A stretch of DNA of 30,230 bases, from IMG/VR virus record IMGVR_UViG_3300037742_000027, positions 1 through 30,230 of that record; one strand, written 5' to 3'. Under the pieces are notes generated by a model. The model ran no database searches, was not told the DNA's origin, and saw only the letters and a list, made by a program, of their open reading frames with translations. Shown here piece by piece: positions 1-30,230 of the stretch. Numbering within the stretch: position 1 is the first letter of the stretch; every line of letters starts with the position of its first letter. A program made the translations under genes and the position numbers. The stretch comes from a virus (lineage: Duplodnaviria; Caudoviricetes).

Positions 1-30
1 CCGGAGCGGTTTCCCGGCGCCCAGTCGCCA

Positions 31-59
31 GAGATTTCTCCCGCCCCCCGCCATATCTC
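31..59. other. Probable cos (cohesive end) site
   Basis: C-rich core CCGCCCCCCG (41-50) centred in the dyad GAGAT-N19-ATCTC (31-35/55-59). Lies just downstream of a packaging-type HNH gene, the HNH-cos-terS layout of HK97-like phages. Confidence 0.55.
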
Positions 60-92
60 ATGCCAACTCGATCCGTCATGTTGGTGGCACGG

Positions 93-302
93 TCATCGAG
101 CAGTGACCTGTGGTTCCTCTTCCGATCGTCGCAGGATGGCGATCACGCCAGGCACGAGCGGTTTCGGAATGACTAGGTTGAGCCTGATATACGTGGGCTC
201 CAGTTCTATCTCGAGATGAACCTCGTCATCGTGCATCTCGTGGTACAGGTGCATCGATGTCTTCCCATCCCGGCAAAGGGCGAGCGAGTTACGTGTGCTC
301 AT
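93..302 (-). CDS. Hypothetical protein (69 aa, MSTRNS...)
   Basis: ATGA overlap with the HNH stop at 299-302. Restarted from the 93..377 ORF. Confidence 0.6.
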   Translation of the reverse strand: MSTRNSLALCRDGKTSMHLYHEMHDDEVHLEIELEPTYIRLNLVIPKPLVPGVIAILRRSEEEPQVTAR

Positions 303-652
303 GGCTGCTTCCCATGGTACGCCCGTAGTCCACGCTTCGACTCTTCTCTCGTCTTCGCATCGCTGCAGTCTTGGCATAAAGGTTGTCGGTTCGCAGGTTC
401 CTCTTTCCCTCCTTCTGCGAGATTGACGATGTGGTCAACGATTGTGGCGATGGTGCGTCGACCGGCTTTGATACACAGTCGACACCATGGCTCACGGCTG
501 AGCACGTCACGCCGTATCCGTTGCAGTGCTCGCCCTCGGATACGCTGAACCTCTAGGGCTCTGCTCGACTGCCACGCCTGTCGCTCTCCATGCACAGGAC
601 AGGGCCGTAGATGCGGGCAGCGCGCGATTGGGCAGACGTGCTTACCGGGCAT
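299..652 (-). CDS. HNH endonuclease, HK97 gp74-like packaging-associated
   Basis: CRLC...VDHIVNLAEGG...NRQPLCQDC motif, N-terminal CxxxxC..CxxH, adjacent to the putative cos. Confidence 0.9.
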   Translation of the reverse strand: MPGKHVCPIARCPHLRPCPVHGERQAWQSSRALEVQRIRGRALQRIRRDVLSREPWCRLCIKAGRRTIATIVDHIVNLAEGGKEEPANRQPLCQDCSDAKTREESKRGLRAYHGKQP

Positions 653-863
653 CGCCGTCTCGGGCTGGCGGTAACTGCGTCAGGTGCTCGACCGACGACA
701 CGGGATGATCGTCGCAGCCAGCTTTCGTTGAACCGGCAGGCGAGAACGTCACCCACGATGCGCCAGGAACCTCATGCCGAAGGACATCACGCGCGAGAGA
801 GGTGGCAGGCTTGCCGCACGTATCGCATGTTGTCGGCCATTTCACTTTTGCGTCTTCCGTCAT
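642..863 (-). CDS. Hypothetical small Cys-containing protein
   Basis: CDTC and GCDDH. Overlaps both neighbouring genes. Confidence 0.65.
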   Translation of the reverse strand: MTEDAKVKWPTTCDTCGKPATSLARDVLRHEVPGASWVTFSPAGSTKAGCDDHPVSSVEHLTQLPPARDGDAR

Positions 864-1303
864 GGCTGTGTCCTCTTGGGCTCCTCGGAGACCGCGAGGG
901 CGGCGAGCGTTTCGACGACTCGCTGGTGTAATTCCGCACCGCTACTCGCGCAACATGTGGCCGTGATGCACCAGCCACCCAACCAGCGATCAACCTCTTG
1001 CAGCATCTCCCTGAGGCGGGACAGGGCGGCCTCTGCGGCGTCCCGTTGGGCTTTCATGTCGTTCCACTCAACCATATGGCGGCGGAACTCGGCGGTCTGC
1101 GTCTTGTAGACATCCTCCAGCGAGGCGATCTCGCGGCGCATCTGGGCGGCCTCGCGGAACATCTTAGTGCGCTCATTCCAGCCATGCGTCGAAGTGGGAA
1201 CCCCCCGGCCTTGCGCGCGTAACTCGGCCACATTGGCCTCAATTTCATAGGCTTCGGGGCTGAACTGCCACACGGGATCGCCGTGGGCTACTGGCTTATT
1301 CAT
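860..1303 (-). CDS. Hypothetical coiled-coil protein
   Basis: ATGA overlaps at both ends, heptad-rich centre. Confidence 0.7.
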   Translation of the reverse strand: MNKPVAHGDPVWQFSPEAYEIEANVAELRAQGRGVPTSTHGWNERTKMFREAAQMRREIASLEDVYKTQTAEFRRHMVEWNDMKAQRDAAEAALSRLREMLQEVDRWLGGWCITATCCASSGAELHQRVVETLAALAVSEEPKRTQP

Positions 1304-1497
1304 CCTCGCGCCTTTCGTGCCTTCTTCTTGCCACGTTTCGGCGGGTCAAGGTCACCGAGCAGACACAAGCCCATGCCGATGCAGCCCTCGTGATAGTTCA
1401 CGATGGCTATCGCTCCGGCTTTCGCGGCAATCGTTGCCTCCCGCTTGGACGTGGTAATCCTGCGCCGAATCAATGCGCGGATGGCAGCTTTAGTCAT
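1300..1497 (-). CDS. Hypothetical basic protein
   Basis: Overlap-coupled to neighbours, AAAGGA upstream of ATG. Confidence 0.6.
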   Translation of the reverse strand: MTKAAIRALIRRRITTSKREATIAAKAGAIAIVNYHEGCIGMGLCLLGDLDPPKRGKKKARKARG

Positions 1498-2320
1498 CGG
1501 GGGTTCCTTTCAGGGCCTCGGCGGGCCGCGTAAACGCTTGGCAGCCACACCGCGCGTGATCGCCCCATGCGCCGCACTTGCCACCATTTCGGCGGCTATG
1601 CCTCACCTTTCGATGACCGCACACGCACAGAGTCGCGCCGTCCGGCGTGGCCTCGTCTGGCCGTGGGTAGACATAGGGGCGCGTGCAGCGGGGACAGACC
1701 CAGCCCAGCACCGTCGCGGTGCGCGGGGTGTCACCTTCCCATTCGCACCCGATGCACCGGTAGACCGTGCGTGGGGCCTCGGCGGGCAGGGAGACCGGCA
1801 CGAGTCGGGGTGTGTCGCCCTCTGAGGCCACTAAGGTGAGCGTGCCGTCTGGTGATTCGAGAAAGACATCGCCGGGCTGGCATCTCGCGTCCAGGCGGAC
1901 CGGAATACCATTGATCGTCGTCGTCTCCTGTGCGCGCGAGGCGGGCAGGGAGACCGGGAGGGCCGATGCTTGTCCGCGCTTCCACGTCCGCAGTAGAAAC
2001 TGCGCGACGAGGTCCCATCGCCGCAGCAGGTTCGCGGAGTCGTAATCCGCAATCAGCATCTTCGCCTCTGCGACATGATCGAACTCGGCGGTCGGCGGGG
2101 GCGTCGGCTCCATGGGTTTGGCCAGCACGTCCGCGATCTGCCGCAACGTCTGCACTGGATCGACCCCGTGGCCATTGTGATAGCCGTTCACGAGGCCCGC
2201 AATCGTCTCAAGGGGCGTCAGCGGGGCGGGCGTCTCTCCTGAATCTGCCGTGCAATAGCGCGTGTGCGGCTCGAACGAGCGCAGATCCGCGCCGCAGTCC
2301 CGACACGTAAGTGCGCTCAT
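1490..2320 (-). CDS. Mosaic multidomain hypothetical protein with several small Zn-finger-like modules
   Basis: CxxC..HxxxC, CxxC..CxxC and CxCGH..H..C..CxC modules separated by Pro-rich GETP/GDTP/PVSLPA linkers. Confidence 0.75.
   Translation of the reverse strand: MSALTCRDCGADLRSFEPHTRYCTADSGETPAPLTPLETIAGLVNGYHNGHGVDPVQTLRQIADVLAKPMEPTPPPTAEFDHVAEAKMLIADYDSANLLRRWDLVAQFLLRTWKRGQASALPVSLPASRAQETTTINGIPVRLDARCQPGDVFLESPDGTLTLVASEGDTPRLVPVSLPAEAPRTVYRCIGCEWEGDTPRTATVLGWVCPRCTRPYVYPRPDEATPDGATLCVCGHRKVRHSRRNGGKCGAWGDHARCGCQAFTRPAEALKGTPDD
1781..1957. repeat. 18-bp direct repeat GGCGGGCAGGGAGACCGG (1781-1798, 1940-1957)
   Basis: Exact copies 159 nt (53 codons) apart, both encoding PVSLPA. Confidence 0.9.
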
Positions 2321-2628
2321 GGCTGCTCCTGTGGGGCCACGACGTCGGCCTCGATGTCGTCCCGTCCGAGTTCAGGCCACCACTTGTCCAGCCACACGCG
2401 CAAGCTCTCAAGGTCTGCGTGTTCTACGACATCAAGCGTTCTGCGGTAGCGGCAGAACACCGAACGCAGTTGGCGCTTATCGTCCCGCCAGATATTCAGC
2501 GCCCCGTTGGCGCCGGCCGACGTCACCGCGCGCCGTTTTTGAATCCGTCGCAACGCCTGATCGACGCTGTCAACATGCTGGCAGGACAGCGCACCCTTGA
2601 CGCCGGGCAATCCTCGAAGTTCTGACAT
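2317..2628 (-). CDS. Hypothetical protein
   Basis: TAGATG coupling upstream with GGAG SD, ATGA overlap downstream. Confidence 0.7.
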   Translation of the reverse strand: MSELRGLPGVKGALSCQHVDSVDQALRRIQKRRAVTSAGANGALNIWRDDKRQLRSVFCRYRRTLDVVEHADLESLRVWLDKWWPELGRDDIEADVVAPQEQP

Positions 2629-3276
2629 CTACTTGTCCTCTTTTTGGGCCACGGGGGACGCGGCGAGGGTGGCGCTGGGAGGTGCGGGTAAGGGCATCCA
2701 GTGCGTCGGCTCGAAACAGCCTCGCATGTCGTCGCTCGGTTCGGTGTAGAACGAATGGGCGATCCACCCTTCGCCATCGCCGGGCACACCTTGAAACCAA
2801 TACCCGCGTCCCCATATGCGCCGATGAAAGTGAACGCCGTAGAGCAGGATCACGCGATCCTTTGGCGCCGTCTCGATCGGCTGCCATTGTGGCGTCTCTC
2901 CGCTCCCTGAAGGGGGAGACGGACGATCAGCGGCCTCGGCCTTACGTATCGCCTTGGCAGCAATCGCTACGGCGCAGTAAGGCTCATGTTCGACGTGCGC
3001 TTGCGACTCGTTGGTCAGGTCGCTCTGACAAAGCGGGCAATGCCCACTGTCCGTCACGGCTGACATCACAAGGTAGCGCGCCGCTTCAAGTAACTCACTC
3101 GTTGGCGTCTCTCCGGGGCCTGGGGCGGGAGCCGCGGACTGCTGGCGGGCCTGTTCCGCGACGATCCCGAGATCGTACGCAATCTGACGGACCAATTCCT
3201 CGCCGGTCTCGTCGCACAGATATTCCCCGTCGGTGCAGCGATTCACAATGGCGCGTGCACGTTCTATCTCAGTCAT
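2629..3276 (-). CDS. DUF551-domain mosaic protein
   Basis: C-terminal WQPIETAPKD...PTHWMPLPAPP signature, central CPLC..HEPYC module. Confidence 0.85.
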   Translation of the reverse strand: MTEIERARAIVNRCTDGEYLCDETGEELVRQIAYDLGIVAEQARQQSAAPAPGPGETPTSELLEAARYLVMSAVTDSGHCPLCQSDLTNESQAHVEHEPYCAVAIAAKAIRKAEAADRPSPPSGSGETPQWQPIETAPKDRVILLYGVHFHRRIWGRGYWFQGVPGDGEGWIAHSFYTEPSDDMRGCFEPTHWMPLPAPPSATLAASPVAQKEDK

Positions 3277-3461
3277 GGGTGGGGGATCCCTTCAGGGAGA
3301 GGCTCGGTGCGCTGGACTTCCGCGACGATCGCACGGGCGAGGGCGACCGCATCGCGGGCCATCGCTTCGCGCATCGAATCGTTGATGGCACGGTCATACC
3401 CGCTCAGCAGGTTCCCCGCGATCCGCGCGATCGTCGTGTCGTACTTCTTCTTCTCGGTCAT
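3273..3461 (-). CDS. Hypothetical protein
   Basis: G-rich SD upstream, ATGA overlap downstream, helical composition. Confidence 0.7.
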   Translation of the reverse strand: MTEKKKYDTTIARIAGNLLSGYDRAINDSMREAMARDAVALARAIVAEVQRTEPLPEGIPHP

Positions 3462-3554
3462 GGCGTGCTGTGTCCCCCCCTGAGCTAAATCGTGCCAACA
3501 CGTGAGGTTGCTTTCTGTTTCCGGCTACGCGCCTCGGAGCCTTCCGTCAACCTG

Positions 3555-3731
3555 CTATCGATTCGACAGCGCGTCTATCAACTTCAATAAGCGCCGTTCC
3601 GCCCGCCCCAACTCTTGGAGTTTGGCCTTGACGCCAAGGCGCACGCCGACAAATTGCATCTGGCGTTGCTGCTCGGCGCGGACAGCGGTGAGCCTGTTCT
3701 GTGCGCTCTCTAGGCGACGCTGTTCGTTCAT
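3555..3731 (-). CDS. Small helical protein (58 aa, MNEQRRLESAQNRL...LIDALSNR), not in the ORF track
   Basis: GAGGGGAG immediately before ATG, amphipathic coiled-coil sequence. Preferred over the overlapping 3547..3840 frame. Confidence 0.55.
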   Translation of the reverse strand: MNEQRRLESAQNRLTAVRAEQQRQMQFVGVRLGVKAKLQELGRAERRLLKLIDALSNR

Positions 3732-3806
3732 CTCCCCTCACTGTCTGATCCGCCGATCCCTGCGTGCGAAGCGCCGTTAGGCGGAACATAAAATCGTTCT
3801 CTCGCA

Positions 3807-4010
3807 TTACCCGGCTTTCCGTCGCAACTGCAACACGCACGCTTTCACCTTCGCCCGCTTCGTCTTCACCACGCCCACCGTGCGCAGGATGTGTGCTCCG
3901 CAGCGCCTACACTCCCAGACCGCCCGCCCTTTCGCATCCCGCGCGAACAACGGATCATCCGCATGGGAGAACAAGCACGCATTCCTGAGGAGCCACGCCA
4001 GGAGGGGCAT
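3807..4010 (-). CDS. Small prophage Zn-ribbon-like protein (C..H...CRRCG)
   Basis: CLFSH...WECRRCG, GGGGTG SD with TAGATG coupling. Confidence 0.65.
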   Translation of the reverse strand: MPLLAWLLRNACLFSHADDPLFARDAKGRAVWECRRCGAHILRTVGVVKTKRAKVKACVLQLRRKAG

Positions 4011-4859
4011 CTACTGCACCCCCGTCATGGCTTCGGCTTCTGCGATGCGCCTGGCGATCCATTCCGTGATTTGCGGGAGGACCGCATTACCGAGCGCGGC
4101 CAGTCGAGCATTGTCCAATCCTGGGGATACCCCATCAGCCACTCGACAAATTGCGGGCTCGGCTTCCCACCGAGCACGTTGTCGAGCATCAACCCGCCAC
4201 CTCTCAAAATCGAGCCCTTGCCGCGTCCACCGCCGCGCCCGTGTTGGTTCTGTCGGGCCTGTGGCGTCGGATACATCCGCACGTAATCCGTGAGCGTCGT
4301 GCCGGCGTGGATGCCCGTTGGTGGCGTCTTGAACCGTCGCGCCGTCGCATTCGCGGCCGACTTCGCATCGCCCTTCGTCGGCGTGGGGATAAGCGACGAT
4401 CCACAGACGGTCACGACCATGCGGGGCGCCAACGGCCGCAGCCTGAATACAATCCCATTCCGCGTCATACCCGCTCTCGGCCAAATCGCTGAGAACACGG
4501 CCCACCCCTCGAGCCAGCAAGTCTGCGACGTTCTCCACAACGACGTAACGGGGTCGAAGTTGGCGAATGATTCGAGCCATCTCGAACCAAAGACCGGACT
4601 GCTCTCCGTCAAGTCCGGCCTTGGCGCCGGCGCTGCTGATGTCTTGACAGGGGAATCCTCCGCAGACGACATCAACACGCTCGAGTGTTTCGGCTCCAAC
4701 GGTTCGGACATCCTCGTAGCGCCTCACGTCCGGCCAGTGCTTCTCGAGCACCGCCCGACAAAACGGATCGATTTCCACCTGCCACTTGATCTCAAAGCCC
4801 GCGCGTTCAAAGCCGAGATCGAACCCGCCGATGCCGGCGAACAAACTGCCGACCGTCAT
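4011..4859 (-). CDS. DNA (cytosine-5) methyltransferase, alpha-type polypeptide lacking motif IX
   Basis: Motif I SLFAGIGG, IV GGFPCQ, VI ENV, VIII HGRDRLW, X LGNAVLP. Confidence 0.95.
   Translation of the reverse strand: MTVGSLFAGIGGFDLGFERAGFEIKWQVEIDPFCRAVLEKHWPDVRRYEDVRTVGAETLERVDVVCGGFPCQDISSAGAKAGLDGEQSGLWFEMARIIRQLRPRYVVVENVADLLARGVGRVLSDLAESGYDAEWDCIQAAAVGAPHGRDRLWIVAYPHADEGRCEVGRECDGATVQDATNGHPRRHDAHGLRADVSDATGPTEPTRARRWTRQGLDFERWRVDARQRARWEAEPAICRVADGVSPGLDNARLAALGNAVLPQITEWIARRIAEAEAMTGVQ
4025..4711 (-). CDS. Overprinted beta-type subunit of the C5-methyltransferase (target-recognition region plus motif IX)
   Basis: 228-codon alternate-frame ORF fully inside the MTase gene. PTP repeats and PQFVEWLMGYPQDWT (motif IX-like). 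Precedent is M.EcoHK31I. Start at 4711 or 4672. Confidence 0.7.
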   Translation of the reverse strand: MSEPLEPKHSSVLMSSAEDSPVKTSAAPAPRPDLTESSPVFGSRWLESFANFDPVTSLWRTSQTCWLEGWAVFSAIWPRAGMTRNGIVFRLRPLAPRMVVTVCGSSLIPTPTKGDAKSAANATARRFKTPPTGIHAGTTLTDYVRMYPTPQARQNQHGRGGGRGKGSILRGGGLMLDNVLGGKPSPQFVEWLMGYPQDWTMLDWPRSVMRSSRKSRNGSPGASQKPKP

Positions 4860-5066
4860 CTACTGCACCCCTCGGGCCTGCCCGGTCTCATCGTGGAGAT
4901 AGTCCGCCGCCAGATACGCCAACGCGATCCGAAACACTTCCGCCCGGCTGGACGCCTCGAGCACCCGCTGCAACGCCTCCACATCCGCCAGCGCGGCCGG
5001 CGTCAAGGACGTGGTCACCGACTGACAGAATGTCCCGCGATAGTCGTCCGGGGTGCGCGCGTTCAT
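4860..5066 (-). CDS. Ribbon-helix-helix/CopG-like small DNA-binding protein (68 aa)
   Basis: SVTTSLTP..LADVEAL....SRAEVFRIAL pattern, ATGA overlap at 5063-5066. Confidence 0.6.
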   Translation of the reverse strand: MNARTPDDYRGTFCQSVTTSLTPAALADVEALQRVLEASSRAEVFRIALAYLAADYLHDETGQARGVQ

Positions 5067-5626
5067 GCGCTGGCCTCTTTCTCGAACACGCTGAACACGC
5101 GCATCCGGTTGTTGAATCCGGCGATCACCCCGACGCACGCGACAAACCGCACACCCACGCGCGGCGGTTGCGGTAACGCGTAGTGCAGCATCCCAACACG
5201 CCCACCCGGTCTGACGACTTCGATCATGGTGCGGAGAATCGCGTTCGCGCTCGGGAACGCCGCCGCGCCCGGCGCATACTGCGCGGCATCGGCCTCGGTG
5301 TAGGGCGGGTCGGCGATCACCGCCGGCCACGGCTCGGCGAGTCCGATCGGGTTGAACGTATTCCACGGCAGCGGCGCCGTGGCCGATTGCACGAAGTCCG
5401 GCTCCAGCGCGGGATCGAGATCGAGCGTGCGATCATTCGGCCCGAATCCGCGCGGCTTCGCGGGATACTGGCGCGCGGCCCCGCCGCAGACGTGCAGCAA
5501 CGCATCGAACGGCGTGATACCCAGCAGGGCGCGGGCGCGTTCCAGGAACCCATTCGGGTAGGCGCCGTAGTACTTCACCTTTGGCCGCGCGAGAATCCAC
5601 ACGTCGGTGATCGGGCGATAACTCAT
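5063..5626 (-). CDS. Small SAM-dependent amino-methyltransferase (N6-adenine/N4-cytosine type)
   Basis: LLHVCGG (motif I-like), DLDP..PD, catalytic VIADPPY. Confidence 0.75.
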   Translation of the reverse strand: MSYRPITDVWILARPKVKYYGAYPNGFLERARALLGITPFDALLHVCGGAARQYPAKPRGFGPNDRTLDLDPALEPDFVQSATAPLPWNTFNPIGLAEPWPAVIADPPYTEADAAQYAPGAAAFPSANAILRTMIEVVRPGGRVGMLHYALPQPPRVGVRFVACVGVIAGFNNRMRVFSVFEKEASA

Positions 5627-5901
5627 GCACTGTCTCCAGTCGCCGTCCTGCCCAAGACCAACAGGTCGTACAACTGCTGGGCTGTGCTGATGTAGTGAAT
5701 CGGCCAGCCGCGCGCGGTCAGGCGGGCCTGATCGTCAGTGAGCGTGCCGCCGGCGCTTTTCCAGTCCACCAGCCACACACGCGAGCGATAGAGCAGAATC
5801 CCATCCAGGGTACCGTTGATCGGGTACCAATCGGCGCCGAGTTGCTTGGCGGCTTTCACCAGGGCGGCCGCGGTGTTGTCGATGCGCGCGGCGCGTCTCA
5901 T
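5623..5901 (-). CDS. VRR-NUC-like PD-(D/E)xK nuclease/resolvase (92 aa)
   Basis: MRRAARID start, D...VDWK, G.LTDDQ motif. Confidence 0.7.
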   Translation of the reverse strand: MRRAARIDNTAAALVKAAKQLGADWYPINGTLDGILLYRSRVWLVDWKSAGGTLTDDQARLTARGWPIHYISTAQQLYDLLVLGRTATGDSA

Positions 5902-5954
5902 CGGTCCCCCGCCGCGAACCGGCCCGCAATGACCGCCTTCAGGATCGGGGTCAT
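5898..5954 (-). CDS. 18-aa micro-ORF MTPILKAVIAGRFAAGDR
   Basis: ATGA overlaps at both ends (5951-5954, 5898-5901) fill the intergenic gap exactly. Confidence 0.5.
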   Translation of the reverse strand: MTPILKAVIAGRFAAGDR

Positions 5955-6316
5955 CGGCTCGTCTCGCGCTGCGGAGGGTCCGGCTCACTCGCGGCTAACA
6001 GCGCCGCCGCTTCGTTCACCCAGGTCTGGTACTCGTCCATCCACTGTTGATACAATGCCGGCAACGCCCCGAGGTAGACCGGCTCCAAGCCGAATTGATC
6101 CGCCGTAGGATCGAGAATGCGACCATCTGGCAACTCCAGCCAGCAGTGATTGATCGCCATGAAATCAACCTTGCGTAACCGCGCATCGACGCCGGCCAGC
6201 GATAACAACCCCTCCAGTGGTGCACAGACCGCGAAGCACATCTGATCGGACTTACGGCGACCGATGATGCCGCGACGAAACTGCGACGCGTACCGCTTCA
6301 ACTGCATGTCCGTCAT
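5951..6316 (-). CDS. Transglutaminase/papain-like Cys-His-Asp protein (121 aa)
   Basis: MCFAVC...NHCWLE..DGRILDPTADQF. ATGA start at 6316. Confidence 0.65.
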   Translation of the reverse strand: MTDMQLKRYASQFRRGIIGRRKSDQMCFAVCAPLEGLLSLAGVDARLRKVDFMAINHCWLELPDGRILDPTADQFGLEPVYLGALPALYQQWMDEYQTWVNEAAALLAASEPDPPQRETSR

Positions 6317-6681
6317 TCGGCTCCTTCGTAGGCGGGGAGGGCCCTCTGCTGCATTTCCTCTGTGCTCGCTCGCCGCCAACACACACAGAGACGTCCACTC
6401 GGCGCTTTCGCGCGACGATCCGCCGGCACAATCCATCCGCGTAAATCGAAGCGGCGAATACAGATCGTTTGCCGCGGCCATCCCGTCATCTGCTGAATCT
6501 CGGGATCGCTGAGGCCATCCTCCCCGGCGGCCTCGAGGAGCCGCATCAATTCCTCGTTCTGCCGACAGCGCTTCGGCTGATGCGCAATCGCCGCCAGTGC
6601 ACTGGTTTCTCTCGCCTCCAGAAAGGGCGACGGGGCGACGGTCAAGGTCTGCGGATCGAAGTCGAAGGGCGGTTGCGTCAT
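6313..6681 (-). CDS. Winged helix-turn-helix protein (122 aa)
   Basis: GLSDPEIQQMTG....I..RRFDL..W....R..PSGR...W pattern, ATGA overlaps. Confidence 0.7.
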   Translation of the reverse strand: MTQPPFDFDPQTLTVAPSPFLEARETSALAAIAHQPKRCRQNEELMRLLEAAGEDGLSDPEIQQMTGWPRQTICIRRFDLRGWIVPADRRAKAPSGRLCVCWRRASTEEMQQRALPAYEGAE

Positions 6682-6857
6682 TCGTTGCCCTCGCCCAAAT
6701 CCCATTCCCCGCGCGTCTGCCAGGTGCGACGGGGACGCGGGGATTGATCGTCCTGATACAAGAGCGCGCGGCTCGACACGCGGCCATCGACGATCAGCCG
6801 GACCAAATTTCGGCGACCGATGCGGTCCCATGCGTCGGCCATCACGGGACTCGTCAT
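6678..6857 (-). CDS. Hypothetical protein (59 aa, MTSPVMADAWDRIG...), not in the ORF track
   Basis: ATGA overlaps at both ends, GAAGGA SD. Confidence 0.6.
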   Translation of the reverse strand: MTSPVMADAWDRIGRRNLVRLIVDGRVSSRALLYQDDQSPRPRRTWQTRGEWDLGEGNE

Positions 6858-7366
6858 TGGTCGGTTCCTTCATAGGCCGGGAGAGCGGGACGCGCTAACG
6901 GCGCCTCGACTTGCGCCATCGCGGCGAGCTCGCGCTGCTTACACAGACACGGCGTGACGGTGTTGCGCAGCACGCCAGGCGCGTCCACGTCGCGCAATCC
7001 AGAGCCGTGGCAGTCAGGGCAGTGGTCCTCGCCGCAGAGGTCACAAAAGCCCGCCAGCGCTCGTGCCTGCCGGATCGCGATCCGTCGCTGCTCGTCGCGA
7101 ATGTCGCAGCAGGCCGCGCGTAGGACATCCGGCCGCGGCATCCAGCCAACGCCGCCCGCCATCAACCGTTCTACGCCAGCCTCGAGGAGTGGTAAGGGCA
7201 CGTCCTTTAGCGACATCACCCACGCGATGAGTTGATTTTTTGCCTGCTCCGGTTGCGCAAAATCGCGGGTCCGACTCGCCGCCACGAGCGGCCGAAGCAG
7301 GGTGTTGAACACGTCCAGATGTTCCACCTTGCGGTGATCCCAGAGCGCATCAGCCACGGTTGCCAC
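6854..7366 (-). CDS. Putative helicase loader/replication partner with C-terminal Zn finger
   Basis: Directly follows the initiator. Helical N-domain ending WMPRPDVLR, then CDLC..CPDC.GSG..PCLC. Confidence 0.6.
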   Translation of the reverse strand: MATVADALWDHRKVEHLDVFNTLLRPLVAASRTRDFAQPEQAKNQLIAWVMSLKDVPLPLLEAGVERLMAGGVGWMPRPDVLRAACCDIRDEQRRIAIRQARALAGFCDLCGEDHCPDCHGSGLRDVDAPGVLRNTVTPCLCKQRELAAMAQVEAPLARPALPAYEGTDQ

Positions 7367-8261
7367 CCCGAATCGCTTTCAGGCCCGCCAAGGGGTCGAA
7401 ACCCTGCGCGCCGTTGGCGGGTTTCGATCCGCCATGTGTCGCGGTCCACTGGTGTTTCCAGAAGTCGTAATCGGAGCCGTCCGGCACCACGCGGCCCGCC
7501 CACTGCGCGCGAATCTGCGAGGCCCACGCGATGACTTGCTGACGCGCTTCCTCGAACGGGACGCCTGTCACCTTCCGCGCGAATCCGTCGCACAGATCGT
7601 TCGGGAAACACACCCAATCGCAGAACTCGGTGACGTGTACCGATCCGTGCTTGCGGTCGTACTCCATGACCGGACTGCCGAGAATCGGCCGCATCCGGCC
7701 GCTCGGCGAGTTGATCGGCGAAAAGGTTTCTCTGGACTCTTCCAAAGAAGATCCAGAAACAGAAGCGTGAGCCGTTAGCCGTGAGCCGTTAGCCTCTTCC
7801 CGCCCGCCCGCGCCCGTGGGTGTCCGAAACTTTTCCGAAACTTTTCCGGAATCTTGCGGAGAGTCTTCGACACCCGCGCGCGACTTCAACGCGAACAGTT
7901 TCTGTTGGGCTTTGGAACACGTCGCGAGTTCTTCCGGTGACGGGATGGGCAGCACGGACGCGCGCGGATACCGCACCGATTGCCAATCCTGCCAGTCTGG
8001 TTGATAGGCATAGCGTTTGCCTTGATGCTCAAACACTCGCACGAGACCAACCTTGACGAGTTGTTCAAACGCGCTGCCGAGATGCTTCCGGCGCTCCAGC
8101 GCATCGCTGGCCGACTGCAACGCCAACGCGGAAAACCGCATCACGCCGAAGTCATCCGCCGCGAGCAGGTACGTCGTCCACACCCGATATTCAAAATCGG
8201 TGAGGCCGCTCACCTTCTCGCTGGTAGCAGCGCGCTTATGAAACAGGCGATCGTCAGGCAT
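7350..8261 (-). CDS. Phage replication initiator (replisome-organiser/O-like)
   Basis: N-terminal ..LW..YLLAADDFG....L...GLV..F.....Y....W..WQ wHTH-type domain. Low-complexity centre carrying DNA repeats. Confidence 0.8.
   Translation of the reverse strand: MPDDRLFHKRAATSEKVSGLTDFEYRVWTTYLLAADDFGVMRFSALALQSASDALERRKHLGSAFEQLVKVGLVRVFEHQGKRYAYQPDWQDWQSVRYPRASVLPIPSPEELATCSKAQQKLFALKSRAGVEDSPQDSGKVSEKFRTPTGAGGREEANGSRLTAHASVSGSSLEESRETFSPINSPSGRMRPILGSPVMEYDRKHGSVHVTEFCDWVCFPNDLCDGFARKVTGVPFEEARQQVIAWASQIRAQWAGRVVPDGSDYDFWKHQWTATHGGSKPANGAQGFDPLAGLKAIRGGNRG
7741..7867. repeat. Putative replication origin/iterons inside the initiator gene
   Basis: GTGAGCCGTTAGCC x2 (7767-7794), CCGAAACTTTT x2 plus CCGGAATCTTG (7824-7856), purine-skewed tract 7741-7765. 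Confidence 0.65.
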
Positions 8262-8752
8262 CAGCAGTGCGCCTCTAATTCGTTGGCCGGCGGCGGCGAC
8301 GTCACGCCGACGAGTAACCAGCGGCCTGATTCACCACGCTCCTGCACGTAGCATTCGACCGGGCCGCGCATCTTCTGATCGGTGGTCGGGACCAGCTTCG
8401 CGAGTCCGCTGCCGTCAATGCCGCGCGGGCCGCGATGATGGAATCGACACAGCGCGATGAGGTTCTCCACAGTGCAGCGAATCAGTGTTGGATCGCCGCC
8501 CATGCCTTCCGCTTCGTAGTGCGCCGCTTCGATGCCGCCCCAATACCTGTCAGGCGGGACGTCGCAGTCAGGCCACCGACAGCGGTAGCCGTCCAGATAC
8601 TTCGCCTGCGTCTTGATGGCGCGTTCGGCCTGGACGATCGTGCGGCCTTTCTTGGCGCGGGCTTTCGCGGTCGGACCCTTCGCCGGCTTCGCCTCACGCT
8701 TCTTCGTGCGGGACCAGCCACCCAATTGATCCGCTTTGCTGTAGGCGGGCAT
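8261..8752 (-). CDS. HNH-family nuclease (NinG/Rap-like position)
   Basis: CRWPDC...EAAHY...ENLIALCRFHH. Confidence 0.75.
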   Translation of the reverse strand: MPAYSKADQLGGWSRTKKREAKPAKGPTAKARAKKGRTIVQAERAIKTQAKYLDGYRCRWPDCDVPPDRYWGGIEAAHYEAEGMGGDPTLIRCTVENLIALCRFHHRGPRGIDGSGLAKLVPTTDQKMRGPVECYVQERGESGRWLLVGVTSPPPANELEAHC

Positions 8753-8755
8753 CAG

Positions 8756-9277
8756 CTATAACTGCTTCAGCGAGAAACGCCCGCCGTTTTTGTTGATCAG
8801 GCCCGCCTGATTCAACTTGTAAATAAGGCTCGGAATGTTCTGTCGTCGCGTACCGATCGCGATGGCGAGCTGCGTTGAGTTCATGTCGGAATGGAGTAAG
8901 AGCGCGTCGATGACCTTGGCGCACTGCCCGCCAAGGCGTTGCTTCCACGCGTCCCACACCGCCGCCTTACGCGGGTCCATCCCGCTAGCGCCGGCCCCTG
9001 GAGTGACAACTGCGCTGGGCCGCACATCATCGGCGACCCCGGCCGCGTCGAGTTCGCCAAACACCGCCTGCAGGGCGCGATAGAGCGGTCCGAGTTGCTG
9101 ACGAAGCATCAACAGCGCACGCTGAGCATCCTCCCGCGCCCGCGCTTCGTTCGTCTGGGCGTCTTGAAGCTCGCGCCGTAGCCGACGGTTTTCCATCCGC
9201 AGCGCCTCGGCCTCAACATCGCGCGGTTCAGCCTCGCCGATGATCTGCCCGACGAGGGCCAGCTTGTCGTTCATCAC
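8756..9277 (-). CDS. Coiled-coil plus C-terminal winged-HTH protein
   Basis: MNSTQLAIAIG....IPSLIYKLNQAGLINKNGGRF. Confidence 0.75.
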   Translation of the reverse strand: MMNDKLALVGQIIGEAEPRDVEAEALRMENRRLRRELQDAQTNEARAREDAQRALLMLRQQLGPLYRALQAVFGELDAAGVADDVRPSAVVTPGAGASGMDPRKAAVWDAWKQRLGGQCAKVIDALLLHSDMNSTQLAIAIGTRRQNIPSLIYKLNQAGLINKNGGRFSLKQL

Positions 9278-9909
9278 GCACCAACCGATTCCGCGCCGGT
9301 ATACGCCGGCAACGCACTGAAGCCCTTAAACGCACGTTCCAACAGACTCGACGTCCCGCAACGTTCGATCTGCCGGATCGCCTTGATCGTCATCACGATC
9401 GCGGCCATGTTCAGGCGCACTTCGCGGAACTGGTCGCACGCAATGACGTAATCGAACCGCTGATTCGTCTTCCGTGTCACCCAGCGCAGCGCGTTGTCGC
9501 GGTGCTTTGTGACGGCCTGGAACATGGCGATGTCGCCACCGCGATCGGGGTGATACAACTGCGCCAAACGGCGGAATGCGTCGTGGATCTGCTGCTCGGT
9601 CGGGGCAGGGTCTTGAATCCCCAGCGCGTCCTGCCACGCGAAGTCCTCTTTGATTTTGCGCGAGAAGTACACCGACACGCCCACATCCAGCGGCTCGACG
9701 CCAGGTGTCATCGCCCCTCGCTGATTAAGCTGCACGTTCGAGGAAATCACGAATGACGGCGACTCCATCCGCGTCAGTTCCTTTTCCAGCGCTTCGCGGT
9801 ATTGATTCGCCGTGCGCTTCCATGCCGCCATCGGACGGCGATCCTGCGGCCGCGTGCGCGGCCACCCTTGCGGCCAACTAAGCGGATACGATTCTTTGGT
9901 TTCAGTCAT
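9274..9909 (-). CDS. Phage J-domain (DnaJ-like, HPD) protein
   Basis: YPLSWPQGWPRT N-terminus, WQDALGI...FRRLAQLYHPDRGG, IACDQF..NMAAI..IERCG..AFKGF. Confidence 0.9.
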   Translation of the reverse strand: MTETKESYPLSWPQGWPRTRPQDRRPMAAWKRTANQYREALEKELTRMESPSFVISSNVQLNQRGAMTPGVEPLDVGVSVYFSRKIKEDFAWQDALGIQDPAPTEQQIHDAFRRLAQLYHPDRGGDIAMFQAVTKHRDNALRWVTRKTNQRFDYVIACDQFREVRLNMAAIVMTIKAIRQIERCGTSSLLERAFKGFSALPAYTGAESVGA

Positions 9910-9921
9910 CGCGGTGTCGCC

Positions 9922-10257
9922 CTACCTTTGGAGTTTCATTTCTTCGTCAATAGACGTGAGGTATCGACGACACGTCACGATCATTTGCCGCACTAGGTCA
10001 TCCGCATCCTGCGCCACGCGATAGCGGTCGTATTCCGCCGTCGTCATCGCTTGCACTTCGGCCGCCGCTTTAGTCTTCGCCTCGGTCATCTTGCCGGCGA
10101 GCACATGGCGATACTCCCGCTCGGCATCGCGCACTTCATCGAGCACCGGGCCGAGTAACGCCGTGAGCGTCATCAGCGACTTGCGCGCCGTCTCGGGCGG
10201 CACATTCCCCGGGAGTAACGCGCGTTCGATCTGTTTGATGCGCTCGCGGATCGTCAT
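9922..10257 (-). CDS. Hypothetical helical protein
   Basis: ATGA-coupled, long amphipathic helices. Confidence 0.75.
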   Translation of the reverse strand: MTIRERIKQIERALLPGNVPPETARKSLMTLTALLGPVLDEVRDAEREYRHVLAGKMTEAKTKAAAEVQAMTTAEYDRYRVAQDADDLVRQMIVTCRRYLTSIDEEMKLQR

Positions 10258-10451
10258 CGGCCGTCCGCCTCGTCGCGCGCATCCGCGTCGATGTCCCGCT
10301 GACGCTGTGCCGCTTCACAGTCGTCGCACACGAACGGCTGGCCGTGATCAAATTCCGCCGTGCAGACCTGTGATCCTTCGGCGTCTGCTTGGAGGGCGGT
10401 GCAGGTAAATAACTCCTCTTTGCACACGGTGCAGCGATGGGTATGGCTCAT
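10254..10451 (-). CDS. Small Cys-rich hypothetical protein
   Basis: HRCTVC...C...C...CDDC, ATGA overlaps. Confidence 0.7.
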   Translation of the reverse strand: MSHTHRCTVCKEELFTCTALQADAEGSQVCTAEFDHGQPFVCDDCEAAQRQRDIDADARDEADGR

Positions 10452-10765
10452 GCGCGCACCGTTATTTGCTCGCTTTGCTTAGGCGCGGGTGTTTCGCCGA
10501 GAATGAATTGCACGTCAACCACGTCACCATCGGCCAGCGTGGCCCACTGCTCCGCGATGAAGTTGTGCGCCGTAATCATCGTGTGGTTACCCCATGAGTA
10601 AGGGTCATACGCGCACTTCTGGGTCGCCAGCGTGACGAGATAGATCATCGGATCGCCAAACCCGGCGCGGCGCATCAGGTATCCGTCATCACGAGATACC
10701 AAAATAGCCATCGCGGGAATGAACGTTCCGCGGTCACGAATTTCCAGGAGCTTGGGGGTATTCAT
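10448..10765 (-). CDS. Hypothetical protein
   Basis: GGAGGGA SD, TAGATG coupling, globular composition. Confidence 0.75.
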   Translation of the reverse strand: MNTPKLLEIRDRGTFIPAMAILVSRDDGYLMRRAGFGDPMIYLVTLATQKCAYDPYSWGNHTMITAHNFIAEQWATLADGDVVDVQFILGETPAPKQSEQITVRA

Positions 10766-11005
10766 CTACCAATCCCTCCGGCTGCGCGGTGTCTGCTGCC
10801 GCACGCTCTCACGCTCGGCGTCATTGAACGGTGACGATCCGCCGTGGAACGCTTCGTATTGCCGTTCGGTGGCGCGCTCGGCTTCATCCTGTTCGCATTC
10901 GTCGCAGGCTTCCGTCATCAGCTTGCCGTGCTCGCAGGTGCGCTCGTCGTCCGGCGGCTCGGTGCCGTCGGCGTTGTCATGCTCGTAGGGATTGCGCGGG
11001 AACAT
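10766..11005 (-). CDS. Acidic small protein with CEHG..CxxC (79 aa)
   Basis: GGAGG SD and TGATG coupling at 11003-11007. Restarted from the 10766..11242 ORF. Confidence 0.65.
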   Translation of the reverse strand: MFPRNPYEHDNADGTEPPDDERTCEHGKLMTEACDECEQDEAERATERQYEAFHGGSSPFNDAERESVRQQTPRSRRDW

Positions 11006-11643
11006 CAGGCCGCCTCCGTCACGCGCTGACGGTCGCGCAGGAAGCCGTCCAAGCCCTTCGCCGTCACGTAGTCGACGAACTCTGCGAGCAACGCACAGCA
11101 GTCCTCGTGGAGCGCTGGGTACGGAAAGACGTTGAACAGTTCCACGCTGCGCAGATCGATCTGGCCAGCTGGATTCTCGGAAAGACAGAACACGCGATAG
11201 GTGATCAGCCGCGGCTCGAAGATGTCGACCATGAACCGCCACTGGTAGCTGTCGAGATACTTCTCGACGTCGAACGTCGACAGCGTCGTCTTGTATTCCG
11301 AGAGGTGCGCGCCGAGCATGTGATCGGCCTTGGCGACCACCAGACAGTCGCCGTACTGCTTTGTCGCCTTGGCCTCGAAGACGCCGCGGCGGTCGATTGT
11401 GACCAATGCCGGCTCGACGACATCGTCACCAAAGAAGAAATCGCCACACCGATAGCCGCCGTCGACGCGGTGCAGGTCCGGCTTCTCGAGCACTTGCCCA
11501 TAGGCGGTGCCGAGCATTGCCTTGTGATTCGGCCGCCACTCGCCCTTGATGCTGGCGGTCAGATCGTCCTCGGTCATCCACTCCTGATCCGGAGACATGA
11601 ACAACCGGAACGATTCGAGCGTGGTCGTGCTGATACGCATCAT
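11005..11643 (-). CDS. PD-(D/E)xK superfamily exonuclease-like protein
   Basis: IS.T.L, GTAY..VLE, E, K.D, EYKTT, Y..SYQW motifs. Next to the Sak4-like ATPase. Confidence 0.8.
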   Translation of the reverse strand: MMRISTTTLESFRLFMSPDQEWMTEDDLTASIKGEWRPNHKAMLGTAYGQVLEKPDLHRVDGGYRCGDFFFGDDVVEPALVTIDRRGVFEAKATKQYGDCLVVAKADHMLGAHLSEYKTTLSTFDVEKYLDSYQWRFMVDIFEPRLITYRVFCLSENPAGQIDLRSVELFNVFPYPALHEDCCALLAEFVDYVTAKGLDGFLRDRQRVTEAA

Positions 11644-11771
11644 GTCGGGCGCACCTTCGCGGCCTGCTGCGCGTCACGCTGCGCGATCAAGCGAGCTTTG
11701 GCCGCTTCGAGCACGGCGATCTCGCCTTCCAACTGCTCAATCGCGCGGTCGATCTGTGATTTCTTCGCCAT
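11640..11771 (-). CDS. Small coiled-coil protein (43 aa, MAKKSQIDRAI...)
   Basis: GGGAG SD, fills the gap, ATGA overlap downstream. Confidence 0.6.
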   Translation of the reverse strand: MAKKSQIDRAIEQLEGEIAVLEAAKARLIAQRDAQQAAKVRPT

Positions 11772-11773
11772 GA

Positions 11774-12709
11774 TTACAGCAGGCTCCCAACGGGTTCCTG
11801 CTGCTCTGGGGCGACAGGGGCGACGAAGACTTTCTTCGCCCGGTCGAAGGCAATCGTGAGCGCCTCGGCGCGGTCCATCAGGAGCTTGGCGGCTTGCGGC
11901 TGCAGCGTCGGCCCGAGGGCTTTCACGAGCGGAATCTGCTCGTTCAACTGCGCGGCCGTGGTGAGCGCGTCGATCTTCGCGCGCCACGTCTCGACCTGCG
12001 CCGTCACGCGGGCGCTCTCGTCGCTGATGTTGCCGAGCGCTTCACGGCCCTGGTCGAACAGGTCAGCCATGAACTGCTGCGCCTTGCCGACGGGCGGCAC
12101 CTTGAACGGTGCCCATCCACCGGGGTTCTTCCCGACCCAGCGATCGGTCGGGTTGAAATCGAGAATGCGATCCTTGCCGACCATATAGGCGTAGCCGACA
12201 AAGTCCGCGACCTTCATCACTTCGCCGTAGGAACCTCCGGCGATGTCGGGACGCACGATGCGGGTATCGCCGTCCTTGTCTTCCTTGTCGTGCGCGATCA
12301 GGAGGACGTCCTTGCCCATCGCGCGCAGCTGAGTCACCCACAGACGGAAGCGCGTTTTGAGCACGCCCCAGCCCTGAATCGACAAGCTGCCGCCGCGGCC
12401 GTCCTTCGGGTTCTTCGTGATGATGTCGGCGGTGATGAGATCAAGGCAGCGGCCGACCGTGTCGACGACCACGGTGCTATACGGCTCCAGCACAGCCGGC
12501 TGATTCATCAACTCTTCGACATCGGCCCACGTCGCGATTTGCAGCGTGTCGCCGCGGTTGGCGGCGCGGTGTGCGCCCTGGTCGAAGTCCAGCGCCAGCG
12601 GCGCCTTGGTCGAGTAGCCGAGCGTGCTCTTGCCGATACCGGGTTGCCCGAACAGGCAGAACACCGGATGCTCGACCGCGATCGTTTCCGTGCTCTTGAT
12701 GATTTTCAT
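11774..12709 (-). CDS. sak4: Sak4-like (AAA_24) single-strand annealing ATPase
   Basis: Walker A GQPGIGKST, LDFDQG, VVDT, WG, LIAH..E, D.VGY, GKN. Start at MKIIKS by TAATG coupling. Confidence 0.85.
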   Translation of the reverse strand: MKIIKSTETIAVEHPVFCLFGQPGIGKSTLGYSTKAPLALDFDQGAHRAANRGDTLQIATWADVEELMNQPAVLEPYSTVVVDTVGRCLDLITADIITKNPKDGRGGSLSIQGWGVLKTRFRLWVTQLRAMGKDVLLIAHDKEDKDGDTRIVRPDIAGGSYGEVMKVADFVGYAYMVGKDRILDFNPTDRWVGKNPGGWAPFKVPPVGKAQQFMADLFDQGREALGNISDESARVTAQVETWRAKIDALTTAAQLNEQIPLVKALGPTLQPQAAKLLMDRAEALTIAFDRAKKVFVAPVAPEQQEPVGSLL

Positions 12710-13218
12710 TACGCTCTCGCCTTTCCGCCGAAGTGGTCCGTCATCAGCTTCTGCAGGGGCTGGACGGCACTGTGGGCCCGTGCCTCGTTCAACGCGAGGA
12801 TTTCCGCCTTGTCGTCCTTCGCGAGCTGCTTGTAGACATCCACGGCCCTCGGCCACTCCCCGCGCACGAAGGCCAGGAACCGGCGCACGATCAGTTGTGC
12901 ATCACGGACCAACTTGATCCGCTGCTTCAGCGGCAACGTGGACAGCACGCTCTCGCCGTACTCGCTTTGGAGCATCTCCGCGGCGAAGTAATCCGCCGCC
13001 TCGCGCAACTCGGGATCGGCGACCATCAGCACGGCCGCTTCCGCGATCTGCTGGTAGGTGCTGCGCACGGCATGGGGGATGTCGTCGAACTCGGCGCGCT
13101 TCGACAAGCGATCCGCGCGGTAGAGCGCGAGCGCGACATCGTTGGCGAGGTTGGCGCGCTGCATCATACGGGCCGCTTCCAAGTTCGTCGGGCTTTCGGT
13201 ATCATTGCGATCAATCAC
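12709..13218 (-). CDS. Hypothetical helical protein
   Basis: GTG start with AGGGAG SD, TAATG coupling downstream. Confidence 0.7.
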   Translation of the reverse strand: MIDRNDTESPTNLEAARMMQRANLANDVALALYRADRLSKRAEFDDIPHAVRSTYQQIAEAAVLMVADPELREAADYFAAEMLQSEYGESVLSTLPLKQRIKLVRDAQLIVRRFLAFVRGEWPRAVDVYKQLAKDDKAEILALNEARAHSAVQPLQKLMTDHFGGKARA

Positions 13219-13243
13219 TGGCGTGCTCCCTGGTTCGCTGGTG

Positions 13244-13288
13244 AAAGGCCCGCGCTGCTGCAATCAGTCGCGGGCCGTTTGTCTTTTT
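13244..13288. terminator. GC-rich hairpin, possibly a bidirectional terminator
   Basis: Stem GGCCCGCG (13247-13254)/CGCGGGCC (13269-13276), with AAA on the left and GTTTGTCTTTTT on the right. Confidence 0.55.
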
Positions 13289-14105
13289 ATTCGGCGGCGC
13301 TTTCTTTCCACCACGACGGCAGGCGCTTACCGCGCGGGCCGACGCCTTTGTTGTAAAGGTCCACTACGGCAGCCGCGACGCACTGTTTCTTCTGATTGCC
13401 AGTGCGCTCTCGGATCGATTCCGCCTTCCGCAACAGATCACGCGCACCTTGCCGCAGTCCGTTCAGCGAAGCGCCGAGTTCCTTTTCGTTGGTGCGGCCG
13501 TTGTAGCGGTTGTAGACCAGCCCGAGTCCCTCCACGATCGCGCGGTCGAACGCGAGCGGGTCACCACCGAAACCCAAGTTGATCGTCCGAATGACTTGGC
13601 CGAGCACCACGTCACCGCTCCGGTCATACACAGCGCCGAGTGCGCCAACCGCGCTGATACCTTCGTCGCGCGAGCGGCTGATCTTCTGTCCGTTGGTTTC
13701 AACGGCGCGACGAATGTCTTGTTCGCGCCGATGGCCGGCCGTGCAGGAGACGTGAAATTTGTCATAGAGCGGGACGGGCCGACGTGCATCGCGTCCAAGG
13801 AAGATGTCGGCCATTTCCGCATCAGTCAGATCCTCGTAGACTTCGCAATCGAGCACGTCTTTCTCAAAGCCGTTCTGCTTGAGTGCGTAGATACGATGCT
13901 GCCCATCGACCACCCAGTAATTGCCGTCACGGTGATTGATGATCGGATAGCCAAGCTTGTTCAGGTCGAGTTCCGACGCGATCCGATCGCCATGAGCCTT
14001 GCGAAACTCGCGCTGCGTGACGAGCGCTGGAGGAATGCGCATTTGGTGAATCGGAACCGCGCGAATCTTCGACGGCTTCCGATTACTGCTAGGCTGCTTC
14101 GCCAT
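13287..14105 (-). CDS. ParB/Srx-superfamily protein with DGQHR motif (DUF6551-like)
   Basis: QR....I......LG.PII..RDG.YWVVDGQHR..A......E..A..F. Confidence 0.8.
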   Translation of the reverse strand: MAKQPSSNRKPSKIRAVPIHQMRIPPALVTQREFRKAHGDRIASELDLNKLGYPIINHRDGNYWVVDGQHRIYALKQNGFEKDVLDCEVYEDLTDAEMADIFLGRDARRPVPLYDKFHVSCTAGHRREQDIRRAVETNGQKISRSRDEGISAVGALGAVYDRSGDVVLGQVIRTINLGFGGDPLAFDRAIVEGLGLVYNRYNGRTNEKELGASLNGLRQGARDLLRKAESIRERTGNQKKQCVAAAVVDLYNKGVGPRGKRLPSWWKESAAE

Positions 14106-15123
14106 TGGTTTGCTGCTCCTTCATAAGTCGACGGATGAACGCGCCGAGTTTGTCGCGCGATACCTGCAGCGACCGGACCCAAGTAGGCAACTGCGCGCGA
14201 TCGATGTCTGAGAAGTTGATCAGTTCGGCGCCGTCGGTCAGGTTCTCCGCGTCATTCACGATCTGTTCAAGGATGCGCGTGGAGTCATGGCGCTTGATCT
14301 TCCCGATGGCTTTATCTGCTGGCACTTCGACGCCGAGACGGAGCATGGTGGCGCGAACGTGTTTGTCAGACACACCAACGGCCGCCGCGATCTGACGCGA
14401 GGAATAGCCCTCGCTGGCCATCGTGCGCATCCGCTCCTGGCGCTCCTGAATGGCATCACGGGAACCATCAACCAACCCGACACCTAATTCCCGGCGCACG
14501 TCGGCGACCATCGAATTACTCACGCCGAGCGTCGCGCAAATGTCTTTCGACTGCTGCCCCGCGATCACGGCGTCGACAACGGCCTGATACTGCGGATGGC
14601 GCGCCGACGCGGTGTCGACATGGCGCGAGGCCGGATAGCTCTTGCCATCCTTGCCGGTGACGCGCGGGCGGGACTGTTCGGAATCGGGCAGGTTAACACT
14701 AGTGCTAACCTGCTCACGGAGCCGAGAAACGTATGTTTGAGCGCACCCAACCTGCGCCGCAAGCTGGTTACTGCTGCGCGCCGGAAATTCTTTCAGGGCC
14801 ATGAGAATTGCGTGCTTCTTGTCGCTCGCGGTGAGCCGTTGCCCGTTCGATTTATTTGCACCCAAAGCGAACCACAGGGCATCTGTTTTCGTCCCCGGCG
14901 TCACCGTGGCGTCAATGTCGCCGAGCCCGTTGCGCTTGGCAGCCAGTCCGCGATGGAAACCATCAGCCATGTAGTAGCGGTTGCCGTCATGGAACAGCAC
15001 CACGGGCGGGAACACGACGCCGCCATGCATCGCCTCTGCGTATTCGTGGACAACGTTCTCGCTCACCGACTCGCGGACTTGCGTCCCGGCGTCGAACACG
15101 ATGGCATCGAGAGGAATCCGCAT
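14089..15123 (-). CDS. ParB N-terminal domain protein with HTH motifs (344 aa)
   Basis: TQVR...V.EYAEAM..G..FPPVV....YYMADGFHR, N..NG.RL, SSNQLAAQVG and SSRQIAAAVGVS HTHs. Confidence 0.85.
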   Translation of the reverse strand: MRIPLDAIVFDAGTQVRESVSENVVHEYAEAMHGGVVFPPVVLFHDGNRYYMADGFHRGLAAKRNGLGDIDATVTPGTKTDALWFALGANKSNGQRLTASDKKHAILMALKEFPARSSNQLAAQVGCAQTYVSRLREQVSTSVNLPDSEQSRPRVTGKDGKSYPASRHVDTASARHPQYQAVVDAVIAGQQSKDICATLGVSNSMVADVRRELGVGLVDGSRDAIQERQERMRTMASEGYSSRQIAAAVGVSDKHVRATMLRLGVEVPADKAIGKIKRHDSTRILEQIVNDAENLTDGAELINFSDIDRAQLPTWVRSLQVSRDKLGAFIRRLMKEQQTNGEAA

Positions 15124-15257
15124 TACGGTCGGCTCCCTTTCATGAAGGCGCTGACGATCCACGCGCCCGTCACCATCAATCCGACGAACATCAATCCCAA
15201 CGCGATCACTTGCGCGATGTCGATCGCAAAGCGGATCAACGTGTACTCCTGGTTCAT
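15123..15257 (-). CDS. Small single-TM protein (44 aa)
   Basis: Hydrophobic IAQVIALGLMFVGLMVTGAWIVSAF, GGAGGA SD, coupled at both ends. Confidence 0.65.
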   Translation of the reverse strand: MNQEYTLIRFAIDIAQVIALGLMFVGLMVTGAWIVSAFMKGSRP

Positions 15258-15622
15258 GCGGTCCTCCGCACTCTCACGATGGTTTCGATTTCGACGGCCG
15301 CACCCGCGAGGGCCGCGAACGCGAGCACGATCGGTTGATGCCATTCGGTGACGGCCCACAACAGATCGAATTGCGGACGCTCCGCGCCGTTCTGCCAGCG
15401 CGCAATCTGGCGCTCGTCCACGTCCTTACCGGTGGCGTCCTTGATGCGCGCCGCGATCTCTTTCAGGAGGAGGCCCTTGGTGATTTCGCGCACGACCCAC
15501 GCGATCCCTTCGCGAAACGCATCGCTCTCCGCTTTCCGGAGATCGGCTTTGGCCATCGCCGGCCGCATCTCCGGAATGACGCGATGACCAGCGGCCGCGC
15601 GGTCGGGCATCATCGGACGCAT
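15254..15622 (-). CDS. CII-like HTH regulator
   Basis: LKEIAARI......DERQIARWQNG.ERP. Position downstream of cro. Start uncertain. Confidence 0.6.
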   Translation of the reverse strand: MRPMMPDRAAAGHRVIPEMRPAMAKADLRKAESDAFREGIAWVVREITKGLLLKEIAARIKDATGKDVDERQIARWQNGAERPQFDLLWAVTEWHQPIVLAFAALAGAAVEIETIVRVRRTA

Positions 15623-15626
15623 GTCG

Positions 15627-15830
15627 TTACCGATCACCCTTCCGCAGTCGTTCACACATCTGTGCGAAGGCCAGCGTCGGCGCTTCACTGACTTGAAAGG
15701 GCGGCAACTCTACGAACCCGTCAGCTTGGCTACACGGATGCAGCGGCAGGCCGCGCTCGTGGACGCGATCCGCGGGATCCTTCGGCGCGAGTCGGACGAA
15801 TTGCGTCGGCTGATTGCGGGGATCAGTCAT
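15627..15830 (-). CDS. Hypothetical protein (67 aa)
   Basis: Fits operon direction, no clear SD or motif. Confidence 0.35.
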   Translation of the reverse strand: MTDPRNQPTQFVRLAPKDPADRVHERGLPLHPCSQADGFVELPPFQVSEAPTLAFAQMCERLRKGDR

Positions 15831-15981
15831 GGCTAACCGCCGCGCGCAGGGAGGAACTTGTGGTAATCTGGACGCCCTGCCAACGGGCGCTATGGTCGGC
15901 CAGCGGGTTTTGTCCCGCAAACCTTATCCGACGATGTATTATCAGAACCCAACCCATTGTAAGCCTTTGGTCCGTCAGGGT

Positions 15982-16248
15982 TTACGCCGCTTCGCCGGAA
16001 GTTTTGCACAGCGAACGCTTCGGCCACGTCACGAGTTTTTCCACAGGCACGCCCGTCACGCGCTGAAACGCCACCGCTTTCTCCAGCGAACAGCGCCAGC
16101 GGCCCGTCAGAATCCCCGACATATGCGGCTTGCTGATGGTGATCCCGCAACGGTCATGGAGGAGCTGACGTAGCTCCGTTTGATTGGTGCCCGTGCGCTC
16201 CATCCAGTCCTGAAGCGATTCGTACGGCCGTGAAGTATTGCGCGCCAT
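15982..16248 (-). CDS. Cro-like XRE HTH regulator
   Basis: NQTELRQLL....ISKPHMSGILTG...SLEKA....VTGVPVE. Divergent from the repressor. Confidence 0.85.
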   Translation of the reverse strand: MARNTSRPYESLQDWMERTGTNQTELRQLLHDRCGITISKPHMSGILTGRWRCSLEKAVAFQRVTGVPVEKLVTWPKRSLCKTSGEAA

Positions 16249-16262
16249 TCGTTTGTTTGACA

Positions 16263-16292
16263 AAACTACTTTAGCAAGGCGTCAAGTGTCAA
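16263..16292 (-). promoter_or_regulatory. Putative lytic (cro) sigma70-type promoter
   Basis: TTGACA (16292-16287) - 18 nt - TAGTTT (16268-16263). An inverted TTGACA at 16257-16262 could be an operator half-site. Confidence 0.55.
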
Positions 16293-16335
16293 GCCGAATT
16301 CGTGTGCTCGCGCAAATGTTTTGGAAGTGGTTTGA

Positions 16336-16348
16336 AATCAGCGACTTA
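16336..16348 (+). promoter_or_regulatory. IHF-consensus site
   Basis: AATCAG-CGAC-TTA matches WATCAR-N4-TTR, between the divergent promoters. Confidence 0.4.
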
Positions 16349-16350
16349 CG

Positions 16351-16381
16351 GTTTGCATAATGCAAACGTTTGCGCTACAAC
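16351..16381 (+). promoter_or_regulatory. Repressor promoter overlapped by a 17-bp palindromic operator
   Basis: TTGCAT (16353)-17 nt-TACAAC (16376). Perfect palindrome GTTTGCAT-A-ATGCAAAC (16351-16367), overlapping GCAAACGTTTGC (16362-16373). Confidence 0.6.
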
Positions 16382-16391
16382 ACGGTTCGCC

Positions 16392-16949
16392 ATGCGGCCA
16401 TCACTGAACATTGAGAACCGAATACGTCGCAATGCCGAGGCGTTGATGCGCGCCCCTGGCCGGAAGAAAGTGCGCGCGAACGTCGTCGCCAAGCGTATGG
16501 GGATGTCGCCGTCCGCATTCTCGAATTTTCTGGCGGGTCGGCAGTCCACTACATTTGCAAAGCTCGAAGCGCTCGCCGAAGGGCTCGGCGTGTCCCCTGC
16601 CGAACTCGTGAAGCGCGATGAGGAAACCATCTACGCGCTCAGCGGCGACGAGGCCGAACTGCTCCGGTACGTGCGACGGTGGACGGACGAGGCACGGCGG
16701 GCCGCCGTCGCGTTGCTGCGATACCTGCACGCGGCATTGCCCGATGACGACCAGACGATCCAGATGTTCCAGCACTGGAGCCGCCTGAAACAGTTCCAGC
16801 GCGCGCTCGTGCTCTCGACCGCCTTGCGTCAGCTCGACGAAGAACTTCCGCGTGAAGTACGAGTAACGCTTGGGATTCCGGAGTCAGACGAGGGAACACC
16901 CCGCACAAAGGGCAAGGGGCGAGGGCAGCAACGACGCGACGGCGAGTGA
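16392..16949 (+). CDS. CI-like XRE repressor without a recognisable S24 peptidase domain
   Basis: ANVVAKRMGMSPSAFSNFLAG.....FAKLEALAEGLGVSPAELV, helical C-terminus. Confidence 0.85.
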   Translation: MRPSLNIENRIRRNAEALMRAPGRKKVRANVVAKRMGMSPSAFSNFLAGRQSTTFAKLEALAEGLGVSPAELVKRDEETIYALSGDEAELLRYVRRWTDEARRAAVALLRYLHAALPDDDQTIQMFQHWSRLKQFQRALVLSTALRQLDEELPREVRVTLGIPESDEGTPRTKGKGRGQQRRDGE

Positions 16950-17133
16950 CCATGTTTCGACCTCACGGCGGCGAGTGAAAGAGCGAATGTTAGGCGAACC
17001 GGGTCCGGACTGCAATCATGCGGTTTGCACGAGATGCGCCAGACTCGGCCGTATCATGAATGGGCGGGAAGAACCGGCTAGCCACTCGGTCGCCACGCAA
17101 GCGCGTCTCGTTCCTGCACTGTCGGTAACGATC

Positions 17134-18111
17134 ATGAATATGAAGTCCTCGCGCGTCCTCCTCGTCGTCGGGTGGTTGTTCGCGCTCTCGCCGGCGGCCT
17201 TCGCGCAATCGCCACCCCTCCCGCCCGAACAGCTCACCGCCACGATCGACGGTGCCACGGTGACGCTGACGTGGTGGATCCCATTCGGCGGCGGTCCTCG
17301 CTATCGGCTCGAAGCGGGCAGCGCGCCGAATACGAGCAACGTGGTGAATACCATGCTCGCGTTTCGGCCCGACGAGCCCATTGGCGTGCGCTTCGAACGC
17401 GTGCCCGCCGGCACCTATTACGTGCGCGTCTACGCGAGGAACGACTTTGGCGAGAGTCGGCCGTCCAATGAGGTGACGGTCACGATCAGTCCGCGGGCCG
17501 CCTGCTTCGCCGCGCCGCCGTCACCGTTTCTGTCGGTGGCGATCTCCGGCCCGACGGCGACATTGACATGGATCGCGCTGGCTGGGTGCCCGGCCACCAC
17601 CTACAGTCTGTATGCGGGCTCGTCGCCGGGCGGCACGAATCTCGGGACCATCCGGGTCTTTGGCGAACATTACACGAGCGTGACGGTGCAGCCGCCCGTC
17701 AATGAACTGCTCTACGTCCACGTCCGCGCAGAGAATGCCTACGGGATCAGCGCCCCGTCGAATAGTGTCGCCGTGTTTACCACGCCCGCGCCACCAGCCC
17801 CGCCGCCGCCACCTCCACCACCGCCCGCACCATTGTGGACAGTGAGCGGCGAAAGCGATGACGTGGTCGCTGTCCCAGCCGGCGTCACGCTGGTCAGGAT
17901 TCAGGGGGAACTCATCGGTAGCACCACGTCCAACTTCATCGTGTCGAACGCTACGGACAATCTTGTGAATGTCGTGCTCAACAGCGAACAACGCGACTAC
18001 GCAGGGACGCATCCGGTGACGGCAGGAACGAGACTGGTGATCCGACAGTCGCCGTGGATTCGGTGGACGTTCACCGAAGTCCGCCAGACGACCGCTGAGG
18101 GATCACGCTGA
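17134..18111 (+). CDS. Secreted protein with two Fn3 domains, poly-Pro linker and C-terminal beta domain (moron-like)
   Basis: Signal peptide ending AFA-Q. Two VTLTW..Y.L.AGS.PG.SN...YVRV.A.N..G.S.PSN repeats. Confidence 0.85.
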   Translation: MNMKSSRVLLVVGWLFALSPAAFAQSPPLPPEQLTATIDGATVTLTWWIPFGGGPRYRLEAGSAPNTSNVVNTMLAFRPDEPIGVRFERVPAGTYYVRVYARNDFGESRPSNEVTVTISPRAACFAAPPSPFLSVAISGPTATLTWIALAGCPATTYSLYAGSSPGGTNLGTIRVFGEHYTSVTVQPPVNELLYVHVRAENAYGISAPSNSVAVFTTPAPPAPPPPPPPPPAPLWTVSGESDDVVAVPAGVTLVRIQGELIGSTTSNFIVSNATDNLVNVVLNSEQRDYAGTHPVTAGTRLVIRQSPWIRWTFTEVRQTTAEGSR

Positions 18112-18393
18112 CCAATATGAGCGTAGAATGGCGCCATGCCGACACGCTGGACACGTCACCACTCCAATCACGTGCTCCCGGCCGTCAGGCGCGTAGATGA
18201 TGGCAGCTTCGCGGCGACCGCCTACGGCGATGACGGGCGCATGGGGCAGCCGACCGTTGACACACACCGCATCTCTTGACGATGCCCAACGCGCGGCATA
18301 GCGTGACGTTCGTAACGCGAACGGGCGAGGAATATCGTCCGTCATCCGTGCAACCACCGCGTAAACGCTGACGACTCGGGACCCCAGTCTCAT
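18103..18393 (-). CDS. Hypothetical protein (start possibly 18345)
   Basis: ORF converging on the Fn3 gene, CPAC near the C-terminus, no clear SD. Confidence 0.4.
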   Translation of the reverse strand: MRLGSRVVSVYAVVARMTDDIPRPFALRTSRYAARWASSRDAVCVNGRLPHAPVIAVGGRREAAIIYAPDGREHVIGVVTCPACRHGAILRSYWSA

Positions 18394-18446
18394 TCCGCAG
18401 CCGGGTTGTAAACTGCGGCCCAGCGACTAGATCCCGAGTCGAACTT

Positions 18447-18455
18447 TGCTACACT
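18447..18455 (+). promoter_or_regulatory. Extended -10 promoter TGnTACACT
   Basis: TG-C-TACACT ends 6 nt before the 5' end of the tRNA-like element. Confidence 0.5.
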
Positions 18456-18461
18456 CGCCAA

Positions 18462-18538
18462 CGGGCGCAAGATGCAGGTAGCGGCACATCTGGCACCGCG
18501 TAGCCGGTTGGGTCAGGTGCAATTCCTGAGCGCCCCCA
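18462..18538 (+). ncRNA. tRNA-like RNA or pseudo-tRNA with an aberrant anticodon arm
   Basis: Acceptor GGGCGC/GCGCCC followed by CCA, D-arm GATG/CATC, arm TGGC-ACCGCGTA-GCCG, T-arm TCAGG-TGCAATT-CCTGA. 77 nt. Confidence 0.6.
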
Positions 18539-18539
18539 T

Positions 18540-18791
18540 TCACCACGTCCGCTTGACATAGGCGCCGCCTTCAACGGGACCGCGCCAGTCTTTCCCGATC
18601 CATGCCGCCACGGTCCAATCGTCGCCGGCGCGATGCGCGACCGCGAGGTTGACGCCGCCTTCTGTGGCCACCGCCACCAGTGCCCCGTTCTTGCCCGCTG
18701 GGACTTCCGCGAGGGCACGTTGGACGTGCCGCTCGATCGACGCGCTGATGGCCACAAGCGGCACCTCCACGACGCCCTTATCGTCTGCCAT
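18540..18791 (-). CDS. Hypothetical beta-rich protein (83 aa), last gene of the late operon
   Basis: GGAGG SD before MADDKG, overlaps the upstream gene. Confidence 0.7.
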   Translation of the reverse strand: MADDKGVVEVPLVAISASIERHVQRALAEVPAGKNGALVAVATEGGVNLAVAHRAGDDWTVAAWIGKDWRGPVEGGAYVKRTW

Positions 18792-19143
18792 GCGTGCCCT
18801 CCAGTTCCGCGATGATGCGCTCGCGCGCCGCTCGTGCACTGGCGTCCGGCGGCGCCAACCGGCCTTCTGCCGGCGGCGTGGGATGCTGCCCGCCAAACTT
18901 CACCGCGCACCAGCGCCACCAGGCCATCGGAGAGAACCACCCGAAGCGCGACGACCGCATCAGGCAGGAACGAAATCGCGCGTTGGCTTCGTCCTCCGAG
19001 CACGGCGTGCCGTCGCGGTGCTTGCGGGTGCGCCACAGCACATCATGTTCCTTGCAGCAGAATACTTTCAGGCCCAGCGCCATCGTGCAGCCGTCGCTGC
19101 CCAGCCGTGCGGCTTCGTCTTCCACCCACTCGCGATAGGTCAT
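18778..19143 (-). CDS. Phospholipase A2-like protein (121 aa)
   Basis: SDGCT...CCKEHD...EANARFRSCL...AVKFGG matches the prokaryotic/phage PLA2-like pattern. AGGAG SD, ATGA start. Confidence 0.75.
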   Translation of the reverse strand: MTYREWVEDEAARLGSDGCTMALGLKVFCCKEHDVLWRTRKHRDGTPCSEDEANARFRSCLMRSSRFGWFSPMAWWRWCAVKFGGQHPTPPAEGRLAPPDASARAARERIIAELEGTHGRR

Positions 19144-19838
19144 GGGGTCTCTCCTGGATGCTTCACTCCCCATTCGTGAGAGTGCCTGATGTTCCGCACG
19201 TACTCTGCGCGTGCGTCGGCTCGATTCTTCCCTTTGATGCGCGCCTTCAGGTAGGTGTCGAACAGATGCGCCCCGACCGCTTCCCAATCTGGCGCCCCGC
19301 CGATGGAGGCACCCAGCGGGCGCTGGAGCCCTTCCGGCTGCGCGTAGTAGAACGACAGCCACCGCCCCTCGTCCTCCATCTCGTCGCGCGACGGCAACGT
19401 GGCGGGCGGTGGCGGTGGCGGGGGCGGCGGTGGCAGCGCGCCACCCACGGCGGCGGGCGTCACCCATGCGCCCCCGACGCCCGCCTCGATCGTTTCTGGC
19501 GTCGCATCGCCCCATGTCAAGTGCCGCGCGGTCGGATCTTCGACCGCCGCAATGATGTCGTGCAGCTCCAAGCCCGAGAACTTGCCGGCCTTATCGGGAC
19601 ACCCCGACGGGTTCGGAAAGGCGAGGACGTCGCTTGATAGGTCGTTCACGTTCCCGCGTTTGCCGTTCAAGCCGACAATGGTTAGGCCGGCCTGTTGGCA
19701 CGCGAACGCGACGCGTCGGATATAGGCCGTGTCCTTGCGCGTCAACGCATCCCAATCGTTCGGAAACTGCTGCTTCACCTCGTTCGCGATCTCGAGGATC
19801 TGTGTGCGGAGGTGATTCCACTGTGGGCTATACGCCAT
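19140..19838 (-). CDS. Two-domain hypothetical protein (GLNGKRGN domain, poly-Pro linker, helical domain)
   Basis: AGGAG SD before MAYSPQ, P9 linker, between the endolysin and the PLA2-like gene. Confidence 0.75.
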   Translation of the reverse strand: MAYSPQWNHLRTQILEIANEVKQQFPNDWDALTRKDTAYIRRVAFACQQAGLTIVGLNGKRGNVNDLSSDVLAFPNPSGCPDKAGKFSGLELHDIIAAVEDPTARHLTWGDATPETIEAGVGGAWVTPAAVGGALPPPPPPPPPPATLPSRDEMEDEGRWLSFYYAQPEGLQRPLGASIGGAPDWEAVGAHLFDTYLKARIKGKNRADARAEYVRNIRHSHEWGVKHPGETP

Positions 19839-20394
19839 TCCGTCTCCTGATGTCCTTTGTGAATGTGCGAGGGTCGTCGGCTGTAACAATCTGCAGGTTG
19901 GCCGTGCAGCGGTTCATCCACCCTCTCAGCCACTGCGCCTGTTGCGGCGCGTACGACCGCCGGATGTGAAACGCCTGGCGATCGGCAATGACACGTGTGG
20001 CCGTGAGCAGCGCGTCGGCCATGTTCAGCGCGGCCTGCGTCTTCGGCCCGATGCGACCGTCGGGCGTGACGCCGATGGCCCGCTGCAGCGCCGGGATGGC
20101 GTCGTCCTCACCGGCGTTGACGGCGAAGTCAAAAACCGCAAATAGCACGCGCCAGTCATGAATGACGCCGAGGCGCGCCTGCTCGAGCAGCACAATGCGA
20201 TAGGTGTCAACGGCGTGGTCGCGTGTCAGGTTCTTGATGTCCGCCTTGGAGACGGGCCGCCCGATCGCGCGCGCGCGAAAGCCGCGCGTAACCCCGAACT
20301 TCGTGGCGCCGCCATGGTCGCCAGGCGCGTCGGTGTACTTCGAGCCGCCCTCAAACCGGTCGATGACGACGTCGATGATGTCGGCGAACGTCAC
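19828..20394 (-). CDS. Endolysin, glycoside hydrolase family 108 with peptidoglycan-binding domain
   Basis: FEGG..Y.D.PGD.GG.TKFGVT, FDFAVNAG, LQRAIGV.PDG.IGPKT, LRGWMNR. Confidence 0.92.
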   Translation of the reverse strand: MTFADIIDVVIDRFEGGSKYTDAPGDHGGATKFGVTRGFRARAIGRPVSKADIKNLTRDHAVDTYRIVLLEQARLGVIHDWRVLFAVFDFAVNAGEDDAIPALQRAIGVTPDGRIGPKTQAALNMADALLTATRVIADRQAFHIRRSYAPQQAQWLRGWMNRCTANLQIVTADDPRTFTKDIRRRNGV

Positions 20395-20795
20395 GGCTTG
20401 TCCTCGTGCTTGCCTTTGGCGATTTCATGCACGGCCGCGATGGTGTCAGGCGAGAGTTCGACAACCGTATGCGCGGCGCCGGTGGCGATCAGTTCATCGA
20501 GCTTGCCGGTGACTTCGTTCTTCGTATCCACGGCGACATCCTTGGCGGTTTCCGCCGCTTCGCGCGCGGCCAGCGAGTTGGCAATCATCTTGTCGTGACG
20601 GACTTTCGCGTCCGCTTCTCGCGTCGCGACTTCGGCGGCGAGTTTTTCGGCTTTGGCTTCCACGTCGGCCGTGCGGTGGTGTAGCTCGTCATCGGCGGCC
20701 GCGGAACGTCTGGCGATGCCGCGCACGGTCACGGCGACATACACCAGGACCGCGGTGTGCACCACATCGGTAACAAACCAGATCGTGTCGGTCAT
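20391..20795 (-). CDS. N-terminal TM plus coiled-coil lysis-region protein
   Basis: Hydrophobic N-terminal segment then charged helical region, directly upstream of the endolysin. Confidence 0.65.
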   Translation of the reverse strand: MTDTIWFVTDVVHTAVLVYVAVTVRGIARRSAAADDELHHRTADVEAKAEKLAAEVATREADAKVRHDKMIANSLAAREAAETAKDVAVDTKNEVTGKLDELIATGAAHTVVELSPDTIAAVHEIAKGKHEDKP

Positions 20796-21001
20796 GGTTG
20801 ATCCTTGGCGCGCTCCCAGGCACTGGCGGCGTTGTCCAATAGCTTTTCGACGCGGTCGAGACGGGCGCTGACCGCTTCGCGTTCACTCTTGTCGGCGTGG
20901 TCGAGCTGCGAGCATTCGGGGCTCGCGCAGCGCACGGACACGGTCGTCTGTGGCGCTTGACGATGGTGCTGTCGAAGCCAAGTCATAAATCTCCTGAGCA
21001 T
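20792..21001 (-). CDS. Hypothetical lysis-region protein (69 aa)
   Basis: AAGGA SD, ATGA overlap downstream. Confidence 0.55.
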   Translation of the reverse strand: MLRRFMTWLRQHHRQAPQTTVSVRCASPECSQLDHADKSEREAVSARLDRVEKLLDNAASAWERAKDQP

Positions 21002-21003
21002 TG

Positions 21004-21312
21004 CTAGTCCTTGCGCGGAGTCTGGCGCGAGTCCCGCCCGATTTCTCGGGCGCGTTCTTCCAGCGAGGACAATCGCGCGATCGTGAGTTGTTTCCACTCA
21101 TTCCTCTCCGATTCGACGGCCTCACACCGTGTCTGCCATTCCTGTAACCGGATCTCGTACGCCGCGGCGAGGGTGGCCTGTGCTTCGCGGTGCTTCTTTG
21201 TCCACAACCACAAATCAAAAAAGCTGCCGACGAGCATCAGGAACATCGCCACCGGGAAACCCAGGGAGGCGATGTCTTTGTAGAGGGCGATCCACCCGTT
21301 GATCTCGTCCAT
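21004..21312 (-). CDS. Holin-like membrane protein (102 aa)
   Basis: IASLGFPVAMFLMLVGSFF TM followed by a coiled coil, at the start of the lysis block. Confidence 0.6.
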   Translation of the reverse strand: MDEINGWIALYKDIASLGFPVAMFLMLVGSFFDLWLWTKKHREAQATLAAAYEIRLQEWQTRCEAVESERNEWKQLTIARLSSLEERAREIGRDSRQTPRKD

Positions 21313-21316
21313 GCGC

Positions 21317-21553
21317 CTATTCGTTATCCAACCCGAGGGCGGTATCGACCGCGGCGCGTTTGAGGGGATCGGCGGCGATGTAGCGGTCCTGCAGCCGTCG
21401 TTCCCGCGCGCGTTCCATGTCGTGCAGGTCGTTCTGCAGACCGGCATCGAATGCCTCCTGCGCGCGCGCGGCCGGCGTCTGGCGCGCCTGTTTCGCGGCG
21501 CGCTGGAGCGCGGCCTCCTGTCGCGGTGTCGTGGTGACGGTGTAGGTCGGCAT
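21317..21553 (-). CDS. Hypothetical helical protein (78 aa), possible fibre chaperone
   Basis: AAAGGGA SD before MPTYTV, follows the fibre genes. Confidence 0.65.
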   Translation of the reverse strand: MPTYTVTTTPRQEAALQRAAKQARQTPAARAQEAFDAGLQNDLHDMERARERRLQDRYIAADPLKRAAVDTALGLDNE

Positions 21554-21558
21554 CGGCG

Positions 21559-21813
21559 TTATCCCTTTGGCGTCAACGTGCCCGCGCGATCGTCGAAGGT
21601 GAACTCCGCTGTGGGATCGAAGCCGTAGGTGTCGGACAGCGCATCCCAATACGCGTTCTTCGCTTGCTCGGCCCCGATGAGTGCGGCCTTGGCGAGCATC
21701 ACGACCCGCTCGGCCTCGATCTTCGCCGCCTGTTCCGCCTTCGCGACCAGCCGAAGCTGTTGACGTTCCGCGTCCGTGAGCGTGATGACGGTCGGTGTCT
21801 TGACTTTCGCCAT
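21559..21813 (-). CDS. Hypothetical helical protein, possible fibre chaperone
   Basis: GAGGA SD, directly after the fibre-like gene. Confidence 0.7.
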   Translation of the reverse strand: MAKVKTPTVITLTDAERQQLRLVAKAEQAAKIEAERVVMLAKAALIGAEQAKNAYWDALSDTYGFDPTAEFTFDDRAGTLTPKG

Positions 21814-21822
21814 GGATCCTCG

Positions 21823-22686
21823 TTACGCGCTGTTCAAGCCGATGTAGTAGTCCGTCCCGTCGACGTTGATGAGGAGTCGGCCACTCGCGACAGACACGTT
21901 GGTCGCATCGCGGCCGTCAATCCGGACCTTGCCGCTATCCACAAAGAGCGCGTAGTTATTCGCGGCGACCGCGGCGATCGTGGGCGCATCGCCGATGTAG
22001 ACCGTGGCGGCCACGCCCACGTTGCCGGCGCCGGTCATCGCGATGCCGCTACCGACAAAGCGCGCGCCATAGGCATTCAATGAGCCGAAGCCCGCCGTCG
22101 CGATCGTGTTGGACTGGCCGACATTGACAAAGGCGAGCACGTCACTGTTCACCGCCGCGGTCAGCACGCCGCGAATATCGAGCCCGAGTGCCAGCGTCCC
22201 CGAGGCGGTCGAGGTCAGCACCATCCGCAAGCCCGTCCCGGCTGCCCCGGCGCCTCCGATCCCGTGGCCGGTGGTCGCGTTGACCCGCACGCCGAGCGAG
22301 GTATCGATCTCGATCGCGTTGCTCGCGCCAGGCGTCGCGCCGATCCCGATGACGAACTTGTCGCTATCGGAGTTATCAACGCCGAGATTCCAGTTGAGCA
22401 CCCCGGCGATCCCGAAGACGGCATGAGGATCGCCCGCCGACGATCCGCCCACCGACATCGAGAGAATCGCATCGGACCCCGCTGTATTCGCGGCATTGGC
22501 GACCGAGAACGTGATGTCGCCCGACGAGGAGCGGCTGATCGTCAGGTCCGTCGTGAACAGCGCATCGATCGCATCGAGGATCACGGAGGCAATCGCGGCT
22601 TTGTTCCAGATGGAGCCGAGCGTATTCGTCCCGTCGTCATCGACGAGGGCGGCGTGAGCAGTGCGGCTGATCGTGGTGGCGGCCAT
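21823..22686 (-). CDS. Tail fibre/receptor-binding-like protein
   Basis: Gly/Ala/Ser/Thr-rich beta sequence, W..G.DNSDSDKF.IG module, C-terminal INVDGTDYYI hairpin. Follows the tail-tip gene. Confidence 0.7.
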   Translation of the reverse strand: MAATTISRTAHAALVDDDGTNTLGSIWNKAAIASVILDAIDALFTTDLTISRSSSGDITFSVANAANTAGSDAILSMSVGGSSAGDPHAVFGIAGVLNWNLGVDNSDSDKFVIGIGATPGASNAIEIDTSLGVRVNATTGHGIGGAGAAGTGLRMVLTSTASGTLALGLDIRGVLTAAVNSDVLAFVNVGQSNTIATAGFGSLNAYGARFVGSGIAMTGAGNVGVAATVYIGDAPTIAAVAANNYALFVDSGKVRIDGRDATNVSVASGRLLINVDGTDYYIGLNSA

Positions 22687-22689
22687 ACG

Positions 22690-25600
22690 TTACCTGACGG
22701 TCTGCACCATCCGGAGCAAGTCATCCAGCGTGAGCCGGGTGCGTCCTGCCGTGACAGTGGCTTTCGGGAAAATGGGAATACGCGCGCCGTTCACGGTCTC
22801 GTACGCCTCTTCAAAGCCGGTCCAGCTCACGTCTTGAATCGTCATCGACTCGCTGATGCTGAGCGGGGCGCCGATATTGATGGTGAGCGTGCGATTGCTG
22901 CCGAGATTGGGATCGCGCGTGACGTAGGTAAACGAATCTTCGCCGGCGTCGAAGTCGTCCAGCTCGCGATCGCCCGCGTGCTCACATTCCGCCACCGTCG
23001 CCAAGTCGCCGGCGTCGATGGTGTGCTCGTGAATCCCGTCGCCCCCTTCGAGCGTGGCCAGCGCCGTTTGCGCGGCGGTGTTCTCGCGCATCACGCGGAG
23101 GCGGATCGCGGTCCCGGCCTCCACCGCCGTGTCGAGCCCGCTGACACCCGTCAGATAGCCGCTGTTGACGACCGCCTCGTCCGTCGCGATGTCGACCAGA
23201 ATGGCGCCCACGCCGCTCGCGGGGATGCCGGTGATCGTGCCTTCCCCTGACGCCGCCGAGCGGGCGGTGTAGCGAATCGGCTGCCCCGAGACAATCGCCC
23301 ATCCGCCGTTCGCGTTGAACTTCGATAGGTCGCTCACGCGCAACGTCGTATCACCCGCCACCGGCCCCAGCTGTGACGCCGCTGGCGCCGGGTCGCCGAG
23401 ATCGGCATCCGCCTTGAAGTCGGTATAGGTCGTGGTCAACGCGTCGCCGATGGTGCCGGCGTATTTGTAGACGCTGCCACCCGCTTCGGTGCGATAGATC
23501 TTGCGCGCGACGGTGCCTGCAGGTCCGAGCGGAATACTGGACACGATGACCGCATCGCCCCCGAACGTGTTGGTCGGTGGCGACGTCGCGCCGAGTTGCG
23601 CATCCGGCGTTGTGTCGGTAAAGGTCGTGACGACGTTGTCGATCGACGCGACGTAACGAAACTCCGTGCCGCCGGCCACGGTGCGATAGATCGCGCGGCC
23701 CGTGACGCGCGGATCGCTGGAGACCTCGAGGCCGGTGAGCTTGATGGCTGCCCCGGCGTCCTGCGCTTCGGCCGGCGCCGAGTCCGTCAGGCTGGTATCG
23801 GGGATGTTGTCCGTCAGCGCCGTCGTCGTGTTGTCGTCGATCGTGCGGAGCAGGAAGTACTCGGTGCCACCCGCTTTCGTGCGATAGAGCCGACGGCGAC
23901 GGACGCGCGCATCCGAGGACACGGGAATGCTCGACAGCCCGATCTGCCCGCCAGTGCTATTGCGGGACGGCGCGCCGGCGCCCAGTGACGCATCCGGCAG
24001 CGTGTCCGTAAAGAACGTGTCGGTGTTGTTATTGAGCGTACCGAGGAGATAGAACTCGATGCCGCCCGCCCGTGTGCGCCAGAGGTTCCGCGCGATCACC
24101 CGCGAGTCGGTCGACGTCGGAATACTGCTCAGTGCGATTTGCCCGCCGGTCGTGTCACTCGTCGGCGCCAGCGTGGTCAAGTTCGCATCGGCAATGAGGT
24201 CGGTGTGCGTCGTCGCGGTGTTGTCGCCAATCGTGGCGACCAGTTGATAGATGTTCGTGACGCCGGTCGAGCGGTAGATTTTCCGGCCGACCACGCGCCC
24301 ATCAGCCGATGTCGGAATGCTCGACAGACTAACGGCGTTATTGGACCCGGTCAGCGAGATCTGCGCGGCACTCGCGGACAGCACTTCCCCGCCGGCCGTG
24401 TAGTACGCAATCTTGTAGTTGTAGGTCGTGAGGAGCGTGAGGTTGCCGCCCGTCGTCTCCGCGAGGGTCGCCGTGCCGGGCGCGGTGACGGCGCTGACCG
24501 CTTCCGAGTCGCCGCCCAACAAAAACGTTTCGCCCTCAGCGGTGACGAACGTCGCGCCGTACAGGTAGGTGCCCGGTGGCAAGCCGCCGTCCGTCGTGGT
24601 TGACGCGGTGGCCGTGGGCGTTCCCGCGTCGGCGACGGGGGTAATCGTGACGGTGCTGCTGGCCGTGCCGAGCGCGGTGAGGCCGCCGCTGGCCGTTTCG
24701 TACGCCGCCTTGTAGGTGCGCGCGCCCGGTTCCACGCCGACATCCATGCGATGTACCAGGATCGTCCCGGTGGCGGGGGTAGACGGGGCGCCGGAGACGG
24801 CATACGTGAAGCTGTCACCGTCGACGACGGTGGCGACCGTGACGATGCCGTTGTAGGCGGTTTCGGCGGCGCCGCTGACGCGCACGCGCATCCCCGGCAC
24901 CAGACCATGCGCGGCCATCGTGTTGAACGTGGCGACGTCGCTGCTGCGCGTGAGCGAGCTGGCCGTCACGGTGTTGCCGCTCGCCGTCGTCGTGAAGTCT
25001 GCGGTCAAGGCCCCCGGCGCCGCCACTTCCGTCGCGGTGACCGAGACTTCCGCTGATCGCAGTGTTTCCCCCCGTGCGGACTTGTGCGCCAGCGCATAGC
25101 GGTAGGCTCCCACTAGCGGGCCGCTCGTCATCGATTGCGCGGTGATCGTGCCGGTCGCCGGCGTGGCCGGCGCCCCGGAGACGCGATAGGTGAACGTCGT
25201 GGTCGACCCGACGGTCTGAATCGTAAAGACGCCATTGTAGGGCGTCTCGGCCGCGCCCGCGATCAGGACCTGCATCCCGGCTGCGTAGCCGTGCGCGGCG
25301 CTGGTTGTGACGGTCGCAGTGCCGTTACTGCGCGTGATGCTATCGATCGCGACCGTGGAGGCGCTGTGCGCTTCGGCCGCAGTGACGGCCGCGGGCGGGC
25401 TGAGCGTGGCGCCGGTGGCCGTCCCCGACGCCGTCCCCGCATCGGTCTCGAAATTGCGCGTGGAGCTCCCCGACGCACGGGCGACGATGGCGGTCGCCTT
25501 GTAGCTGACGATGCCGATCACCCCGCCGCCCGCGACTTTCTGCGCGGTGATCGTCGCGCCGGTCGCGGGCGTCGTGGGTGACCCGGCGACCGCGAAGGTA

Positions 25601-26688
25601 AAGGTGGTCGTGGTCGGCACGGTGGCAATCGCGAACGTGCCGTTGTAGTCGTTCTGATCGGCCCCGGCGATTTTGACGGGCAGGCCCGTCGAGAACCCAT
25701 GTGCCGCGCCGGTGGTGACGGTCACGGTCGATCCCGATCGCGTCATCGACGAGACGGCGACCGTCGAGGCCGAACGGCCCAGCGCGACACTCGGCGCCGT
25801 CAGCGCTTGCGGTGTGCCGGCGACGAGCGCCGCGGTATCATCCGTGCCGGCCGACGTGCCCGTGTAGGTGATGACATCCGGCCCAATGACGGCCGTGTCT
25901 CCCTCGACAAACCGCGCAATGTCCTCAACCGGCAGAATCGTGGCGCCCACACTCACCGGCACCGACACGCGCGAGCTTGCGCCCATCACGTAGATCCGCG
26001 TGCGGGCTTGCCGGAGTTGGCGCACATACGTCGCATCACGCGCGCCATGCACACCGGACTCCGTCACCGGGTGCGGCGCGACATCGGTGGAGACCACTTC
26101 CAGATGGACGCGCCGGGTGTAATCCACGAACCAGATCGCCCCGACCTGCTGGGCAATCGCATCGAGGACGTCGGTCACATCCGCGCCGGCAAAGACCAGA
26201 TCGCTGACGGTGCCGAGCCCGCCTTTGATTTTGGTCGTGTCGCTGCTGAAGCCGCTGGTGTAGGTGCTGAGCAGATCGAGCACCGCCTGCGCCGCATCGA
26301 CGCCGTCGATCGTCGTCCACACCTTGCGACGATTGAGGAGCCGCGTGTAATCGGTACAGGTCACGCGGTAGACGAGATTCGTGAGGATGCCTTCGTAGGT
26401 CTGCGCGACGGTTTCGATCTGGCCGCCAAAGACTACATTGGAGATCGAGCCGAGCCCAATCACGACCGCTTGCCCGCGGGTCGGCGTCCAGCCTGGATTG
26501 ATGCCGGTATCGAAACTCGCGGTATTCGGCGCGGCGCCGCGGACATCTCGAATGACGAGGGACGACTTGGTGATCGTGCTATGCCGCAACGTGCCGCCGA
26601 CGGTCATCTTCACGATGACGTCGAAGTGCCCCAACCGAAAGGCGTTCACGCGGCACACGTCCAAGCGGGCGCGGCCAAGGACCGGCAT
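22690..26688 (-). CDS. Tail-tip/baseplate hub (Tal-like) protein with a large inserted repeat array
   Basis: Follows the TMP. Hub-like N-terminus (FGGQI..V...Y...C.DY..LL, WFVD....H, TRIYVMG) and C-terminus. Three AHG...G..V.I.GA....YNG repeats and five IP...R.IYRT..GG..Y...I.DN.T...D repeats. Confidence 0.85.
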   Translation of the reverse strand: MPVLGRARLDVCRVNAFRLGHFDVIVKMTVGGTLRHSTITKSSLVIRDVRGAAPNTASFDTGINPGWTPTRGQAVVIGLGSISNVVFGGQIETVAQTYEGILTNLVYRVTCTDYTRLLNRRKVWTTIDGVDAAQAVLDLLSTYTSGFSSDTTKIKGGLGTVSDLVFAGADVTDVLDAIAQQVGAIWFVDYTRRVHLEVVSTDVAPHPVTESGVHGARDATYVRQLRQARTRIYVMGASSRVSVPVSVGATILPVEDIARFVEGDTAVIGPDVITYTGTSAGTDDTAALVAGTPQALTAPSVALGRSASTVAVSSMTRSGSTVTVTTGAAHGFSTGLPVKIAGADQNDYNGTFAIATVPTTTTFTFAVAGSPTTPATGATITAQKVAGGGVIGIVSYKATAIVARASGSSTRNFETDAGTASGTATGATLSPPAAVTAAEAHSASTVAIDSITRSNGTATVTTSAAHGYAAGMQVLIAGAAETPYNGVFTIQTVGSTTTFTYRVSGAPATPATGTITAQSMTSGPLVGAYRYALAHKSARGETLRSAEVSVTATEVAAPGALTADFTTTASGNTVTASSLTRSSDVATFNTMAAHGLVPGMRVRVSGAAETAYNGIVTVATVVDGDSFTYAVSGAPSTPATGTILVHRMDVGVEPGARTYKAAYETASGGLTALGTASSTVTITPVADAGTPTATASTTTDGGLPPGTYLYGATFVTAEGETFLLGGDSEAVSAVTAPGTATLAETTGGNLTLLTTYNYKIAYYTAGGEVLSASAAQISLTGSNNAVSLSSIPTSADGRVVGRKIYRSTGVTNIYQLVATIGDNTATTHTDLIADANLTTLAPTSDTTGGQIALSSIPTSTDSRVIARNLWRTRAGGIEFYLLGTLNNNTDTFFTDTLPDASLGAGAPSRNSTGGQIGLSSIPVSSDARVRRRRLYRTKAGGTEYFLLRTIDDNTTTALTDNIPDTSLTDSAPAEAQDAGAAIKLTGLEVSSDPRVTGRAIYRTVAGGTEFRYVASIDNVVTTFTDTTPDAQLGATSPPTNTFGGDAVIVSSIPLGPAGTVARKIYRTEAGGSVYKYAGTIGDALTTTYTDFKADADLGDPAPAASQLGPVAGDTTLRVSDLSKFNANGGWAIVSGQPIRYTARSAASGEGTITGIPASGVGAILVDIATDEAVVNSGYLTGVSGLDTAVEAGTAIRLRVMRENTAAQTALATLEGGDGIHEHTIDAGDLATVAECEHAGDRELDDFDAGEDSFTYVTRDPNLGSNRTLTINIGAPLSISESMTIQDVSWTGFEEAYETVNGARIPIFPKATVTAGRTRLTLDDLLRMVQTVR

Positions 26689-28347
26689 TTACCGCGCCCC
26701 CGGTCGCTTGGTGCCCAGTGTGGCGCGTTCCATCAGCAGTTCGTCGAGCATCCGGCGCAGATCTTCCTTGCCCGCGCCGATGGCCCCGTTGAGCGTGAGG
26801 TGATTCGTGATACTCGGGCCGACGCCGCCGCCCCCGGCTGGCGGCATGAAGCCCCCCCCGCTCCACGATTTGTGCTTCGGCATATTGGCGAGCACTTCGG
26901 AGGCGCCTTGCGTGGTCTGGTTGCCCTGCTGATCGATCCAGCCGTAGCCCCCGCCCTTCATCTGGGCGACGATGTTCGAGATCGACCCGTTGACGACGCC
27001 GAATTGCGCGGCGACCTGCTTGGCAGACTCCCCGATGGCGTCGGTGCCGCTCTTGACGGCGTTGAGGCCCTGTAGCATCTCCTGTACTTCGAGGTTGGCG
27101 CGTTCGTACTCCGCATGGATCGCGTTGCGGCCGCTCTCGATGTTTGGATCGATGCCCGCGACCGCCCGATCCGCGCGCGCGATGATCTCGTTGACGCGAT
27201 CGTTCAGGCTCGGCTCGGTCCCGCCGGGACTCTGCATCCGCTGGATGATGGCGGCGCTCTCAGCCTCCGAGCTTTGCCGGAGGATCGCCGCTTTGGCGAT
27301 GGCGTTATTCAGGCTCTGACCTTCTACCGTGAGCCCGATTCGCATTTCGGCGTTGATCTCCGTCACGCGATCCTTGACGGACTGCCACGCCTCGGCGAGC
27401 TGCATCGTCCACTTGTATTGATCGGCCGAGAGCTCCGTTAGCTCCCGTCCACGGCTCACCGCGCTCGCCATCGCCGCATCGAGCGCATCGGTGTCGGGTG
27501 TTGGCCGTGCCGCAAAGGGCTCCTCTGTATTCAGTTGGATGTTGCCCCCAAAGCTCCGGCCGCGCGTGCGCGCTTCTTCCCATTCGAGCAGGCGTTCCCC
27601 CTCGCTATTCACTTCTTTCAAGGCCAGCACGTACGCCTTCGCGCCGGAGGCATTCGCCAGGAGTTCAATCCCGAACGATTTCGCGCTTTGGATGGCGCGC
27701 GCGAATGTCACATCCAGGGCGTCCATCGCGTCGACACCCTCCTCGGTCACCGCCAGCCACGGTTGCGCGGATTCGGCGAGGTCCGTGCGGAAGGTCCCCG
27801 CCAACGCCTTGGCGCTCTTGCCGAGTAGCTCTTGAGCCACCAGCGCGCGGCCGCCGGCGGTCGGGATCTCACCGATGGCCGCCGCCACCTGGAGATACAA
27901 CTCCACCGGCCGCAGTCCGTGGAGTTCCGTGACGTTGAGATTCAGGCGCTTGAGTGCCGCATCTGCATCCCCGCTGGCGAGTTTGGCCTGCAGTGTCTGG
28001 ATGGCACCGATTAACGTCTCGAGCGTGACGGAGTAGTCGGCGCTAATCGCCTCCAGGCGCTGCGTGTTGGTGGCCGTATCGTCGACCATCGCCGCGAGCT
28101 TTTGGTACTCCGCACCGGCCTCGATGACGGCCGATGTCCACTGCCGCACCTTGTCGACCGCCCACGATCCGGCGAGAATCGACGCGCCACGCTGCGCCAT
28201 CGTATACAGGCCGGAGAGTTGGGTATTCGCCTGCCCGACGCCACGCTCGACGCCCTGCACGCTGGCGGTCACGGTCTGCATCCCCGTGACGAGTTCCGAC
28301 GTGTCGGCGAGGACGCGCACGATCAGTGCAGCAAGTGGAGCAGCCAT
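26689..28347 (-). CDS. Tail tape measure protein (552 aa)
   Basis: L.VRV.ADT N-terminus, Ala-rich helical body, Gly-rich tail plus ITNHLTLNG. Follows the chaperones. Confidence 0.88.
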   Translation of the reverse strand: MAAPLAALIVRVLADTSELVTGMQTVTASVQGVERGVGQANTQLSGLYTMAQRGASILAGSWAVDKVRQWTSAVIEAGAEYQKLAAMVDDTATNTQRLEAISADYSVTLETLIGAIQTLQAKLASGDADAALKRLNLNVTELHGLRPVELYLQVAAAIGEIPTAGGRALVAQELLGKSAKALAGTFRTDLAESAQPWLAVTEEGVDAMDALDVTFARAIQSAKSFGIELLANASGAKAYVLALKEVNSEGERLLEWEEARTRGRSFGGNIQLNTEEPFAARPTPDTDALDAAMASAVSRGRELTELSADQYKWTMQLAEAWQSVKDRVTEINAEMRIGLTVEGQSLNNAIAKAAILRQSSEAESAAIIQRMQSPGGTEPSLNDRVNEIIARADRAVAGIDPNIESGRNAIHAEYERANLEVQEMLQGLNAVKSGTDAIGESAKQVAAQFGVVNGSISNIVAQMKGGGYGWIDQQGNQTTQGASEVLANMPKHKSWSGGGFMPPAGGGGVGPSITNHLTLNGAIGAGKEDLRRMLDELLMERATLGTKRPGAR

Positions 28348-28973
28348 TTACTCAGGAGGTTTCAACCCTAAAATCGTGTGCGGCGTCATCGGTAAGGACG
28401 ACCCAATCAAATTCGCAATCCACGCGGCCAGCCACACCGTCCCGCCCACCGCCGTGAGGCGGGCCATGTAGCCGTCGTGTAGCGCCACAAATTCCCCAGG
28501 GGTGAGGCGCCGAAACTCTCTCGGTGTTAACGCCAATACCCCGAATGCGATCGGCTCTTGGTCCGCTAGCCAGTCGCGGAAACAGAAGGGACCGCGGCTG
28601 TTTCCGCTGGCGCGTTTCCCTCCGTCACCTGTGGCACCGGAGGACTGCCATCGAGGCGATGTTTGAACAGCTGCGCGCGCTCGATCGCCTCGACCATCGG
28701 CTCCGCGAGTTCGCCGAGGCTGCGCCCCTTCTCGAACCAGTGCAATTGGAGCAACCGCCCGACGTCGGAGGGCGTGATCGACGGCGTTTCGTGCAGGAGC
28801 ATCCCCCACACCAACCACCGCGCCGAGGACACACTCCCGAGTCGCACGAGCAGTGCGCCGAGCGTCTTGCCTGACCGATCCTCGATCTCGGCGCAGGCGT
28901 TCACGTCGAACCGTAGACGCCGCGGCACGTCCAGCAACAGCGTCACATCCGGTAGCGAGACGGGAGTCGCCAT
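28348..28973 (-). CDS. Tail assembly chaperone G-T fusion made by -1 frameshift
   Basis: The -1 frame after GGGAAAC reads on to LTPREFRRLTPGEF...KPPE and stops at the TMP start. Confidence 0.8.
28566..28973 (-). CDS. Tail assembly chaperone (gpG-like)
   Basis: RRLRFDVNA..EIED..G......R.LVW.ML.H....T...VG pattern, between tube and TMP. Confidence 0.85.
   Translation of the reverse strand: MATPVSLPDVTLLLDVPRRLRFDVNACAEIEDRSGKTLGALLVRLGSVSSARWLVWGMLLHETPSITPSDVGRLLQLHWFEKGRSLGELAEPMVEAIERAQLFKHRLDGSPPVPQVTEGNAPAETAAVPSVSATG
28576..28620 (-). promoter_or_regulatory. Programmed -1 frameshift signal: slippery heptamer plus hairpin
   Basis: G GGA AAC at 28620-28614, then a 10-bp perfect stem GCGGAAACAG/CTGTTTCCGC (28607-28576) 6 nt downstream. 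Confidence 0.85.
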
Positions 28974-29374
28974 TAGACCGACCGCGACAACGCGCCAGCT
29001 GAGACGAAGGCCAGCGTGGACTTGACCAGCTCACCATGCGCCGCACTCAAGGGCGCATAGCCGGTGAACAGCGCCGTGCCGTTGTAGCTCGGGTTTCCCG
29101 CCCCTTGGGCGGCTGATGACGGGCGTCCGGCGAAGGTGCCGGTCGTGCCGATCAGCGCGAAGACGATCTCGTCGACCAGGTTGTCGGCGTAGTCCTGCTT
29201 GAAGCCGATCGAGCCGTTCCACTTGAAGACGCCGCCCTTGTTGACTTCCGTCGTCTGCCCCATGCGCGTTTCCACGATCGCGGCGGCTTCGTAGTTCAGA
29301 ACGATGTTTTGCACATACACCGAGATGTCGCTGCCGGCGGTAACATGTGCATCGGTGAGAACGGTTGACGCCAT
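28973..29374 (-). CDS. Major tail tube-like protein (133 aa)
   Basis: AGGAG SD, beta-rich, ET.MG......GG...W.G, NPSY.G. Directly before the chaperones. Confidence 0.8.
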   Translation of the reverse strand: MASTVLTDAHVTAGSDISVYVQNIVLNYEAAAIVETRMGQTTEVNKGGVFKWNGSIGFKQDYADNLVDEIVFALIGTTGTFAGRPSSAAQGAGNPSYNGTALFTGYAPLSAAHGELVKSTLAFVSAGALSRSV

Positions 29375-29404
29375 TGACTCTTTCTCCTGTGAAACTGCGA
29401 AGCG

Positions 29405-30139
29405 TTAAATAATCCCCACCACCACGGCGAACGTGAACGACGGATCGGTGCCACCGATCGACCAGCTGACACGCCAGAACGTATCGGTGATCGCACCGGC
29501 CGCGGATTGCCACTCCGAGCCCGCCGCGATGGCTTGCGCGAAGGTCACCCGCGTCGTCGGCGTGCCAAACCCCAGCCCATCATCGGATTGCACGATGACG
29601 TCGATCGTCGGATTCGTGCCGCTGACCGTGAAGATGTGGAGCGCGGCATACACGCGCTGTGTCGCGGACACCGCGCCCAATTCCAAGGCCGTGCCGCTGT
29701 TGCTGGACGCGGTGCGCGCGGCCTTCGGCGCGACCAGGTAGCCGCGCACCAGTGGCGACCCGTCGCCGAGCGCCTCGCCGGAAAACGGCAGGAGTTGCCC
29801 GTGCTGCCCGCCGAACGGCGCCATCTTGGCTGTCAGCGCGTCGAACGTATACATCACGTCCCCGGCGCTGTTGCCTTGCGGTCCCGTGCTGAACGGCTTG
29901 CCCGAGATGCCGATCCGGTCGAACATCGCGCCCGTGATCAAGCCGGTGCCTTCTTCGCCAAATCCGGCGACGGCGCACGTCACCGATTTCGTGCCGCCAA
30001 CATTCACTTCGGTGGTGTGGCCGAAGCGCGTATCGTTCAGCGGCTCGGCCTTGTAGTCCAGCCCCACACGATTGAGGCGCGTGCTGAAGTCGTATTGCCC
30101 GACGAACACCTTCGCGTCGGTCAGAACGATGCTGCTCAT
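29405..30139 (-). CDS. Second tail tube-like paralogue with an extra C-terminal beta-sandwich (244 aa)
   Basis: N-terminus aligns with 28973..29374 (VLTDA.V...D.S......L.Y.A....TR.G.TTEVN.GG, HG.L). Confidence 0.75.
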   Translation of the reverse strand: MSSIVLTDAKVFVGQYDFSTRLNRVGLDYKAEPLNDTRFGHTTEVNVGGTKSVTCAVAGFGEEGTGLITGAMFDRIGISGKPFSTGPQGNSAGDVMYTFDALTAKMAPFGGQHGQLLPFSGEALGDGSPLVRGYLVAPKAARTASSNSGTALELGAVSATQRVYAALHIFTVSGTNPTIDVIVQSDDGLGFGTPTTRVTFAQAIAAGSEWQSAAGAITDTFWRVSWSIGGTDPSFTFAVVVGII

Positions 30140-30230
30140 ACGACGGCTCCATTGATGACACGTTGCGCGCAGGCCGTGCAGTAGTAATCAGCCCAGCGCT
30201 CCTGGTGCATGGTCGACTGGTCGACGCGCG
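30136..30230 (-). CDS. 3' end of a small CxxC protein (partial)
   Basis: ...ERWADYYCTACAQRVINGAVV-stop, ATGA overlap at 30136-30139. Confidence 0.5.
   Translation of the reverse strand, partial: RVDQSTMHQERWADYYCTACAQRVINGAVV

Follow-up and report, generated by a model that had tools for sequence, protein, structure and literature searches.

The tail hub protein encoded at 22690-26688 on the minus strand of the window (the whole stretch of viral DNA analysed here, 30,230 nucleotides) almost certainly contains five domains nested one within another, each inside the one before. For the two outer layers, a and b, sequence evidence points to this arrangement, while for layers c, d and e a structural model also supports it. 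The five layers probably make up an out-and-back, double-linked arm that would project from the tail tip to the host surface.

A split array within a tail hub gene

The hub gene follows a tape-measure-like gene in the tail module, as in Phage_GPD hubs, with tail tube and chaperone-like genes farther upstream and no separate distal tail gene between the two in the window. At 7 of 8 mapped loci, a gene of 550-880 aa likewise lies directly upstream of the hub-type gene. A family search with the tape-measure-like gene returned no match. The Pfam scan gave no PF05954 (Phage_GPD) match in the hub protein itself, but this profile matches the N-terminal part of 6/10 scanned relatives (profile positions 22-194 of 305; one of the six above the cut-off), and the family profile of that part matches 7aef_q 9-144 (E 0.0011). 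The label "hub C-terminal part" is putative because residues 1199-1332 have no Pfam or PDB match of their own. The features are as follows, from upstream to downstream.

26689..28347, minus strand: tape-measure-like gene, directly upstream of the hub gene (position; similarity to the upstream genes of loci L009 and L015)
22690..26688, minus strand: whole tail hub (Tal/gp27-like) gene with nested insert (open reading frame, 1332 aa)
25984..26688, minus strand: hub N-terminal part, residues 1-235 (PF05954 matches in relatives)
25843..25983, minus strand: putative small barrel 1, first part, residues 236-282, hosting the whole array (uninterrupted in relative P0133)
25402..25815, minus strand: N-half a with side module 1, residues 292-429 (weakest N-half)
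25534-25767, minus strand: side module 1 (AHG/YNG), residues 308-385, within N-half a
25027..25401, minus strand: N-half b with side module 2, residues 430-554 (profile, 27 bits)
25129-25359, minus strand: side module 2 (AHG/YNG), residues 444-520, within N-half b
24637..25026, minus strand: N-half c with side module 3, residues 555-684 (profile, 9 bits)
24745-24975, minus strand: side module 3 (AHG/YNG), residues 572-648, within N-half c
24490..24636, minus strand: N-half d, residues 685-733 (profile, 23 bits; paired with d' in the model)
24154..24489, minus strand: innermost contiguous domain e + e', residues 734-845, the predicted tip (model and profile)
23959..24141, minus strand: C-half d', residues 850-910 (profile, 70 bits; model range 34-263)
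23764..23946, minus strand: C-half c', residues 915-975 (profile, 71 bits; model range 1-318)
23569..23748, minus strand: C-half b', residues 981-1040 (profile, 62 bits; pairing with b from couplings only)
23380..23553, minus strand: C-half a', residues 1046-1103 (profile, 78 bits; pairing with a from couplings only)
23164..23379, minus strand: small barrel 2, residues 1104-1175 (second insert in the same barrel 1 loop)
23095..23163, minus strand: putative small barrel 1, second part, residues 1176-1198 (directly follows the first part in P0133)
22693..23094, minus strand: hub C-terminal part, residues 1199-1332 (conserved across the family, present in P0133)

The original prediction, made from the sequence alone, had placed ten half-motifs between 25805 and 23560 in the order a-b-c-d-e-e'-d'-c'-b'-a', with only the innermost pair contiguous. 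All ten are found there, as five N-halves (starting near residues 292, 430, 555, 685 and 734; window positions 25815, 25401, 25026, 24636 and 24489) followed by five C-halves (near residues 785, 850, 915, 981 and 1046; window positions 24336, 24141, 23946, 23748 and 23553); e and e' adjoin, and all other halves are split from their partners. The C-half profile scores 57-78 bits on the five C-halves, against at best 2.0 on reversed sequences, and the N-half profile 9-27 bits on four N-halves, against a decoy maximum of 3.3. The hairpin of N-half a contains an additional stretch. A tight profile misses this half and a wider one finds it at 9 bits; in the close relatives P0002 and P0013, its aligned counterpart is the first N-half. 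The C-halves are 37-54% identical to one another and recur at the DNA level about every 195 bases. A simple tandem repeat was rejected by the order of the halves.

Each of the first three N-halves carries an inserted AHG/YNG module, as predicted, but the description of these modules as E1-FCCH-like did not hold for this protein, since 0/3 match E1-FCCH (PF16190) at E <=0.5. A similar module in relative P0027 does match it below the cut-off (E 0.0034). The three modules share 47-62% identity, and their nearest family appears to be the endosialidase barrel, below the cut-off: one of the three (side module 3) matches PF12195 End_beta_barrel at E 1.2e-5 (25.7 bits, cut-off 35), and endosialidase entries are matched at E 0.094.

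The array lies inside the hub, as had been proposed, but one level had been missed: barrel 1, a candidate barrel recognised by its motif (residues 236-282 and 1176-1198), separates hub and array. The array-free relative P0133 keeps an uninterrupted barrel 1 and the hub C-terminal part. P0015, P0127, P0128 and P0133 lack barrel 2 and continue with the second part of barrel 1. The first part of barrel 1 is weakly similar to residues 1109-1147 (E 0.0017).

Pairing of the halves among relatives

Co-variation of N- and C-half numbers among homologues had been put forward as a check, and the numbers do co-vary: 140 of 179 complete hub-type proteins have as many N- as C-halves, and 35 of the 39 with an unbalanced parse have room for a missed half, leaving four without such room by the gap rule. 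With kinship ignored (no tree correction), 96/120 proteins of a first set are balanced, compared with a shuffle mean of 32 and maximum of 50 (r 0.91); the corresponding figures for 82 complete-looking proteins of a second set are 54 balanced and 28 unbalanced, with a shuffle mean of 17 and maximum of 32.

Depth ranges from 0 to 8 layers across relatives. The 179 hub-type proteins have 2-8, including 11 branched or tandem-in-host words (half orders such as N8C5NC4 and N3C2N2C3), and relatives with one layer or none (P0133) exist. Contiguous units occur in tandem in P0060, P0090 and P0101, and uninterrupted forms are thus available for both the host (P0133) and the insert (these three proteins and 8jov_A). 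The tip layers are the least conserved in proteins with five layers (47 to 35%), while those with three show no gradient (43, 44 and 44%). More than 80 extra residues are present at the tip in 40/129 relatives.

Parallel pairing had been named as the outcome that would count against nesting; the pairing found is nested. Across 373 half pairs from 82 proteins, the top coupling has a z of 8.1 under nested pairing, compared with 2.9 for parallel, 4.2 for random and 3.6 for shifted-register pairing. The nested couplings include antiparallel ladder pairs, and couplings between halves are strong under nested pairing only. The signal persists with the innermost pair removed (z 8.6 vs 3.4) and in the middle layers alone (nested z 7.5). 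In 46 new proteins, nine fixed pairs gave z values of 2.2-8.6 under nested and -0.9 to 1.8 under parallel pairing. Similarity between halves also follows the mirror order (rho 0.39 nested vs 0.09), with 49/67 proteins favouring nested and 18/67 parallel pairing. Where relatives differ by an extra layer (n=82 pairs), 38 fit the nested rule only, 4 the parallel rule only, 8 both and 32 neither, with about 19 expected by chance. For the protein studied here, nested pairing ranks 1/120 with 40 or all coupled pairs and 3/120 with 20. Recursive insertion with pairing from a-a' to e-e', as originally suggested, is therefore borne out by counts, couplings and mirror gains, and for c, d and e also by the model. 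None of the three outcomes named beforehand as counting against it showed up clearly.

Predicted structure and fold of the unit

The AlphaFold model of the inner three layers is confident (pLDDT 92) and contains e-e', d-d' and c-c'. We read these pairings from the aligned ranges of its structural matches, all 50 of which fall into three concentric ranges (34 e-e', 3 d-d' and 13 c-c'); none spans N3-C1. The orphan halves b' and a' have lower confidence, but this drop is modest because they still reach pLDDT 68-94. The model is not independent of the coupling test, as both use the same covariation. Single-sequence AlphaFold of residues 292-1105 gave no confident fold (pLDDT 31), and Foldseek against the PDB gave no match at E <=0.001.

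According to the accessible text, PDB 7QOK contains the IG1 domain of the crAss001 muzzle (PMC10172136), at residues 163-292. Model range 84-198 (e + e') aligns to this domain over 106 residues (Z 9.0, rmsd 2.7; chain range 162-291), with the next, unrelated rows at Z <=4.3, and matches 9vel at Z 9.7-10.1. The family profile matches 8jov_A 104-224, with both halves contiguous (E 7.6e-6 and 1.3e-7), and 9vel_C (E 1.3e-4 to 2.6e-3), and has no sequence match to 7QOK itself. The two half-motifs were said normally to be adjacent as one beta-sandwich, and they do form one contiguous domain in these solved structures. Separately, an Atlas search gave unnamed clusters and a weak crAss_MUZ lead (0.81), and one alignment member matches PF24801 (E 0.0033). 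There is also a likeness to a latrotoxin domain (Z 8.9-9.1), which we take as one of fold only.

The domains had been called Fn3/Ig-like. On the model, the unit matches the IG1-type sandwich of the crAss001 muzzle (Z 9) and not a canonical Fn3 domain: Fn3 domains give only a partial sequential alignment (61-70 residues, Z 2.8-4.4), and Pfam fn3 (PF00041) matches neither this protein nor any of 38 alignment members. Both are two-sheet sandwiches and appear to differ in strand order, which in Fn3 runs A-B-C-C'-E-F-G over seven strands; the array motifs presumably look like the Fn3 strands F-G followed by B-C-C'-E, and the unit would be a circular permutation relative to Fn3.

Proposed growth and role of the arm, and known nested proteins

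We propose that the 115-residue beta-sandwich is a portable insertion module, each copy sitting in the same loop of the previous one. The unit's two ends would share a pole, since a linker of 12-15 residues that follows the last strand packs back against the hairpin of the front half. At the opposite pole would be the loop that joins the two halves, which could take up inserts, among them another copy of the same domain. From the outside in, the order would be hub > barrel 1 > a > b > c > d > e; barrel 2 would sit next to the stack, and a, b and c would each bear one endosialidase-barrel-like module as a side branch. A chain running out and back in this way would make a double-linked arm from the tail tip. 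A layer might be gained if a complete domain entered the tip loop, or if two crossovers, one between front halves and the other between back halves, replaced the inner segment with a longer one. Recombination products left unbalanced would misfold and then be lost. We infer the arm's geometry, stiffness and receptor role, the trimer and this recombination route.

As for function, we lean towards host binding or reach. Alternatively, the nest is real but the arm structural, bracing the tail tip, docking the protein encoded by the next gene (21823-22686) or relaying an opening signal, without host binding. The accessible text on crAss001 describes IG2 as a platform for a distal domain and says that opening needs IG-domain rearrangement (PMC10172136). 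The domain of the array also serves as a decoration on capsid and connector proteins, and no carbohydrate-binding family matched the unit in the family search. This explanation nevertheless seems unlikely to us, given that the array-free P0133 exists and that a depth of 0 to 8 with the tip most variable fits a host-facing part better than a fixed scaffold. More doubtful still is domain swapping, in which halves of different hub-trimer subunits would pair in the same mirror register to give one braided central stalk. Couplings are blind to whether pairs lie within or between chains, and the nested HABAS domains of Si3 are partly domain-swapped, according to the accessible part of PMC11515920. 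However, modelling one chain was enough for a confident prediction that contains all three complete domains, and branched words such as N8C5NC4 and N3C2N2C3 are most simply explained by pairing within a chain. A parallel order of pairing (a with e'), or two repeat arrays that fold independently, is very improbable: the orphan C-halves do retain moderate model confidence and 4/82 indel pairs fit the parallel rule only, but parallel pairing has no coupling ladder, no structural match across N3-C1 and poor ranks for this protein (61-86 of 120 in the nested-trained model; 8, 24 and 99 of 120 in the parallel-trained one), and independent arrays would not maintain equal half counts.

The nested arm may also represent a widespread hub family of uncultured phages, with linear, branched or tandem-in-host arms of 0-9 units that grow by paired recombination, always obey bracket rules and serve as adjustable receptor arms; this broader picture is tentative, and we give it slightly less than an even chance. 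Searching with the array, we found no match to it among isolated phages, and a search with P0041 matched only three records, all in the hub part. Locus scans with the protein itself found no related viral loci, and a species-genome scan with relative P0022 found no host.

Repeat proteins normally grow by tandem duplication. A 2026 survey, in its accessible part, treats nesting as a minority growth pattern and showcases a six-level RNA polymerase case (PMC13114784). The hub family grows by nesting and offers about 180 natural variants, with 0 to 8 layers and branched forms. These variants make three questions testable: folding from the tip inwards, the joint gain of two separate half-repeats, and the stiffness of double-linked stacks versus tandem arrays. 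If the bracket grammar holds, they would be a natural series on how halves up to 750 residues apart meet in folding. The nest also provides an annotation rule for hub-family proteins, which profile searches break up into pieces without meaning. It is, besides, a natural scaffold, anchored at both ends, on which domains could be displayed at a set distance.

The protein resembles siphophage tail hubs (Tal, T4 gp27) in its position after the tape measure gene and in the PF05954 and 7aef_q matches of its relatives' N-terminal part. In lambda gpJ and T5 pb3 the accessory domains are added at the C-terminus, whereas here they form a nest within the hub. Unlike domains are nested out and back in the T4 tail sheath protein gp18 and in flagellin (D0-D3). 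In the hub protein, as there, the assembly would fix both ends and the distal domains would sit inside the proximal ones, but the layers of gp18 and flagellin are mostly different domains, and those of the hub protein are copies of one. The closest known counterparts of the unit are muzzle IG1, the insert of SPO1 gp6.1 (9VEL, 282-401) and chain A of 8JOV (104-224), which we take to be the tail of podophage GP4. The first two align over 103-106 residues, and in all three the unit is also an inserted domain; each match is a single contiguous copy, however, whereas the hub protein's units are split and self-nested five deep. Our search of the openly accessible literature found no self-nesting for this domain or for a tail hub, and the accessible parts of the HFTV1 preprint, PMC4684702 and PMC13243795 describe no such nest.

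The nearest precedent is Si3 of the cyanobacterial RNA polymerase beta' subunit (RpoC2), whose accessible descriptions report HABAS inside HABAS at six levels (PMC13114784, PMC11515920). In both, one domain family is recursively inserted into itself, and six levels are also suggested for the hub protein (barrel 1 plus five layers). The host protein differs, being a tail protein here, and the fold appears to differ, with IG1-type sandwiches as the best matches of the hub unit. The hub stack is also linear and uses one loop without evident strand swapping; across its relatives, depth runs from 0 to 8 and some forms are branched. Self-nesting as such has thus already been published for Si3; what appears new here, judged by the accessible literature, is an IG1-type domain nested within itself in a tail hub.

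Ten half-motifs and their probable concentric pairing

The array lies in the gene for a putative tail hub protein:

22690-26688, minus strand: hub gene with the nested array (1332-aa ORF)
21823-22686, minus strand: glycine/alanine-rich gene, 287 aa, directly after the hub gene

All five front and all five back half-motifs of the original prediction were found at their predicted positions. With a tight profile, the back halves score 57-78 bits (decoy maximum 2.0) and four of the five front halves 9-27 bits (decoy maximum 3.3). The divergent front half a escapes the tight profile; a wider profile scores it at 9 bits, and it aligns to the first front half in the relatives P0002 and P0013. Three AHG/YNG modules, also predicted, are inserted one each in a, b and c, where they separate the first strand from the hairpin.

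If the domains are nested, the halves pair concentrically (a-b-c-d-e-e'-d'-c'-b'-a'); the rival arrangement is parallel, with a pairing to e'. We applied a mean-field coupling analysis to 373 halves (82 pure nests of at least three layers) paired four ways, with sequence weighting as the only correction for the relatedness of the homologues. With nested pairing, the highest z-scores between halves were 8.1, 8.1, 6.4, 6.1 and 6.1, against control peaks of 2.9 (parallel), 4.2 (random) and 3.6 (one-step shift). Among the nested couplings are ladders of antiparallel pairs (front 29/31 with back 17/19, front 46/48 with back 3/1), as well as contacts of the front hairpin with the linker that follows the final back strand. 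Without the contiguous innermost pair the nested signal remains (8.6 vs 3.4), it persists in the middle layers alone, and it recurs in 46 new proteins (best identity to the first set: median 46%, maximum 87%). For this hub protein, a model trained without P0001, P0002, P0003 and P0006 ranks the nested pairing 1/120, or 3/120 with 20 pairs only, while a parallel-trained control model does not place parallel pairing first. These couplings support the concentric order and disfavour pairing of a with e'.

We also folded residues 650-1105 (the c hairpin, d and e, followed by the five back halves) from a 38-row alignment, in which 36 of the 37 other rows are in register wherever a half is assignable. 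This model covers the c, d and e layers and shares its covariation with the coupling analysis, hence it is not independent. It has a pLDDT of 92 and a pTM of 0.67. By block, e', d' and c' reach pLDDT 90-98, and b', a' and the linkers 68-94; we had predicted beforehand that b' and a' would be unpaired if nested, and confidence falls as expected, though the drop is modest. All 50 listed structural matches, most of them to individual domains 70-100 residues long, fall in three concentric ranges of the folded segment: 34 within ~84-198 (e-e'), 3 at 34-263 (d-d') and 13 at 1-318 (c-c'). None of these 50 links c to e' or extends to b' or a'. A second match list is consistent with these ranges, with the exception of a single row at rmsd 19.

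Counts and history of the layers

A homologue search with residues 680-1110 yielded 161 proteins, of which the best 120, this hub protein included, were used. Among the matches listed, front and back numbers are equal in 96/120, and all 96 are bracket-balanced (shuffled control: mean 32, maximum 50). A second search (2516 representatives at E <= 0.001) added 108 new proteins; with 26 lacking flanks set aside, 54 of the remaining 82 are balanced (shuffle mean 17). The two sets hold 228 proteins, 179 of them complete and hub-type. The prediction that front and back counts always co-vary holds for 140 of the 179; among the 39 unequal proteins, 35 contain an unassigned stretch long enough to conceal an overlooked half, and four do not.

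Pure nests are two to eight layers deep. P0122 and P0129-P0131 have one layer (the back half of P0130 was identified by eye), and P0133 has none. In eleven proteins the architecture is branched or includes tandem units within a host unit; it is written by the front (N) and back (C) halves as, for example, N8C5NC4 or N(NC)8C. In L010:6293-11209 (a related locus), P0011, P0058, P0106, P0120, P0204 and P0156, two back halves are separated by a whole unit or sub-nest; P0156 apparently contains two separate nests.

Within proteins, the similarity of front halves mirrors that of back halves (rho 0.39 nested vs 0.09 parallel), with nested favoured in 49 of 67 proteins and parallel in 18. We then matched each of 82 proteins to its nearest relative with one layer fewer and located the additional front and back halves separately. 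The outcome was nested-only in 38, parallel-only in 4, both in 8 and neither in 32, where chance gives ~19 per rule. Of the 46 nested-compatible gains, 24 are at the tip, some of which may be divergent domains that escaped detection; 16 affect middle layers and 6 the outermost layer. As a single contiguous insertion cannot add a middle layer, we infer that the inner segment was swapped through two crossovers. That the phage's Sak4-like protein takes part in this exchange is our guess.

The hub, its unit and its neighbours

We call the protein a tail hub because PF05954 (Phage_GPD) matches in 6/10 relatives, and because of a match to 7aef_q and the gene's position; no match was obtained for the hub C-part itself. 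The array-free relative P0133 consists of a hub N-part, one intact small barrel and a hub C-part. In our protein this barrel is split (236-282 / 1176-1198) around the stack and a second barrel (1104-1175), the latter missing in P0015, P0127 and P0128. The array is therefore inserted within the hub as proposed, but one level deeper, with the first barrel as its direct host.

The original Fn3 label should be replaced. The strongest fold match is the inserted domain of SPO1 gp6.1 (Z 9.7-10.1), and crAss001 muzzle residues 162-291 reach Z 9.0, whereas Fn3-type domains reach 4.4 at best. PMC10172136 names muzzle residues 163-292 IG1 and describes an inserted, Ig-like domain whose strands follow a different order. 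A latrotoxin beta-sandwich domain is also among the best matches (Z 8.9-9.1; Z 7.0-9.1 and 14-16% identity for the unit at 24154-24489, minus strand, model range 84-188), a likeness of fold only. In 8jov_A the family profile finds a single contiguous copy; a predicted viral protein aligns at rmsd 1.4 over 121 columns. From these contiguous matches, the two halves are normally adjacent as one domain, as predicted, and we label the unit IG1-type. Single or tandem units also occur in short proteins of other kinds (L016:520-1446, P0136-P0144; P0139 also has PF05135 and PF24163), and the unit, which matches phrog_8040 (head closure) and phrog_511 as well, apparently serves as a general module for decorating virions.

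A 552-aa tape-measure-like gene lies directly upstream of the hub gene and ends one base ahead of its start (26688/26689); a chaperone-like gene and tail tube genes (phrog_9522, phrog_4574) lie further upstream. No distal tail (Dit) gene separates the tape-measure-like gene from the hub gene, likewise in 7/8 related loci mapped. The 287-aa product, a candidate fibre or spike, has no match in Pfam or PHROG; in L001, L004, L010, L015 and L017 the corresponding place is taken by a gene of 284-340 aa. The downstream region carries genes for a GH108 endolysin and a repressor, ParB-like genes, and a gene for a Sak4-like annealing protein; the last, together with two adjacent ParB-like genes, lies at 11774-15162 (minus strand). 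The repressor-like gene (16302-16949) adjoins an opposite-strand gene (16870-18111, plus strand) whose product has a signal-peptide-like stretch, a proline run and Fn3 similarity (PF00041, E 2e-4; phrog_31), and may be a surface protein expressed during lysogeny. Positions 4011-5626 contain two DNA methyltransferase genes. The 30,230-base record is given as linear and 16% complete (CheckV) despite its tail, lysis, regulation and replication genes; the window has no head genes. By gene content, the phage reads as temperate and long-tailed. One relative of the hub protein is labelled Vicinamibacterales, and a species-genome scan with it found no host.

A possible extensible arm

Judging by the linker couplings, the unit seems to have its two termini at one pole and the inter-half loop at the opposite one, an arrangement that would allow it to stack into itself. 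The stack would form an arm with two chain crossings per joint, perhaps ~15-20 nm long for five layers (estimated from typical Ig domain size), with three arms on each hub, should it be trimeric as expected for its family. Tip layers are the least conserved at four and five layers, though not at three; 40/129 nests have >80 extra residues at the tip; and the side modules on a, b and c resemble an endosialidase barrel, scoring below the cut-off. These features favour a host-facing role for the proposed arm.

Nesting in this tail hub is well supported, and the openly accessible literature searched yielded no report of this unit in nested form or of a nested tail hub. Self-nesting itself is already published: PMC13114784 and PMC11515920 describe HABAS domains within HABAS domains, six levels deep, in cyanobacterial RpoC2. 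What appears new is self-nesting of the IG1-type unit, and in a putative tail hub.
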